In this document: positions 1 to 64,000 of the stretch, one piece after another
How the letters are laid out: every line of letters starts with the position of its first letter
How positions within the stretch are numbered: position 1 is the stretch's first letter
DNA from: an uncultured Nitrososphaerales archaeon
Lineage (GTDB): Archaea; Thermoproteota; Nitrososphaeria; Nitrososphaerales; Nitrososphaeraceae
NCBI GenBank assembly: GCA_963695855.1
Contig: CAVOHZ010000010.1
Coordinates: 576,001 to 640,000 of the forward strand
DNA: 64,000 bases
Direction: 5' to 3'
Position numbers and translations under genes: made by a program
The notes under the pieces: generated by a model
Seen by the model: only the letters and a program-made list of their open reading frames with translations
What the model was told of the DNA's origin: nothing
Database searches by the model: none

Positions 1-183
1 ATTACCTGTGGTATCGATAAAGATTATCTTTTCACTGGTATCCTTTAACAAATTGGCACAAATGGTGAAACAAAATTGAGATTTTCCAGATCCGTTCTCA
101 CCAAAAATATCCCAAACCAAGCCAGTACTTATTCCTCCTCCTAGAAATCTATCTATGTCATATGAACCTGTTAATATTCTCAA
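1..183 (-). CDS. RadA/RadB-like recombinase paralog, N-terminal part (runs off window start)
   Basis: Manual translation from TTG at 183: MRILTGSYDIDRFLGGGISTGLVWDIFGENGSGKSQFCF...IIFIDTTGN; RecA-family TG..D..LGGG, Walker A GENGSGKS and IFIDT motifs; not in ORF track. Confidence 0.85.
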   Translation of the reverse strand, partial: MRILTGSYDIDRFLGGGISTGLVWDIFGENGSGKSQFCFTICANLLKDTSEKIIFIDTTGN

Positions 184-287
184 TTACTGATATATTCATT
201 AATAATTAATTAATAAATTATTTTACTTCAAAGGAACCTTTTTATTCTGCTCTCTCTGAACTTGAATTGCTAAGTGATATATTGATA

Positions 288-542
288 TTGTCAGCCAATT
301 CGAGTTCTCAACAACCAAAAAGACCTCTTACCGCCTTACAAAAGTCATTAAACCAACGTGTTGCGGTACGACTGAAAAGTGAAATGGAATATAAGGGAAT
401 AATGAGTAACGTTGATTCTTACATGAATCTGATATTAGTTGACGCTGAAGAATACCAAAGCTCAGATTTGCTTGCAAATTACGGAAAGGTTGTGATAAGA
501 GGAAACAACGTTCTCTTCATTAGATTGATCAAAGATCTATAA
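288..542 (+). CDS. Sm-like (Lsm/SmAP) RNA-binding protein
   Basis: Sm1/Sm2 motifs [16 protein letters not shown] and VVIRGNNV; start could be TTG 267 or 288. Confidence 0.9.
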
Positions 543-567
543 CCTTAACACTAAATTTCATGTAGAA

Positions 568-1716
568 ATGACCTCTCGTTATTTATTTAGCTCTGAAAGT
601 GTTACAGAGGGGCATCCAGACAAAATATGCGATCAAGTCTCAGATTCTATATTAGACGCATATCTCTCGCAAGATCCCGATTCGAGGGTTGCAGTCGAAT
701 GTTTAACTACTATCGGTACAATTTTTGTCGCAGGAGAAGTTACCTCTAAAGGAACAGTAGATATTCAAAGAAATGTAAGAAATACTATAAGGGAAATAGG
801 TTATAATAACAGCGATCTAGGTTTCGATTGTAATAGCTGTGCATTGTGGACATCTATACATTCACAAAGTGATGATATTTCTGTTGGTGTGACTGCTACA
901 GCAGAAAAAGAACAAGGAGCTGGAGATCAAGGTCTTGTGTTTGGTTATGCCACAAACGAAACGCCCGAATTAATGCCATTACCCATTCTCATGGCACATA
1001 AACTATGTTTCAAGTTAAGTCAAGTCAGAAAATCAAAGGAACTTGATTGGGTCAGACCAGATGGCAAATCACAGGTTTCTGTTGTTTATGAGGATTTTGT
1101 ACCCAAGAGGATTGATACAGTAGTATTATCTACACAGCATTCGCCGGATATTTCTCTAAAACAGTTGCGAGAAGAATTAATTGCAAAGGTCATTCAACCA
1201 ACGTGTGATGATTGGATTGATGATAAAACAAGGTTTTTCATTAATCCTACCGGCAGATTTGTATTAGGAGGACCTTCTGCTGATACCGGATTGACTGGCA
1301 GAAAAATTATTATTGATACTTACGGTGGAATGGGAAGACACGGTGGAGGTGCATTTTCAGGAAAAGATCCGTCTAAGGTTGACAGATCAGCGTGTTATAT
1401 GGCTAGGTATATAGCGAAAAATATAGTAGCTGCCAATCTTGCCAAAAAATGTGAAGTTCAAATAGCATATGCCATTGGTGTGTCCGAACCAGTTTCTATA
1501 ATGGTGGATACTTTTAATACTGGAACTATAGATCATGAAGAAATTGAAACAAAGATAAGGAAAGTCTTTGATATGAGGCCTTCTAAAATTATTGAAATCC
1601 TCTTACTTAAACGACCAATATATAAAAAGACTGCAGCATATGGTCACTTCGGAAGGAACGAATCAAGCTTTTCTTGGGAAAAAACAGACAGAGTACATTT
1701 ACTTGCCAATGAATAA
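568..1716 (+). CDS. metK: S-adenosylmethionine synthetase (bacterial/eukaryotic type)
   Basis: [26 protein letters not shown] signatures. Confidence 0.98.
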
Positions 1717-1835
1717 TAAATTTTAATATGCTATGATTCCTTTAAAAAGGAACATATATATTTATGAAAAATGGTATCTAAAAAGTTTCAAAATACAAAC
1801 ATCTGACATAATCCATTTCATTTCTGTAAATATTT

Positions 1836-2705
1836 CTAGTCAATTATTTTATGAAGAGATTCTTGATCATATTTTATATTGTACTTTCTTTCAAAATATC
1901 TAGAAATATTTTTTATATCTCTCTCAATAAAAAACCTCGCATTTGGGTGGTCTCTTGAAACTGCTTGAGGCCAATCTATTATCCATACTTTATTTTCGTT
2001 GTCAATGATCGTGTTATATTCATTTAAATCACCGTTGATCATATTTTCATCATAAGCTAATTTTACCTGGATGATAATTTTTTCCAAGATATCCAATGGA
2101 TCTTCTAATAATACCGTATCTGAAAGCCTTTTTCCTTCAATTTTGTACATTACAATAGCATGCATAGATCGGTAATATGGAGTAGTAATGTTCATTTTGG
2201 ATTTTTTTAATTTTAACAATATGTCATATTCCTTTTTTGCAGCTTCGATATTTACCAATAACCAGCTATGAAGATTTTTATTCTTTTCAAATGATCTTTT
2301 CCTTTTTGTGTCTGTAAATGAAATTCTACCTATTCTAAAAAATTTTATTGCTCTTTTTTGATTTGATCCTGATATTGCTTCTACTACATCAGATTCCTTT
2401 CCTATACCAATACTTTCTCCTATTCCAATAATGATGTTTGAATCTACTAAGATTTTTAGGGCGTATGCATCCAGACCTGATGATAAAAGCCTATAGCCTT
2501 TTTCATTTTTCAAAACTAGCTTAGACCTAAGTAGATTGTTCAATCCAAATTCTGTCCTGTCTTTATGTAATTTTGAGTAAGAAATTATTTCCCTATTATC
2601 CAAGATCTCATGATGTTTTATTGATGATGCAAATATCTTTAGTATCCTAAATTGATCTGAATCCAGTTCCTTAACTATTCTAGCTGTATTTTTAACTAGT
2701 GACAA
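1836..2705 (-). CDS. rio2: RIO2-type serine/threonine kinase
   Basis: N-terminal wHTH, GIGKESDV, GDLNEYN, IIDWPQ. Confidence 0.9.
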   Translation of the reverse strand: MSLVKNTARIVKELDSDQFRILKIFASSIKHHEILDNREIISYSKLHKDRTEFGLNNLLRSKLVLKNEKGYRLLSSGLDAYALKILVDSNIIIGIGESIGIGKESDVVEAISGSNQKRAIKFFRIGRISFTDTKRKRSFEKNKNLHSWLLVNIEAAKKEYDILLKLKKSKMNITTPYYRSMHAIVMYKIEGKRLSDTVLLEDPLDILEKIIIQVKLAYDENMINGDLNEYNTIIDNENKVWIIDWPQAVSRDHPNARFFIERDIKNISRYFERKYNIKYDQESLHKIID

Positions 2706-3116
2706 TTCCTATTCACACATAAAATAATTCTCAAATATTTTTTAATCATATAAAATGTTTTTAATATCTTTCTAATGAGTAGAAAAAATTTCATTATTAA
2801 AATTTTTAATTTGGATTTTGGATTGTTTTTCTTCTTGCATACATTTACCCAAATATTGTTATCATAATTTTTTTTGTTATATTTTAAACTTGTTTCCTAT
2901 TCAAATAATCTAGAGAAACATACTATAATGACCCTGAATCAGTCGAAAAATCTTAAAAACAGTAGTAATTGAATAATATTGTTTATAATTGCTATATTTA
3001 GCCATATTAGATATGATATCAAGGAAAAATTTTTCCCGAAATCATAATATGATCATCGTGATGTATGAAACACAATTAACTTAAAATTTATTTATGGAGT
3101 AAGTAAAAAAGAATAA

Positions 3117-4328
3117 ATGAATGAAGATTCTCTTTTTCCTTCAAAGGATGTTGTAGTCGATAAAGACCTAGTCTTGGCGGAAACAGAAGCCGAACAAGAA
3201 CTTCCGCAAGAAATAATTGAGAAGAGAAAAAAAGGGCTATTAAAAACTGGCTATACCACAGGAACTTCAGCTACTGCTGCAACTAAGGCTGCTCTCTTTA
3301 CATTAATTTATTCAGAAGAGGTATTTGAAACAGATGTAATCCTGCCAAAAGGAAGAATAGTTAAATTAAAGATTGCGTGGACACGAATTGATGAAACAAA
3401 AAGATCAGTTACATGTGCAGTTATAAAAGATGGAGGAGACGACCCGGACGTAACGCATGGCACGGAAATATGTTCTACAGTTTCTTTTAATTCTTATAAA
3501 GGAGAAATATCCATTAATGGAGGTGAAGGGGTGGGCCGAGTTACCAGGCCCGGATTAGGATTAGAGATAGGAAGTGCCGCTATAAATCCAGTTCCAAAAA
3601 AAATGCTCGAAAATGCCATCAAAGAAGTTGGTGCAAAAATACTTGAGGAAAAAGGAATTACTGTAATTATTTCAGTGCCAAAAGGAGCAGAAATTGCAAA
3701 AAAAACTGATAATCCTAGGTTAGGGATAATAGGAGGAATTTCTATTCTTGGAACTACTGGGATAGTTTTTCCATATTCTACTGCATCTTTTGCCGCATCA
3801 ATTCGACAGAGTTTAGATGTTGCTATTACCCTTGGAACCCTTACCGTAGTTTTAACGACTGGTGGACGAAGCGAAGATTTTGCAAAGGGTCTGTTTCAAG
3901 ATATTCCAGATTATGCATTTGTACAGATGGGGGATTTTTCAGGATATACTATAAAACAGTGTACGAAGAGAAGCATTAAAAAAGTAATTATTGCTGGATT
4001 TATTGGTAAATTAACAAAATTAGCCATGGGGATAAAACAGACACATGTTCGAGGTTCACACGTTAGTCTAGATTTTATGGCAAGAATAGCATCAACTTGT
4101 ACTACATCTGAAGAAATAATTAATGAAATAAAAAATGCGAATACAGCTAGACACGTATCTGAAATAATAATGAAAAATAATATTCCTAGATTTTTTGATG
4201 TTATTTGTGAAAATGTTTTTAAACAAATGTTTAGTCATGCTAATAAACAATTGGACATTATTGTAATAATGTTTGATTTCAATGGCTGCGTTTGTGGATC
4301 ATATCCAGCTAGTTTTTTCCAAAAGTAA
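3117..4328 (+). CDS. cbiD: cobalt-precorrin-5B C1-methyltransferase
   Basis: GYTTGTSATAA, KDGGDDPDVTHG, NPRLGIIGGISILGTTG. Confidence 0.97.
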   Translation: MNEDSLFPSKDVVVDKDLVLAETEAEQELPQEIIEKRKKGLLKTGYTTGTSATAATKAALFTLIYSEEVFETDVILPKGRIVKLKIAWTRIDETKRSVTCAVIKDGGDDPDVTHGTEICSTVSFNSYKGEISINGGEGVGRVTRPGLGLEIGSAAINPVPKKMLENAIKEVGAKILEEKGITVIISVPKGAEIAKKTDNPRLGIIGGISILGTTGIVFPYSTASFAASIRQSLDVAITLGTLTVVLTTGGRSEDFAKGLFQDIPDYAFVQMGDFSGYTIKQCTKRSIKKVIIAGFIGKLTKLAMGIKQTHVRGSHVSLDFMARIASTCTTSEEIINEIKNANTARHVSEIIMKNNIPRFFDVICENVFKQMFSHANKQLDIIVIMFDFNGCVCGSYPASFFQK

Positions 4329-4528
4329 TTAATTAAATATGATAATAACTACATTTAAACGAAAAAAATAAACACATGATATCTTATTTTATAGACATTC
4401 CGTGCTAAATATCGTCCAAAAGAGATAGTATCAAACGATAATAAAAGTAGTATATATTTTCGTAATCTAAGATGGAATGGAAAAAGGGTATTTCGTACAT
4501 GTACGTATGGACTTTTATATTATCTTAA

Positions 4529-5509
4529 TCAAATAGTTTTAGATATTCTTACCCTTGCAATTCCGTTTAAAATCGATACATAGCTAACCCTGTCTCCTTT
4601 AATACTATTAGGTAGAGTAAATGTTTGAAAAATTGGAGGATCTGACGAAGAAAAAATTTTTAGAAGTCTATAATTTTGATCATATGTAGCAGATATTTCT
4701 GAATTTACTAGGGGACCCTTAACTTCTACCAATATTTCATAAAAATCATCTCCCTCGAGAATATCCGGTCGGTAATTGTCATTGGAAAAAGTTCTAGTTT
4801 GTAACCTTTTTGAAAAGTTAATTGGAGCTCGAAAACTCTGTCCCTGAAAAAAAGAAGGCAACATGATTTTAATAAGAAAACTAGTTCCTGCGCCGGCTAG
4901 AAAGCCACCGATATGCGCAAAGTATGCTACGCCTCCCAATGGATCTATAAAGTTAAAAATCACCTGAAGAATAAACCAAAATGGAATATAAGCTAGAGCA
5001 GGAATCCTCACAGTTGTGATAATAAAAGCAGTTATTATTGTGTAAATTTTAGCTTTAGGAAACAGCACAAGATATGCTCCCATTACACCAGAAATCGCAC
5101 CTGATGCACCCACAGAAGGTATTTCACCCGATCCCACAGAGACGGCGAAAAAGCTATGTACCAAACCTGCAACAATACCACATAACAAATAAAAAAAGAA
5201 ATATTTGACGTGTCCAAATCTATCTTCTATATTGTCACCAAAAATAAATAAGAAAACCATGTTTCCTATAATATGTGCTATACCCCCATGAAGAAACATT
5301 GAAGTTACTAAAGAGATAACATCTCCATTTAAAACAGAATTGGGAACTGCGCCAAAATTCAAGAAAAGTTCAGCTACCTGATATGAGTTAGAGAAAAAGT
5401 TAGTCGTTATCACTTCCCAGATAAAAATAATTATGTTTATAGCAATCAGGATATAATTTACAAATGGTCTACCATGAAGACGTTGATTATCGTCATGAAT
5501 AGGAAACAT
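4529..5509 (-). CDS. rhomboid intramembrane serine protease with C-terminal Hsp20-like extension
   Basis: FLHGG..H..GNM, catalytic GASGA and AHIGG; soluble C-terminal ~80 aa. Confidence 0.92.
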   Translation of the reverse strand: MFPIHDDNQRLHGRPFVNYILIAINIIIFIWEVITTNFFSNSYQVAELFLNFGAVPNSVLNGDVISLVTSMFLHGGIAHIIGNMVFLFIFGDNIEDRFGHVKYFFFYLLCGIVAGLVHSFFAVSVGSGEIPSVGASGAISGVMGAYLVLFPKAKIYTIITAFIITTVRIPALAYIPFWFILQVIFNFIDPLGGVAYFAHIGGFLAGAGTSFLIKIMLPSFFQGQSFRAPINFSKRLQTRTFSNDNYRPDILEGDDFYEILVEVKGPLVNSEISATYDQNYRLLKIFSSSDPPIFQTFTLPNSIKGDRVSYVSILNGIARVRISKTI

Positions 5510-5534
5510 CTATTAATTAATCACTACTTTTCTT

Positions 5535-5717
5535 TCAAACTTGGAAAGGATTACTGCTCGGCATGAAATCATCCTTTCCTCCATGAGCCTTTTTATTGTG
5601 TCTAGAAAGATGTTCTTTATCCTGAAAGAAAATATTACATTGTTTACACTTAAATTTATCATTAGATTTTATAGATTTATCTTCCTTTTTTCTACGTAAG
5701 AAATTAGATAACCCCAT
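5535..5717 (-). CDS. small C2H2 zinc-finger protein
   Basis: FKCKQCNIFFQDKEHLSRHNKKAH. Confidence 0.8.
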   Translation of the reverse strand: MGLSNFLRRKKEDKSIKSNDKFKCKQCNIFFQDKEHLSRHNKKAHGGKDDFMPSSNPFQV

Positions 5718-5806
5718 ATCATTATTAAGATAATAAACTATTTTTAAATTATTCCAATACCTGAGTTAGAATAGATAAATAAATTAAAATTTATTAATGA
5801 TTACTA

Positions 5807-6037
5807 TTACTCCATCACAATCATTGTTAAAGTAGACTTTACTCCTGTCAATTTCCTTAATTTCCATGTTATTATTTCTTTCACTTTATCCATAGTATCG
5901 GATTCTACTTTTGCTATAATATCATAAACTCCATATACTTGAAAAACTTCATTTACACCTTCAAGACTTTTTAAATCCCGTACTATAGCATCCTCACTGC
6001 CTAACTCAGTGTTTAGTAAAACAAAGGCACTTGGCAT
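5807..6037 (-). CDS. stand-alone Lrp/AsnC ligand-binding (RAM) domain protein
   Basis: AFVLLNTELG...VYGVYDIIAKVE...STLTMIV; likely start ATG 6037. Confidence 0.9.
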   Translation of the reverse strand: MPSAFVLLNTELGSEDAIVRDLKSLEGVNEVFQVYGVYDIIAKVESDTMDKVKEIITWKLRKLTGVKSTLTMIVME

Positions 6038-6085
6038 ATTAGTTCTTACTAAAATGATATATAAAAACATGATGAAATGGAAGGA

Positions 6086-6892
6086 TTATGTTTCTAACAA
6101 TTTTTTCTCATCAAAAGGACCTGCTATTTCCCATTGATAATTGAAAAAATCTTCACACCATTCATGGAAATCACTGTCTTTACTATAAAACATGATATTC
6201 AGATCGGGTTCTCCCTTTAGAGTCGGAAATAATAAACATGCTTCTTTTTCATTAAAAATTGTCATTATTCTCACCTTCGCAAGCATCTTTCTTTCTACCA
6301 ATCCTTTTGAAATCATACTATGCCAACCTATTTTTTCAAGAATTTCAGTCCTTCCTTGGGGGATTACAGTATCTTTTGAAAGGATATATGAGAATTTGAT
6401 TCCCGTTCGAATCTTATTGCTTACAGGTTCAATTAAATCAAGTGGAACTTGAGACATTATTTCCTTTATGTAAACTTCAGAATTAGAATACAATTTCTTC
6501 CAGTGCTGCAAATTTGCCATTACTCCCAAAACAATTTCACATTTTTTTAATGATCCTATTCTTTGAATGAATTTTAACGGCAACTCTTCGATCGAATGTT
6601 CCAAGAAATACTGTTTATGTGCTGAAAGAAATTCATATGCAGGTAAAATATATACGATAGATTTTCCATATGAAGTCAAACAGAGGTCACCTTCGCTATC
6701 TTTGAATACCAATCCAGAATCAATTAGCCTGGTAACATTTCGATGAGCTTCTTGCATAGTGGCATTCAATTCGTTAGCAAGCTGTGATAATCTGTATTTA
6801 TTTTTCGAAAGCTTCAGAATCATCGATAGTCTTAAATCGCCAGCTAGTTCAAAAAATAAAGATTCTGTATTTTCAGGAAAATTGTCACTCAT
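6086..6892 (-). CDS. ArsR-like HTH transcriptional regulator (DUF1724-type C-terminus)
   Basis: N-terminal wHTH; C-terminal FHEWCEDFFNYQW. Confidence 0.8.
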   Translation of the reverse strand: MSDNFPENTESLFFELAGDLRLSMILKLSKNKYRLSQLANELNATMQEAHRNVTRLIDSGLVFKDSEGDLCLTSYGKSIVYILPAYEFLSAHKQYFLEHSIEELPLKFIQRIGSLKKCEIVLGVMANLQHWKKLYSNSEVYIKEIMSQVPLDLIEPVSNKIRTGIKFSYILSKDTVIPQGRTEILEKIGWHSMISKGLVERKMLAKVRIMTIFNEKEACLLFPTLKGEPDLNIMFYSKDSDFHEWCEDFFNYQWEIAGPFDEKKLLET

Positions 6893-6983
6893 ATTAAATG
6901 CAGTACAATATTATTTGTTTCAAAGATTTAAACTTGAATAATTTTATTTCAAATGAAAAAATTAATAGATAAAATAAATAGGA

Positions 6984-8300
6984 TTATGGACTAATCCTAG
7001 ACATCGTCCTTGGAAAAGGAACAGTATCCTTGATATCCGGGATATTGAGTATCCACCTAATTAACCGTTCTATACCAATTCCAAATCCACCATGTGGGAT
7101 TGAACCAAATCGTCTCAAATCCATATACCATTCATAATCAGTAGAATCCAATCCTTCAGAATGTATTTCTCTAATTAATTTCTCAAGATTATCTTCTCGT
7201 ATTCCACCACTAGATATTTCACCGAATCCGTAGGGGGCCAATAGATCGACAGCAAGTCCTACACCAGCACTTGTGGGATCTTCTTTCACGTAGAAAGGTT
7301 TGATTTTTAAAGGATAATGTGTTATAAAAATTGGAGTAATAGAATCTTCGGTAAGGGTTCTTTCTGATTCGATATTAAGATCATCACCAAATTCTATCAT
7401 TCTGGAAACATCATTGTCTATAATATGATAATCCTTTTTTTGTAATGATTCGATAGCTTTTTCATACATCATTTTCTTGAAAGGTATACATATTTTTTCC
7501 AGTGAGGAGATATCTCTTTTCAAGAAATCGAATTCATGGCTTCTGGCCTTAATCGTATTCTCTATAATAAATAAGACAAGCTTTTCTTGAATTTTCATTA
7601 AATCCTCTAATGTAACCCATGGAGCTTCTGCCTCTAAATGCAGAAATTCGGCTAGATGCCTAACAGTTCTAGATCTTTCTGCTCTAAAAGAAGGAGTTAG
7701 TGACCAAATAGGTCCCAATGAAAAAATCATTGCTTCGAGGTATAATTGAGCACTTTGAGAAAGAAATGCATAATCATCAAAATATTTTAATTTAAAAAGA
7801 GTAGATCCTCCTTCCACTGATCCCTTTACCAACACAGGGGCACTTACTTCATACCAATCATTATGAATAAACCAGTCTCGAGCATATCGTAGAATCGAAG
7901 AACGAACTTTCGACATCATTATCATTTTTCTTGTCCTAATTGTGAGATGTCTGTATTCTAAAAGCAGATCAGGGCTAGTATATTCACCCAGAGGATAGTC
8001 TGGTTTAGAAAGGCTATACACATAAATTGTAGTTCCCTTAATTTCGTATCCTCCCTCTGGGGCTCTACTATCTTTGTGCACGACTCCCTTGATCTCTAGT
8101 GAAGATTCAATTGTTAAATTATTAGTTTTGGATGAAGGAAAGATGCTTTGAATGACTCCCCCTCTGTCATCACGTAACAACAAAAAAGAATTTTCTTTCT
8201 GTTTTCTTATTCTATGAATCCACCCTCTAAGAGAAACTTCTTTTCCCACATAATAATCACTTTTAACATCAGATGTTCGCAGATACAATTCAATAAACAA
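6984..8300 (-). CDS. asnS: asparagine--tRNA ligase
   Basis: OB-fold RGWIHRIR; LSQSAQLYLE; motif 2 FRAERSRTVRHLAEF; PHGGFGIGIER; closer to AsnRS than AspRS. Confidence 0.85.
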   Translation of the reverse strand: MFIELYLRTSDVKSDYYVGKEVSLRGWIHRIRKQKENSFLLLRDDRGGVIQSIFPSSKTNNLTIESSLEIKGVVHKDSRAPEGGYEIKGTTIYVYSLSKPDYPLGEYTSPDLLLEYRHLTIRTRKMIMMSKVRSSILRYARDWFIHNDWYEVSAPVLVKGSVEGGSTLFKLKYFDDYAFLSQSAQLYLEAMIFSLGPIWSLTPSFRAERSRTVRHLAEFLHLEAEAPWVTLEDLMKIQEKLVLFIIENTIKARSHEFDFLKRDISSLEKICIPFKKMMYEKAIESLQKKDYHIIDNDVSRMIEFGDDLNIESERTLTEDSITPIFITHYPLKIKPFYVKEDPTSAGVGLAVDLLAPYGFGEISSGGIREDNLEKLIREIHSEGLDSTDYEWYMDLRRFGSIPHGGFGIGIERLIRWILNIPDIKDTVPFPRTMSRISP

Positions 8301-8571
8301 TAATTTTATTTATTTTAAATTTATTTTCTTTTTTTTATTTCAATTTGCGTAAAAAAAATAATACCTCATTGCCTATACTTCAAAGTATTTTGAAACAAGA
8401 CAACAAAAAATATACCAAATTATTTCCGGTACCAAAACTAACAAATAGTCGGAGGTATGTATTTGAGGAAAAATAAATTCTCTTCAAAACAATTAAATTA
8501 GAATTTCAAGAATATTATAAATAGTAATTTTTTTTATATCTATAAAACGTACAATCAAAAAAATAGGTAAA

Positions 8572-9081
8572 ATGAATAATGACCAAAATAGAGATGCTTA
8601 TAGATGGCTACATGGAAATATTTTACGAAAACCGATTAATTTTAGTTGGGTCGTAGATAGGAGGTTAGCAGGATGTGGATTGCCCACAACTAGAGAAGAA
8701 TGTGAGTGGTTAGTAAACATAATGGGAATAAAAAGTATAATAACTGTTAGGGAAGAACCTCTTCCAAAAAGTTGGATTATGAAGTATAAAATAGAATATC
8801 TTCATCTCAAGGTTGATGATTTTAGTTCTCCAACCATAGAAGAATTAGATAACACAGTAGATTATATGATAGATAAAATTGATGAAGACAAACCCATACT
8901 AGTACACTGCTTGGCTGGGAAGGGAAGGACAGGGACAGTATTAGCTGGATATATAATAAAGAACGAAAAGATCAATGCACAGATGGCAATAGAAAAAGTT
9001 AGGATGTTACGTCCCGGATCTATACAGACAGACCAACAAGAAAACACATTGTATCATTACGAGAATTTCATCAAACAGTAA
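8572..9081 (+). CDS. dual-specificity protein phosphatase
   Basis: Active site HCLAGKGRTG; RPGSIQT. Confidence 0.93.
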   Translation: MNNDQNRDAYRWLHGNILRKPINFSWVVDRRLAGCGLPTTREECEWLVNIMGIKSIITVREEPLPKSWIMKYKIEYLHLKVDDFSSPTIEELDNTVDYMIDKIDEDKPILVHCLAGKGRTGTVLAGYIIKNEKINAQMAIEKVRMLRPGSIQTDQQENTLYHYENFIKQ

Positions 9082-9085
9082 GACA

Positions 9086-9232
9086 TCATTCAGGTAAAGA
9101 TTCCGAAACTATCTTTCCATTTTCATTCTTAATAAAAAGATATCTATTATCTTTGAAAATGAATGTCAATTCATCACTTTTTATCTCGATATCCAAAAGT
9201 TCCTGTCCTTTTATTCCATCAAATTTAGCCAT
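9086..9232 (-). CDS. small hypothetical protein (48 aa)
   Basis: Manual translation MAKFDGIKGQELLDIEIKSDELTFIFKDNRYLFIKNENGKIVSESLPE; below ORF-track cutoff; fills intergenic gap, TATA-like TTTATAAA upstream. Confidence 0.7.
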   Translation of the reverse strand: MAKFDGIKGQELLDIEIKSDELTFIFKDNRYLFIKNENGKIVSESLPE

Positions 9233-9344
9233 CACTACCAAATATTTCTTACATTTTTATAAATTTAGCTTAAAAGATGATACGGCTAGAGTCAAAAATA
9301 TTAATATTTTATATGTTTATTTGTTATGAAGGTTTGGTTATTTG

Positions 9345-9863
9345 TTATGAGATTATTTCAATTTGCTCTTGGTTTGATCTTCCTTCTAGTTTTAGTGCTC
9401 CAGTAAAATTATGTTTTCCCCAAGATACTCGGACATCTGCATGAAAATTATATATTCCCTGATTCAAATCAGATATCCTAAATTCTATTATCTTGTTTAC
9501 ATCAAATAATAATGATATAGATTCTTGTTCGGATAATGGATAGAATGGAGAGTCATCTTTGACAATTGCCACCCAAATTCTATGCTGAATTTTGGGATTC
9601 CTTGCCCAGAAAAAGATTGCTTTACGTAGGAATTTAACTGAATGAATTGTCTTCTTTCCTACTTTAATATCTGCATCTATCATTATCCGGAAAGTGTTAT
9701 CAAATTTATTATATGCTTTTTCCCAAGTCGATTGAGTAAATAAATCACGAATAACGCCATTTATCTTAAAACTCAGGTTTAGTGAAATTGGTTCATTAAT
9801 TGAAATTTTGTCCTTTGTTTTAGTTAGTACTATATTCTCTAATCTGTTATTACTTTGCGCCAA
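9345..9863 (-). CDS. hypothetical protein (beta-rich)
   Basis: 172-aa ORF, divergent from rpoL. Confidence 0.7.
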   Translation of the reverse strand: MAQSNNRLENIVLTKTKDKISINEPISLNLSFKINGVIRDLFTQSTWEKAYNKFDNTFRIMIDADIKVGKKTIHSVKFLRKAIFFWARNPKIQHRIWVAIVKDDSPFYPLSEQESISLLFDVNKIIEFRISDLNQGIYNFHADVRVSWGKHNFTGALKLEGRSNQEQIEIIS

Positions 9864-9917
9864 TTACTAAATACTATTTGGTATGATTTATATCCTAAAT
9901 AAGTACTTCACTTTTTA

Positions 9918-10205
9918 ATGCAGGCAGAGATATCAAATTTAACCGATACAGAAATTGAACTAAAATTAAAAGATGAAGATATTTCAATATTATATATTAT
10001 TCAACATCATATTCTTAATGAAAAAGGAGTAGAATTTGCTGGAGTTATAGTTAAACATCCTTTAATAAAGGAATTTTTGTTAAAGATAACATCTAAAGAT
10101 AACCCCATGAATATTCTGGAAAAATCGATACAAATGGCAAACGACTTTGCAAAGAATTTTTCTGATTCAGTTGAATCAATTTTCAAGCAGGCGAAAATAA
10201 CATGA
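9918..10205 (+). CDS. rpoL: DNA-directed RNA polymerase subunit L (Rpo11)
   Basis: GVEFAGVIVKHPL motif; rpoL-tfs-pcn synteny. Confidence 0.85.
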   Translation: MQAEISNLTDTEIELKLKDEDISILYIIQHHILNEKGVEFAGVIVKHPLIKEFLLKITSKDNPMNILEKSIQMANDFAKNFSDSVESIFKQAKIT

Positions 10206-10546
10206 AATTTTGTCCGAACTGTGAAACAAGAATGAGATTGAAGTTTGACGAAAATCAGGTTATTTGCCCAAAATGTGATTTCAGAGTAGACGGCAATATC
10301 AACGGCATTAACCTAAATACAAGCTCAGTTACTGGAAATACCGCCACAATTCAGGAAGGAAACGCATTAAGAATAATGGATGGTGAAAATAATGGTGAAA
10401 TTTTACCAACGATCAACATTGATTGTCCTAAATGTAACAATAATTTAGCCGTTTGGTGGATGCTGCAAACTAGATCTGCAGATGAGGCAACAACCCAATT
10501 CTACAGATGTTCTAAATGTAACCACACATGGAGAAACTACTCATAA
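10202..10546 (+). CDS. tfs: transcription factor S
   Basis: Two Zn ribbons; QTRSADEATTQFYRC with catalytic DE. Confidence 0.95.
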   Translation: MKFCPNCETRMRLKFDENQVICPKCDFRVDGNINGINLNTSSVTGNTATIQEGNALRIMDGENNGEILPTINIDCPKCNNNLAVWWMLQTRSADEATTQFYRCSKCNHTWRNYS

Positions 10547-10659
10547 AGTTAAAAACTTGGTTTTTTTCAAAAATGATTGGCAAAACAGAAATAATTTTTT
10601 ATTTTTCAGCAATAGGAAGATTTAAAGTTCTCAAAACATAGCCAAAACATAGATTTAGA

Positions 10660-11412
10660 TTGATTTTTGTAGCAACGACAAAAACACCTGAAGAATGGAA
10701 AGCAATAGCTTCCGCTATCTCCACATTGGTGGATGAGGCTACTTTTGAAGCTTCAATAGAGGGGATATCTTTTAGGGGAATGGATCCATCCCATGTTGCC
10801 CTTATTGATATTTTCTGGCCTAATTCGGCTTTTGAAAAATATGAAAGTGACTCACTTGTAAAATTTGGAGTAAGGATAGACGAATTTTCAAAATTAATAA
10901 AAAGATCTGAGAAAAAAGATTCAGTCGAGATATCGATTGACCAAAATAGTATGTTATCAATTAAAATACAAAATGGATATAAAAAAGAATACAAAATGCG
11001 TTTGATTGAGAGTTCTTCTAGTTCAACTCCCTTGCCAAAATTAAGTTTTAATTCTAAAATTATTTTATCCTCTAATGCTTTTGATAAAATCCTTTCAGAT
11101 ATTCAAGTCCTATCAGAATACATAACAATAGATGCTGGGCCTGAGACCGTTAGTTTTCTCGGAAGAGGGGATTCTGGAGAAGTAAATATACTCCTGGAAC
11201 CAAAAAGCGAAGGTTTAGAAGAATTAACTTCAAAGGAAGACAGTTTAGCTACGTATAGCATAGATTACCTCTTGAAAATTACTAAAGCTATTAGCAGTGT
11301 TGGTGGTTCAGTTATTGCAGAATATTCAAGTAAGATGCCATTACGATTAGAGTTTACTGTAGCGAGTTTAGGAAGAATTCATTTTTATCTTGCTCCACGA
11401 ATTCAAGATTGA
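10660..11412 (+). CDS. pcn: proliferating cell nuclear antigen (sliding clamp)
   Basis: MDPSHVAL and FYLAPR motifs. Confidence 0.97.
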   Translation: MIFVATTKTPEEWKAIASAISTLVDEATFEASIEGISFRGMDPSHVALIDIFWPNSAFEKYESDSLVKFGVRIDEFSKLIKRSEKKDSVEISIDQNSMLSIKIQNGYKKEYKMRLIESSSSSTPLPKLSFNSKIILSSNAFDKILSDIQVLSEYITIDAGPETVSFLGRGDSGEVNILLEPKSEGLEELTSKEDSLATYSIDYLLKITKAISSVGGSVIAEYSSKMPLRLEFTVASLGRIHFYLAPRIQD

Positions 11413-11522
11413 AATTAGTGACAATATCATAATATTATCATATTTATTTTGATTATTATTATTTTATTGATAAATTAATTTTATCGAAGGATTAATCTAG
11501 GAAACAAGAAAATATAACAGCT

Positions 11523-12920
11523 ATGCGAATTGTAATGAAGTTTGGTGGTACTTTGCTTGATAATGAAGATAAACTCCGAAACGTAATAAACGTCATAAGC
11601 TCATATTATTCCGAAGGCAACAATGTTGTTGTAATAATTTCTGCTCTAAATGGAATAACTGATAAAATTTTGGATTTATGTAAAGATATTAAAAAAATTA
11701 ATAAGAATATTATCAATAATTTTGTCGATAATATCGAAACAATTCATGCAAGTCTGATAGATAAATTAATCACTAATGCAGAAAGAAAGACTGAAATATT
11801 GGAAATCATAGCAAATCTGCTAAACGAATTCAAAGAAATTTTAGTAGGAATTTCGATTTTAGGAGAGATAACTCCAAAATCTAGAGACTACCTAGTATCT
11901 TTTGGCGAGAGGCTATCAACACCAATGGTGTCTTTTTCGTTAATGGATAAAGGATTAAAATCAGAATTTTTTAATGGAAAAGAAATAGGAATCCTGACTG
12001 ATTCAAATTATGGAGATGCCAAGCCCCTTATGGATACAACAAAATTAAGGGTCCGTCACAAGATAGAACCGTTAATTGCAGAAAAAATAATCCCAGTCAT
12101 AACAGGATTTATTGGCTGTGATCAAAATGGAAATATTACTACCATAGGTAGAGGGGGTTCAGACTATTCTGCTACTATCATAGCTGCCAGCATAAATGCT
12201 GATGAGGTCTGGTTATGGAGTGACACTGATGGATTAATGACTGCAGATCCGAAGATAGTAGAGAATGTCATGATGATTGATGAGTTATCTTTTTCGGAGG
12301 CATTAGAGTTATCGATGTTTGGTCCAAAGTACATGCATCCAAGAGCACTTGAACCTGTAATGGATTCGAAAATAGCCTTGAGAATTAGGAACATAAATAA
12401 TTTAAAAAATAGTGGTACCGTGATTCTACAAAATCCATTGAAAAATTCAACAAGAACAGTAAAGTCTATCACAGCTATAGGAGATACAGCATTAATAGAT
12501 GTCAGCGGAGGGGGGCTAATTGGATATCCTGGTACTGCTGCAAAAATTTTTGATGCACTTGCTAAGAATCAAGTAAATATAATGATGATCTCACAGACAC
12601 CTTCTGAATCCAGTATTTCTATTGTAGTAAAAAAAAATGATTTGGATAAGGCTATTACAACGCTGGAATTGAACTTTCTTGGCAAGTTAATCAAAAGAAT
12701 AGACGTGAATGAAAATGTTGCGATAATAGCAGTAGTGGGATCTGGAATGAGAGGAATAAAAGGCGTGGCAGCAAGAACATTTGGTGCGGTGGCAAAAAAC
12801 AATATTAATGTAATAATGATCGCTCAAGGCTCTTCAGAATTGAACTTGGCTTTTGTAATAGAGGAAAACTATCGTAACAAAGCTGTTAAAGCTTTACATC
12901 TAGAATTTATAGGCAAGTGA
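11523..12920 (+). CDS. lysC: aspartate kinase
   Basis: VMKFGGT, GRGGSDYSA, DGLMTADP, two ACT domains. Confidence 0.96.
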   Translation: MRIVMKFGGTLLDNEDKLRNVINVISSYYSEGNNVVVIISALNGITDKILDLCKDIKKINKNIINNFVDNIETIHASLIDKLITNAERKTEILEIIANLLNEFKEILVGISILGEITPKSRDYLVSFGERLSTPMVSFSLMDKGLKSEFFNGKEIGILTDSNYGDAKPLMDTTKLRVRHKIEPLIAEKIIPVITGFIGCDQNGNITTIGRGGSDYSATIIAASINADEVWLWSDTDGLMTADPKIVENVMMIDELSFSEALELSMFGPKYMHPRALEPVMDSKIALRIRNINNLKNSGTVILQNPLKNSTRTVKSITAIGDTALIDVSGGGLIGYPGTAAKIFDALAKNQVNIMMISQTPSESSISIVVKKNDLDKAITTLELNFLGKLIKRIDVNENVAIIAVVGSGMRGIKGVAARTFGAVAKNNINVIMIAQGSSELNLAFVIEENYRNKAVKALHLEFIGK

Positions 12921-12981
12921 ATTCAAGAAAAAACATAAAGAGATAAATTTTGTTGAATTGTAGGTAGATTTAAGAATTTAG

Positions 12982-13773
12982 TTGAATGGAAAATTATATG
13001 TGGTGGGAGTAGGACCTGGAAGTCATGATCATATGACATTTCGCGCTAAAAAAGTAATAGAAGAAAGTCAGATAATTGTAGGATATGAAACTTATGTATC
13101 ACTAGTTGAGGACTTGATTGAAGGTAAGGAAGTATATCGATATGCAATGACACAAGAGGTGGATAGAGCAAATCAGGCCATACGATTTGCTGAAGACGGA
13201 AAAATTGTTTCACTTGTATCATCTGGAGATCCAGGAATTTATGGGATGATAGGTTTGATCTATGAAATTTTAGCTGAAAAAGGATGGAGCCGAGAAGATG
13301 GTATTTACGTTGAATGTGTTCCTGGGGTGTCTTCATTGAATTCATGTGGAGCTCTAGTAGGATCGCCTTTGATGACAGATTTTGCTGTAGTTAGTATGAG
13401 TGATTTATTAGTCCCGTGGGAAATGATAGTGAAAAGAGTGGAGGCAGCAGCTATTGGTGACTATGTTACTGTAATTTATAACCCAGCGAGTAAAAAGAGA
13501 ATACATCAATTAAAAGATACAAGAGACATTTTCCTAAAACATAGAAGTGCTACTACTCCTGTTGCAATTGTAAAAGGAGCTTACAGAGAAAGTCAAAATA
13601 TCGTAATAACTGATTTAGAAAATATGTTAGGCTATGATGAGATGATAGGAATGATTACTACAATAATAATCGGAAATTCTTCAACTTTTAATTATAAAGA
13701 CATGATGATAAATCCTAGAGGATATAAATCAAAATACCAATTGATTAAACCCTCAAATATCAAATCTGCATAA
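12982..13773 (+). CDS. cbiH: precorrin-3B C17-methyltransferase
   Basis: VGVGPG, SSGDPGIYG, SMSDLLVPW, PRGY. Confidence 0.93.
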   Translation: MNGKLYVVGVGPGSHDHMTFRAKKVIEESQIIVGYETYVSLVEDLIEGKEVYRYAMTQEVDRANQAIRFAEDGKIVSLVSSGDPGIYGMIGLIYEILAEKGWSREDGIYVECVPGVSSLNSCGALVGSPLMTDFAVVSMSDLLVPWEMIVKRVEAAAIGDYVTVIYNPASKKRIHQLKDTRDIFLKHRSATTPVAIVKGAYRESQNIVITDLENMLGYDEMIGMITTIIIGNSSTFNYKDMMINPRGYKSKYQLIKPSNIKSA

Positions 13774-13866
13774 TTTCCTTTTATTATATTTTAATAATTA
13801 TTAAAATATCATTTTTATTTAATATCGATTAAAAATAATGTTCACCAAAAATACTAAATAAAAAGA

Positions 13867-14913
13867 TTATTCAAAATTTGGTTCACGATTTTTAAAATGT
13901 CTTCTTATTGGATCTAACACTTTATCGAGATAAATTGCTACTGATTGTTTCAGATCTTGTGGATGAATTTTTTTGTTAACATAATCATTTTCTAATTTGG
14001 GATATTCTTCATATGTAATATTTCCTCCATACTTTTCAGGACGTTCTATTATAATTTCTCCCATTTCTCTAAAAATAATATATTTCATTATTTCTAGAAC
14101 TGGGTTATTCTCTGAAATTCCAATCGGACAAAATGCTTTTTTAATCTTATTTTCTATACTTGTTGTATCATCATGAATAAAAATACTTCCAGTTGGTTTA
14201 CTTTTGCTCATTTTACTAGAAATTTTTAGATCATCTTTGTTGTCCTCTGTAAGTCCTAGAGTTACAGGTTCCAAGAGTCCAGGTAATAAGTGATGATGAA
14301 GACTAATGGGAACTTTCCATTTTAATTTAGGAAAAATTTCTCTTACCAGCATGTGGATCTTTCTTTGATCGGTTCCTGCATGAACAAGGTCGAGATCAAG
14401 AGCATGGATGTCAGTTGACTGCATGGCTGGATAGAGGAATTGTGAAAAATTGAGGTTATCTTTCTCTGTTCTACCCATGATAGTCAAAGAGCGAATTGTT
14501 CTTGGTAAAGTTATCTGCTTACAAAAATTCATAAAACTTTTCCAATAATCATCGTTGGATCTGTATAAGTTACTACCTAATACAAAATTCACTCCAGGAC
14601 AGAAGAAATGAAAGGCCATTTTATAATAGTCAGAGATTTCTTGGATTTTGTCCCAATCACTATTCAATTTATTATTAATAAATGTATGCCAATCCGCTAA
14701 AAATACGGTTGTATGAAAATTCGCTTTGATAAGGTCATTTATCTTGAAACCTGTTAGGAGAAGACTTCCAAGATGGAGTTTGCCAGAAATTTCAAGTCCT
14801 ATGTAATGTTTAGGTCTTGACACTGTTTGTAATAAGTTTCTTAGCTCTCCCATCGTAATTATTTCTTCTGTTGGTCCTTTTAGGACAAGAGAAATTCGTC
14901 CTTCTAAATCCAT
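13867..14913 (-). CDS. tyrS: tyrosine--tRNA ligase
   Basis: YIGLEISGKLHLG, YPAMQ, GTDQRK, KMSKS. Confidence 0.95.
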   Translation of the reverse strand: MDLEGRISLVLKGPTEEIITMGELRNLLQTVSRPKHYIGLEISGKLHLGSLLLTGFKINDLIKANFHTTVFLADWHTFINNKLNSDWDKIQEISDYYKMAFHFFCPGVNFVLGSNLYRSNDDYWKSFMNFCKQITLPRTIRSLTIMGRTEKDNLNFSQFLYPAMQSTDIHALDLDLVHAGTDQRKIHMLVREIFPKLKWKVPISLHHHLLPGLLEPVTLGLTEDNKDDLKISSKMSKSKPTGSIFIHDDTTSIENKIKKAFCPIGISENNPVLEIMKYIIFREMGEIIIERPEKYGGNITYEEYPKLENDYVNKKIHPQDLKQSVAIYLDKVLDPIRRHFKNREPNFE

Positions 14914-14947
14914 ATAACCTTAGGATAAAGTATTAGTAATTAATTTT

Positions 14948-16039
14948 TGCTCATATCTCAAAATCGCACATTTTGCAATAATCAGTTTGAGTCATGAATA
15001 GAATTAAGAGTACAATCTATAATCGGTAAAGTCTAGTTCATTAGAAACACATATGCCGATTATTATCCACAATATAAAATGTTATTTCCTCAAATAGCAC
15101 CGGATATAGACTTTAGCTAATGATCCTATTGAACTGATTAAATCCAGATGTAGTAGAATTTAATCTTTCTGATAGATAGATTCACTCTTTTTAACAAATG
15201 TTTCAGAAAAGGTTAATGCTGCACAATATCTAATTAGCATGCGTTTTAACCATATCTATTTCCGATGAAAGTTGGTGTACCATTAACCAAGTACTATATT
15301 TCATTATCATTATTCACATACATCTTTGAAGATATGGTTTTTGGCACTGTGCCTGTACTTTGTACTGTTGCCTAGATATTCTATAAGAAAGGTATTGCTT
15401 GAGGTAGTTGTACCAATTTCAAAATGCTATCTATTTATCAGAAAAGTTATGGAAAAGTTATCTTCAACATCATCATCTTCTTCTGCTAAACTTAGTGGTC
15501 TTGCTAAAAATGATGAATTCTATATCAAGGCCGGGACTGAAGGGTAGGCGATATCATGAAGATGGTGAAACAAGGAAGAAACCTAGGAAAAGCGTGCTCA
15601 CCATGGAAGGATAGAGGTTCATTTTACAAGGACCATCCAATGATAACACGAAGTCGCCAAAGGAACGCAATGATATATTTTGATGTTCCTCTATATAGGT
15701 CACTTCTTGGTATTATATACACCAGAATTGAATATGGTTCCACCATATTTACCAATGAATATAGAGCATATGATCATCTGGAAGAACATGGCTTCAAACA
15801 CAAAAGTGTAATGCATTCACAGAAAGAACGAATATGCAAATTGTACGGTTCATATGAAGAATTGTGAATGTGGAAGTGATCTGTACCAGATATGAATAAG
15901 TTCATGGATATGAACAAGTACAATTTACAAGTATATTCCAAAATAATCTAGTTCATTCAGAATAATAAATCCAAGACAAGAAAGGAAAGGTTCATGGAGA
16001 TTCTTATTACAAGCACCTGAAACATTCAAAATAAGAGCA
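14948..16039 (+). mobile_element. degenerate IS1595-family (ISH4-like) element, fragmented transposase
   Basis: Fragments DEFYIKAG, LKGRRYH, TIFTNEYRAYDHLEEHGFKHKSVMHS in different frames; imperfect inverted ends TGCTCATAT (14948) / ATAAGAGCA (16039); ends tentative, no TSD seen. Confidence 0.7.
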
Positions 16040-16268
16040 AAGAGATTATTAGATTCAAATTATATTTATAAACGAAACCGAGTATTATTTGTGGTTAGGA
16101 TACTAATATTAAAAAAAATGAAAATAATAATATATTGAATTTTTTTCCTAAAATAACAATAATTTATGAAGAAAATAATATTGCTTTTATAGAAAATTCA
16201 ATTTAATCCTAAAAAAACTAGTAAAAAAAATACGAATATAAGCCTAAAAATATTGTCCTAGTGTAAAA

Positions 16269-17366
16269 ATGAACCTTATGGAATATCAAGGAAAGGAGAT
16301 TTTTAGTTCATATGGTATCAAAATACCTAATTCACGTTTAGCACGAAATGTATACGAAGCAATAGAAGCAGCAAAAGATATTGGTTTTCCTCTTGTATTA
16401 AAGTCACAATTAACGGTGGGAGGAAGAGGAAAAGCAGGTGCAATTTTAAAATGTAGAACGGAGGAAGAAATGAAGCAGAAATTTCAAGAATTAATGAAAA
16501 AAGAGGTTAAAGGGGAGTTGCCGAAAACAATTCTTTTGGAAGAAATGGCAGACATTAGAAAAGAATTTTATTTGTCATTTTTTCTTAACCGTACCAATAG
16601 ATGTTATTCCATAATAGCATCTTCGCAAGGTGGAGTAGAAATTGAGAGTGTTAAGAATAGAATAATAATGGATGTTCCAATAGATGGAATAACTTCTGAC
16701 TTGGCATCACGTGTTGCTAATGATATAGGACTTGCACATAATGAGAAAATTGCTTTTATTGAATTTATTCAAAAATTGTCAAAATTAATTTATGAAAATG
16801 AAGCAGAATTGGCAGAAATCAATCCGCTAGCGCTTCTTGGTGATGGAACTTTTGAAGCACTCGATGCAAAAGTTATACTAGATGATAATGCACTATTCAG
16901 GCATGAAGACTTAAAGAAGTACGAAGAACTTTCCGAACTGGAATCACAAGCTAAAGAAAATGGATTCTCATTTGTTGAATTGGATGGAGACATTGCAATA
17001 ATAGGGAATGGAGCAGGTCTAGTTATGTCAACATTAGATATGGTTACAGATGCAGGTGGGAATGCAGGTGCGTTCCTCGACTTCGGAGGAAGAGCAACCA
17101 CAGAATCCATTTATCAAGCATTAAAAGTAATAAGTAAAGTAGAAAAAATTAAAGTAATACTAGTTAACCTGTACGGAGGGATAGTAAGAACGGATCTAAT
17201 AGCCCAAGCGATTTTAAAAGGATATTATGATAACACAATTCATGTACCGGTATTTGCAAGAATTACTGGAGCAGAATCTGAGAAGGCAAGAGAGATGTTA
17301 AAGGAAAGTAAGGCAAAGTTATTCAATACAGTAGAAGAAGCAATAAATGCAACAGTAAAATATTGA
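16269..17366 (+). CDS. sucC: succinyl-CoA synthetase beta subunit
   Basis: EYQGK, GGRGKAG, EINPL, GNGAGL. Confidence 0.96.
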   Translation: MNLMEYQGKEIFSSYGIKIPNSRLARNVYEAIEAAKDIGFPLVLKSQLTVGGRGKAGAILKCRTEEEMKQKFQELMKKEVKGELPKTILLEEMADIRKEFYLSFFLNRTNRCYSIIASSQGGVEIESVKNRIIMDVPIDGITSDLASRVANDIGLAHNEKIAFIEFIQKLSKLIYENEAELAEINPLALLGDGTFEALDAKVILDDNALFRHEDLKKYEELSELESQAKENGFSFVELDGDIAIIGNGAGLVMSTLDMVTDAGGNAGAFLDFGGRATTESIYQALKVISKVEKIKVILVNLYGGIVRTDLIAQAILKGYYDNTIHVPVFARITGAESEKAREMLKESKAKLFNTVEEAINATVKY

Positions 17367-17385
17367 GTGAAGTGTTGAAAGTAAA

Positions 17386-18303
17386 ATGAGTAACAAGTTT
17401 GATTTATTTGATATTTTAATAGGAAAGGAAAGCGATGATGATTTTAAGAAAAAACCCGTTATCATTCAAGGAATGACAGGAAGTTTTGGATCCACACACA
17501 CCAGGTTAATGAAAGAATATGGTACCAACATAGTTGCAGGTATTACACCTGGTAAAGGGGGACAATCTTTTGAAGGAATACCAGTTTGTGACACAGTTAA
17601 AGAAGCTCTGGAAGGAACAGATGCCAAAATTTCTGGAATTTTCGTACCTGCACCATTCTTTCTTGGTGCTGCAAAAGAAGCTATAGATAATGGAATAAAG
17701 TTGCTAGTTGCTATTCCAGAACATGTTCCACTTATAGACTCTTTAAAAATTTTAGAATATGCTAAAAAAAAAGGGGCAATAATGGTCGGTCCAAATACTC
17801 CAGGGATTATTGTCCCAGAAGTTATGAAAGTAGGAATAATGCCTGCTAAACCATTTGTCCAAGGATCAACAGCTGTGTTTTCAAGAAGTGGGACGTTAAT
17901 GTATGAAGTATCTCACACATTAACTCAATCAGGATTTGGACAGAGAATTTGCTTCGGAATAGGGGGAGATCCCATAAATGGAACTAACCTAATCGAGGCA
18001 TTTAATCTTGTAAGAGATAAAGACGGTATTAATTCCATAGTGGTTGTTGGAGAGATTGGTGGAGATGCAGAAGAAAAGCTTGCAGAATATATAATATCAA
18101 CAAATTATGAAAAGCCAGTTGTGGCGTATGTCGCTGGCAGAGCTGCACCAAAAGAAAAAAAAATGGGACATGCAGGAGCTATTGTATACGGAAACTATGG
18201 GTCAGCAGAATCAAAAGTCTCAAATTACGCAAGAGCAAACGTACCTGTTGCTAAAAGACCTGGAGAGGTTCCAGATCTTTTAAGAAGCAGACTGAAAAAA
18301 TAG
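17386..18303 (+). CDS. sucD: succinyl-CoA synthetase alpha subunit
   Basis: QGMTG, GPNTPG, SRSGTL, MGHAGA. Confidence 0.96.
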   Translation: MSNKFDLFDILIGKESDDDFKKKPVIIQGMTGSFGSTHTRLMKEYGTNIVAGITPGKGGQSFEGIPVCDTVKEALEGTDAKISGIFVPAPFFLGAAKEAIDNGIKLLVAIPEHVPLIDSLKILEYAKKKGAIMVGPNTPGIIVPEVMKVGIMPAKPFVQGSTAVFSRSGTLMYEVSHTLTQSGFGQRICFGIGGDPINGTNLIEAFNLVRDKDGINSIVVVGEIGGDAEEKLAEYIISTNYEKPVVAYVAGRAAPKEKKMGHAGAIVYGNYGSAESKVSNYARANVPVAKRPGEVPDLLRSRLKK

Positions 18304-18365
18304 GAGTATGAATAATCAAAAAAACAGATGTTTTTTGATTTTTCTATAAAGCATGAAAATTGTAC

Positions 18366-18539
18366 TTGAATACTGAAAAAAGGTTTTGCGATAAATGTAT
18401 GGAAAAAACTGTTCATGAAATAGTGGAGAATGAGGAATCGATTTATACTTACAAACGTAGAAGAATTTATAGATGTCAAAAATGTGGTAAATCTACCTAC
18501 AAGCGAGGTTTAAGACCATCTGCTGAATCAGTATACTAA
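18366..18539 (+). CDS. small basic zinc-ribbon protein (57 aa)
   Basis: Manual translation MNTEKRFCDKCMEKTVHEIVENEESIYTYKRRRIYRCQKCGKSTYKRGLRPSAESVY; two CxxC; below ORF-track cutoff. Confidence 0.8.
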   Translation: MNTEKRFCDKCMEKTVHEIVENEESIYTYKRRRIYRCQKCGKSTYKRGLRPSAESVY

Positions 18540-18556
18540 TTAGGATATTATAATGC

Positions 18557-19390
18557 GTGGAAAGTGTATACATGGGAATACTAGAAAATTTAGCTGAAGC
18601 TAGAAAAGTTTATTTCAATAGAATAAAGCCGAAAAGTATCATATCAGAAATAATTCCAAATCATTATTCAGAAAGTTTTCCCATCAATAACCAATTACTT
18701 GATAAATTGCACGAATTTGTAAATTATAATCCGATATATTTTAAAAAAACAAATGTACTCATTAACAATATCGAATTTACATCTTGCGAGGGAGATGTAA
18801 ATACTTTTTACTTAAATGCTAAGAAATATGATACTAGTTATCAACCTTTTTATCCTACATGGATTTTATCAGCACTGTTAATCTGTGAGAGATTAAGAGT
18901 AGATGACATGAAATGTAACGAAATAATAGACATAGGATCAGGGGATGGAAGAATCCCATTTTGTGGAGCATTATTAGGACTATATTCTATTGGATTAGAG
19001 CTGGACAGTAGCCTTAGCCAGCTTCAGAGACATATCTCAGAAAGTACCAAGGTTCCATTCGAAATAATCAATGCGGATGGTTCTGATTACGACTTCTCAA
19101 ATCAAGAATTGTCCAGACCATGTTTTATCATATCTGCATTACCAGAGATGGGAGAGATGTTTGTAGAAAATATTATGAGAAGAATAAATGAGAAAAGAAT
19201 TGAATCTTTTGTAATTATTTTTTTGGCAAGTTCAGTAAAAAGAAGATTTTCAAATGATATGTCTAATTTTGGATGGGGAAAGATAATGGAAAAAAACAAC
19301 TTAAAAATAAATGATTCTTTAAATCTTCCAACACATTGGACAAACGATAACGCCGATGAAACAATATACCTGTTTACGAAGCAAGGATAA
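18557..19390 (+). CDS. class I SAM-dependent methyltransferase-like protein
   Basis: IIDIGSGDGR, GLELD, NADG motifs. Confidence 0.75.
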   Translation: MESVYMGILENLAEARKVYFNRIKPKSIISEIIPNHYSESFPINNQLLDKLHEFVNYNPIYFKKTNVLINNIEFTSCEGDVNTFYLNAKKYDTSYQPFYPTWILSALLICERLRVDDMKCNEIIDIGSGDGRIPFCGALLGLYSIGLELDSSLSQLQRHISESTKVPFEIINADGSDYDFSNQELSRPCFIISALPEMGEMFVENIMRRINEKRIESFVIIFLASSVKRRFSNDMSNFGWGKIMEKNNLKINDSLNLPTHWTNDNADETIYLFTKQG

Positions 19391-19781
19391 CATAAAAAGA
19401 TAGCAGAGACCTTGGAACAAGGCTAACGATTAATCTTACTTTTATCTAAAATTAGTATTTTATACCCATAGATTTTCTATAGTTTTGGAAAACCCCTTTT
19501 AGTTAGAAAACGAAAAAAAACAATTTGAAATACTTTATATCCTCAAATTATTATCCCCACGATAAAGAAATGAAAATTGGCGCCTAGACTAAGGTTCAGG
19601 TAATCTGATTCAATATTATTTTCTAAAATATGAAATATCGTGGGATCCTGAACATGAATAATTTCAACTATAAGAACGGACGTAGCGAAATTATCATATT
19701 AAAAAATCGCTATTGTTTGTTTTTAGTATATGTTTTTATTTTTTATTTTGTTATTCAATAAAAATAAATTTATATTAATTA

Positions 19782-20507
19782 GTGACTGTTGAAATAAACA
19801 ATAACTTGCATTATTGGTTAGGTTCACTTTGTAAAATTAACGACATCGATAATAACAGGATATTATATTTTCCAAATAACAGTGTAGCAATCTCAGATAA
19901 CATCGAAATTATAGATGATCAAGGAAACAATATTCCGGATAAATCATGGATGCTTTACCTATTAGAACTATTTAACATACAAAATCATCCGATAGAATTA
20001 AACTTGATTTGCCAGTTCGATAACAAGAACTATTTTGAAGCAATTTTTTTAGGCAAAAATAGATACAGATTTAGAGAAATTTTGCCAGTAATTGGACATT
20101 CATATCAACGTGTAATATTAATTAATAAAAACAATCACAGAATTGACTATATTCTAAAAGATAAAACAACGGATAAAATTGAAATTTTTAACTATCATTT
20201 GGATGGCATTGATTTTAATTATAAAATGTTAAATCAGTTTACAGGAATTGAGTGGTGGAATAAAACAGGATCTTTTCTATATCCGATCAGGTATCAAGTA
20301 GAATTCTCTCAGATTATGTTTGGGTATGAGAATAAACAAGACGACGAATCGATAACGTTCGTACCACATAATTCGCTGATACCAAACAAAGATGGTTTTG
20401 GAAGAGAATATCCCATTTTATTTCAAGAGGTGAAAATTAGAGATGGATGTATATCTTATATAGTAAAAAATGGCTCTTGTAAAAAAGGAATCAGATATAA
20501 TTGCTAA
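19782..20507 (+). CDS. hypothetical protein
   Basis: 241-aa ORF, no recognised motif. Confidence 0.7.
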   Translation: MTVEINNNLHYWLGSLCKINDIDNNRILYFPNNSVAISDNIEIIDDQGNNIPDKSWMLYLLELFNIQNHPIELNLICQFDNKNYFEAIFLGKNRYRFREILPVIGHSYQRVILINKNNHRIDYILKDKTTDKIEIFNYHLDGIDFNYKMLNQFTGIEWWNKTGSFLYPIRYQVEFSQIMFGYENKQDDESITFVPHNSLIPNKDGFGREYPILFQEVKIRDGCISYIVKNGSCKKGIRYNC

Positions 20508-20699
20508 GATAACAATTCTTAAACTAGATCATGCAATTTTTCTAATTTAAAGATATAGAACGTTTTTGACACTTCCACTTAAATATCTATAAATTTGCAT
20601 TGAGAAATCAATATCGTAACAATAGTACTTAAAATACATGTTTATTATGCCGCATTTGTCTCAAGATTCTCTAATTATGTGTACATTGAAACACTGAAT

Positions 20700-21014
20700 T
20701 CATAACCAAGACCAATGAGTCAAATTTCTTATATTACATTGTTTCTTTATTACTGTTTTTGCTTTATTCGAAGCCTCATATTCATCTCCTGTTTTTTTTA
20801 AGTAGTATACGAACAATTTTTCGTAAAGTTCTTTTGCTTTTTCTTCATTAAACTCTTTATAATGTGGTTTTCTTGTATTTCCGCTTCCATCTATCGACTT
20901 TATTAGCCAATTTTCCTTCACTTCCAATCCTTTTAAAAGCAGATATTCTTTCTTACATTTTTCACATCTTTCGTCAAAAAAAGAATTATGATAAGAACAA
21001 GACTCCATATGCAA
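20700..21014 (-). CDS. hypothetical protein, possible Zn-binding N-terminus
   Basis: CSYH...CEKC; 104 aa. Confidence 0.6.
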   Translation of the reverse strand: MHMESCSYHNSFFDERCEKCKKEYLLLKGLEVKENWLIKSIDGSGNTRKPHYKEFNEEKAKELYEKLFVYYLKKTGDEYEASNKAKTVIKKQCNIRNLTHWSWL

Positions 21015-21174
21015 GTACAGGAAATAACATATAAAAATATTAAGACTTATAAGATGGTTTTTATTTTACGTGGGAATCGTATTAATTATTTTATATTTGT
21101 GGATAAACATTATATCTATCAAATAATAAATATCAAATACTAAGATTTAATAGATTAAATAGAAATTATTTTAC

Positions 21175-21642
21175 TTGATGTCCGAAATCAACCAACTTTT
21201 GGTAAGACGTATAGAACAAGGAACCGTGATTGATCATATAGATCCTGGAAAGGCCTTTAATGTTCTAAAGACTCTTAATATTACTGGAAGTGATGGAAAC
21301 ATAGTTACTGTGGCATTAAATGTACCAAGCAGCAAAAGACAAAAGAAAGATATCATAAAAATTGAAAATAAATTCTTAGAGAACAGTGATACAGATAGAA
21401 TTGCTCTGATATCGCCACATGCAACAATAAATATTATAAAAAATTACAAGGTAGCCGAAAAACGCAAAATACAAGTACCAGATTATATTACTGGTATTTT
21501 TAAATGTTCTAATATTAATTGCATTACTAACGAAGAAAAAAATAGTATTCCAACTATAGTGTTATTGGATAAGACAGACATTGTATTAAAATGTAAATAT
21601 TGTTCCAGGATATTAGACATCAATGATTTGGAAGAAATATGA
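21175..21642 (+). CDS. pyrI: aspartate carbamoyltransferase regulatory chain
   Basis: GTVIDHI, KDIIKIE, CSNINC and CKYC Zn ligands. Confidence 0.96.
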   Translation: MMSEINQLLVRRIEQGTVIDHIDPGKAFNVLKTLNITGSDGNIVTVALNVPSSKRQKKDIIKIENKFLENSDTDRIALISPHATINIIKNYKVAEKRKIQVPDYITGIFKCSNINCITNEEKNSIPTIVLLDKTDIVLKCKYCSRILDINDLEEI

Positions 21643-22143
21643 ATCATTAGTCACCATAGAAGACATTTATATAATATAACAAAGAAGAAAATAAACTACT
21701 ATTTAAGGAAAGAAAACAGAATCCGATTAAAATAAATTCATTTAACAATTTTTAAATAGGTAATTTGTGTAATAAGGACATTTTTCCAGTATTAATAATT
21801 AATAGCAATTATTAATATCACTATTCTTATAGAGCCGTTGGTAGAAGTTAAAAAATTTGGTTGAAACCTGTGTTTCTTGAAATTTGTTAAAGATAATTAA
21901 CAGAAATATTATGATCTTGCCAAATTTATCCATAATTATTGATATCAATAATAAATCAGTATTCGAATATTATTAAAATAGTGGATTTTCTTTTCTAATT
22001 TTCTTACGAAAACTTTATCAATAGTTCAACTGATTGAATAAAAGAAATTTACCAACTGCATTTTTAAATTAGGATGTCAAGTTTTTGGTAAAAGATAATG
22101 AAAAAAATACGTTAAATTTTGATGGATGTGTGCCTATTCGATT

Positions 22144-22731
22144 CTATTCTACTGAAGAATCTCCTCTGCATTCTTCGCAATTAAATATCCCGTCAGTATA
22201 TTCTAATAAATCAGACCATTCCCCACATTCATCACAATAGCCAGAAATATTACCACGAGGTAGACCTATCTCGCCTCGTAAAAGAGCCGACTTCTCAGAA
22301 ACAACATCGATTAATTCAGGAGTTACTGCAATCACATCGGAAGCAGAGATGATTCCTACGACTTTATTTTTATAAACTACTCCTAGTCTCTTGATATTGT
22401 GTTTTCTAAACATCCTAGCTGCTTCTGTAATTGTTGCCTCACCTTCGATAGTATGTAACTTCTTCATAATATCAGAAGCTTTTATTGAACTAGGCAGAAC
22501 ATCTTTAGAAAGACCCTCTGAAACTACATCCCAATCAGTTACTAATCCAACCGGATTTTTCCCGTCGAAAATTATTATACTGCCTATACTTTCTTGTTTC
22601 ATTTTTTTTGAGATTTCCTTCAAATTAGAATCAGGAGATGCGGAAATTATAGGACTGTTCATAATGTCGCGTACCAAAACCTTTGTAGGCATATTTGCAT
22701 CACGATGTTTGCTTCCTAAACGTTCATCCAC
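22144..22731 (-). CDS. CBS-pair protein with C-terminal Zn ribbon
   Basis: Two CBS repeats; GYCDECG...CEEC. Confidence 0.9.
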   Translation of the reverse strand: MDERLGSKHRDANMPTKVLVRDIMNSPIISASPDSNLKEISKKMKQESIGSIIIFDGKNPVGLVTDWDVVSEGLSKDVLPSSIKASDIMKKLHTIEGEATITEAARMFRKHNIKRLGVVYKNKVVGIISASDVIAVTPELIDVVSEKSALLRGEIGLPRGNISGYCDECGEWSDLLEYTDGIFNCEECRGDSSVE

Positions 22732-22787
22732 ACATTTTTTTTGTCATATTAGTTTAATTACTTTACTACAATTTTCAAGAATTAGAG

Positions 22788-24783
22788 TCAGATATATTTA
22801 TCTCCTTTTTCTATAGAAAATAACTTAATTTTACCTGGCGGTAATAATCTTATTATATCATCGACTGAAGTTTGTTTTAAGAATTCAACGAAGGTATCGT
22901 TCTTTTCGTTGTTAATTTTATCCAAATTCTTGATTAATTCTATCTTTATTTTTTTCGCTACGTTCATTGGATCAATTCCTCCTGGCAATAAGATAACGTA
23001 AATTATAGATTTTATCTTTACAGAATTTTGTGGTCCACACATCATATTATACGAATCTTGCTCTTTGAAAACTCCGAATGCCAACTTTAGATTTATTCCC
23101 TTTATATAATTTCTTTTTCCTTCGATCACAAACGAGCCTTTTGGAAGAAATTGTCCTGTAGGTGCACCTTTTTTTACTTGACCTGGAAATACCCAATATG
23201 CATCTGCAGTAGACAATCCTTCCCGCCATGCCCTACTAAAAGAAATTGTTGCTGTTGCTGTCTCAAGGATATTTTGATCGTCTTGTTCAATCGAATTTGA
23301 GGTAGAATTTAAATTTTTTATTAGGAAAAAAGGAGAACCATGTATCTCGGCATGAAACACAATATCCTGATCTGTCATATGTTTTCTAATTATTGCAGAA
23401 TTTGAGGATGCATCTCTACCACCTATGACTAAGAAACCTCCAGATGTTAAAAACCAGCGATATCGTTCAAACCATTCTCTTGATTTTTGTTTTTTAAATT
23501 TGAGGTTTTTTTCTGCTATTGATGTCTTTTTTTTCAGGTCATTGATTTCAGTTAATATTTTAGATCTAAGTGTATCTATTTTTTCGCCACCACGTTCCAA
23601 TTCCTTTGCGCGAGCATACAATTGTGATGAAACCTTTGGGATATTCGCTTCAAGAGGAATTTGTTCATCCATAATTTGTAAATATTTTTTCCCTTTTTGT
23701 AACAATATTTTACCAGAATATTTTTTTAGTAAACTTTCAAGGTCTAAAATGCTTGACGATGAAATTTGCATTAGTTCTAATGCCAGCTTTCTAATTGAAT
23801 TTGATTTTGCTAATACTTGTTGTTTTGCTTTATCCTGTTCGATGAGATCATGCTCAAGAATGACAACTTTTTTATCTATTTCGTGTGTAAAGATTTTTTT
23901 CCCAATATTCATTATTTCATTAGTTAATACTCGGTCTATCGCATCCATGAAAGAATTTGTAGAACAGACATTCACATCGTTCATATTGGATAACTTGCTA
24001 TGCGATGCAATAATTGGATTGTTTTCCTCATCTAAAATGATTACTGCTTCATGTTTGGTGTCATCAAGCACTTCATCAATTAAACCCTGAATATTGGTAA
24101 AAATTCTACGAAGCTCATCTTCTGATAGCTGGCGAATTTTTTTACACTGAATATTACTACGAGATAGAATTTCTTCTGAGAACTTTTTAGGAAATGAAAA
24201 AATCCTTCCTAGCCATCTTGCCACATCCAAGTTTGTGTTTCCCTCCTTTATTTCTGATATGATTTCAGAATAAGATATTTGAAATACGTCTAGACCTCGG
24301 GAAGGAGGAGGAACGTACCTCATTCCAACTCGCAATAGTCTATGACGCACCTCAAGAGGCGTCAGAATAAAGATAATATTCATTTTTTCGTCACACAAAA
24401 TAATATTTCCGTTTCCAAAAAATTCACAAATAAGTAACCTGATGTTTCCATCATAGTCACCAAATTTTATATTTATTATCCTCTCTGAATCTAATTGTTC
24501 CAAAGTCATAATTCGAGAATCGTTCCAATTCCTTTTTCATATTCTTAACAAAGTTGTTTTCTTCTAATTGTCGAAATCCTATTTTCGATATCCAAATTCC
24601 CTTGACAGATATCATTAGGATAATATCGGGATGGTCGGAATGATGCAATTTAATTGTGAACGAATCTTTTGTAATTCCTGAAATCTGACTCACATAATAC
24701 CCATCTAATAATTTATCGTTGATATGATTAACGATATAACGTAATTCGATACTAGATAATTCCAACATCAAGTAAAATATCAA
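22788..24783 (-). pseudogene. rqc2: Rqc2/NFACT (NEMF-like) ribosome quality-control factor, split by a 1-nt frameshift (or sequencing error)
   Basis: ORFs 24457-24783 and 22788-24509 are consecutive parts; EFFGNGNIILCD, WFERYRWF, GGRDASSN, FHAEIHGSP, LPKGSFVIEG. Confidence 0.88.
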
Positions 24784-24861
24784 AGCTAAATATTAACTAA
24801 AAAAAAGAAAATTGCAAAAAATTACTTAAGGACCGGAAGGAATTAAACTTGGTTTTATTAA

Positions 24862-25173
24862 ATGAAAATAAATCGTTTGGAGCCAACAGACAAAATTTAT
24901 TACATGAGGGCAATTTTAGGAGTTGTTGCAGGATTAACCATAGGTGCTATAATAGCTCCTGGTACTGCACAATCAACTGTATTGGGAATAATAATTCTTA
25001 TCGGAGTACTCTTTTATTTGATTTCATATTTTACCTCAAAGAAAATGATAAATGATATTCCAAAGTCAGAAAAAAGAAAATTCATCATGAATGGAATATT
25101 TCCTTTCATTTTCCTTTTGTTATTGTTTATGATAATGATGTATACTGGCTTACATCAAAACCTAGCATCATAA
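24862..25173 (+). CDS. small three-TM membrane protein (EMC6-like)
   Basis: Three hydrophobic segments; family assignment is inference. Confidence 0.6.
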   Translation: MKINRLEPTDKIYYMRAILGVVAGLTIGAIIAPGTAQSTVLGIIILIGVLFYLISYFTSKKMINDIPKSEKRKFIMNGIFPFIFLLLLFMIMMYTGLHQNLAS

Positions 25174-25190
25174 ATAAACAGGAAAGAAAA

Positions 25191-25784
25191 ATGTTGTGGA
25201 ATTATAAAACGGCAGGGATACCTGATGAACTTTTTTCGCGAACCGAAGAAGTTCCTATTACAAAAGAAGAAGTTAGATCAATAATTATAAGCAAGCTTAG
25301 GTTAAAAGATAATTATAATGTAATCGACATTGGAAGTGGAAGTGGAAGCATAACTGTTGAACTCTGTTTACAATGCATGAGAGGAAATGTTTATGCAATT
25401 GATTTTGACCAAAAAGCAATAGATCTAACAAAAGAAAATTTAAGAAGGTTTAATGTTTATGCAAATGTCATTCATGGAAAAGCACAGGATTTACTAGATT
25501 CTCTTCCCAATGTCAATGCCATAGTAGTTGGTGGAACTACAGGAGAAACAGAAAAAATCATAAACCAAGCAATAAGTAAACTCGAAAAAAATGGTAGGCT
25601 TGTAATATCTACTATTCTAGTGGAGACGATGTTTAGAGCCATGGTAACTATGAAAGAATCAGATCTTATGAAAGATATTGATTTTACACAGATATCAATC
25701 CTAAAAGGAAGGAATACAGCTACCGGAACTATGATGTTGGCTCGAAATCCGGTCTTGATAATTTCTGCTACAAAAAAATCTTAA
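25191..25784 (+). CDS. cbiT: precorrin-6Y C15-methyltransferase (decarboxylating)
   Basis: GIPDE, PITKEEVR, DIGSGSGS, ARNPV. Confidence 0.95.
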   Translation: MLWNYKTAGIPDELFSRTEEVPITKEEVRSIIISKLRLKDNYNVIDIGSGSGSITVELCLQCMRGNVYAIDFDQKAIDLTKENLRRFNVYANVIHGKAQDLLDSLPNVNAIVVGGTTGETEKIINQAISKLEKNGRLVISTILVETMFRAMVTMKESDLMKDIDFTQISILKGRNTATGTMMLARNPVLIISATKKS

Positions 25785-25839
25785 AATAGACATCTGTAAT
25801 ATTTCATCATTTAAATAGCTCATTCCTCAATAACGTTCG

Positions 25840-26565
25840 ATGAAACTTTTTTGTATCGGTTGCGGTCCAGGTGATCCAGAACTATTAACATTAAAGGCTT
25901 TTAAATTGATTAGCGACGCTGAGGTAATCTTTGTTCCAACTACAAAACCTGATAAAAATAGTATTGTACTATCGATAGTTGAAAAATATATTGATAAGAA
26001 AGCAATAATAAAAAATTTAATCTTTCCAATGATAAAGGATAGAAATTCGTTAAAGGAATATTGGAAAGTCAATGCAGACGAAATCGCAAATGTCGTACGA
26101 AATGGAAAGAGAACTCTTTATCTGACTGTCGGAGACCCATCAATATACAGTACTTGGATCTATATACACAGAGAACTAAGAAGAAATCACACTGACATAG
26201 AGGTAGAAATAATTCCAGGTATTCCATCCATCTTTGCTTTTGCAGCCACAGCTAAAATGAGTTTGGTAGAAGGAGATGAAAATCTCTCCATAGTGCCAGC
26301 ATGTTATGATCTGAATAAAGTTAGAAATACTGCAAGAAGTTCCGATACAATAGTATTCCTCAAAGATGGAAGATATTTTGATAGTGTTATAGAAATGCTT
26401 TCAGAAACAGGATTTCCTGATAGCTCCAAAATAGCAATAGCTCAAGACGTATCAGTTGATGGAAACATACTTGAGATAAAAAATCTTGGAGAAATAAAAG
26501 GAAAAAAACAACCAACTCAAAAATACTTCTCTATAATGGTGGTAAAAAGAAATGATAGAGAATAA
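25840..26565 (+). CDS. cbiL: precorrin-2 C20-methyltransferase
   Basis: GCGPGDPELLTLKA, FPM, GDPSIYST. Confidence 0.93.
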   Translation: MKLFCIGCGPGDPELLTLKAFKLISDAEVIFVPTTKPDKNSIVLSIVEKYIDKKAIIKNLIFPMIKDRNSLKEYWKVNADEIANVVRNGKRTLYLTVGDPSIYSTWIYIHRELRRNHTDIEVEIIPGIPSIFAFAATAKMSLVEGDENLSIVPACYDLNKVRNTARSSDTIVFLKDGRYFDSVIEMLSETGFPDSSKIAIAQDVSVDGNILEIKNLGEIKGKKQPTQKYFSIMVVKRNDRE

Positions 26566-27331
26566 TTTTGTTTATTTTGTTGGATCTGGACCTGGTGATC
26601 CTGAATTAATTACCATAAAAGCTAAGAATATTTTAGAAAATGCAGATATAGTGATTTACTCCGGCTCTTTGTTGAACCCGGAGATTCTAAGGTATGCTAA
26701 GAAGGATGCGATGTTATATGATGCAGCATTGTTAAATAGGGAAGAAATTTTTAGAATTTTAAGAGACAATGCAAAACAAGGTAAATTGGCCATAAGATTT
26801 CATGATGGGGATCCTGGATTATTTAGTACAATAAGAGAACAAATTGATAAATTAGAAAAAGATGGATTAAGATGTAAAGTAATTCCAGGAATCACTGCTA
26901 TTCTAGGGGCAGCATCATCAATAAACTTAGAATTGACATTACCAGGAATCACTCAAACTGTAATTATAACCAGAGCAGAATTCAGAACTCCAGTTCCAGA
27001 TAGAGAAAAAATTTCGGAATTAGCTAAACACGGAGCGACAATGGTTTTTTATTTAAGTGTCCATTTAATAAAAGATGTCGTTGCTGAATTACTAAAAGGG
27101 GGAGTATATACTAGTAAGACTCCTGTTGCTATAATTTACAAGGCTACGTGGAAAGAGGAAAAAATAATTAAAGGAACTTTGCAAAATATTGCAGAAAAAA
27201 CTTTAAAGGAAAAAATAATTAAAACTGCATTAATAATTGTTGGAGACGTAATTCAACCTTCTACATACCAGTTTTCAAAGGTTTATGATTCTGGATTTAC
27301 TCATGGATATAGAAAAGGAAGAAAACAATAA
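26552..27331 (+). CDS. cbiF: precorrin-4 C11-methyltransferase
   Basis: VGSGPGDPELIT, IREQ, ELTLPGITQTVI, FTHGYR. Confidence 0.94.
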   Translation: MIENNFVYFVGSGPGDPELITIKAKNILENADIVIYSGSLLNPEILRYAKKDAMLYDAALLNREEIFRILRDNAKQGKLAIRFHDGDPGLFSTIREQIDKLEKDGLRCKVIPGITAILGAASSINLELTLPGITQTVIITRAEFRTPVPDREKISELAKHGATMVFYLSVHLIKDVVAELLKGGVYTSKTPVAIIYKATWKEEKIIKGTLQNIAEKTLKEKIIKTALIIVGDVIQPSTYQFSKVYDSGFTHGYRKGRKQ

Positions 27332-27372
27332 AATTTTTATCGTGAAGATTTAAATTTTTTATAATATTTGAA

Positions 27373-28074
27373 CTATAATTTTGTAAGATCACTGTAATTC
27401 TTAATGTATTCAATATGTTCTTTGTACAGAGGATTGAATTCTTTAACGATTTGCCAGAATTTTGGAGAGTGGTTAAACTCCTTTATATGAGCGAGTTCAT
27501 GAATTACTATATATTCAATCACATCAAGTGGAAATGCACTTAGGTACAGGTTGAAATTTAGGTTTTTTTTGGTAGAACAACTTCCCCACGTAGTAGAATT
27601 ATTCTTTATTCGTACATTATTGTAACTAATGTCCATTTTTTTACCCATTTCTGCAAGTTTTTCATGTATTATTAGACGAGTTTGTTCTTTGTACCAATTA
27701 GTTATATTTTGTTTATAATTTCTTTTTTTGATTACGTGGAATGTAATTTTTTGTAATGAATTGGAAATTATGATAGTGTCTAAATCATCTTTAACTATGT
27801 TAAGATAAAATTTTTTACCAAATAATAATAAATATCTGTCTTCGTATTTTTTTGCGTAATCAATATTATTTTTTTTATAATTATAATAATTTTTTAAAAT
27901 CCAGTTCTTATTTTCATCTAGAAATTTTTTTAAATTATATTCACTGAGCTTATTCGGAACAGTAAGAAAAAAACCTTGAATATTTGCAGTTAAAGAGATT
28001 TTAGACGCCCGTTTTGATTCTTTCTTCTTTAGATATATAATTTCTTTTTTCGAAACTATAAATGAAATCATCAT
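27373..28074 (-). CDS. YgjP/DUF45 (M48-like) metallopeptidase
   Basis: WGSCS, YIVIHELAH, NHSPKFW. Confidence 0.9.
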   Translation of the reverse strand: MMISFIVSKKEIIYLKKKESKRASKISLTANIQGFFLTVPNKLSEYNLKKFLDENKNWILKNYYNYKKNNIDYAKKYEDRYLLLFGKKFYLNIVKDDLDTIIISNSLQKITFHVIKKRNYKQNITNWYKEQTRLIIHEKLAEMGKKMDISYNNVRIKNNSTTWGSCSTKKNLNFNLYLSAFPLDVIEYIVIHELAHIKEFNHSPKFWQIVKEFNPLYKEHIEYIKNYSDLTKL

Positions 28075-28102
28075 ATAGGTAACAAAATAAGGAGTTTAAA
28101 GA

Positions 28103-30409
28103 CTACCTATATTGAATTAGTCCGCTCTTTGTTCCAGGTTTCATCTCTCTTTGGTTCTTTACCTTTCTTACTGCGTCTTCAAAGTGACGCATTGTGACCT
28201 TGGCTTCCATGGTGTGTTTTGATGCTTCTTCAGGTGTAGGATATTTTGCTATGTATTCATGCAATACAAGAGATATTGCAGTATTCACAACGGCGGCAAC
28301 ATCTGCTCCACTAAAGCTGTCTGTTACCTCTGCTATGCGTACTAGGTCCAGATCGTTTCCGACAGGTTTTCCCTGTATATTGAGATCCAGTATTCTTTGT
28401 CTTGTCTTGACGTCGGGATTTGGCACATAGACTATCTTGTCAAATCTACCTGGTCTTAGTAATGCAGGGTCAATCATATCAGCACGGTTGGTGGCAGCAA
28501 GAACCACTACACCAGAAAGAGCTTGAATACCATCCATTTCTGTTAGTAATTGGGACACCATCCTTTCTGTACTGGCATGACCAGACCCTTCCATCCCTCT
28601 GATAGGAGCTATAGAATCTATTTCATCAAAAAATATCACACATGGTGAGGCCTGTCGTGCGCGTCTAAAGATTTCACGAATGCCTTTTTCAGATTCACCA
28701 ACCCATTTTGATAGCAGTTCAGGTCCTTTAACACTGATAAAATTGGCTTCAGATTCTGTTGCAACGGCCTTAGCTAGCATGGTCTTGCCTGTTCCAGATG
28801 GACCATGTAACAGTACACCTTTTGGTATGGTATGTCCTAGTTTATTGTACATATCTGGAAAACGCATTGGCCATTCTACTGCCTCTTGCAGTTCATGTTT
28901 AACTTCTTCCAGTCCACCTATATCAGGCCAATGTACATCTGGTGGTTCCAGATAGACTTCTCTCATTGCTGATGGCGTTACATCTTTTATAGCATGATTA
29001 AAATCGCTCATGGTTATGATTAATTTGTTCAATACTTCTGGTGCTAGTTTTTCATCTTCTAGATTTAGTTCTGGCAGAAGACGTCTAAGACATTTCATTG
29101 CTGCTTCTTTACATAGATATTCCAGATCAGCTCCAACAAATCCATGAGTAATTGCTGCTATCTTGTCTTGATCTACATCTGTATCAAGTGGCATGTTACG
29201 GGTATGAATCTGTAAAATCTCCAATCTCCCACGTTTATCAGGGACTTTGATCTCTATTTCTCTATCAAAACGACCCGGTCTTCGTAGTGCTTGATCTAGT
29301 GCATTTGGTCTGTTTGTTGCGGCTATTACTATAACTTTACCTCTTGCTTCAAGACCATCCATTAACGATAATAATTGTGATACAACTCTTCTTTCCACCT
29401 CGCCTGTTACTTCCTCTCTTTTTGGAGCGATTGAATCTATCTCGTCAACAAACATTATGGAGGGAGCCTTTTCTTTTGCTTCTTTGAATATTTCCCTAAG
29501 ACGGGCTTCAGACTCTCCATAAAACTTGCTCATGATTTCTGGACCAGAAATGCTTATGAAATGAGAATTACTTTCATTGGCAACTGCTTTGGCAAGCAGA
29601 GTTTTACCTGTTCCAGGTGGTCCATGTAAAAGAACACCTTTTGGAGCCTCTATTCCCAATTTCTCAAATATTTCTGGATGTCTTAATGGGAGTTCAATCA
29701 TTTCTCGTACTTTTTGTATCTCTTCTCGTAATCCACCTATATCTTCATATGTAACTTGTGGCACTCCACGTAGAGTCTCGCCTTTTTCTGCTATGTGGAA
29801 TATGGTTTTCTGCGTTACAAGTACAGCATCTGCATTGGCAGGTGTAACACCAATAACTTGAAATGTTAGACGTCCTCCAAAGTATGGAACCATGACGTTA
29901 TCTCCCTTGATAATTGGGACACTTTCCAGTGCATCTGCAAGATAACGTTCATCTATTGGAGGAATGGCTTCAAGAGGAGCCACTATTGCTTTTTCAGCTG
30001 GAACTGCTTTTATCTTTCTTACTATAACACTATCACCTATCGCAATTCCAGAATTATTTCTTACAAGACCATCAATTCTGATGATACCTTTTCCTTCATC
30101 TGAAGGATAAAGTGGTAGACATTTTGCAGTGGTTCTTCGCTTTCCTCTGATTTCTACAACATCACCAGTAGAAACAGCTAAAGAATCCATAGTGTCATAA
30201 TCAATTCGAGCAATTCCGCGACCTACATCACGTGTGTATGCCTCTAGTACTTTAAGAGAAGCGTTGTGATCAGATATTCCTGCACCTGGACCACTTGTGC
30301 TATTATTATTATTATTATTGTTATTGTTATTGTTATTACCACCTATACTGCCAGTACCGGAACCACCACTACCACTACTAACACTACTACCCGGCAAATT
30401 ATTATTCAC
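28103..30409 (-). CDS. cdc48: CDC48/VAT AAA+ ATPase with low-complexity N-terminal extension
   Basis: N-domain plus two AAA modules ([26 protein letters not shown]). Confidence 0.97.
30302..30337 (-). repeat. (AAT/AAC)12 trinucleotide repeat encoding poly-Asn in cdc48
   Basis: 12 consecutive Asn codons. Confidence 0.95.
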
Positions 30410-30565
30410 GTCAAGTATTTTGAAACGACTACATATACACTTTTTTCTTTTTATAGTTAATTAAAAAAACACATAGGAATTATTAACAGCTATTTTAATT
30501 GAAATCCGTATTAAAATAATAAACTGAGTGAAAATTTTATTATAGAGTAATTTACAGGATTTGTA

Positions 30566-31981
30566 TTGGAGATACTAAATTATACATTATATATTATGCT
30601 ATTAACATTTTGGTTTTCTACTATACCAGTAGCATTTTTAACCTTAATTAGATTTGTAAGAAATAGAAAAACTCTAATTGAAAAAGATCTTCGTAGGATA
30701 TACAACGATCCTATAATAATATTTCAGATCACTACAAGATCCGCTACCAAAACAAAGGTCGTAGAGAGAGGAATAAACTCTATTATTAGAGCTTCTAACG
30801 AGATCAACTACAGTAATTATAAAATTTCAGTAGTTACAGAAGATGAAAACGATAGAAAAAATGTGGGCAAATTAAAAAATTCTGAGATAATAGTTGTAAA
30901 AAGAGAATATAAAACAAATGCCATAAAGAAAGCCAGAGCACTACAATATGCAGTAGAATATAGAAAAAATACTAGTGAGAATACTAAAAATTTTTGGATA
31001 TTTCATATGGATGATGAGAGTTACGTTACAAACCAAACATTATTGTCATTATTAAAGTATATACGAGAAGGAAAAGGTGTTGCCGCTGAAGGTCCTATAG
31101 TATATCCCCTAAAATTTGAAAGTGCCAATCCCATAACTGCCCTTGCTGAATCTGTTAGACCATTTGGCTGTTATGATTGCGTTTCTCAAATGACAAATCC
31201 TCCTCCTCTTCATTTGCATGGAAGTAATTTACTCGTAAGATCAGATATAGAAGACACCATAGGATGGAATTTTGGTGAAACCCTTGCAGAAGATCAAGTC
31301 TTTGGATACAAGATTTATGAAAGATATGGGGCAAATGCTCTGGGATGGCATGGAGGTATTCTTTTAGAACAACCTCCGTTAAATATTAAAGACCACTTTA
31401 TGCAGAGAAGGAGATGGATATTGGGCACCTTACAAAATATGAATAAATTTCCGTTTTGGCATAAATTCAAAATTGAATTCAAGTTAGCTAGTTATTTTAT
31501 GGGGTTTGTATCAGGAATCGTCTCAACAATTCTATATATAATTACAGTTGTTCCCTTGTTCTTAGCTTCAATACAAATATTGGTTGACAAGATTGAATAT
31601 AATCCATTAACATGGATACAATATATTATTTCTTCTTTTTTTCCAACGGTTTTTCCAGAAATTACTAATCAGATAAATTCTATTACCGGTAACAACATTT
31701 ATAATCCCGTTGATTTAGGATCTTCGTCATTATTATTATTATTTCCTTATATTATGTGGTTGTTATCATATCAAATAGGATTAACCTTAAATTTACGGTA
31801 CAATAATTTTACCTTATTAAAGAAAATAAATTTTCACTTCTATGCATTGATTCTGTCACTGGTATTAGGATTAATTGAAACATTTCCAGCATTTGTTGCC
31901 ATATTAGAATATCAATTAAGAAAAAGAATTAAATCTATGGAAGGAATCCCAAATTATGACTTCTATGTAGTTAACAAATGA
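30566..31981 (+). CDS. membrane GT2 glycosyltransferase (egghead/BRE-3-like)
   Basis: KARALQY, HMDDES, AED, QRRRW; N- and C-terminal TMs. Confidence 0.85.
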   Translation: MEILNYTLYIMLLTFWFSTIPVAFLTLIRFVRNRKTLIEKDLRRIYNDPIIIFQITTRSATKTKVVERGINSIIRASNEINYSNYKISVVTEDENDRKNVGKLKNSEIIVVKREYKTNAIKKARALQYAVEYRKNTSENTKNFWIFHMDDESYVTNQTLLSLLKYIREGKGVAAEGPIVYPLKFESANPITALAESVRPFGCYDCVSQMTNPPPLHLHGSNLLVRSDIEDTIGWNFGETLAEDQVFGYKIYERYGANALGWHGGILLEQPPLNIKDHFMQRRRWILGTLQNMNKFPFWHKFKIEFKLASYFMGFVSGIVSTILYIITVVPLFLASIQILVDKIEYNPLTWIQYIISSFFPTVFPEITNQINSITGNNIYNPVDLGSSSLLLLFPYIMWLLSYQIGLTLNLRYNNFTLLKKINFHFYALILSLVLGLIETFPAFVAILEYQLRKRIKSMEGIPNYDFYVVNK

Positions 31982-32026
31982 AGAGTAAACAAACAATATC
32001 AATCAATACAATTTTCAAAATGCAAC

Positions 32027-32575
32027 ATGATAAGAATTAATAAAAAATTAGTCCAATCAAAAAAGCTTGTAATAACATGCTTTTATCTTAGCGTAATCGT
32101 AATGCTAATAATTTCGGGGTATGGTTTATCTATGAGTGCGGATAATTACAAAAAGAACCAAAAAATAATTATTGGTGATGTATTAGTCAATACTGAATTT
32201 CCCTTTAAAGGTTCTATTAATTTGGTGACTTATTTAATGATATTCTCATTGGTATCATGGTTTACTGCAATCAAAATTTTTGAAGATAACATCATTAATA
32301 TACCGACACATATAAAAACAATATTACAAATTATAAGTTTAGTTTCTATAGTTATTTGCGCTTACGAATTATTTTATAATTTTACAGTTTGGAACTCGAG
32401 AATAACTGATAATCTGATAAGCGGTTATTTTGAACCTAATAAGGAATTGATTAATTATCCTAAACCAGATACTCCATGGAATTTGTCATTTGCAACTCAA
32501 ATGTTTCTGGCTGCCCTTATAATTACAAGTCACAGTTTTTACACCATGACGAAATCAAAAAATACGGAATTATGA
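32027..32575 (+). CDS. membrane protein (about 4 TM)
   Basis: Hydrophobic segments; co-oriented 45 bp after the GT2 gene. Confidence 0.7.
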   Translation: MIRINKKLVQSKKLVITCFYLSVIVMLIISGYGLSMSADNYKKNQKIIIGDVLVNTEFPFKGSINLVTYLMIFSLVSWFTAIKIFEDNIINIPTHIKTILQIISLVSIVICAYELFYNFTVWNSRITDNLISGYFEPNKELINYPKPDTPWNLSFATQMFLAALIITSHSFYTMTKSKNTEL

Positions 32576-32674
32576 ATATCAATGCAAAAATAAAGATATC
32601 AAATTAGAATTAAAGAAAATTCTTTATAAATTTACGATTACATTTATAACATTTAAGACGTAAGATAATCATAA

Positions 32675-33280
32675 ATGAATAGTTCTATTGTTCTAAGGAG
32701 TAAGAAAACAGAAAAAGTATTATTCATAAAATTCAAACTTTTCACCTTTTCAATTGCTTTGTTAGTTGGAATTGCTTTGATTTTTGGTAATATCTTTTCC
32801 TTGAATGAAGTAATAGCACAATCTACAAATACAGACAATAAAAATAATAAGCCTCTAAAAAATTTTGAAAAGGAGGTTCCATCTCTAAAAGTGTCATTTG
32901 AAGACAAAGATCTTGATTTAGATCCGTATATACATAAAGAGAATGAAATTATTACGCAAATAGGAATACCACAATTCTTTGAAACTCAAACCAACGACAA
33001 ACCAGAATTTACTGTAAAACAAGGTGACAAGTTAACTTTAGAATATGGAAAACAGCCTCGAGAAATGAAAGCTTATATTATTGATTACGATTCAGATGTA
33101 AATGAAATATATCCAGTCAAACAATTAGATTTTTCGACCATAATGATTCCAGAAGATGCACCACAAGGGTTAAAAAATCTGGAAATAAGATGCACATATG
33201 ATAATAACGAACAAGTTTCATATACAACATCGATGTTTATTGGAACGACTGAAGATAATGATGAAGAGAGCAAGAAGTAA
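32675..33280 (+). CDS. secreted/anchored hypothetical protein
   Basis: N-terminal hydrophobic segment ending VIAQ; acidic soluble domain. Confidence 0.7.
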   Translation: MNSSIVLRSKKTEKVLFIKFKLFTFSIALLVGIALIFGNIFSLNEVIAQSTNTDNKNNKPLKNFEKEVPSLKVSFEDKDLDLDPYIHKENEIITQIGIPQFFETQTNDKPEFTVKQGDKLTLEYGKQPREMKAYIIDYDSDVNEIYPVKQLDFSTIMIPEDAPQGLKNLEIRCTYDNNEQVSYTTSMFIGTTEDNDEESKK

Positions 33281-33811
33281 CAATCTTTAGACAGTATAGA
33301 AACCAAATAGGTTTGAAATTTCGAAATATATTGCGGTGATAAATATACCGAAGGGTAGTTATGATTTTTTACCAAATTTTGTAAGGTTCTACAATGCAAT
33401 ATAAGCATGATGTTAATTCCACCTACTCAGAAAGTTAATCTGACTCTATTTAGGAATATATCGTTCAATACAATTATTCATCGTCTAAAAATCTACATTC
33501 ACAATGAAAATTTAGCGTGTGATAAGAATGTCAAAAAAATAGTTTTGGCGAACCTGAATATGACGAAGTTTTTTTATGAAAACAAGTAGATGCTTTAATA
33601 AAATTCATTAAATAATAGAGATACAACTCTTTAAAGGCACATACATAAAAAGAATAATAGCTATAAAAAAATCACAATTCTAACTGGAAGATAGTTCTAT
33701 TTTATTAATAAATATGTTAAACCTTCTCGAAATAATTTCATATAAGCCATATTAACATGATCAACGAAGAATAATAGAATTTTCTATTCAAAAGAGTATA
33801 AAATAAAAAGA

Positions 33812-34036
33812 TCAGGAGGTGCGGTTAGCCCAAGCAATAACGGTGATTGTACTTAAAACTGAACCAATTATTCCTGCAATTAACGCACCGAGTATTGACT
33901 CATCGAGAAATTGCGGTACCATCGTTTCAAACCAAGATGTAATATTCGGAAAAGAGATATAACTTCCGAATCCGATAGTGAACCCTACAAGCCAAAACAT
34001 GAATATCGCTAATTTCCTAGACATTTTAATCACCAT
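33812..34036 (-). CDS. small two-TM membrane protein
   Basis: 74 aa with two hydrophobic helices. Confidence 0.7.
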   Translation of the reverse strand: MVIKMSRKLAIFMFWLVGFTIGFGSYISFPNITSWFETMVPQFLDESILGALIAGIIGSVLSTITVIAWANRTS

Positions 34037-34284
34037 AATATGAAATCAATTTTTTTTCTATATCAGTAAGAAAAACGTTATTTATCATTTTTAGGTTATT
34101 AATGAAGAGGATATTAAGATAGTTTGTTAATATTCATATAATCTAAGGTTTAATAATATTGTACTAGAACGGATTCTCTAGATTAAATCATGACTGTCTA
34201 GCATATAATAAAAAAATAAAGAAGCGTAAAATTAAGCATTAGAAAGTAATAATATTTATAGTAACAATAACTATATGTTCTTGT

Positions 34285-34518
34285 ATGTCTTTAATTTCAT
34301 CTAAGGAACGGATAAACGGAGAAATACTCACGGGAATAGCGCTTGTAATCTTGTCCCTTCTTTTCATATTTGCGGGATCGGTGAACGCGGTTTGGGCGAT
34401 AATACTTCCAGGCGACTATCTCATTTTAATACTAGGTTTAGCGTTTATAGCATTAGGAGTTGTATCAATCATAAGGCATAGAAATCTTCCAGAAGAAACT
34501 AGCACTCATCATCACTAA
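34285..34518 (+). CDS. small two-TM membrane protein with His-rich tail
   Basis: 77 aa, two TMs, ends STHHH. Confidence 0.75.
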   Translation: MSLISSKERINGEILTGIALVILSLLFIFAGSVNAVWAIILPGDYLILILGLAFIALGVVSIIRHRNLPEETSTHHH

Positions 34519-34601
34519 TTTTCAGCAAAATAACAATCCCAATTTATTTTACCATTTTCACAAGTTTTATTAATAGTAATAGTAAATTTCTTATTCATAT
34601 T

Positions 34602-35309
34602 TTGAGTCTCTATTTTCTTTTAATAATTCTGGCAACTTCGTCTATCGGAATGATAAATAACATTCTTGATTCTATTGCAAACCTAATATATGAATTTGGG
34701 TATTTGGGAATTTTTATTGCAGCGCTAGTAGAGACACTGTTTCCTATAATACCCAGTGAATTAATTTTTCCTCTAGCAGGTTACGTTGCACATAGCCAGA
34801 ATCTTGGAATAATTAGTGCAATTACGTTCGGTTTAATTGGATCAATTGGCTCGACAGTTGGGGCTTTAATTATTTATACTGCAGCATTGAAAGTCGGGAG
34901 AAAAGTATTATTAAAAATAGGGAGATACTTTTTGATTAATGAGAAAAAGCTCGAGAAATCTGAATTATGGTTCAAAAATTATGGCAAACTTGCAGTATTT
35001 TTAGGAAGACTTGCACCCGGAGTAAGAGAACTGATCTCAATTCCTGCTGGACTTTCCAGAATGAATATTATTGAATTTACTTTTTTTACCTTCATAGGGT
35101 CTTTTATTTGGAGCCTTTCTCTTACTCTGGTAGGTTATTATCTTGGAGAAGCATGGAATAAATTTTCGAAAGAATCTTCACCCATATTTAACATTCTTGC
35201 AGTCATAATTATTTCCATCCTATCTGGTATTATAGTTTATAGATATTTTAGAAAAAGAAAAAATAAAGGTGGGAAAATAGGCGACTCTACAGATTATTCT
35301 ACAAAATAA
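34602..35309 (+). CDS. DedA family membrane protein
   Basis: PIIPSELIFPLAG, FLGRLAPGVR..ISIPAG. Confidence 0.93.
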   Translation: MSLYFLLIILATSSIGMINNILDSIANLIYEFGYLGIFIAALVETLFPIIPSELIFPLAGYVAHSQNLGIISAITFGLIGSIGSTVGALIIYTAALKVGRKVLLKIGRYFLINEKKLEKSELWFKNYGKLAVFLGRLAPGVRELISIPAGLSRMNIIEFTFFTFIGSFIWSLSLTLVGYYLGEAWNKFSKESSPIFNILAVIIISILSGIIVYRYFRKRKNKGGKIGDSTDYSTK

Positions 35310-35323
35310 TTTTAATAAATCTT

Positions 35324-36352
35324 TTAGATGTGACTGACAATTTTTTTTTCTTGTAATTCTCTACGTAATTCTCTGTAATCCCTATACATTACATCTACTT
35401 CCATTGCGGATTGTAAGATTTTACTTTTCATTTTTGGGGAAGAATTAAAGAACATTCTTGTGTCTTTTGGCAAACAATGCCCACCTATTCCATCTCTTGG
35501 TTCCAGAATTTCGACATTCCATTTAGTATTTAGTGCATCTCGTAATTCAGAAAAATGAACACCAGTTGCTTGACAATATAAATAAAGTTCTTCAGCAAAT
35601 GCTATCTGAAGATACCTATGAGAATTTTCTATAATTTTTGTCAATTCGGCAATTTCTATTGAAGAAACAGGATGCATTTTTATGGACAAGCCAGCTTTTG
35701 AATATATCAAATTTTCTGCAGCGTTTTCCTCATATTTACTAGATTCTGAATCTAGCGGGTCTGGCCCTAGGGAAAAATCCATCTCATTATAAATTTCATA
35801 TCCCGAAGAGAGGGATTTCTTTTCTTGAGATGGTGGATTATTTTCCAAGGTTCCGGTGTAAAAATCTAAACCAGTTTTTAAACAGCAGGGATTAACTCCT
35901 CCTATTACACGTAATTGATTTACACCATATTTTTCTTCATCAAGTGAGTACCACCTATGAGGGGCATGAACTACATGAAACCGATGACCTAACAACTCGA
36001 ATATTCTCCTGGATGTACCTTTAGGAACAGTACTCTCAATTGAGACCAAGGCGCCAATCTTACCTTCTAAGGATATTCTGCTGACTATTGAAAACAAGCT
36101 ATCTATTTGTGGAGAATAAATATCGTGTGGTTTGTGAGTGGATACGCATATGATATATATATCAAATTCTTTGAAACTATCTGTTATCTTGATACTATGA
36201 ATTTGTTCTGCCATAACCATTGCTTCTTTTTTTATATCATAGCCATACACATCAAAACCATTAGCTTTCACAAATTTAGCTACAGGTAAACCCAATTGAC
36301 CTAATCCAATAACTAGAACCTTATTTTCTTGGATAAGAGACATATCAGACAT
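35324..36352 (-). CDS. UDP-glucose/GDP-mannose dehydrogenase-family protein lacking the C-terminal domain
   Basis: GLGQLG, IESTVPKG, K.IENSHR, GGHCLPKD; ends after the central domain. Confidence 0.85.
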   Translation of the reverse strand: MSDMSLIQENKVLVIGLGQLGLPVAKFVKANGFDVYGYDIKKEAMVMAEQIHSIKITDSFKEFDIYIICVSTHKPHDIYSPQIDSLFSIVSRISLEGKIGALVSIESTVPKGTSRRIFELLGHRFHVVHAPHRWYSLDEEKYGVNQLRVIGGVNPCCLKTGLDFYTGTLENNPPSQEKKSLSSGYEIYNEMDFSLGPDPLDSESSKYEENAAENLIYSKAGLSIKMHPVSSIEIAELTKIIENSHRYLQIAFAEELYLYCQATGVHFSELRDALNTKWNVEILEPRDGIGGHCLPKDTRMFFNSSPKMKSKILQSAMEVDVMYRDYRELRRELQEKKIVSHI

Positions 36353-36605
36353 TCGAAAGAAAATTCAATTTTTTTTATTATATATATTGGCGAAAAGAGA
36401 TACTATGATTTTGTATCATAAATTTAAACTATATTTTTATGTAGACGTTTTTTTTATAAATTTTGACATATCAATTGTTAAGAATGCATCTGTTTTACAA
36501 ATTCAGAGTGAAAAATTTATGGATAAATCTCATGTAAAGAAAATCAATTTTGGTATTTAATATAACAAATATAAAAGAAAATAAATTGATTAGAATCTAT
36601 ATCCG

Positions 36606-37406
36606 TTGACATTATTAATTTCTACGCAAAAATTAGATGAATTAATTCAAAAAAAAGATGAAAAGTTAAGGATAATCGATACTAGGTCTTTTGGCGAATA
36701 TGTTTTAGGACATATTCCAGGGTCTATAAACACAGAATTAATGCAATTTCATTGGAGTGATACAACAAAAAATGGTATAAAACAGTTCAATAAACAGAAT
36801 ATTAAGTTATTTTCTAATTTTGGGATAAAAAAGAATACTTTCCTTGTTTTTTATGAAAACGGTTCTGGGCCTTCAGCTGCAAGAGGAGTCTGGCTTTCAT
36901 TATATTTTTCACATAAGAAAGTCGCCATGTTAGACGGAGGATTTGATAAATGGAGAGTTGAAAATAGAGTAATTGCCACAGAAAGTGAGAAATTTCAACA
37001 TAGACGATTTGAAGGTAAACCTAATTCGTCTATACTGGCGGATTTAAATTTTATGAAGAAAGTGATTAAAAAGAAGAAAGATTATCAGATTATTGATGTA
37101 CGCACTTCTGATGAATTTTCAGGACAACAGGTTAGAGCGTGCAGGAGAGGACATATACCTTTGTCTCAGAATATCGAGTGGAATACAAATGTTAAGGATG
37201 GAAGATTTAAGTCGATAAATGAACTAAAAAAAATATACTCAGAGATTTCGCCTGATAAAGAAACAGTTACATATTGTCAGGGCGGATATAGAGCAGCAAA
37301 TACATTTGTTATATTAAGCGAACTTGGGTTTAAAAAGGCGAAATTATATCTTGGATCATGGAATGAATGGGGGAACGATATGAGTCTACCAATTGAGGAT
37401 AATTGA
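36606..37406 (+). CDS. two-domain rhodanese sulfurtransferase
   Basis: GHIPGS, GHIP, YCQGGYRA, YLGSWNEW. Confidence 0.93.
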   Translation: MTLLISTQKLDELIQKKDEKLRIIDTRSFGEYVLGHIPGSINTELMQFHWSDTTKNGIKQFNKQNIKLFSNFGIKKNTFLVFYENGSGPSAARGVWLSLYFSHKKVAMLDGGFDKWRVENRVIATESEKFQHRRFEGKPNSSILADLNFMKKVIKKKKDYQIIDVRTSDEFSGQQVRACRRGHIPLSQNIEWNTNVKDGRFKSINELKKIYSEISPDKETVTYCQGGYRAANTFVILSELGFKKAKLYLGSWNEWGNDMSLPIEDN

Positions 37407-37416
37407 AGTGGTTTCT

Positions 37417-37439
37417 AATAGAATAGAATAGAATAGAAT
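37417..37439. repeat. (AATAG)n microsatellite, about 4.6 copies
   Basis: aatagaatagaatagaatagaat. Confidence 0.85.
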
Positions 37440-37574
37440 TAATCAATTTTGTATTTTTGTTATTGGACTGACTCGATAATCGATCCAATAAACATAGGTC
37501 TATTTATTACTACGAAAACTATAGAGAAACTGTTTATTTGTCATTATCTGACATTAATAAGGTTGGAAAAGACA

Positions 37575-38417
37575 ATGAAGATTAGCGCAGATAATAAACC
37601 GGAACCTTCACTGAAAATCGAGAAACCTAATGACATTGCCAAAACGAGGTTTCTTGTAACTCCTGCAAAACTAAACGTAAGAGAATTAAATGCAGGATTT
37701 CATAAAAAACAAGTTTTAAAAAAAATCAATCTAAATATGAAAGAAAAAAAGGTAACGGCGTTCATTGGTCCTTCCGGATGTGGTAAAACGACATTAATAA
37801 GATGTCTTAACAGAATGCATGAAATGACGAACGGGGCTTTTGTTAAGGGTGAAGTAAATTTAGATAATATTAATATTTACGATCCAAAGATCAATCCGGT
37901 TATTATAAAGAGAAGAATAGGAATGGTATTTCAAAAACCAAATCCCTTTCCTACGATGACTATTTTTGACAATGTTGCATCAGGCTTAAAACTAAATGGG
38001 GTAAGAGATAAGAAGTTGATTTCACAAATAGTGAAAGAGAGTCTTGAAAATGCTGCATTATGGGAAGAGGTAAAGAATGAATTAAATAAACCCGGAATGA
38101 GTTTGTCGGGAGGTCAACAACAAAGACTTTGTATTGCACGAGCTCTAGCCATGCATCCCGAAGTATTACTAATGGACGAACCTACTTCAGCATTGGATCC
38201 AATAGCATCATCCAAGATAGAAGATTTAGTTCATGAACTAAAAAAATATTTGACTATAGTAATAGTTACACATAACATGCAACAGGCTGCGAGGGTATCA
38301 GATTACACTGCTTTTATGTTTTTAGGCGAATTAATTGAATTTGGAGAAACAAAACAAATTTTCGAAAACCCTAGGGAAGAAATGACTGAAAATTATATAT
38401 GTGGAAAATTTGGATAA
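37575..38417 (+). CDS. pstB: phosphate ABC transporter ATP-binding protein
   Basis: [45 protein letters not shown]; start uncertain. Confidence 0.96.
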
Positions 38418-38549
38418 TAATCTAAGCGTCATTATATAGTATAGAACAACGGAACAATATGATTTACATTATTAGTGATCAGTTACGTTTATCAATTATT
38501 TTATACTTATTTACGAGAAAACATCTAGTGAATAAAAGTTTAAAATAAA

Positions 38550-39212
38550 ATGACAAGGCTCTTAGATTTAGGTATTGATAGGATAAATAAGATATTAGAT
38601 GACATGGTACGTCTTGCAGAAAAATCTTTTATAGATGCCATTGATTCTTACAACAAAGGTACTAATTTATCAAAAAATAGTTTCAGGATTTCAGAAAAAT
38701 TAAGAATGTTGCAAGATGAGATTTCAGAAATATCAATAGAGCTTATTGCAAGATACCAGCCAGTAGCTACAGATTTGAGATTCATCAAATCATCCCTTGA
38801 AATTTCATACAATATATCAAGATTTGGACGATATTCTTTTGATATTGTTGATTTAATACAAGAAAGTGGCCCATTAGAAGATTGCGACAAATCTAGAGTA
38901 TTGGAAATCTCAAAAACTGTAAAAGAGATGATTATGATTTGTTCGAATGCGATAGATACGTGGGATATAGGAAAAGTTAAAGAACTATACCAGTTAGAAA
39001 ATAATATTGACAGAGAATATAAAAAATATCTTAGAGATATAATTCAGTCTAGTGAATCTTCATTAAACGAGACCGAAAAGAGACAGAGCTTTAATTGTTA
39101 TCTTACCAGTTTGCTTATTCTACGATATTTTGAAAGAATTTCCGATCATGCGTGTAGTATTGGTGATTCTATTAGTTATATAAAATATGGAAAATCTAGT
39201 CCTAGACTCTAA
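38550..39212 (+). CDS. phoU: phosphate uptake regulator
   Basis: IARYQPVATDLR, ERISDHA. Confidence 0.92.
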   Translation: MTRLLDLGIDRINKILDDMVRLAEKSFIDAIDSYNKGTNLSKNSFRISEKLRMLQDEISEISIELIARYQPVATDLRFIKSSLEISYNISRFGRYSFDIVDLIQESGPLEDCDKSRVLEISKTVKEMIMICSNAIDTWDIGKVKELYQLENNIDREYKKYLRDIIQSSESSLNETEKRQSFNCYLTSLLILRYFERISDHACSIGDSISYIKYGKSSPRL

Positions 39213-39292
39213 AAAACAAAATTATATGATTAGGACATGACAATACTAAATCAAATGTTAAATATTCAGAACAATTCCTTAAAAATAATAAA

Positions 39293-39757
39293 ATGGAAAA
39301 GGTTAGTGATGAAGTAGTAATAAGGGAATTAGAGGAAAGTCACCTTGGAAAAGATTTCCTAGACACTCTTTCAAATTTGGGAGATATTAAAAAATTAAGA
39401 AACGATCAAAAACATATGTTAAAAATTTTTAAAAATATAAAAGAAAAATCAAGTTCAAGAATTTTTGTAGCTTTAATCGATAATAAAATAGTAGGTGCAA
39501 TTACGACAATTATTGAATACAAGTTTATTCATAATGGGGGAAAAGTCTGCCACATTGAAGATGTTGTGACAAGAAAAGGATATGAAAAATTAGGTATTGG
39601 GTCTAGTCTTATCAGAAAGGCAATAGATTTGTCCACCAAAGAAGATTGTTATAAGGTAGTACTAAATTGCTCCGAGAAAAATATCCTATTTTATGAAAAA
39701 AATGGATTTCATAAATATGAGATCGAAATGAGATTTGATATCAACAAGAAAAATTAA
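39293..39757 (+). CDS. GNAT acetyltransferase, glucosamine-6-phosphate N-acetyltransferase (GNA1)-like
   Basis: IEYKFIHNGGKVCHIEDVV, CYKVVLNC, FYEKNGF. Confidence 0.88.
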   Translation: MEKVSDEVVIRELEESHLGKDFLDTLSNLGDIKKLRNDQKHMLKIFKNIKEKSSSRIFVALIDNKIVGAITTIIEYKFIHNGGKVCHIEDVVTRKGYEKLGIGSSLIRKAIDLSTKEDCYKVVLNCSEKNILFYEKNGFHKYEIEMRFDINKKN

Positions 39758-40567
39758 TTGTTGGTTTTTTTTAATTAAACTAGAGGTTGAAATAACTAAA
39801 AGGATAACATTTTTGTTTATAATTTATCATATACTGAGATTAGAAATTTTAATAAATCATCGTATCCAAGATACCCCATTTGAGAATTTCCAAAGATATA
39901 TCTTTCCAATTTTGCTGTATGCATATTGTACCAATTGGCTAGAAGATAATTACTTTTATTTTTGTGATTCTTTAATTTACTAATAATAACAATATACAAG
40001 TTGTTACACATAATTCTAAAAGTAATTTGTTCAAATTAAAACATCCTATTTCTGAACTATGTAGATTCCCCTGTTTATAGACACATTGACAAATAGTATT
40101 GTATTCATAGAACATATCAAATTCAATATAATCATACGTTATAAATTGAATAGATAAAAATCAAAAAAACACCATATAACAAACTACTTTTTGATTAATT
40201 TAATAAGTCTAATCAAGAAATTAATGAATGAAGAATTTTGTCCTTAAAAGAACAAATGGTATTTCTTTTAAAATAGTGTGAATTAATAAAATTGGAAGGT
40301 TATGAGTTTTCTTGATTTTAGTTTCTATTATGAGGAACAGGTTCTTTTAAGAGCTGCAACTGTTTCTTCTTTGACAAAAATATCGTATGCTGTTTCGATT
40401 TCAAAAAGGTATAAACATATTTTTCATTGAATCTATATAAACAAATTGCAGAAGGTATATTAATAAAATTATTTTTTGGTACTTACACCAATACTGACTA
40501 TTTCAAGCAAAATATCAGACTACTGAGGAAGTAATATTAATACGTCCTTTGTTTATTTTTTTATAAT

Positions 40568-41359
40568 ATGTCAAATACACCTATCATGGTTTTTGATTCT
40601 GGAATAGGTTCTATGTCTATAATCAAGGAACTAAGAAAGGAACTACCAAATGAAAATATATTATATTTCGCAGATAGGGCAAATTTTCCATACGGAAACA
40701 AGTCACATAAAAGACTTTTAGAAATTATGAAGAATACTATTAAATACCTGGAGAGATTCAAACCAAAGATAATAATAATAGCTTCCAATACGCCTTCGCT
40801 TCAGATTTTAGATGAAATTAAAGATAAAGTTAATGTTCCTTTACTAGGTGTGAGGCCTCCTCTAAGAGAATCAGTAAAGCTAACGAAAAATAATCACATC
40901 GGAATAATGGCAACAGAATCAGCTATCAATAGTAAGGAGATAGATAAACAAATAAACGATGAAATTCCTCAAAAGATATTTGTTAATAAGTATAACGCAT
41001 CGCCGTTAATAGCCTTGATTGAAAATGGAGATTTTATCAAAAGCAGAAAGAAGATCAGAAACCAAATTCATAGAATTCTAGGGAACATTGAAGATATAGA
41101 TGTCATAACATTATCAAGTACTCATCTTCCTTTCATCGTGGATCAATTATCTGAAGAGTTTCCATCTGTTAAATTTATCGATTCCGCAAAAACGACAGCA
41201 AAAAATGTAAAACAAATTTTGACAGACAACGGATTACGTAACAAAAATAACACTGGAAGGATAAGAATTCTTGTATCGGATGGAAAAGATGAATTTCAGG
41301 AAATGTTAAGATATTTGGGCGTAAAGGAAAATGTACAAGAAGTTTTTTGGTCAATTTAG
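40568..41359 (+). CDS. murI: glutamate racemase homolog with Ser replacing both catalytic Cys
   Basis: FDSGIGS, FPYG, ASNT (canonical ACNT), SSTH (canonical GCTH). Confidence 0.85.
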   Translation: MSNTPIMVFDSGIGSMSIIKELRKELPNENILYFADRANFPYGNKSHKRLLEIMKNTIKYLERFKPKIIIIASNTPSLQILDEIKDKVNVPLLGVRPPLRESVKLTKNNHIGIMATESAINSKEIDKQINDEIPQKIFVNKYNASPLIALIENGDFIKSRKKIRNQIHRILGNIEDIDVITLSSTHLPFIVDQLSEEFPSVKFIDSAKTTAKNVKQILTDNGLRNKNNTGRIRILVSDGKDEFQEMLRYLGVKENVQEVFWSI

Positions 41360-41429
41360 GTAATAGCCAACGAACAAAATATATATTATAAAATTAATCA
41401 AATTAGGCAAACCTAATGTGTATTAATTA

Positions 41430-43550
41430 ATGATTAGGAAAATAAGACTGGGCATAGACGTTGGAGGAACTTTTACTAAAGCTGTTGCTATTGATATTTT
41501 AACGGGAGAGTTATTGGGTAAAATGACAGTTCCCACTACACATAATGCTGATAAGGGGGTAGCCGAAGGTATAGTACTAGCACTTAAAAATTTAATGGAA
41601 ACGTATAGCGTACAAAGATCTGAAATAGAATTAATTTCACATAGTACTACTCAGGCAGTTAATGCGCTTCTTGAAGGAGACACTGCAAAAGTTGGGATTA
41701 TTGGGATGGGAGTAGGACTAGAAAAGTCTAACGTTGTCAAGAGGACCAATATAAAAAATATTGAATTATCTTCAAATAAATATCTACATACATGTTTTAG
41801 ATTTTTAGATACATCAAAATATTTGCAAAAACAGGAAGTTCAAGAAACAATATCATCGCTAAAAGACGAAGGTGCGGAGGTTTTGGTAGTCAGTGAAGCG
41901 TATGGTGTGGATGATCCAAGCAACGAACAATACGTGATGTCATATTCGGATCTTCCTATAACTGGAGGTCATGAGCTTACTGGAATTTATGGTCTTGAGA
42001 TTAGAACTTTGACTGCTGCAATAAATGCAGGTATAATGCCAAAGTCAATAAGTACGGCTAGATATGTTGAGTCTGCTGTAAGGAACGAGAATATAATTTG
42101 TCCTATAATGATAATGAAGGGGGACGGCGGAGTGACAGACATCGAAACTTTTAAAAACAAACCTATTTTGACAATACTATCAGGACCTGCGGCAAGTGTG
42201 GCGGGAGCGTTATTACATTCTCATATTTTGCAGGGATTATTCATTGAAGTTGGAGGAACCTCAACTAATATCTCTATTATAAAAAATGGCAAACCTGAAA
42301 TTCGGTATGTTACCATAATGGATCATCCGACTTGTATTCGTTCAGTGGATGTCAGAGTTGCAGGAGTGGCAGGAGGTTCATTAATAAGAATTTCAGGCAA
42401 AAAAATTATTGATGTAGGTCCTAGGTCAGCTCATATTGCTGGCTTGAAGTATTCCTGTTTTGTCGATCCCACAGAACTTGATAACTCAAGGTTAATAACT
42501 TTTAGACCTAGTGAAAATGATCCGGATAACTATATTTGTATAGAAACAGAGTCAAAAAAATTGATAGCAATAACCAATACCTGTGCAGCAAATGCTCTAG
42601 GATTGATAAAGGAAGGAGATTATGCATCAGGAAATAAAGAGGCAGCTAAAATAGCACTAAACCTCTTGGCAGAAAGAATAGGAGTTAGTAACTATAAGGA
42701 AGCTGCAGAAATAGTATTAGGTTTTTCTATTAAAAAAATTCTACGAATAATTGAACCGATGATTAGAGAATATCAGATAGAAACAGATCAGATGTTCCTA
42801 ATCGGGGGAGGCGGAGGAGCCTCTGCGTTGGTACCGTATATGGCAAATAAGCTAGAATATCAGTTCGAATTAGCTCAAAATGCAGAGGTAATATCATCTA
42901 TAGGAGTGGCTGCAGCAATAATATATGAGGAAATAGAAAAAACCATAAGCCAACCAAAACCTGAAGACGTTTCATTATTAATTGACGAAATTAAAAAAAG
43001 AACCCTCGAAAGAGGAGCGGCACCAGAATCAATTTCAATCCAAACTGAATATATCAATGAGCGTTCATTATTAAGAGGAATAGCATCAGGAAACGTTGAG
43101 TTAGATATCGGAAAAAATAACAAAAGAGAACTGAATTTTGCAGAAGTAGAGAATATTGCAATAAAAGTTCTAGGAAGTAACAAAGTGAAACAAATCCTCA
43201 ATATGAAAAATTATTATGGATTTACCTGCGAAATAATAAAAAAGAATTTTTTTGTCAAAGTAAGGAGAACCCCGATTGTAATATTAGATAAACTAGGCAG
43301 AATAAGATTAATGCTAGAAAATGCAGAAATAATTAATGGAACGAGAGATTTAAAAACCAATATAGAATCATTAGTATATGAATATAGTAACAAAAATAAA
43401 GATGACCTGGCCCCACAAATCCATATTTTGGATGATGTAAAGATCATTGATTTTTCAAGTTTAAGCTCTCCAGAACATCTAATCGAAGCCATAAAAAAAG
43501 AATTCGATAAATTAACTGTCGAAGCCGTAACTATCATTATAAAAAAATAG
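41430..43550 (+). CDS. hydantoinase/oxoprolinase A-family protein
   Basis: GIDVGGTFT, HSTT...NAL, SGPAASVAG, EVGGTST, GGGGG. Confidence 0.9.
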   Translation: MIRKIRLGIDVGGTFTKAVAIDILTGELLGKMTVPTTHNADKGVAEGIVLALKNLMETYSVQRSEIELISHSTTQAVNALLEGDTAKVGIIGMGVGLEKSNVVKRTNIKNIELSSNKYLHTCFRFLDTSKYLQKQEVQETISSLKDEGAEVLVVSEAYGVDDPSNEQYVMSYSDLPITGGHELTGIYGLEIRTLTAAINAGIMPKSISTARYVESAVRNENIICPIMIMKGDGGVTDIETFKNKPILTILSGPAASVAGALLHSHILQGLFIEVGGTSTNISIIKNGKPEIRYVTIMDHPTCIRSVDVRVAGVAGGSLIRISGKKIIDVGPRSAHIAGLKYSCFVDPTELDNSRLITFRPSENDPDNYICIETESKKLIAITNTCAANALGLIKEGDYASGNKEAAKIALNLLAERIGVSNYKEAAEIVLGFSIKKILRIIEPMIREYQIETDQMFLIGGGGGASALVPYMANKLEYQFELAQNAEVISSIGVAAAIIYEEIEKTISQPKPEDVSLLIDEIKKRTLERGAAPESISIQTEYINERSLLRGIASGNVELDIGKNNKRELNFAEVENIAIKVLGSNKVKQILNMKNYYGFTCEIIKKNFFVKVRRTPIVILDKLGRIRLMLENAEIINGTRDLKTNIESLVYEYSNKNKDDLAPQIHILDDVKIIDFSSLSSPEHLIEAIKKEFDKLTVEAVTIIIKK

Positions 43551-43874
43551 AAGGGTAGAACAGAACATCATCATATGAGAGAATTCTTAAATCTACAAAA
43601 AATCTTTCCTAAAATATTCCAATTTTCAATTTCTATTACTAGGTATTTCATTAATTGATAATTGTTTTACAAAAATGGACAATTACTAGTACATTTAACC
43701 TTAATCAAATATAGTCTTATTTATTTATAATTTCAAAAATTATTTTTAACAAATTCCTGCTCTTTTGTTCAATAAAAAAACTGTAGATGGAAAAAAATAA
43801 TTAAAATAATCATTAACCAGAATATAGCGGACCTCATAAGGTTTTTATGATTCGATTAGTTTTATTGCTATTAT

Positions 43875-44768
43875 TTGTTAAAAGATAGTGTGGTTATCGC
43901 AGGACCAGCATCAGAGCAGTTAGCAGCTAATATTGCAAAAAGATTAAACATAAAAGTCATAAAACCTGAGCTCAGGATATTTGCAGACGGGGAAAGTAAA
44001 ATAAAGATGGAATCTGTGGAGAATAAACTATGCATAATTATTCAATCTCTTTATCCTCCTATCGACAGACACATACTGCAATTATTAATGATGATCCAAA
44101 AGTGTAGGAAAGACAAAGCATTAAAAACTATTGTAGTGGTTCCATACATGGCTTATGCAAGACAGGATAAAGCCTTTCTCGAGGGTGAAGTGATAAGTAT
44201 ATCAATCTTGGCAGAAATTATAGAATATTTTGGAGTTAATAGAGTAATAACGGTCGATATCCATAGTGAATCATCGTTATCTTATTTTGGAAATATTATC
44301 AAAAACATTTCGGCAATTCCAATATTAGCGGAATACGCTTTGCATAACATATTTCCTAATAATGTTATAATTATTTCTCCGGATTTTGGTGGATTAAAAA
44401 GAGCACAAAAATTTGGGGAAATAATACAAAGAGAAGTAACTTTTCTAAAGAAAACACGTGACAGACTAACAGGAATGGTTTCTATTGAGGATGTATTGGA
44501 TTTTAAAGTAAAAGATAAAGACGTAATTTTGGTTGATGATATGATTAGCACAGGTAATAGCATAATAAAGGCTTGTGAAGTACTAAGAAAAAATGGAGCT
44601 CAAAGAATTTTTGTAATTTGTTCTCATGCATTACTGCTTGATAAAGCGTTAGACAAAATAATACGAGCTGGCGCAACGGAGATAATCTCTACAAATTCCA
44701 TTCCCAACAGTTGTTCCAAGGTCAATCTGTCGAAAATTATATCTGAAGTAATTAGTGAGATTAGCTGA
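43875..44768 (+). CDS. prs: ribose-phosphate pyrophosphokinase
   Basis: FADGE, PYMAYARQDK, VDIH, SPDFGG, VDDMISTG. Confidence 0.96.
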   Translation: MLKDSVVIAGPASEQLAANIAKRLNIKVIKPELRIFADGESKIKMESVENKLCIIIQSLYPPIDRHILQLLMMIQKCRKDKALKTIVVVPYMAYARQDKAFLEGEVISISILAEIIEYFGVNRVITVDIHSESSLSYFGNIIKNISAIPILAEYALHNIFPNNVIIISPDFGGLKRAQKFGEIIQREVTFLKKTRDRLTGMVSIEDVLDFKVKDKDVILVDDMISTGNSIIKACEVLRKNGAQRIFVICSHALLLDKALDKIIRAGATEIISTNSIPNSCSKVNLSKIISEVISEIS

Positions 44769-45185
44769 TTGGATTATTGTCAAGTATTAGCAGTTATAAT
44801 TGGAAATGACAAGATATATTATCATTATATATCTAATATATTTTGTTTTATCTTGTAATGCTTGGACCGGTAGCAGCAGAAGTAAAGCAAGAACAAATAG
44901 AGCAATTAACCGAACAAGATGAAATTCTTTATAGAAATTTTATCAATACTTTTAAAACAAAAATACAAAAGATGATTGCACAAAGGCATTAAGATATTTT
45001 CTTGAATTTCTTGGAGTTAAAAACGGTAAACGCTATTCGGTTCTTGTGGACCCGAAAAAAGACAAGAAGATGATAGAATCAGATATCAAAGATTTTTTGG
45101 TATTTCTCAGGGAAAAGAAAGGAATATCCTATAACTCTGCTACTCGATATTTTAAAGCAATAAAGAAATTTTACTATGTTAATTC

Positions 45186-45908
45186 GGTCCTGTTAAGTTA
45201 ACACTATTTCACCTCCAATTTTGAATACAAGTTCATTTCTATTTTTTGCGTTGTATAGATAAACGAATAGTTTGATCCAATTGTATACATGTGATAGATC
45301 ACAATTATTCCTACTCTTTTGGTTTATACAAGGATAATAATCATCAAAACATTCTGACCTGTCTTTAAAGTATTGCATCACTCTTTCAATCAGACTTCTC
45401 TCTAAAGGAGAATGCAGTCTATGTTTTAGATGCAAAAAAGTACAGGCTTGTGGGTACCATGTACCTCCATCAGTGTAAACTGTATGTCTACCATATTTGG
45501 ATACAAGAGATTGGATAAAATTCTCTGCTACAAACATGTTTCTCTCTTCTGAGATGTAGATCCCAAGCACAGATCTGTGAACAGGTTCAATACAGATCCA
45601 CAACCAGAAATGTTGATTACCAATCTGAATTATAGTTTCATCTATGATGAATGCTGATACTCTTTTTCTCTTGTAAATCTGTAATGAACCAAATCGTTGA
45701 ATCCATTCCCAGACTGCAACATGACTTCTTTTCTCATCTCTAAAGATTACTAATGCTTTAGATGTATTCCGTAGACTCAAACCAAGAAAGTACAAATACA
45801 AAGAATACATTACTATACATGTAGATGTTCTATTTCTGACAAATCTCAATAACATATGTCAGAATAGAACACTCGCAGCTAAAGCTCTATCGTTAACTTA
45901 ACAGCACC
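45186..45908 (-). mobile_element. IS6-family insertion sequence (723 bp), apparently intact
   Basis: 17-bp TIRs GGTCCTGTTAAGTTAAC / GGTGCTGTTAAGTTAAC (16/17); 8-bp TSD GTTAATTC at 45178-45185 and 45909-45916. Confidence 0.95.
45193..45855 (-). CDS. IS6-family DDE transposase
   Basis: [36 protein letters not shown]. Confidence 0.92.
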
Positions 45909-46238
45909 GTTAATTCTGAACTTGAATTTAAATGGCAATTTATCAAGATGTATCTTGGCAATGATGATGATGACTAATGACTAACCACCTTTTTTATAGA
46001 TAGTGGAGAAAATGGAACCAACAAACAAACAGCAGTAGCAACAAGTCAAGAATAATAATAATAAATAAAAAATCTCATAAATGATTAAAGGATTAAATTA
46101 TATGATAATAATAATACAATAATAATATTATGAAGATAAAATCTATTATACTTCTAACTGTATTGATTGGAATTATTTATGGCATCTTTCTCTATTTCCT
46201 TGTCTAAAATCAACAATTTTTTATTTTACTTTATTTTA

Positions 46239-47155
46239 GAGCCTATCCCAAAAATAGATAGGAATATAGCTTGTTGGTTTCTTATCATATATGATAATGT
46301 TTGAGTAAGAATAAAAAGTATATTAGAACAATTACATGTATTCCAGATGATCTTTGGAATGAAATTACAAATATTTTACCGGATGAGAAACCAGACAATA
46401 CAATAGGTCGTCCAATTGTTCCATATAGAAAAGTATTTGATGGCATCATGTTTATCCTGAGGACTGGATGTCAGTGGAAAATGTTACCCAAAGAATATGG
46501 TTCAGGTTCAACATGTCATAGAAGATTTCAGGAATGGAGAGAATCAGGAATATTCGATATACTATGGAGTAGATTGCTAAAAATATACGATAACAAGAGA
46601 GGAATCAAATGTACATTGCAATCACTTGATAGCATATCCGTAAAATCACCTTTAGGGGGGCGATGACTGGACATAATCCTACTGACAGAAGTAAATTAGG
46701 CACCAAAAGACATATTTTAACGGATAAGCATGGTATTCCACTATCTGCTCTTATAACATCTGCAAATACTCACGATGTTACTACTGTTGCAATTGATACA
46801 GTTGACACCATGGTTATCAAAAAACAGTTTTCAAAATCAACAACAAAATACAGTAACAAGAACAAGAAGAAGAAACAAAATCTATGCCTTGATAAAGCAT
46901 ATCATTCCAAAGAAGTAGAACAAGAAATTGTCAAGAGAGGATATATTCCACATATACGACACAGAAGAGAAGAAAAGATATTTTGTAGAAAACATCCATT
47001 AAGATGATGGGTTGTAGAGAGAACAAATTCATGGCACAATAGATTCAGGAAATTATTTACAAGATATGAAAAGAAGGAAGAGGAGAACTATCTGGGTCTT
47101 GTAAAATTAGCAAGTAGCATAATTGTTTACAGGAGGATAATTTTTAGATAGGCTC
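46239..47155 (+). mobile_element. IS5-family (IS427/IS1031-like) element (917 bp), two-ORF transposase inactivated by a nonsense codon
   Basis: Inverted ends GAGCCTATC...GATAGGCTC flanked by TA; orfA 46301-46666 (LRTGCQWKMLP), orfB from 46663 (GTKRH, LDKAY); TGA 47005-47007 precedes in-frame WVVERTNSWHNRFRKL. Confidence 0.92.
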
Positions 47156-47231
47156 TAAATTTAGATAAATTATGACTATACATTAGTCATCAATACATAC
47201 GTTTTTATACCTTAGTAACGTATATATTTAC

Positions 47232-47564
47232 ATGTCAGCAAGAAAAGAAGAAATAAAAGGAAAGAAAAATATAGCTGTACAATTAAACATACTTAAAGTT
47301 CTGTTAAATGAACGTCCTCTTATCCCATTATTGAGAATACTAAAAAAGAACAAAGAGTTGCACACAAGAGAATTACTTATGACAATGGGAAGTTGGGGAT
47401 ATGGACAATCCTTACTGAAAAGAGCAACATATTTAGAATTGATTGAAAGACAAGTAAAAAAAGAAAAATCTCCTAGGCGAGGGAAACCAAGGATTTATAA
47501 TTCTTTAACAAATAAGGGTAGAGAAGTAATAGGATTAGCTGATAAAGTCGTATACACAAAGTAA
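47232..47564 (+). CDS. winged-helix DNA-binding protein
   Basis: Basic; LIER...PRIYNSLTNKGREV wing motif. Confidence 0.7.
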   Translation: MSARKEEIKGKKNIAVQLNILKVLLNERPLIPLLRILKKNKELHTRELLMTMGSWGYGQSLLKRATYLELIERQVKKEKSPRRGKPRIYNSLTNKGREVIGLADKVVYTK

Positions 47565-47897
47565 TTGTTTGGAAAAAACCTCTTATCTATTATAAGATTA
47601 CTAGTATTTGAACAAACTTTAGCCATAAGTAGATAAGAATTTTTGTTGTCTGATAGTAACTAATAGTATCGAAGTTACTTCAAATATTAATCACTTTATA
47701 ATCGTTTAAATGGATTAAGGTTTTTATCCTCTCTATAATGTATAACTATTGTAAGTCATGTGAATATTAGGTAAGATGAATAGCTACGCTAAAATTTTCC
47801 CCAAATGGTCGCTATTCTGAAAGAATTAAAGAACTAGAACTAGCTATACATACCTTAAGTATTAATCAAAGTTTTTTTATAAGCTCAAGGTATTATT

Positions 47898-48332
47898 TTA
47901 TGATTGTTCCACCGTTTTTTTTAATACTTCATTCATTTTTTTAAAACTGGCTAAAATATCGTCTGCCGTTTTTTGTGAAACTAACTTAAGACCTATTCCT
48001 GAAAATATTTCTTTATTGACAAAATTGACTTTATTATCAGATAGTTTTTCAATTGAAAAAATTCTTTCACCCTCAAATATCTTTGAAGAAAAGAATTTTC
48101 CCTTCCATCGTAATTCATGATTAGGAGTAATTTTTGTAATTTTTGGATGATAAATTCTATTCTTTCCCCCTATTGTATTTACGTGAATTTCTAATTTATT
48201 ACCTATGGAAAGTTCTCCTATTATTTTTATAATTATTGGATTCCATTGGGAATAATTTTTAAAATCAGTAAGTATTTTCCATACAATTTCTGGTCGAGAA
48301 TTTATTTGGATTTCAGTAGCAAGTTCTGCCAA
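47898..48332 (-). CDS. SRPBCC/polyketide cyclase-like protein
   Basis: IVWKILTDFKNYSQWNP, ELRWKG, EIFSG. Confidence 0.9.
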   Translation of the reverse strand: MAELATEIQINSRPEIVWKILTDFKNYSQWNPIIIKIIGELSIGNKLEIHVNTIGGKNRIYHPKITKITPNHELRWKGKFFSSKIFEGERIFSIEKLSDNKVNFVNKEIFSGIGLKLVSQKTADDILASFKKMNEVLKKTVEQS

Positions 48333-48799
48333 TATGTAAATTAATAACTTGATACGTTTTTAACATTTACTCTAATCTTGACGCATATGTAACAAACGCA
48401 TTATTACAATCTATGAAGATACAATAACATTAATGCATTTATTATTGAACGTGCGACTGAGCTTCCTCCTTTTCTACCAATATTAGCAATATTAGGGATA
48501 GTAGTTTTAGAGTTCTTTTTTAGATTCGACTGCAGAAACTATTGTTTTTATTAGCTTTTTTGAAGATAATATAATAAAGAAATCAAAATAGATTGTTTCA
48601 AGATATGTAACGCCAAAAAATTGAAAAGTGCATTCACCGAAACGACAGACAAAATATAAATATAATGGTAAATTAAAAGTCGGAAATTCCGATATACGAA
48701 TATGAAAAACGAATTCAGCTAGATTCAAATCGAACAAAATCGAGGATATAAACAAAGGCAAAAGAGAATAAATTGTGTGCAATAATACACAACGATACC

Positions 48800-49132
48800 A
48801 TGAAATGGTTGTCATTAAAACAGCCCTTTGCAGACCTTTTAACTCATGGTGAAAAGACAATGAAGTTAAGGAAATGGAATACTTCATTTAGAGGAGAATT
48901 TTTAATCCAAGCATCAAAAAACATCGATATAGAATCCTGTGAAAGACTCGATATGGATACTAACAAGCTTACAGTAAGAGCGATAATAGGTTCTGCCTTT
49001 CTATATGATGCCAAAGAATATAATAATCGAGAAGAATTTGAAAGGGATAGACACAAACACCTTTCTGTAGTTACCAAGTATTTTGAAGGTTATACATACG
49101 GTTTTTTGGTTAGAAATGCAAAGACTATCTAA
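48800..49132 (+). CDS. ASCH domain protein, probably C-terminally truncated
   Basis: LSLKQPFA..GEKT..LRKWNTSFRGEFLIQAS. Confidence 0.85.
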   Translation: MKWLSLKQPFADLLTHGEKTMKLRKWNTSFRGEFLIQASKNIDIESCERLDMDTNKLTVRAIIGSAFLYDAKEYNNREEFERDRHKHLSVVTKYFEGYTYGFLVRNAKTI

Positions 49133-49299
49133 AACATGCTGGATTATTGATAGGAACAAGAAGAGGATTATTTAAAATAACAGAAAAAGGTAAAAATGTA
49201 TTAAAACAAAATATTAACAAAATTGATAATAAATTTTTGGAACAGTTTTCTGAATTCAAAGAATTTACAATGGTGAAAGATACAGCAATAAAGAAATAA
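49126..49299 (+). pseudogene. mrr: Mrr restriction protein N-terminal domain remnant
   Basis: Start-less frame YLKHAGLLIGTRRGLFKITEKGKNVLKQNINKIDNKFLEQFSEFKEF matches the second half of Mrr_N. Confidence 0.75.
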
Positions 49300-49327
49300 A
49301 TTCATTTATTTATTACTCTAGCGATAT

Positions 49328-49351
49328 GAATAGAATAGAATAGAATAGAAT
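49328..49351. repeat. (GAATA)n microsatellite, about 4.8 copies
   Basis: gaatagaatagaatagaatagaat. Confidence 0.85.
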
Positions 49352-49436
49352 GATTGATAATATCTTAGTTAGTAACGTAATTATTTTACGTAAATGTGAT
49401 AGGATAAAGACGCAGTTATAATTGGAAATGATATAA

Positions 49437-50357
49437 ATGACTGACATGAAACTTGTTTTTTTAGGTACGTCTGCAGCGATCCCTACATTGCAACGTGGTC
49501 TATCATCCCTAGCAATCGTTAGAGGAAACGAGATTTTAATTTTCGATGCCGGAGAAGGAATGCAAACAAGATTTATTGAATCAAAGATTGGGATGAATAA
49601 AAAAATGAAGATTTTCATAACTCATATGCATGGTGATCATTGTGTGGGATTGTTAGGTTTGCTGCAAACTCTTTCCTTAATGGGAAGGAACAAGCCTATA
49701 GAAATTTTTGGAGAACCAACGATCGGAGAATTTATAAATCAAAATATAAGAATAATTAATTTCAAATTAACTTTTGATATTACTATTCATAAAATATCTG
49801 GAGAGGGAATAGTAATAAGTGAAAAAGATTATAAAATTACCAGTTGTTTTGCGGATCATTCGAAGTTAGCTTATTCTTTTTGTCTGGAAGAATTTGACAG
49901 GCCTGGAATTTTTCATTTAGACTCGGTAAAACGTTTGGGGATTCCAGAGGGAAAGATTTATAGTGATTTACAACACGGAAAAGATATAACTTTTAAAGGA
50001 GAGAAAATATCTTCAAAAGGTATCACAGGGCCACCGCGACCTGGAAGAAAAATAGGAATATCAGGAGATACGAGACCTACATTAAAATTAACTAATTTCT
50101 TCAAGAATTCAGATGTTTTAATATTTGAAGCGACTTTTTTACACAAGGATATTGAGAAGGCAAAAGAAAGTTTTCACTCAACTGCTTTCGAAGCTGCTTT
50201 GCTAGCGAAGAATTCTAATATTAAAAAACTAATATTAACACATTTTAGTGCAAGATACAGGGATATCGCTCCGATAGAAAGCGAAGCTAGAAAGATCTTT
50301 GAGAATGTATATATTGCAAACGATTTGGATGTTTTTATAGTTCCGTATACTAAATAG
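49437..50357 (+). CDS. rnz: ribonuclease Z
   Basis: FLGTSAAIP, DAGEG, THMHGDH, exosite, SGDTRP, HST, THFSARY. Confidence 0.96.
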   Translation: MTDMKLVFLGTSAAIPTLQRGLSSLAIVRGNEILIFDAGEGMQTRFIESKIGMNKKMKIFITHMHGDHCVGLLGLLQTLSLMGRNKPIEIFGEPTIGEFINQNIRIINFKLTFDITIHKISGEGIVISEKDYKITSCFADHSKLAYSFCLEEFDRPGIFHLDSVKRLGIPEGKIYSDLQHGKDITFKGEKISSKGITGPPRPGRKIGISGDTRPTLKLTNFFKNSDVLIFEATFLHKDIEKAKESFHSTAFEAALLAKNSNIKKLILTHFSARYRDIAPIESEARKIFENVYIANDLDVFIVPYTK

Positions 50358-50413
50358 GGAGAAAAATAATAGAATAGCAATCAGATAAAAATCGATGAAA
50401 AGAAAAAATAATT

Positions 50414-50812
50414 TTATTCAATCTGATTATTTTGTAAAACGCTGGCTTTTGTTGCGTTAAGAACGTATTCTGCTACAATACTCGTAGCATTTGTATTCTT
50501 CAACGTTTCGATTAATAGTGGGATTCTTTCCTGTGCTATTTGTTGCAATATTGAACTATCTACTACACTACTATTTACCTCATCGATAACGAAATCAATA
50601 ACTGTATCTGTAGCATTAGAATTCTTCGTAATATTTATTACCAATGGCAAATTAGCTAGAACATTTTCAAAAGAGTTAGAAGTATTTTTAGTAGATTTCG
50701 TTGTAGTATTATTTGGAATTTCTGCAAATATATCATTTAATAGAGTCAAATTTGCGAGAAGAGACCATATTGCAACCATGACAATTAATTTATGTATTAT
50801 TCTCATGTTCAT
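50414..50812 (-). CDS. secreted hypothetical protein
   Basis: Signal-like N-terminus; several N-x-S/T sequons. Confidence 0.6.
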   Translation of the reverse strand: MNMRIIHKLIVMVAIWSLLANLTLLNDIFAEIPNNTTTKSTKNTSNSFENVLANLPLVINITKNSNATDTVIDFVIDEVNSSVVDSSILQQIAQERIPLLIETLKNTNATSIVAEYVLNATKASVLQNNQIE

Positions 50813-51775
50813 TAAGGTATTACTAATTTAGAAATTTATTAATTTTTCTAATTTATTTTTTGACTATGTGGTAACATAATTTTAACACTTCTTAATGCTA
50901 AGAACAATTTTAATATAAGGTATAACTTTCTATACCTTTAGAGATGATAGTCTAACGCAGAATTTTATAAATTCGTATCTAATCCAAATAAAATTCACTT
51001 TATTATAAGAAATGTGAAAAATAAGATGAATTATTCAATCTGAAATTATAGTTTTATAATTAATTAGGGAGTATTGTTGAAAGGAAGAAAAGTTGTCATC
51101 TTATCATCATTTCAAGATCAAACCCACTGTTAACAATCAAAATGGTAGCATATCTCAGGTACTAAGACATAATACACCAGAAAAATCCTATTGAATTAGG
51201 TCATAGAACTTCTCTGAGTCAAGTTATTCGACTGCCTTGCATTCAAATTGCGAACAATTTTTATTGGAATTTTTTTATGGGTATCGAGAATTTATCATTT
51301 TTGGTTGATATACACCATTCGATAAAAATTCCTAAATTCAGATTGTCGATTAATGAATTGGTTTATCAAAACAGCGATAGAAGAACCATATTTTGAAATG
51401 CAATGTTCTGAAATAAAATTTCTAAAAACAATTCTGACACTTCATTAACGTCCTGATCAATAAGCTGTGATCCAGTGAACTTCGTAATTGACAGAAAAAT
51501 AGTATATTGAAATTACTAAAAGATGAAACAGGTAATAGTATACATCTCTTTCAAAATTGGCAGATTATATTGATTGAACAAGGCCATCAATTAGAAAGGT
51601 GGTTATTTTTGGCATCACGTTCTAAGAAAGAAGCAATTATTAAAAAGAATTAAACTGAAGGAATAATCAAGTAGTGGTATTGTAATAGACCGACTACAAT
51701 TATAGAAAATCCAAAAAAACTAAGGTCTAGGTACAGTGCAAAAATATAATTATTAGGAATTATTGCCTCGTCTAT

Positions 51776-52192
51776 TTATGGATAGGTTCCCTTTTTATCT
51801 CGTTCATCGAATACATTTTTCATAACTTCCAATCCATTTAAAGCAGCCGGAAATCCAGAATACAAAGATATCTGGATAATTATTTCCAGAATTTCTTCAC
51901 GCGAACACCCTACATTTAAAGCACCATGAATATGTGACTTTAATTGCGGTTTTGCATTACCCATGGTTAAAAGAGAAGATATTGTAACAATTTCTCTTGC
52001 TTTGAGGTCCAAACCTTTTCTATTATATATTTCTCCAAAAGCGAACTCGATGATATATCGAGACATGTCTGATGAAATATGATTTAAATTTTCTAATACT
52101 TTAGTCCCAATTTCTCCATAAATTTCTTTAAAATGTTTAAGCCCTAGCTCGTATCTAGATTCATTCATAGAATAAAGTAGTCTTCCAATCAT
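51776..52192 (-). CDS. carboxymuconolactone decarboxylase family protein
   Basis: EFAFGEIY.R.GLDLK.RE, H..GALNVG, YSGFPAA. Confidence 0.9.
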   Translation of the reverse strand: MIGRLLYSMNESRYELGLKHFKEIYGEIGTKVLENLNHISSDMSRYIIEFAFGEIYNRKGLDLKAREIVTISSLLTMGNAKPQLKSHIHGALNVGCSREEILEIIIQISLYSGFPAALNGLEVMKNVFDERDKKGTYP

Positions 52193-52282
52193 ATATTAAT
52201 TATAATAATCATATCATAATTCACTAACAAATATTAATAACAATAATAACAACCAAGTTTAAGAAGGTATACAAAAATTATA

Positions 52283-52471
52283 TTATGTTCTAGTTTGCGC
52301 AGAAGTAAGATCAGGGTGTTCTTTTCTTAAATGAATCTTGAGATCTCTCTTATTATAACATATTCTATTACAAATTTGACAGGTTATTTTTTCATAGGCT
52401 TCGTCGGATCTATTATTGGTCATCTTGATTTGATCAATTATTTTTGAGAAATAATCTTTTAGACCAAACAT
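52283..52471 (-). CDS. small C2H2 zinc-finger protein
   Basis: CQICNRICYNKRDLKIHLRKEH. Confidence 0.75.
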   Translation of the reverse strand: MFGLKDYFSKIIDQIKMTNNRSDEAYEKITCQICNRICYNKRDLKIHLRKEHPDLTSAQTRT

Positions 52472-52648
52472 ATTTCTAATATTATTTTTTCACTTTATAA
52501 AGTTATTCATACGAAACGAATTTTTAGAACAAGTTAAAAATACAATCAACATTGATTATTCCCGATTCGTAAACAACGAAAACAATAAAGAAATCCCGGT
52601 TGATATCAGCACAATAAGTAATATACCAGATATTTTCTAGTAATCTAG

Positions 52649-53410
52649 TTGAAGATTGAAGAATTTCTTTCCACACTTCCCGCTGGAATAATTTCTGGAA
52701 AGGAAATAAATATTACTGACAATGTCTTTAGAAATATTTTCAGGTTTGCAGATCTTTCTTCTAGAGATATTTTTTTTTATCTAGGATTTGGAAATAATTT
52801 AAATGCATTGAATATTGCTAAGAAAGAATTTAATACAAAAGAGGTTTTTGGAATTGATAATAGGACGAAATTTGCTGATAAGGCAAAAATGGAATCACAA
52901 AGTGTTGAAATAAATATCATCAACAGAAATATTGATGAAGTGGATTTATCCAAGGCCACAATAATTTTTTTTTGGTTTAGTAATATCAAACAGATCGACC
53001 ATCTAGTAACAAAATTTGAAAATGAATTGACGAAAAATACAAGGATAATAACAGTATTATCACCTCCAGGATTATTACTTCCTTCAAAAGTTGAGTTTCC
53101 ATTCATATTGTGTAAAAAACCATTCAAGTATGCAAATAACATAAAAGAACAAATTAAGGCGATTTATGGAAATGAATGTTTAGATTTTACAGCCTGCTGG
53201 TTATTATCAGAACAATATATTAAAAAAATGGAAATAAATGGAGAATATTCAAGGTTTACAAATGTGTTGATGAGTATTATAATATGGATTAATGCATGGA
53301 ATATGAAAGCGACGTGTGAAGAAGAGATTCCCCCGCCAGTACAAAGTTATCTAGGAATTCTGCGTACATTCTTTAACATAGATCTTAAAGAAATGATTGT
53401 TAGGAAATAG
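52649..53410 (+). CDS. methyltransferase-fold protein
   Basis: DIFFYLGFG, GID, DLSKATIIFFW, TRIIT. Confidence 0.65.
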   Translation: MKIEEFLSTLPAGIISGKEINITDNVFRNIFRFADLSSRDIFFYLGFGNNLNALNIAKKEFNTKEVFGIDNRTKFADKAKMESQSVEINIINRNIDEVDLSKATIIFFWFSNIKQIDHLVTKFENELTKNTRIITVLSPPGLLLPSKVEFPFILCKKPFKYANNIKEQIKAIYGNECLDFTACWLLSEQYIKKMEINGEYSRFTNVLMSIIIWINAWNMKATCEEEIPPPVQSYLGILRTFFNIDLKEMIVRK

Positions 53411-53545
53411 CACAATAATCGAAGGATAAAAACTTTCTACTGACAGTTCTGTCTTATAAACGAGGAAAATTAAAATGAATTACACTAAATTGGTTCAAAG
53501 GAAATCAATTAAATATTGCTAACAATTATTCGTAAAGTTATCATC

Positions 53546-55153
53546 ATGGCCAAGGATCCAGAGAAGACAAATTTGAAAAGTTTAGCTGTGATAAAGAAGA
53601 TGGGATTTGAACCTAAAAAAATTTGTGCCAATCTATCGGTTCCAGAATTGGTAGAATTTTCAGTTATTCGTAAAGAAGCTAATATGTCCTCAACAGGAGC
53701 CTTGTCCGTATTCACTGGAAAATTTACTGGAAGATCCCCTGATGATCGATATATTGTTGAAGATAATATAACTAAAAAAAATATTAATTGGGGAAAAGTA
53801 AATCATCCAATTTCAGAACAGACTTTTGATCAAATATTTGAACGAATGAAAGAGTTTGTAAGAAACAAGGAATTATTCTTATTTAATGGATACGTAGGAG
53901 CAGATGAGGAAGCAAGGTTTCCTGTAAGTGTAATTACAGATAAAGCTTGGCAATCTCTTTTCGCTAATCAAATTTTGATAAAACCAAAAGAAAATGAATT
54001 AAAAAATTTTTCTCCAAAATTGGTTGTCTTTTCTTTAAATGATTTTAAAGCGATGCCGAAAAAAGAGAAAACGGAGTCAGAAACATTCATTATTATTAAT
54101 TTAAAAAAGAAGATTGTTTTAATAGGATACACTTCCTATGCCGGAGAAATAAAAAAATCAATATTTTCTGTTATGAATTATTTCTTGCCTGCAAAAGGCA
54201 TTTTTCCTATGCATTGCTCTGCAAATGTTGGTAAAAATGGAGACACTACACTATTCTTCGGATTATCAGGAACTGGCAAAACAACGTTATCTGCTGATTC
54301 TGATAGATTTTTGATTGGAGATGACGAACATGGATGGTCCGCAGATGGAATATTCAATTTTGAGGGAGGATGTTATGCAAAATGCATAAACCTGAAAAAG
54401 GAAACAGAACCACAGATCTGGAACGCAATAAAATTTGGATCGGTTATGGAAAATGTCGTTATTTCAAATAATAAAAGGGTACCCGACTTTAATGACAATT
54501 CATTAACGGAAAATACTCGTGCTGTATACCCTTTAGAATTCATACCACGGGCAGTAATACCTAGTGTAGGTAGTCATCCAAATGTGATAATTTTTCTTAC
54601 TGCTGATGCTTTTGGCGTATTGCCACCAATTGCAAAATTGACAAAAGAAGGAGCAATGTATCATTTTATGTCTGGATATACCAGTAAGTTAGCCGGTACT
54701 GAAAGAGGAATTACAAAACCCAAAGAAACCTTTTCCCAATGCTTTGGTGCACCATTCATGCCCCTGCACGCTATGGATTACGCCGAAATGTTAGGACGAA
54801 AAATGACGGAGCACAATTCAAGGGTATATTTGATTAATACTGGATGGCATGGAGGTCCTTATGGAATAGGCAAGAGAATTGACCTTAGACATACCAGAAT
54901 AATGGTGACTAATGCTATAAGTGGAGAAATAGATAAATGCTCATTTAAATTGCATCAAATTTTCAATTTGCAGATTCCAACATCATGTCCTGGTGTACCT
55001 AACGAGCTACTTGATCCCAGTCAAACATGGAAAGATAAAAAAGATTACAATATTGCTGCTAGGAAATTAGCAAGATTATTCACACAAAATTTTGAGAAAT
55101 TCGGGCGAGTATCTAAAGAAATTATTGATGCTGGTCCAAAACCAAATGTATAA
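53546..55153 (+). CDS. pckA: phosphoenolpyruvate carboxykinase (ATP)
   Basis: TGRSP, YAGEIKKS, MHCSAN, GLSGTGKTTLS, IGDDEHGW, NFEGGCYAK. Confidence 0.98.
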   Translation: MAKDPEKTNLKSLAVIKKMGFEPKKICANLSVPELVEFSVIRKEANMSSTGALSVFTGKFTGRSPDDRYIVEDNITKKNINWGKVNHPISEQTFDQIFERMKEFVRNKELFLFNGYVGADEEARFPVSVITDKAWQSLFANQILIKPKENELKNFSPKLVVFSLNDFKAMPKKEKTESETFIIINLKKKIVLIGYTSYAGEIKKSIFSVMNYFLPAKGIFPMHCSANVGKNGDTTLFFGLSGTGKTTLSADSDRFLIGDDEHGWSADGIFNFEGGCYAKCINLKKETEPQIWNAIKFGSVMENVVISNNKRVPDFNDNSLTENTRAVYPLEFIPRAVIPSVGSHPNVIIFLTADAFGVLPPIAKLTKEGAMYHFMSGYTSKLAGTERGITKPKETFSQCFGAPFMPLHAMDYAEMLGRKMTEHNSRVYLINTGWHGGPYGIGKRIDLRHTRIMVTNAISGEIDKCSFKLHQIFNLQIPTSCPGVPNELLDPSQTWKDKKDYNIAARKLARLFTQNFEKFGRVSKEIIDAGPKPNV

Positions 55154-55156
55154 AAG

Positions 55157-55289
55157 TAGCCCGGAGCAGATTCGAACTGCTGTCTCCAGGTTTCTTTTCT
55201 GAGATCCAGAGCCTGAAATCCTTAGCCCTACCATGGAGTTTAGCCGCTAGATTCGGCATCAGTCACGAAACAACTGATTCGACCGGGCT
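55157..55289 (-). tRNA. tRNA-Gln(CUG) with three introns (10/11, 21/22, 37/38)
   Basis: Removing 55279-55252, 55239-55222 and 55205-55192 gives a 73-nt cloverleaf: AGCCCGG TC GTCT AGCGGCTAA GGAT T TCAGG CTCTGGA CCTGG AGAC AGCAG TTCGAAT CTGCT CCGGGCT A; each intron has a BHB-like motif. Confidence 0.92.
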
Positions 55290-55564
55290 CCTCGAGCTAC
55301 ATTTTTACTTGTTTTATACAGATATTTATTTTCTCTGACTAGTCTTTTGTACCACTCTTTCAAAATATCTTATATTGCCATTTTTCTTATAAAATGCGAT
55401 AAATATTAGCAGTTAACTTGAAATATATACTAATCATTTAATATCTAAATTTTGACGAATGTACAATGAGTTTGTTTATTTTTGAAACAAAATTTTAATT
55501 GGAGAGAATTTAATTCAATCAGAACGGCTTTATATACCCGATGACGATTATTAAATTTGGACTT

Positions 55565-57460
55565 TTACCCATATCTGAAGAAAATTCCCTTTTCACCTTT
55601 TGGATGCTTCCATTCAGTTTCTTTTGAACAAGTTCCGCATTCGATACATCCTTCATGTTGAAGGACTACCTTGTTATCCTCTACACTATAACATTTTGTT
55701 GGGCACAGGATTGTCATCTTTTTCATGAATTCAATTTGCGGTTTTGTTACTAAGATATGAGGCGAACTATCTTCATAATATTTCAACTTAGAAATACGTT
55801 CGTCGATTTCAGGAATATTTAATTCATATTCAGAGGAAATCATTTTGCCAAGTTTTTCTGCTAGCAATATAGGTACATCAGTATAGGTATTTTTTGACTC
55901 CAAAAAGGATAAAAATCTATTGTAACCAAGTCTATTGATCAAACTTATTCCTAAATTTCGCAGAAATTCATTAGACATGCAATCGAGAACAAAATTATTT
56001 TTAAAACCCAAATCGTGTAAAGGCGTTTGTCTGATTGTATTCACAAGTGTTTTGACATAGCCCTTATCGATTTTTTTCATATCTCTTGTATAAGGACTTT
56101 CATCCAAAGAGTCGGTATAAATTTTTCCCATATAGTCAGATTCAGAATTATTTCTGTCAATAGATCTCGCAACAGCTTGTGCTGCCCTCGCAGCATCATC
56201 TATACCGACATTCAAACCTTCAATTCTTGGACCTATAAAAACTCCTCTCCCAGCGGCATCTCCTATAAACAAAATATTCTTGTAATACGGTTTTGTCATC
56301 ATAGATCTCTTACCATCTGGTACCAACTTTGCACCATATTCTAATTCCACATAGTTAGTAACAAATTTGGTATTATATTCGTCAATCAATTTGTTTTTAG
56401 TTAAAGTCATCTTTTCTTCTATATCTTCAATAGACTTAAATTTCCCGTCTGTTATATATTTTTGTCTATTTTTTGGTGAATAATAAATATACTTTAACTC
56501 ATTCCAAGTGTTTATTAGTTTACTTATCGCAAACGATTTCTTGGTTTGTTCTTCTTTAGGTAAATCCCTTGCTATATTTTTTATTGGAACCTCATCTTTT
56601 ATGAGTTCCTTTATCATTGGATTATTAAGTAAAGCGTTAATAAGACCATAAGGTTCTACAGGATTTTTTAGCAAAGAATCAAGATGATATACCCCTCCAA
56701 TTGACAGAGATTCTCTGTTAGTATAAAGAAAACCTCCTCCAATTTGGTTTAGCGAAGTATCGCCACTAAAAAGATGGGCTATACCTTCTTCTGGGCTTAT
56801 ATTAAACCTCTTTTCGATTATTTCTTCTGGTAATTTGATTACAACTTTGACTCCCTGATAAAGTTGTTCCGTGGAAAATTTGTCTCTTGCACCTACCATT
56901 GATGCAACTTCTGAATTAACTCCATCTGCAGCTATTATTGCATCAGTCTCAAATTCCTCAAGTTCGTCAGTTTCGACAATCATGGAAGGAGTAGACTTAG
57001 AATCTGTTACCTCTTTATCTTTCCATGAAATACCGTTGACGTGAACACCTGATATTATACCTCCGCCCTGTTTTTCTGCCTCTTCGCCAGCCTCTGTTGC
57101 AAACCAAGAATTTAATTTGTTTAAAAGAACAGAATAACCAAAATTAGATTTATAATCATGGACAGGAGTAAGATCGATAGAAAAAACTTTATTTTTTGAA
57201 GTTGCGTTTAAAACATATTTAGTTATCCGACGCTCAAAAGGTGTTTCTTTGAGGAAGTTTTCTCCATAGATATCCTCAACATTATAAACTTTACCATATG
57301 CAGAATTTTTAGAATACAAAATTCCACCAGATATATTTTTTGATCCTATCACCTTTCCTGATTCTATCAAGATAGCCTGCTTTCCTAAAGTCGAAATATG
57401 TTTTAGTGCAGATAACCCTGCAGAGCCCCCGCCAATAATTATAACATCATAATGATCCAT
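55565..57460 (-). CDS. fixC: FixC-like FAD oxidoreductase fused to FixX-like ferredoxin
   Basis: IIGGGSAG, KNISGG, ADGVNS, GDAAG; C-terminal CPTKC...CIECGTC...HPKGEKG. Confidence 0.9.
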   Translation of the reverse strand: MDHYDVIIIGGGSAGLSALKHISTLGKQAILIESGKVIGSKNISGGILYSKNSAYGKVYNVEDIYGENFLKETPFERRITKYVLNATSKNKVFSIDLTPVHDYKSNFGYSVLLNKLNSWFATEAGEEAEKQGGGIISGVHVNGISWKDKEVTDSKSTPSMIVETDELEEFETDAIIAADGVNSEVASMVGARDKFSTEQLYQGVKVVIKLPEEIIEKRFNISPEEGIAHLFSGDTSLNQIGGGFLYTNRESLSIGGVYHLDSLLKNPVEPYGLINALLNNPMIKELIKDEVPIKNIARDLPKEEQTKKSFAISKLINTWNELKYIYYSPKNRQKYITDGKFKSIEDIEEKMTLTKNKLIDEYNTKFVTNYVELEYGAKLVPDGKRSMMTKPYYKNILFIGDAAGRGVFIGPRIEGLNVGIDDAARAAQAVARSIDRNNSESDYMGKIYTDSLDESPYTRDMKKIDKGYVKTLVNTIRQTPLHDLGFKNNFVLDCMSNEFLRNLGISLINRLGYNRFLSFLESKNTYTDVPILLAEKLGKMISSEYELNIPEIDERISKLKYYEDSSPHILVTKPQIEFMKKMTILCPTKCYSVEDNKVVLQHEGCIECGTCSKETEWKHPKGEKGIFFRYG

Positions 57461-57502
57461 CTATATCAACCTACCAAACAATGGGTACAAATACATCGGT
57501 GG

Positions 57503-58786
57503 TCATTTTTTTGAAGCCTGAACTTCTAGAGGAGATACTATCCTTTTGATCTCGTCGATAAGAACTGGAATAACGTCTTCCATTTTACCTCTGATTAATA
57601 CGTCGCATTCATTCATAATAGGAGCGTTTTCATCAGGATTTATTGCTATAACAAATTCTGATTCTTTCATTCCTTCAAGATGTTGTATTGCACCACTTAT
57701 TCCAATTGATATGTAAATTTTAGGCGTTATTTTCCTTCCACTTGTTCCAATTACCCTACTAGGGATAATATATGTTGAGTTTATTCTTTCATCTAGGGGA
57801 AATATTTTCTTAGATATTGGTAAGGATATACCGATTTCTGCTTTGAGGAGTTTTGCTAACGATTCAATTAATTTTATATTTTCTTCTGGATTTTCCTTTA
57901 TTCCTCTTCCGAAACTAATTACTATTTTATGAGAATCAAAATCAATTTTGTCCTTGATTATAGTTCTGTTCAAAATCTTTATCCTAAGATCCTGTTCGTT
58001 AAATTTAGGAGTATATTCAACAATTATTCCTCTTCTATTCGTTTCGCGCTTGATTGGAATAAAAGCTCCAGGAATTATACTACACGCTTGTGGGTGATAA
58101 TCTTTTTTAATTTCTGGACTTTTATTATCAAGACACAAAATAGTAGTCCATAAAAAACCCGAGAAATCTGGTCTATACATTTCTAAAATCTTCTCATACC
58201 TAACTGTTTGACCGTTTGTTTTGTATTGGTGTTTAATATCCAGATCATCAATAGAGAGCTTGTTTACATCGGAAGCGAGACCCGAGTCAAGTTCAGCGAG
58301 GACTGTTGCAGATAAGTGTCTACCAATACTATCTGCAGCGAAAAACATGTATCGTGGTTTTTCAAATTCAGAAGCATATTCTGGTGAGATAGCTGCAATC
58401 ATTTTCTTATCAACCACCATCTGTGAAATAACTTTTGTACAAGTCTGATTCAATAGATATTTCAAGTTAGTATTATCTGCATACATAACCGCATCAGCAC
58501 CATGGTAAATAAATTCATTGCACATTTCTTTTACATTTTCTCCCAGCACCAAGGCTATGACTTTTTCATTAGAATTGTATCGTGTGTTAAAACTATCCAT
58601 CAAACGTCGCGCTTCGCCTAACATTTCATAATTCACAGGAATCGCCATTCCATCAACTATTTCTATAACAACATACAAGTTACGGTACTTGTTTGTATTA
58701 ATATAATGACTTGACTTTTGGGCGGAATTGATATTATCCAAACCATGGGCGTTGCTTAAACCATTATCAACAGTCATATCTATCAA
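57503..58786 (-). CDS. etfA: electron transfer flavoprotein alpha subunit
   Basis: IGTSG, YISIGISGAIQH..GM, AINPDENAPI. Confidence 0.92.
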   Translation of the reverse strand: MIDMTVDNGLSNAHGLDNINSAQKSSHYINTNKYRNLYVVIEIVDGMAIPVNYEMLGEARRLMDSFNTRYNSNEKVIALVLGENVKEMCNEFIYHGADAVMYADNTNLKYLLNQTCTKVISQMVVDKKMIAAISPEYASEFEKPRYMFFAADSIGRHLSATVLAELDSGLASDVNKLSIDDLDIKHQYKTNGQTVRYEKILEMYRPDFSGFLWTTILCLDNKSPEIKKDYHPQACSIIPGAFIPIKRETNRRGIIVEYTPKFNEQDLRIKILNRTIIKDKIDFDSHKIVISFGRGIKENPEENIKLIESLAKLLKAEIGISLPISKKIFPLDERINSTYIIPSRVIGTSGRKITPKIYISIGISGAIQHLEGMKESEFVIAINPDENAPIMNECDVLIRGKMEDVIPVLIDEIKRIVSPLEVQASKK

Positions 58787-58790
58787 CCGT

Positions 58791-59684
58791 TTAAGAGGAA
58801 TAATGATTTCCAGTCAATAATAATATTTTCTTCACGACTTCTTTAATTCGTTCATTATTATCTGCATCAATAATTTCTGCCTTTCTATTCGATTGACCCT
58901 TAGGAATTCTCTCCACTTTATATACAATAGTTGGAGAACCAGGTAAACCGACTGTTTTTGGATCCAATCCTAAATCATCGTGATTAAAGATTTTAAGATA
59001 AGATTTATAATTGTCGCCCCTAGATTTAGCTTCCTTTTGATACCTTGTAGAAATCAATCTTGATGATAAAGTATTAAATGATGGTTTGTAAGAGGGATCG
59101 ACTGAAATAAACACGGGAAGAGGTGCTTCAATTTCTTCAACAATATTATACGTTCCATTCAAAGATATAAGACGTTGAAGAATTATTAGTCTTTCCTTTA
59201 GATTTATACTATAACTTATTACATTTCCAAAAAACGGATAATTAAGCTTCCACGCGGTTTGAGGTCCAGTTTGACCAGTTTCCCCATCTGAGGCGCGATG
59301 ACCTGAAAAAATTATGTCAATTCCGCTATTATTATCATTATTCATACTCATTTTTTTTATTCCTGCTTTTAATACCTCGGCCGTAGCTAAAGTATCTGCA
59401 CTAGCAAATATTCTATCAGTATAAAGATGAAGTAAGTCTGCATCACATAACTGTTGAGCTTCTCTTAGTGCCATGTCCGACATTGGAGGTCCCATTGTAG
59501 CAACTGAGATGTGTGCCCCATAATTAACCTTGGCATAAAAAGATGCTAACGATGCTATTACACTATGAGCGCCTAATTTGCTCTTGGTCTCAGCTCTATT
59601 AAGAGTACCGTCCGGATTATAGCTAATACTGCCTTCAGAAAAATCTGGTTCAAGTTTTATAATTACCGCAATATTGAGGGTCAA
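58791..59684 (-). CDS. etfB: electron transfer flavoprotein beta subunit
   Basis: MGPP, FASADTLATA, DGETGQTGP, GLPGSPT. Confidence 0.92.
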   Translation of the reverse strand: MTLNIAVIIKLEPDFSEGSISYNPDGTLNRAETKSKLGAHSVIASLASFYAKVNYGAHISVATMGPPMSDMALREAQQLCDADLLHLYTDRIFASADTLATAEVLKAGIKKMSMNNDNNSGIDIIFSGHRASDGETGQTGPQTAWKLNYPFFGNVISYSINLKERLIILQRLISLNGTYNIVEEIEAPLPVFISVDPSYKPSFNTLSSRLISTRYQKEAKSRGDNYKSYLKIFNHDDLGLDPKTVGLPGSPTIVYKVERIPKGQSNRKAEIIDADNNERIKEVVKKILLLTGNHYSS

Positions 59685-60480
59685 GAAATAATATCTTATT
59701 TTTAAGGTTTAAAATAATTTGTCAAGCTAGATGAGTATATTTAATATTATCTATTACTAGTTTCGGGTTTAGCTTGATATGATTTTATTTGGACGAAGTC
59801 ATAATCATCAAGAAGATGAAAGATATAACTAAAAAGAATATGAAATGAAGGAGATTCTAGCATTAACTAGCGGTACCTAACAATATTTAGTGCTAATTAT
59901 CTTTCAATCAAACAACTACAGTATAAATCTATATTCAAAATATATTCACAGGTATAAAATATTAAAGAAGTGAATATATTGGTGATCCTTAACCAATTGG
60001 TATTATCTTTTTATCTCGCAATTTGTTAAACATATGTATATATCTATTGAGCGTTTGCCCTAAAAACACGATTTAAATTTCACGATCATTCCGTTTTTTT
60101 TTCGGAATTGTTAATTTCTTCCACTTTAACCGTTAATCCTATTGAAATCAATATACCGTAGATGCTAAAAAATTTATGTAATTAGGTAATTTATTTACTT
60201 ATTTGGCAGTATTTTTTTATCGTCCAGATTTTGAGAATTTATTTAAAAAGTATAGCACATAGAGATTCAAAAAATCCTTTTCTTATTTTAATTAAGCAAT
60301 TTATCATAAATAAAACATAAATCAATAATCTAATCAAAAGAGAAATTAAAAATCAAATTAACCTATATTCTAATTTGAAAAAAAGTACTTTATTTTTCAG
60401 AACAAGTATAGAACTGTGATCATTTTGTTCTAAAATAGAGAAATTTTCACTATATTCAACAAAAAATTGTGATTATCAGA

Positions 60481-60903
60481 TCATTTTTGTTGTTCGCGAT
60501 CAGAAAATCTTAATTGTATATCTTTATGAGGACATACATGAATTATTTCCTCAGCTAATTTATAACTCCCTTCATTCAGATTTTCCTCTTGTGAAAATTC
60601 AAATACCGTTTTTGTTTCGGGTAAATATACTTTTTTGATATTTAGATCACCCTCTCCTTCTTCTCCCTTCTTAAAAACATATCTTTCTCCTCTTTTGGTT
60701 ATTGGATTCCAGCTCCTTAGTAATATCCCTTGATTTTCGATGTTTTGATTTGTTTTTTTATCATAGATTTTAGTATTTATGAAAAGATGGAAGAAAATGT
60801 CGCTTGAATTATAGAGATACTTCAATGTGTATTTGTTATAATCTGGAGTTCTTTCTGCTTCATGATTTTGTTTTAGTCCATTTTCCAATTTATTAAAAAA
60901 CAT
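60481..60903 (-). CDS. hypothetical protein
   Basis: 140-aa ORF, no recognised motif. Confidence 0.55.
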   Translation of the reverse strand: MFFNKLENGLKQNHEAERTPDYNKYTLKYLYNSSDIFFHLFINTKIYDKKTNQNIENQGILLRSWNPITKRGERYVFKKGEEGEGDLNIKKVYLPETKTVFEFSQEENLNEGSYKLAEEIIHVCPHKDIQLRFSDREQQK

Positions 60904-61057
60904 TCTTTACATGATATTCTCCTTTAATATATTATTACATGCATTTTATTTAGATTTTACTAAAACGTCAAAAAAATTGAAGCCGTTGCTAGTATGTTTG
61001 AAATGAATGATACAGATATGATTTCATCATCATGAGATGTCCTGTATCTTTAAATCA

Positions 61058-61522
61058 CTATTTTATTACCAAAACTGGACAATGAGAATGCGTAATCACC
61101 CCAGAAGCAACACTTCCCAATAGTAACTTCTTGATACCAGATCTTCCGCGCGTTCCCATCACTATCAAATCAATTTTTTCCTTCTCCGAAAAATTAATGA
61201 TTGCAGGTACTATTGAGGAAGCGACTATTACTTGCGACTTAAATTTAATAATTTTTGTTTGATCTACAGAACTTGACTCTTGTTTAACTTTTTCAAACCA
61301 TCCTTCAGCCTTTTGTTTTTCCATCTCAAGTAGTTTATTGATTGAATCATCAGGAACTAAGCCAAGAGATGAATAGGTAAATCCAGTTTCTGAAACCACC
61401 ACATATAGAGCGATTACTTGACTATCGAACTTGATAGATAGAGAGATAGCATATCCCGCTGCTTCAAATGATTTTTCTGACCCATCGATAGCTACTAAGA
61501 TTCTTGACATTTCTTCCTTCAT
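61058..61522 (-). CDS. universal stress protein
   Basis: ILVAIDGSE, DLIVMGTRGRSG...LLGSV, CPVLVI. Confidence 0.95.
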   Translation of the reverse strand: MKEEMSRILVAIDGSEKSFEAAGYAISLSIKFDSQVIALYVVVSETGFTYSSLGLVPDDSINKLLEMEKQKAEGWFEKVKQESSSVDQTKIIKFKSQVIVASSIVPAIINFSEKEKIDLIVMGTRGRSGIKKLLLGSVASGVITHSHCPVLVIK

Positions 61523-61744
61523 ATAATAGATAAGATATAAAATATAAAATATAAAAAACCTATCTAACATGTAAGAGGATCATTTCCATCAGATTTAATA
61601 CCAAACGATTGGAATTTGATAACCCGCATACAAAATGGGATGTATTTAGAATGCCAAAAGAAAGTAAATATCAACGATTAGTTAGCCAATTGCTGCTTGT
61701 GTTTGCTCTGTTTCAGAACTCGTTCATACAATCTTTTTATACAT

Positions 61745-62310
61745 CCAATCAACAAATATGTTACAATTATACCATCAAACCAATTATACAATGATACTTT
61801 TAGCATCATCTCTTTTACCATGTTCTCAAATTATCTTCCTAATCATATTCTCTGATCTGATAGCAGTAACATATTCTCCATACATTCTCTTGATAATGGA
61901 AAAAATACTTTCTGCAATCATCTCCTACCACAGCATTTGCTAACTTTCCATTTATTAGCGTCAGTTTTCAGCTTCTTTACAGCCTTATTTTTGAGATACT
62001 GATTGTTACTTTTAAATCTGGAATCCTTCTTTACCTTTATTATTGCTGGTTGTATGTCTTTAAATTATAGAAACTGAAAAATCTTATCACTGTCATTAGG
62101 AATCATCTCGAATTGGAATTTTTACTCTTTTATTCCGTTTTATTGTTATATCATCTTCCATGTCAGGAAGCACTCCAATCATGTACTTCTTCATTAGTTA
62201 CTTCTAATGATAAAATTCTCTTTCGTTTCATATCAACTGCTAAATGTATTTAGATAATCTCTTTTGACATTGCAAATCATTTTTTTGACATTTTAATACT
62301 GTTATTAGGT
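61745..62310 (-). pseudogene. IS5-family (DDE_Tnp_1) transposase relic
   Basis: Fragments AVDMKRKRILSLEVTNEEVHD and GRR*IAESIFSIIKRMYGEYVTAIRSENM...VKEMMLKVSLYNW with stops and frameshifts; ends approximate. Confidence 0.8.
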
Positions 62311-62346
62311 TTCTAAATATAGTAACAATACAGTCTATATTAAATT

Positions 62347-62967
62347 CTATTCTATTGTTTTTATCAGATCTGTTAATGACCTTTTTGGTTTTGGATGTAA
62401 AATCGTCAAAGGATATCCAATACACAAAATTGAGGAAGGAGCCAGATCTGTATTTATTGCCTCCTTCACCTTCTTCTCATCTATCATGCCTATCCAAACT
62501 GAACTTAGTCCCAACGAATGTGCAGCTAATTGAGCATATGATGCTGCTAAGGTTGCATCTTGAAGAGAAAATTTTTTAATAATTTCTACCGGGAATTTCA
62601 TTTTTACTCTTTCTGGGTTCATACAAAATACTAAAACAACGGGGGAATTGACATATGGCTGATTATTTGAGGCTTCAACCAATTTTTCCTTAGTGTTTCT
62701 GTTCTTCACATGAAAGATTTCAAAGCCCTGGAAACCCCCTGCGGTTGGAGCTGTATCTGCGGCTGCAAATATTATATCCATCTTCCAATCTTCTACTTGT
62801 TTTTCTTCAAATTTTCTCTGTGATCTTCTATTTAACATTACATTGTATATGTTAGTTTCCAAAATATCCTCAAAATTAACTTCACTTATCTCCGGTTTTG
62901 GAAAAACCTTTCCTGTACTTCCTGATTCATCATACATCCTTTTTAAAATTTCTTGTGGGTCTGACAA
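62347..62967 (-). CDS. nitroreductase family protein
   Basis: RRSQRKF, APTAGGFQ, QLAAHSLGLSSVWIG, LCIGYP. Confidence 0.92.
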   Translation of the reverse strand: MSDPQEILKRMYDESGSTGKVFPKPEISEVNFEDILETNIYNVMLNRRSQRKFEEKQVEDWKMDIIFAAADTAPTAGGFQGFEIFHVKNRNTKEKLVEASNNQPYVNSPVVLVFCMNPERVKMKFPVEIIKKFSLQDATLAASYAQLAAHSLGLSSVWIGMIDEKKVKEAINTDLAPSSILCIGYPLTILHPKPKRSLTDLIKTIE

Positions 62968-63055
62968 TACCTTGTAAATGAATCACTAGTAAAAAAATAT
63001 TATTGAATAAATTTTAGAGATTTTATTTTATATTTTAATATAATTTATCATTTTA

Positions 63056-64000
63056 TCAATTAATCATGAAAAGCTTCAGGATTTTTTTTCCATCCTCGAA
63101 ATTGTTCAATTGTTCCTTTATGTCTTCAGTCTTTAATACATATTCTGTTCTTGGTTGACCATCGATTTCATATCTTAATATTAATTCGCCAACAACGGGA
63201 CTTTTTTCTTTTATTTTTTCTACATGGGGTATTAGGTATTCTGCGACTATTTCTAGAAATCGTGATATCAAAGTTTTATCATAATAAATCCTTTCATTGC
63301 TTCCATCTTTATCTATATAATGATCGATTGCTTTTTTACCATATAATTCAATATATACTAGTCTAAACCCATTTTGGAGGTTTAGAGGATCTATTGTTTT
63401 TTCGATATTTTTTATAATAGATTTACAGAGGTTAAAAATCTGTTTAAAATCCACAGTATCAAAAAAATCTTTTATCATAGGCATAATGTTCTTTTTTTCG
63501 TTGTTTACAATATAATCAATAGTTAATAGATCGCTTTTCTTAATCCATGTTTTTAATTCTTCGTTGTCAAATGTCTCATTAAAACATTTTTCAATTTCGT
63601 TACTCATTAAATTCAGATTAATTTCAATGATTTTATCAGTTTTGGAATTTGAAATTTCATTTGCTATTCCTAAAATAATATTTTTATTCTTTTCTAGTTT
63701 AATATGTGACAAGAAATAATTATCCAGAATAATCTTTTCTGGCTCTTTATTTGAATTTTCTTTATCATCTTCAATACTGGAAACCAATTTGAAAGATCTT
63801 TTTAGTTTTTTAGATATTGAGACTTTATATCCTATCGGGAAAACCAAGTTACGAATATTGAAATCTGACAGTTTTTGTTTCTGATTAAAAAAATTACTCG
63901 GTGAATCATCCATCGAGAAAGAATACGTTAAAACCTTAGAACCATCTTCATGCTCGTCTCTGTTGTCAATTATAATTGAATTTGTGTTTGTTATTTTATA
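63056..64000 (-). CDS. hypothetical protein, 5' part outside window
   Basis: Frame stays open 29 codons upstream of ATG 63913 to the window end. Confidence 0.7.
   Translation of the reverse strand, partial: YKITNTNSIIIDNRDEHEDGSKVLTYSFSMDDSPSNFFNQKQKLSDFNIRNLVFPIGYKVSISKKLKRSFKLVSSIEDDKENSNKEPEKIILDNYFLSHIKLEKNKNIILGIANEISNSKTDKIIEINLNLMSNEIEKCFNETFDNEELKTWIKKSDLLTIDYIVNNEKKNIMPMIKDFFDTVDFKQIFNLCKSIIKNIEKTIDPLNLQNGFRLVYIELYGKKAIDHYIDKDGSNERIYYDKTLISRFLEIVAEYLIPHVEKIKEKSPVVGELILRYEIDGQPRTEYVLKTEDIKEQLNNFEDGKKILKLFMIN

What the first reader, a model, noticed from the sequence alone, without database searches (positions are those of the whole stretch)
40568..41359. Cysteine-free glutamate racemase homolog: both catalytic Cys are Ser
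Seen: MurI-type motifs (FDSGIG, PYG, xNT, xTH) are kept, but the catalytic positions read ASNT (Ser73, TCC at 40784) and SSTH (Ser184, AGT at 41117). The 263-aa protein has no cysteine at all. Known: cofactor-independent Asp/Glu racemases use two thiols (Cys73/Cys184 in the Lactobacillus enzyme), and these archaea lack peptidoglycan. Inference: a hydroxyl-based racemase/epimerase, an enzyme for a different substrate, or a non-catalytic ligand-binding protein. Two matched substitutions in an intact ORF look selected rather than decayed.
Basis: partly seen in the sequence, partly recalled or inferred. Interest (0 to 1): 0.75.

Follow-up and report, generated by a model that had tools for sequence, protein, structure and literature searches.

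The report
Thiol-free glutamate racemase homolog, Ser/Ser clade
This archaeal gene looks like the bacterial enzyme glutamate racemase, but both of its essential cysteines are serines, a change kept by all ammonia-oxidising archaea examined and by a bacterial sister group, so its usual annotation probably misstates its function.

Summary
Window 40568-41359 (+) encodes a 263-aa MurI-family protein (TIGR00067 above cut-off; AlphaFold model matches solved glutamate racemases at TM 0.85-0.92). Ser73 (TCC) and Ser184 (AGT) align with the two catalytic cysteines.

This is not decay.
- Ser/Ser occurs in 121 of 121 close homologs and 36 of 36 archaeal loci from four families.
- The Ser/Ser sequences fall on one side of a strongly supported tree branch.
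- dN/dS is 0.10-0.21.
- About ten other positions co-vary (G15S, A76P, T119x, G183S, Y187L and others), while Asp10, Ser11, Asn74, Thr75, Thr116, Glu152, Thr185 and His186 are kept.

The gene is present in the four AmoA-bearing families (112 of 115 genomes) and was not found in the other twelve families of the order (0 of 85).

The clade also holds anammox-type and many other bacterial proteins. In 5 of 5 bacterial genomes tested the Ser/Ser protein sits beside a normal Cys/Cys MurI.

A 2025 paper reports "glutamate racemase" in these archaea as having the needed catalytic sites and does not mention the serines. I found no characterisation.

Most likely it is a working enzyme with an oxygen-based catalytic pair. 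Its substrate and reaction are unproven.

The parts
40568..41359 (+). CDS of the 263-aa MurI-family protein of the Ser/Ser clade (stop codon included)
   Evidence: ORF and translation. PF01177. TIGR00067 at 162.2 bits, above the 146.65 cut-off; fold.
40784..40786 (+). Ser73 codon (TCC), at the position of the first catalytic Cys of MurI
   Evidence: alignment to 1zuw, 2jfu, 2gzm. (codon). Ser in 121 of 121 close homologs. The codon is TCN in 35 of 35 archaeal loci read.
41117..41119 (+). Ser184 codon (AGT), at the position of the second catalytic Cys of MurI
   Evidence: Ser in 121 of 121 close homologs. The codon is AGY in 35 of 35 archaeal loci. In bacterial clade members it is AGY in 61 and TCN in 18 of 79.
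40595..40600 (+). Asp10-Ser11 of the FDSGIG loop. Asp10 is the retained helper of the residue at position 73.
   Evidence: Invariant in 121 of 121 close homologs. D10 is 100% in all three classes; S11 is 100% in the archaeal-type Ser/Ser class and in Cys/Cys. The helper role is recalled from the MurI literature.
40688..40696 (+). Pro41-Tyr42-Gly43 (PYG) substrate-loop motif
   Evidence: Invariant in 121 of 121. Conserved in all classes.
41021..41023 (+). Glu152, retained acidic residue of the MurI active site
   Evidence: E in 97-100% of each class.
41120..41125 (+). Thr185-His186. His186 is the retained helper of the residue at position 184.
   Evidence: Invariant in 121 of 121. H186 is invariant in the 143-sequence alignment.
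41430..43550 (+). Downstream gene, 706 aa, hydantoinase/oxoprolinase A-type (ASKHA ATPase) protein. It is a neighbour in part of the family, not an obligate partner.
   Evidence: PF01968 and PF05378; only weakly like caprolactamase alpha, N-methylhydantoinase and 5-oxoprolinase. Directly downstream in 13 of 13 loci of the window's genus, and in 3 of 4 fetched g18 loci and the one g20 locus. Its ortholog was found in only 0 of 10 f9, 1 of 7 f4 and 24 of 49 f13 genomes.
39293..39757 (+). Upstream GNAT acetyltransferase gene, a neighbour within the genus only
   Evidence: PF00583. Found upstream in 12 of 13 loci of the genus. Not upstream in other genera.

Best explanation
The gene encodes a functional member of an old, distinct Ser/Ser subfamily of the MurI (glutamate racemase) fold. 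The two serine hydroxyls are the working groups that replace the two thiols. They are backed by the same helper residues as in MurI: Asp10 for position 73, and His186 with Glu152 for position 184. The protein still binds glutamate or a close analogue. Most likely it still moves a proton at the alpha-carbon (racemisation or epimerisation), with Asp and His acting as bases through the serine hydroxyls. It is not a cell-wall enzyme.

Shown: family and fold; Ser/Ser at the catalytic sites; strict conservation and purifying selection; retention of helper and most ligand-binding residues; core-gene status in ammonia oxidisers; paralog status in bacteria.

Inferred: that it is catalytic, which reaction it performs, and which substrate it uses.
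For: - Family and fold: TIGR00067 above cut-off. PDB phmmer E 3e-31. AlphaFold model pLDDT 96.6, matching 30 or more glutamate racemase chains at TM 0.74-0.92.
- Ser at both sites everywhere examined: 121 of 121 close homologs; 36 of 36 archaeal loci from families f1, f4, f9 and f13; 79 of 79 readable bacterial loci; all 47 full-length Ser/Ser-clade rows among 138 in the tree.
- Serine itself is selected, not merely 'not Cys'. No Ala, Thr or Gly was seen at either site. Position 184 uses both serine codon families in bacteria (61 AGY, 18 TCN). Position 73 uses AGC once against 78 TCN. Moving between these codon families takes two base changes.
- Purifying selection: dN/dS 0.10-0.21 in 11 of 11 pairs.
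- The machinery a catalyst would need is kept. D10, D36, E152, T185 and H186 are 97-100% conserved in every class. S11, N74, T75 and T116 are kept in the archaeal type.
- The group is one side of a branch, with SH-aLRT 100, and 99 after masking the ten class-specific columns.
- One copy per genome in the four AmoA-bearing families: 112 of 115 genomes, against 0 of 85 in the other twelve families.
- Recalled precedent (not from a call): a serine alkoxide is the accepted base in the fumarase/aspartase superfamily. Single Cys-to-Ser mutants of Lactobacillus MurI keep a small residual activity.
Against: - No activity datum exists. A serine hydroxyl is a poor base on its own, so racemisation of free glutamate would be expected to be slow.
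- A substrate-contacting threonine of MurI (position 119, T in 90% of Cys/Cys rows) is lost in all Ser/Ser rows. The residues flanking both sites are also changed (G15S, A76P, G183S, Y187L). This points to a changed substrate or geometry.
- Asn74 is Ile, Thr or Tyr in part of the archaeal clade.
- In 5 of 5 bacterial genomes tested the Ser/Ser protein coexists with a canonical MurI, so there at least it does not simply supply D-Glu.
- No Mur ligase domain and no D-glutamate cyclase were found in this 99.87%-complete genome, so no consumer of D-Glu is evident. The same kind of family search missed PF01177 in this genome, so those negatives are weak.
- I had no model coordinates, so the placement of the two hydroxyls was not checked.
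Confidence: 0.45

Rival explanations
1. Same scaffold, different chemistry or substrate. The Ser-His(-Glu) and Ser-Asp pairs would serve a reaction that needs no thiol: hydrolysis, decarboxylation, ring opening or closing, or racemisation of a more acidic compound such as a hydantoin, a lactam like 5-oxoproline, or an N-acyl amino acid. In some lineages it might work together with the neighbouring ATP-dependent hydantoinase/oxoprolinase-type protein.
For: - Active-site remodelling beyond the two serines, including loss of T119.
- The bacterial branch goes further, replacing S11, T75 and T116 with A, A/V and V, which gives a more hydrophobic pocket.
- It is a paralog beside a true MurI in 5 of 5 bacterial genomes.
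- A hydantoinase_A-type gene lies directly downstream on the same strand in 13 of 13 loci of the genus, and in other Nitrososphaeraceae genera.
- In an anammox-type contig the neighbours are a glutamate-synthase-domain protein and a RidA protein.
- Recalled: in the superfamily, arylmalonate decarboxylase has lost one Cys and changed reaction. In the unrelated proline racemase family, Cys-to-Thr gives a dehydratase.
Against: - The hydantoinase-type ortholog is not found in many genomes that carry the Ser/Ser gene: f9 0 of 10, f4 1 of 7, f13 24 of 49.
- No Hydantoinase_B partner was found in this genome.
- Neighbours are not conserved across archaeal families or across bacteria.
- The archaeal type keeps most glutamate-contacting residues of MurI.
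Confidence: 0.25
2. Pseudoenzyme. The protein would be a non-catalytic glutamate (or analogue) binding protein, acting as a sensor or as a regulator of another protein. Recalled: some bacterial MurI proteins moonlight as DNA gyrase inhibitors independently of racemisation.
For: - Both canonical catalytic residues are gone.
- Ligand-contacting residues are kept.
- No D-Glu-using pathway is evident in the genome.
- Serine could be kept as a hydrogen-bond partner of a ligand.
Against: - Helper residues whose known role is acid/base assistance (D10, H186, E152) are as invariant as in real MurI. Binding alone does not require this.
- Neither site ever holds Ala, Gly or Thr, in 121 close homologs, 54 clade rows or 115 loci.
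- dN/dS of 0.10-0.21 is typical of an enzyme, though it is also compatible with a binder.
Confidence: 0.2
3. An ordinary glutamate racemase working as annotated and as published for ammonia-oxidising archaea (canonical two-thiol mechanism), used to turn environmental D-Glu into L-Glu.
For: - The curated model TIGR00067 is passed, and sources name the orthologs 'glutamate racemase'.
Against: - There is no thiol at either catalytic position in any archaeal ortholog examined. This includes 5 of 5 loci of family f13, whose proteins sources name Nitrosopumilus, Nitrosotenuis and Nitrosotalea.
- The paper's main text never mentions the cysteines of this enzyme. I could not see its Fig. 5C or its supplement.
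- The physiological idea of D-Glu use is not excluded. Only the canonical mechanism is.
Confidence: 0.04
4. Strain-specific decay, a sequencing error, or a dying gene.
For: None found.
Against: - The ORF is intact, with no stops, in all 113 matching genomes of the order sample.
- The same two serines occur down to 33% identity.
- dN/dS is 0.10-0.21.
- The group has 99-100 support as one side of a branch.
Confidence: 0.01

Closest known systems
MurI / RacE glutamate racemase (EC 5.1.1.3; TIGR00067; structures 1zuw, 2dwu, 2gzm, 2jfo)
   Same: Same fold (TM 0.85-0.92) and same length. Same motifs: DSG, PYG, NT, TH. The same helper residues D10, E152 and H186 and most ligand-contacting residues are kept.
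   Different: - Both catalytic Cys are Ser.
- Ten class-specific positions differ (G15S, V66P, A76P, G98P, T119x, P145S, G183S, Y187L, plus the two sites).
- The group is separated from 91 Cys-type rows by a branch with 99-100 support.
- The host has no peptidoglycan pathway detectable.
- In bacteria it is an extra copy beside the real MurI.
The 'GLUR of ammonia-oxidising archaea' reported in PMC12363236 (mSystems 2025)
   Same: It is the same gene family with the same distribution: prevalent in ammonia-oxidising clades and virtually absent in non-oxidising relatives. My counts agree.
   Different: The paper treats it as a typical bacterial glutamate racemase with the necessary catalytic sites (section 10). 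The sequences show Ser/Ser at those sites. The text I read contains no mention of this. Figures and supplement were not seen.
E. coli YgeA-type L-Asp/Glu racemase with a Thr/Cys pair (recalled from the literature, not retrieved here)
   Same: A member of the same superfamily (PF01177) in which a hydroxyl residue replaces one of the two thiols while activity is kept.
   Different: Only one site is changed there, and it belongs to the aspartate-racemase branch. The query scores only 36.7 bits on TIGR00035, against a cut-off of 93.1. Here both sites are hydroxyls.
Arylmalonate decarboxylase (Gly/Cys) of the same superfamily (recalled)
   Same: Loss of a catalytic Cys in the Asp/Glu racemase fold, accompanied by a change of reaction.
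   Different: One Cys is retained there as the proton donor. There is no specific sequence similarity to the query beyond the superfamily. Not tested here.

Membership tests
MurI glutamate racemase (TIGR00067, EC 5.1.1.3) | Sequence profile score above the curated cut-off | tested here: met
   162.2 bits against a cut-off of 146.65. The two narrower equivalog models NF002035 and NF002034 are far below their cut-offs (138.8 against 328, and 105.2 against 408).
MurI glutamate racemase (TIGR00067, EC 5.1.1.3) | Two-domain MurI fold | tested here: met
   AlphaFold model pLDDT 96.6, pTM 0.92. Foldseek TM 0.85-0.92 to 2dwu, 2jfo, 2gzm, 1zuw and 3isv.
MurI glutamate racemase (TIGR00067, EC 5.1.1.3) | Two catalytic cysteines (Cys73 and Cys184 in Lactobacillus numbering), the acid/base pair | tested here: not met
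   Ser73 and Ser184. There is no Cys anywhere in the protein. All 88 Cys-type rows of alignment A3 have C at both columns.
MurI glutamate racemase (TIGR00067, EC 5.1.1.3) | Helper residues Asp10, His186 and Glu152 | tested here: met
   Present in the query. 97-100% conserved in Ser/Ser and Cys/Cys classes.
MurI glutamate racemase (TIGR00067, EC 5.1.1.3) | Glutamate-contacting residues (S11, Y42/G43, N74, T75, T116, T119, T185; roles recalled from published complexes) | tested here: inconclusive
   All are kept except T119, which is A in the query and A, V or L across the clade, against T in 90% of Cys/Cys rows. N74 varies within the archaeal clade.
MurI glutamate racemase (TIGR00067, EC 5.1.1.3) | Supplies D-Glu to a Mur-ligase peptidoglycan pathway | tested here: not met
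   No Mur_ligase_M match in the 99.87%-complete genome. This is a weak negative, because the same kind of search missed PF01177.
MurI glutamate racemase (TIGR00067, EC 5.1.1.3) | L/D-glutamate racemase activity | not testable with these tools
   Needs an enzyme assay.
Asp/Glu/hydantoin racemase superfamily (Pfam PF01177) | Profile match above the gathering score | tested here: met
   50.5 bits against 31, residues 53-212.
Ser/Ser MurI-like clade (defined here) | Signature DSG-x-G-S, (A/G)-S-x-x-P, S-T-H-L and placement inside the Ser/Ser branch | tested here: met
   The query has FDSGIGS, ASNTP and SSTHL. It lies within the 47-row Ser/Ser side of a branch with SH-aLRT 100, or 99 with the signature columns masked.
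Aspartate racemase (TIGR00035) | Profile score above the cut-off | tested here: not met
   36.7 bits against 93.1.

The most novel reading that the evidence does not exclude
A natural cofactor-independent amino-acid racemase or epimerase that runs on two serine hydroxyls instead of two thiols, using Ser-Asp and Ser-His-Glu relays. It would have arisen once, been fixed as a core gene of all ammonia-oxidising archaea, and be shared with anammox-type bacteria, both of which live with nitric oxide and related reactive nitrogen species. This would be a new catalytic solution for carbon-acid deprotonation in this fold. It would also point to an unrecognised D-amino-acid (or related) metabolite in archaea that have no peptidoglycan.
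Probability: 0.3. Interest if true: 0.85.

Novelty: new variant of a known kind. Interest (0 to 1): 0.66.

Why it matters
1. Annotation and ecology. Every source names these proteins 'glutamate racemase'. A 2025 study builds a D-glutamate role for ammonia-oxidising archaea in the deep sea on that name. The catalytic pair that defines the enzyme is absent, so that inference needs an assay.

2. Enzymology. If the protein is active, it would be the first natural two-hydroxyl version of a two-thiol racemase fold. If it has another activity, it marks a new functional branch of a drug-target family.

3. Archaeal biology. The gene tracks AmoA family by family: 112 of 115 genomes against 0 of 85. It therefore belongs to the small set of core genes of ammonia oxidisers whose function is unknown.

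4. Bacteria. The same clade is a widespread second copy in staphylococci, halomonads, rhizobia, Cupriavidus and Nocardia, with no known role.

Cultured carriers exist. Source names for exact orthologs include Nitrososphaera viennensis EN76 and Nitrososphaera gargensis. The question is therefore directly testable.

Tried and rejected
- Gene neighbourhood as a clue to function. In 80 bacterial loci the neighbours differ by lineage: ABC exporters, LysE, MscS, thioesterase, AMP-binding enzymes, regulators and others. In 25 archaeal loci the neighbours are the hydantoinase-type gene (some Nitrososphaeraceae), an ESCRT-III-like gene plus a uracil-DNA glycosylase (f4, f9, one f1 genus), or corrin methylases (f13). 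None is conserved across the clade.
- Co-occurrence with the hydantoinase-type gene. Rejected as an obligate link.
- Expression. The look-up of sequencing runs gave only small shares in RNA runs.
- General thiol avoidance as the cause. Rejected at the level of the protein, because non-catalytic Cys content is the same in Ser/Ser and Cys/Cys proteins.
- Whole-genome family searches. PF01177 in the window's own genome returned nothing although the protein scores 50.5 bits by hmmscan. My negatives for Hydantoinase_B, Mur_ligase_M and D-Glu cyclase are therefore weak.
- tRNA and Rfam scans around the gene found nothing. A gene present upstream in one relative (L016) has no remnant in the window's 584-bp spacer.
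- The ESM Atlas returned only 'putative glutamate racemase' clusters.
- The earlier-findings look-up returned an unrelated note.
- Literature. Searches found no paper describing a Ser/Ser glutamate racemase homolog. Two searches failed on term syntax and were re-worded.

Full report
**1. The observation**

Window 40568-41359 (+) is an intact ATG-started ORF of 263 codons. It matches Pfam PF01177 (50.5 bits, cut-off 31). It also matches the NCBIfam equivalog model for glutamate racemase, TIGR00067 (162.2 bits, cut-off 146.65).

Against the sequences of solved structures, the best 23 of 24 matches are glutamate racemases, the best at E 3e-31. In the three printed alignments the query's Ser73 and Ser184 lie under the Cys of 'ACNT' and 'GCTH'. 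The codons are TCC at 40784 and AGT at 41117. The protein has no cysteine.

An AlphaFold model built on 143 aligned sequences has pLDDT 96.6 and pTM 0.92. It superposes on glutamate racemase structures at TM 0.85-0.92.

**2. It is not decay**

- In the 120 best of 643 database homologs plus the query (53-97% identity), positions 73 and 184 are Ser in 121 of 121. D10, S11, P41-Y42-G43, T75, T185 and H186 are also invariant.
- In whole genomes, the gene was found in 23 of 24 genomes of the window's genus.
- In a sample of 200 genomes of the order (at least 85% complete) it was found in four families: f1 48 of 49, f4 7 of 7, f9 10 of 10, f13 47 of 49. It was found in none of the other twelve families (0 of 85).
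- The ammonia monooxygenase subunit AmoA (PF12942) shows the same family pattern in the same genomes: 47 of 49, 7 of 7, 10 of 10, 49 of 49, and 0 of 85. These genomes are kin, so this is one shared history and not many independent events.
- I read the catalytic positions in 36 archaeal loci from all four families, and all 36 are Ser/Ser: 35 by motif scan and L118 by alignment.
- Pairwise dN/dS within the genus is 0.10-0.21 in 11 of 11 pairs (Nei-Gojobori).

**3. A separate clade**

An exhaustive HMMER search of 1.84 billion cluster representatives gave 12,204 hits at E up to 0.001. The best 150 plus the query break down as follows:

| Type | Rows |
|---|---|
| Cys/Cys | 92 |
| Ser/Ser | 49 |
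| Cys/Ser hybrid | 1 |
| Fragments or misaligned short rows with Ser or a gap | 9 |

A maximum-likelihood tree of the 138 full-length rows puts all 47 Ser/Ser rows on one side of a branch with SH-aLRT 100. The Cys/Ser hybrid sits among the Cys/Cys rows. With the ten class-specific columns masked, support for the branch is still 99. This was a quick search with LG+G4 and no bootstrap.

Class-specific positions, conserved in Ser/Ser rows and rare in Cys/Cys rows, are: G15S, V66P, C73S, A76P, G98P, T119 to A/V/L, P145S, G183S, C184S and Y187L. D10, D36, P41, Y42, G43, E152, T185 and H186 are kept in all classes. S11, N74, T75 and T116 are kept in the archaeal type (42 archaeal-type, 12 bacterial-type and 88 Cys/Cys rows).

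Five of the changed positions directly flank the catalytic residues or sit in the DSGxGG loop. The active site has been remodelled, not merely point-mutated.

**4. Serine itself is selected**

Neither site ever holds Ala, Gly or Thr.
- Codon 73 is TCN in 35 of 35 archaeal loci and 78 of 79 bacterial loci, with AGC once.
- Codon 184 is AGY in 35 of 35 archaeal loci, and in bacteria AGY in 61 and TCN in 18 of 79 (1 of 36 archaeal and 1 of 80 bacterial loci were not read by the motif scan).

TCY and AGY are each one base change from the Cys codons TGY. Each original change could therefore have been a single substitution. The later switches between serine codon families need two changes while keeping Ser.

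Whole-protein cysteine content does not differ between classes: mean 2.2 in Ser/Ser against 2.35 non-catalytic Cys in Cys/Cys. The pressure is specific to the two sites.

**5. Who has it**

Names given by sources to exact orthologs include Nitrososphaera viennensis EN76, N. gargensis Ga9.2, N. evergladensis, Nitrosocosmicus franklandus, Nitrosotenuis cloacae, Nitrosopumilus sp. K4, Nitrosotalea devaniterrae and a Nitrosomirales MAG. All are labelled 'glutamate racemase'.

The clade is not purely archaeal.
- A representative at 46% identity that branches next to the query's subgroup belongs to a cluster with members named Brocadiaceae and Planctomycetes MAGs.
- A bacterial branch of 13 representative clusters additionally changes S11, T75 and T116 to A, A/V and V.
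- A scan of one genome per species confirmed 253 loci of that branch. The best 80 come from Mammaliicoccus, Staphylococcus, Halomonadaceae, Cupriavidus, Bradyrhizobium, Brucellaceae, Mesorhizobium, Phyllobacterium, Nocardia and others.
- In 5 of 5 such genomes searched there are two MurI homologs: one Ser/Ser and one canonical ACNT...GCTH.

In bacteria the Ser/Ser protein is therefore an extra paralog with, presumably, its own role. In the archaea it is the only copy found with this query.

**6. Context**

In the window's genus the order GNAT, MurI-like, 706-aa hydantoinase/oxoprolinase A-type gene is conserved: the hydantoinase-type gene in 13 of 13 loci and the GNAT in 12 of 13. The hydantoinase-type gene also follows directly in 3 of 4 fetched g18 loci and in the one g20 locus.

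That protein is only distantly related to caprolactamase alpha, N-methylhydantoinase and 5-oxoprolinase. No B-subunit was found in the genome (a weak negative). Its ortholog is missing from many genomes that carry the Ser/Ser gene: f9 0 of 10, f4 1 of 7, f13 24 of 49. It cannot be an obligate partner.

Other archaeal families show an ESCRT-III-like gene, a uracil-DNA glycosylase, or corrin methylases beside the Ser/Ser gene. An anammox-type contig shows a glutamate-synthase-domain gene and RidA on the opposite strand. Bacterial neighbours vary.

No Mur ligase domain and no D-glutamate cyclase were found in this genome. The same search type missed PF01177, so these negatives are weak.

**7. Literature**

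Eight full-text searches found one relevant paper, PMC12363236 (mSystems 2025).
- I read its abstract passages, section 10 in full, and 12 found passages.
- It reports 'typical bacterial' glutamate racemase as ubiquitous in ammonia-oxidising archaea and virtually absent from their non-oxidising relatives, which my counts confirm.
- It proposes D-Glu use as a carbon or ammonia source.
- The text does not mention the cysteines or serines of this enzyme. I could not see Fig. 5C or the supplement, which might show them.
- Every f13 locus I read (5 of 5) is Ser/Ser.

PMC13759103 was checked by passages only and is not relevant.

Statements about Cys-to-Ser mutants of Lactobacillus MurI, the Thr/Cys enzyme YgeA, arylmalonate decarboxylase, the serine base of fumarase/aspartase, and gyrase inhibition by MurI are recalled. 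They were not retrieved here.

**8. Reading**

The pattern has four parts:
- both catalytic residues changed to the same hydroxyl residue and then frozen;
- helper acid/base residues frozen too;
- neighbouring positions remodelled;
- strong purifying selection.

This is what a working active site with a new catalytic pair looks like. It is not what a pseudoenzyme usually looks like. I therefore favour a catalytic protein (about 0.7 in total). The largest share (0.45) goes to alpha-carbon proton transfer on glutamate or a near analogue through Ser-Asp and Ser-His-Glu relays. A further 0.25 goes to a different reaction or substrate. A non-catalytic binder gets 0.2. The canonical two-thiol mechanism is excluded by the sequence.

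The reaction, the substrate, the geometry of the hydroxyls, and expression were all untested here.

**9. Verdict**

The finding is real and conserved, and I could not find it described. It contradicts a published functional statement. It defines a large Ser/Ser branch of a well-known enzyme family. That branch is a core gene of ammonia-oxidising archaea and a widespread bacterial paralog. It is a new variant of a known kind, with interest 0.66.

Noticed in passing
L107 and L108 (orthologs in genus g18), residue 183: Two orthologs read L-C-S-T-H, with a cysteine immediately before Ser184. Most of the clade has Ser, Ala or Gly at that position. It is unclear whether this neighbouring thiol has any role.
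   Followed up: no
P0247 (representative): This is a single Cys73/Ser184 hybrid ('ACNTAT ... LASTHYV') that sits inside the canonical Cys/Cys part of the tree. It is an independent half-change.
   Followed up: partly
window 39984-40567: The spacer upstream of the gene is 584 bp long and AT-rich (24% G+C, against 31% for the window). It has no ORF of 60 aa on the + strand, no tRNA, no Rfam match, and no remnant of the extra gene that one relative (L016) has there.
   Followed up: partly
window 41430-43550: This is a stand-alone hydantoinase/oxoprolinase A-type protein with no detectable B subunit in the genome. Its orthologs occur in 44 of 49 f1 and 24 of 49 f13 genomes. Its function is unknown.
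   Followed up: partly
window 45193-45855 (-) and 46301-47007 (+): These ORFs look by eye like transposase genes. The second is split into two overlapping frames (46301-46666 and 46663-47007). No family search was run on them.
   Followed up: no
L129 (metagenome contig with the anammox-type Ser/Ser gene), 4460-7485 (-): Divergent from the Ser/Ser gene lie an iron-containing redox enzyme (Haem_oxygenas_2), a protein with a glutamate-synthase FMN-domain match, and a RidA-family protein. This may hint at amino-acid or imino-acid metabolism. It is a single example.
   Followed up: partly
G000, whole genome: the genome search with family PF01177 found nothing in the window's own genome, although the protein scores 50.5 bits by hmmscan. 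Family searches of genomes can therefore miss diverged members.
   Followed up: yes
L014, L015, L117, L121, L123-L126: In several families the Ser/Ser gene is divergently paired with a roughly 215-aa protein that resembles ESCRT-III/CdvB by eye but has no Pfam hit. In Nitrosopumilaceae-type loci it lies next to two corrin (TP_methylase) methyltransferase genes.
   Followed up: partly

Follow-up and report, generated by a model that had tools for sequence, protein, structure and literature searches.

The window is the whole stretch of DNA that was analyzed (64,000 nucleotides, or 64 kb), and its minus strand, read from 55289 to 55157, carries a 133-nt gene for tRNA-Gln(CUG) (Table 1; both strands were read). 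We confirmed that this archaeal tRNA gene is real and that it is interrupted by three short introns. When segments of 28, 18, and 14 nt are cut out and the exons are joined by a script, ARAGORN reports the 73-nt product as tRNA-Gln(ctg), running from nucleotide 1 to nucleotide 73. The product is a proper cloverleaf, both in ARAGORN's drawing and by our own cloverleaf filter, with a 7-bp acceptor stem, a 4-bp D stem, a variable loop of 4 nt, and a T arm (GTTCGAATC) that fits the consensus GTTCRANNC. The anticodon follows U33 and is CUG in the spliced product, which places it in tRNA-Gln. The discriminator is A, and CCA is absent from the DNA. The acceptor stem includes an A1-U72 pair, which may serve as an identity mark for the archaeal amidotransferase.

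A preliminary description of this DNA had proposed the same tRNA, with exons of 10, 12, 16, and 35 nt and the three introns given above. ARAGORN accepted the product of these cuts, and a blind scan of the genome (see below) led to the same cuts. The four exons are colinear within the 133 nt, with none at a separate locus or in swapped order, so we do not class this as a split or a permuted tRNA gene. The neighboring gene encodes phosphoenolpyruvate (PEP) carboxykinase. A weak tRNA-like match (55124-55185) overlaps exon 4. Weak Rfam matches to C/D-box snoRNAs at 54916-55130 (E values of 1.5-7, far under the gathering score) lie inside the PEP carboxykinase gene, and we attribute them to chance.

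Table 1. Features of the tRNA-Gln(CUG) locus, in order of transcription of the tRNA gene
Feature	Coordinates	Strand	Location or extent	Remarks
A/T box AAATAT	55322..55327	-	-38 to -33	Candidate TATA element
Leader box TAGCTCG	55293..55299	-	-10 to -4	Conserved
Exon 1	55280..55289	-	tRNA positions 1-10	5' acceptor strand, U8, C9, G10
Intron 1	55252..55279	-	28 nt, at 10/11	HBh' type
Exon 2	55240..55251	-	tRNA positions 11-21	D-stem 5' strand and D-loop, with one additional D-loop base
Intron 2	55222..55239	-	18 nt, at 21/22	
Exon 3	55206..55221	-	tRNA positions 22-37	D-stem 3' strand, anticodon stem 5' strand
Anticodon CTG	55207-55209	-	Inside exon 3	From the ARAGORN drawing
Intron 3	55192..55205	-	14 nt, at 37/38 or 38/39	Product identical
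Exon 4	55157..55191	-	tRNA positions 38-73	Anticodon stem 3' strand, 4-nt variable loop, T arm GTTCGAATC, 3' acceptor strand, discriminator A
Run of four T	55152..55155	-	One base past the discriminator	Candidate archaeal terminator
PEP carboxykinase gene	53516-55153	+	Convergent, three bases from the tRNA gene	Pfam E value of 1e-218

To describe the intron boundaries, we used the BHB geometry of Marck and Grosjean, as quoted in bioRxiv 10.64898/2026.10.13.758758, with the classes hBHBh', HBh', and hBH. In this geometry, the 4 exon bases that precede the 5' bulge pair with the 4 intron bases that precede the 3' bulge, each bulge has 3 nt, and a flanking helix (h in the exon or h' in the intron) has at least two pairs. 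For intron 1, the central helix is CGGT/GCCG, with four of four pairs and bulges CG|A and AA|T. Its intron strand (GCCG, 55254-55257) pairs with exon bases 5-8, and the final two bases of the intron (AA) sit in the 3' bulge. The inner stem, ATCAG/CTGAT, has 5 bp, or 7 bp in the predicted fold. There is no outer exon helix in any of the 92 genes in which we found this intron (h = 0), so the 3' bulge is not closed. Intron 2 is also of class HBh'. Its central helix, GGCT in the exon with GGCT in the intron, has four of four pairs, two of them G-U, and its bulges are AA|A and AA|G; the inner stem has 2 bp, and there is one outer pair. Intron 3 has a relaxed motif, with three of four central pairs (there is a C-A mismatch), bulges GG|A and AA|A, the anticodon stem as the outer helix, and a 2-bp inner stem. 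Every helix and bulge that the preliminary description had named for introns 1 and 2 was found in the sequence. It had put intron 3 at 37/38, which we also obtained, with the qualification that the junction slides by 1 nt and 38/39 gives the same product. The junction of intron 2 can slide over a 6-nt repeat (GGCTAA), again with no change to the product.

Ordinary scans overlook this gene, and the preliminary description had said that simple tRNA scans often miss triple-intron tRNAs. ARAGORN found no tRNA genes in the 64-kb window, and its intron mode found no tRNAs in the unspliced region of the gene. Rfam had no matches at the gathering score in the window. When RF00005 was run on the whole genome, the locus scored 18.9 bits (E value of 0.48), which is under the 29-bit cutoff, as expected for a tRNA with three inserts.

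We then scanned the whole genome (3.55 Mb in 11 contigs) without supplying the proposed cuts. The scan finds the T arm and the acceptor strand, looks upstream for the matching 5' strand, lists all segments with BHB-like boundaries, removes up to three of them, and keeps the solutions that pass both the cloverleaf filter and ARAGORN. From 35 candidate segments, it recovered the gene with introns of 28, 18, and 14 nt after mature nucleotides 10, 22, and 38. A tighter variant of the relaxed genome scan gave no extra segments. The resulting census of 29 tRNA genes (16 without introns, 8 with one, 4 with two, and 1 with three) is incomplete, as ARAGORN in intron mode reports 36 genes and Rfam reports 33 over the cutoff. 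One of the four genes with two introns, a "tRNA-SeC" at C10:1585831-1585954, is likely a false positive. In 8 of the 12 intron-bearing genes that both report, the anticodon from ARAGORN's intron mode differs from that of the blind scan. BLAST, Rfam, ARAGORN, and the blind scan did not find a second tRNA-Gln(CUG) in this genome. Because two standard tools overlook the gene, genomes of this family may appear to lack tRNAs that they actually carry. The importance of the gene itself is mainly for annotation: by these four scans, it is the genome's sole tRNA-Gln(CUG).

The gene is widely conserved. BLAST found it in all 24 of the other genomes of the genus, at 86-100% identity, and in 91 of 101 sampled genomes of the family, including all 70 of those that are at least 90% complete. 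These tallies take in three genomes that are flagged as unpublished (G130, G111, and G073); our sequence-level claims rest on the other genomes. We fetched 77 further loci, and spliced alignment identified the gene in 105 loci, of which 102 could be parsed. The other three were dropped either because the second intron lies elsewhere (L028) or because of a contig end (L083 and L108). At two more loci (L025 and L109), a contig end cuts the gene, and these gave no alignment. All 102 parsed genes have introns 2 and 3. Intron 1 is present in 92; of the 10 genes that lack it, seven belong to a single genus of the family and three to other families. Intron lengths range over 19-37, 13-31, and 14-26 nt for introns 1, 2, and 3, respectively. 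The mature sequence is 73 nt throughout, with just 18 distinct variants, versus 82, 58, and 66 distinct contexts for the three introns. The bases of exon 1 are invariant or almost so across 82 distinct relatives. Judging from these alignments, the exons barely vary, while the introns diverge and yet keep their helices.

Compensatory changes support the helices of introns 1 and 2. The central helix has all four pairs in 88 of 92 genes for intron 1 and in 102 of 102 for intron 2. In the alignment of the 82 distinct sequences of intron 1, 95.9% of the cells of the proposed structure are paired, versus 81.6% in shuffles. None of 500 shuffles reached the observed value on four of our five measures; on the fifth, the number of pairs that changed on both sides, 1 of 500 did so. 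If the register is slid by 1-3 columns, just 24-47% of the cells are paired. Seven of the 10 pairs show changes on both sides. In particular, pairs 1-3 of the inner stem are standard pairs in all 82 sequences, with 3-4 types of pair at each. The central helix of intron 1 has one double change: in L027, G6 of the acceptor strand is replaced by C and the opposing intron base by G. This change from G6-C to C6-G indicates that the central helix is under selection. For intron 2, the third central pair is C-G in 44, U-G in 9, and U-A in 5 of 58 distinct sequences. The evidence for intron 3 is weak, as most of its pairs are invariant or have changed on one side. Chance can be excluded as the source of the three introns, because the blind scan of the genome arrived at the same three and because the layout is conserved, with covariation, in relatives.

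We also considered how far this layout extends. We searched one genome per prokaryotic species with a pattern made of exon 1, the last bases of intron 1, and the first bases of exon 2. Among the 80 listed of at least 120 matches, 67 parse as the same three-intron gene, and the titles of their records are nearly all Nitrososphaeraceae, Nitrososphaera, Candidatus Nitrosocosmicus, Nitrosopolaris, Nitrososphaerales, or Thermoproteota. These titles suggest that the window derives from an ammonia-oxidizing soil archaeon of the Nitrososphaeraceae. Four matches among the 80 are in G+C-rich bacteria and have no tRNA around them. Two loci from records titled Bathyarchaeia (L136 and L152) have the same three intron positions. 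L191 (Conexivisphaerales) and L207 have introns at 10/11 and 37/38 only, and the 18 loci of family f13 have introns at 21/22 and 37/38, without 10/11. In two genomes of another order of the class (L276 and L277), 37/38 is the sole intron, and three genomes of family f7 have a 73-nt gene with no introns. The three-intron layout is normal for the window's family of soil archaea. Within one class, orthologs of tRNA-Gln(CUG) have from zero to four inserts, spread over five positions (10/11, 21/22, 24/25, 25/26, and 37/38).

The genes with four inserts are from family f7. In L118 and L119, inserts interrupt tRNA-Gln(CUG) at 10/11, 21/22, 25/26, and 37/38, and once the four are removed, ARAGORN identifies a 73-nt tRNA-Gln. 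The five exon pieces that our pattern fixes (all but 7 of the 73 bases) are identical between the two loci, and the whole genes are 71% identical. The central helix of the 25/26 insert has only three of four pairs.

The preliminary description had called 10/11 a rare position. In this clade it is not: as well as in 92 of the 102 parsed tRNA-Gln(CUG) genes and in the Bathyarchaeia and Conexivisphaerales loci, an intron lies there in the same genome's tRNA-Gln(UUG) (G000:C1:35253-35350). That intron is 25 nt long, follows nucleotide 10, and has four of four central pairs and a 6-bp inner stem. Position 10/11 is therefore a regular site in the glutamine tRNAs of this group. A literature search on tRNA introns in Nitrososphaera or Nitrosocosmicus listed nothing specific.

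The genome encodes the enzymes that would process such a transcript. There are two paralogs of EndA: a long one (184 amino acids), which combines an N and a C domain and matches TIGR00324 at 110.7 bits, and a short one (113 amino acids), which has the C domain only and scores 30.4 bits on beta-subunit models, versus a curated cutoff of 101 bits. There is one copy of RtcB, and a CCA-adding enzyme domain is also present. According to reviews, Thaumarchaeota have a heterotetrameric EndA that accepts relaxed motifs (PMC4090602 and PMC3218864).

Upstream of the gene, two boxes recur among 93 distinct upstream regions from the family. AWATAY starts at -41 to -37 in 66 of them, and TAGCTYG starts at -13 to -10 in 64. 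Their spacing is consistent with an archaeal TATA element, with a likely transcription start roughly 10 nt before the mature end and about 27 nt after the A/T box. We rejected TATAAAA (-29 to -23) as the promoter because relatives do not conserve it, and we prefer the conserved box at -38. On the downstream side, there is a T-run within 12 nt in 37 of 88 distinct regions. In the window, the T-run shares bases with the stop codon of the PEP carboxykinase gene, which converges on the tRNA gene.

From these features, we infer the following pathway. The gene would have its own transcript, which would start from the A/T box about 38 nt upstream and end at the T-run. At each boundary, four exon bases lying two bases before the 5' cut would pair with four intron bases lying two bases before the 3' cut, and this pairing would place both cut sites in 3-nt bulges. 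EndA, comprising the long catalytic paralog and the short second paralog, would cut in the bulges, and RtcB would join the exons. Trimming of the leader and addition of CCA would complete the 73-nt body. For intron 1 to be cut, the precursor would have to open its inner acceptor stem or never close it, because the exon half of the intron 1 helix consists of acceptor bases 5-7 and U8. We are quite confident that the locus is a single tRNA-Gln(CUG) gene, with four colinear exons and three BHB introns at 10/11, 21/22, and 37/38, that would be spliced in this way.

Assembled contigs from public sequencing are neutral on splicing. The stretch occurs in 23 public runs, which are metatranscriptomes from soil and rhizosphere in the form of assembled contigs, and we aligned X1, X2, X11, and X19 to positions 54900-55500. 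Contigs from relatives span the unspliced gene (X2 over 54917-55265 and X11 over 55104-55364) with no joints, no skipped introns, and no usable ends, and contigs cannot show a 73-nt tRNA.

The gene and its product might be as we describe while the introns are removed in an obligate order, with refolding in between; for example, intron 1 might go first or last. The central helix of intron 1 and acceptor pairs 5:68-7:66 are mutually exclusive, so the helix excludes a full acceptor stem. When the 133-nt precursor is folded (-44.8 kcal/mol), the acceptor stem stays complete (probability of 0.98-1.0), the T arm and the inner stem of intron 1 also form, and the central helices have probabilities of 0.000 for intron 1 and at most 0.013 for introns 2 and 3. 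There are also precedents: in some genes, one intron must be gone before a second motif can form (tRNAscan-SE 2.0; PMC8450103), and RT-PCR demonstrated an order in a three-intron tRNA from a red alga (PMC3728597). However, no base is shared among the three motifs, and a single structure can accommodate them: together with the anticodon stem, the T arm, and acceptor pairs 1-4, they give an energy of -17.9 kcal/mol, as compared to -21.7 when the same structure has a complete acceptor stem and lacks the intron 1 helix. Furthermore, taking out one or two introns neither raises the probability of the remaining motifs nor lowers their cost. In nearest-neighbor folding of the precursor and six intermediates, every central helix stayed at or below 0.02, and forcing each motif cost 7.5-11.6 kcal/mol. 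Since no central helix is populated in any of these molecules, folding does not yield a splicing order. The preliminary description had argued that splicing needs sequential refolding. The competition between intron 1 and the acceptor stem holds up, but the sequence of events does not follow from it, because the motifs can be drawn together and the intermediates give no order. We consider an obligate order to be unlikely. The motifs would need to be captured by the enzyme, or they would need to form cotranscriptionally, ahead of the synthesis of the 3' acceptor strand.

Another reading keeps the gene and its mature sequence and moves the cut sites, so that intron 3 is cut at 38/39 or intron 2 at another point of its 6-nt repeat. 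Intron 3 and exon 4 both begin with A, both registers of intron 3 have three of four central pairs, and the blind scan picked 38/39 in 16 of 18 loci of family f13. However, the 38/39 register would place C39 in a bulge and break the G31-C39 pair of the anticodon stem, and the full central helix of intron 2 forms only in the register of the preliminary description, which is the one that covaries. Other cut sites thus seem improbable. Finally, the score of 18.9 bits might suggest a decayed tRNA gene or a tRNA-like remnant that yields no working tRNA, but this is hardly credible, because the exons are almost invariant across the family while the introns diverge, compensatory changes keep the intron helices, and four scans of the genome found no other gene for the CUG anticodon.

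As well as the single gene with cuts at 10/11, 21/22, and 37/38, which is the reading that we prefer, the comparison revealed an unusual intron in two sister families of the same order. In family f4 (seven of the eight genomes with a match; the eighth has 21/22) and in family f9 (five of five), the second intron lies at 24/25, and its central helix is CAAG/CTTG. Two blocks of these introns, AGGGCTAG and ACTCCTTG, also occur in the 21/22 introns of the window's genus, where their order is swapped. The 24/25 intron can be aligned to the 21/22 intron of the window's family only if it is rotated by about half of its length. The rotated form puts CTTG where the 24/25 intron needs a central-helix strand, opposite CAAG in the exon, and the 21/22 form puts GGCT exactly where the 21/22 intron needs one.

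We aligned each of 10 distinct 24/25 introns to 57 distinct 21/22 introns in all of their rotations. The top scores, 6.5-13, came at rotations of 6-10 out of 17-26 bases; without rotation, the top scores were -3 to 1. For seven of the 10 introns, none of 60 shuffled queries, which preserve base composition only, reached the observed score; for the remaining three, 1-5 of 60 did. The other introns of the same genes served as controls. All nine of the 24/25 introns tested in this way matched best when rotated. All seven of the 10/11 introns and the single 21/22 intron matched best when unrotated, as did 10 of 10 37/38 introns, plus one at a rotation of 1, which reflects the ambiguity of the junction. 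This test was devised after the pattern was seen. Also, the best rotated matches involve a TT variant peculiar to the window's genus, and the 24/25 motif itself dictates four of the shared bases (CTTG). On balance, the 24/25 intron is probably a true circular permutation of the 21/22 intron.

How a permuted intron might arise is more speculative. We could not find a one- or two-step path by duplication and deletion of DNA, reasoning by hand. Archaeal tRNA introns are circularized after excision (PMC3326292). An excised and ligated circle could pair in trans with the mature tRNA, EndA could cut both strands, RtcB could join them crosswise, and the product of this reverse splicing could be copied back into DNA. 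That the lineage of the 21/22 intron shifted three bases along the tRNA in this way, as an RNA circle, is a tentative idea that we think has a modest chance of being correct. A literature search for circularly permuted tRNA introns found no report. If the idea is correct, then to our knowledge this would be the first known sequence footprint of the relocation of a BHB intron.

Archaeal tRNA genes with two or three introns have been described mainly in the Thermoproteales (PMC4033280 and PMC8450103), and in this respect the preliminary description, which had said that triple-intron tRNAs are best described there, agrees with these papers. Pyrobaculum calidifontis, for instance, has 71 introns in 46 tRNA genes (PMC8450103). 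Both groups have relaxed motifs and an EndA with two paralogs. However, the Thermoproteales are a different class, and the gene studied here belongs to a mesophilic, A+T-rich lineage of ammonia oxidizers, as judged from the titles of the records that carry the gene. Also, just 1 of the 29 tRNA genes recovered from this genome has three introns, and we saw no sign among its recovered tRNA genes that the same intron had been copied into other types of tRNA.

A second group is the Thaumarchaeota, for which both tRNAs with multiple introns (PMC8450103) and a heterotetrameric EndA (PMC4090602) are known. tRNAscan-SE 2.0 has a separate Thaumarchaeota covariance model for BHB motifs, and 107 noncanonical introns are reported (PMC8450103). 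Those introns and ours come from the same phylum-level group and are of the same kind, and older scans miss the genes for the same reason. Because multi-intron tRNAs are already known from the Thaumarchaeota, we view this gene as an ordinary case of a known kind, and it is probably annotated already in some public genomes. Its wider value lies in the comparative set around it, including a clean case of a permuted intron at a neighboring position.

A eukaryotic counterpart is the tRNA-Ile(UAU) of the red alga Cyanidioschyzon merolae, which also has three BHB-type introns, including ones in the D arm and at 37/38, and whose intermediates and order of removal were mapped by RT-PCR (PMC3728597). 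In contrast to our gene, it is nuclear, its third intron is in the T loop, and its order of removal has been demonstrated. Asgard archaea have up to five inserts per tRNA gene (bioRxiv 10.64898/2026.10.13.758758). As in our gene, these inserts are bounded by BHB motifs, many are in the D arm, and annotation misses them. That study found no route by which the introns arrive, whereas relatives of the present gene show a permuted intron. This makes the arrival and movement of BHB introns, which section 2.5 of that study leaves open, directly testable with two enzymes and two RNAs.

Second introns of tRNA-Gln(CUG) genes do not always occupy the same position. In family f4 (L028/L278-L284 and L185) and in L114 and L288-L291 of family f9, the second intron lies at 24/25, not at 21/22. 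These 24/25 introns match the 21/22 intron of the window's gene only if they are rotated by about half of their length, and the 10/11 and 37/38 introns of the same genes align without any rotation. In two other relatives, L191 (from a record titled Conexivisphaerales) and L207 (Nitrososphaerota), the gene has no D-arm intron, and the loop of a long 37/38 intron contains GGGCTAG followed by ACTCCTTGG. Introns at 21/22 and 24/25 in other genes carry these same two blocks, and shuffled sequences matched the length of the shared blocks in just 1-2 of 200 trials.

The number of inserts varies as well. Two genes from different genera of family f7, L118 and L119, each have four inserts; when these are removed, ARAGORN identifies a 73-nt tRNA-Gln. 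The pattern-fixed exon pieces of the two genes are identical, but their introns have diverged; identity across the whole gene is 71%. In L118, the central helix of the 25/26 motif (between exon and intron) has three of its four pairs if the 21/22 intron is retained, versus two of four without it. The same family also includes intron-free genes: L124, L126, and L127 (genomes G141, G142, and G140) each encode a 73-nt tRNA-Gln(CUG) without introns, whose body is similar to the UUG type.

Locations of the features discussed (G000 is the host genome)
Feature	Location	Strand	Remarks
tRNA-Gln(CUG), L118	G030:C77:11421-11639	+	inserts at 10/11, 21/22, 25/26, 37/38
tRNA-Gln(CUG), L119	G138:C182:7916-8123	-	inserts at 10/11, 21/22, 25/26, 37/38
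21/22 intron of the window's gene	window 55222-55239	-	
TAGCTYG box	window 55293-55299	-	same place in relatives
3' end of the window's gene and PEP carboxykinase gene	window 55151-55157		convergent, 3 bases apart
tRNA-Gln(UUG), host	G000:C1:35253-35350	+	outside the window
tRNA-Arg(CCU), host	G000:C10:640840-640930	+	840 bases past the window's end; 16-nt intron after nucleotide 15

The host's tRNA-Gln(UUG) gene has a single intron of 25 nt after nucleotide 10, as does the window's gene for its first intron, with an inner stem of 6 bp and a complete central helix (4/4). At this locus, ARAGORN called an intron-free gene of 72 nt that begins within the intron. ARAGORN missed the host's tRNA-Arg(CCU) when run on the genome, and the Rfam match to that gene covers positions 9-63 only. 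Among relatives, L113 (G034, family f11) has a tRNA-Gln(UUG) with three introns, at 10/11, 24/25, and 37/38, according to a scan for BHB introns. Another tRNA-Gln(UUG), L125 in G030, appears to have three inserts, near 15/16, 24/25, and 37/38, as parsed by eye from the sequence.

At the 3' end of the window's gene, the T-run overlaps the stop codon of the PEP carboxykinase gene on the opposite strand. Among the 102 parsed genes, CCA is encoded immediately after the discriminator in 31, and it is unencoded in the window's gene and 71 others. Upstream, at a distance of 4-13 nt from the mature 5' end, 64 of the 93 distinct sequences of the family share a conserved TAGCTYG box. Such conservation is unusual, as the leader is expected to be discarded.
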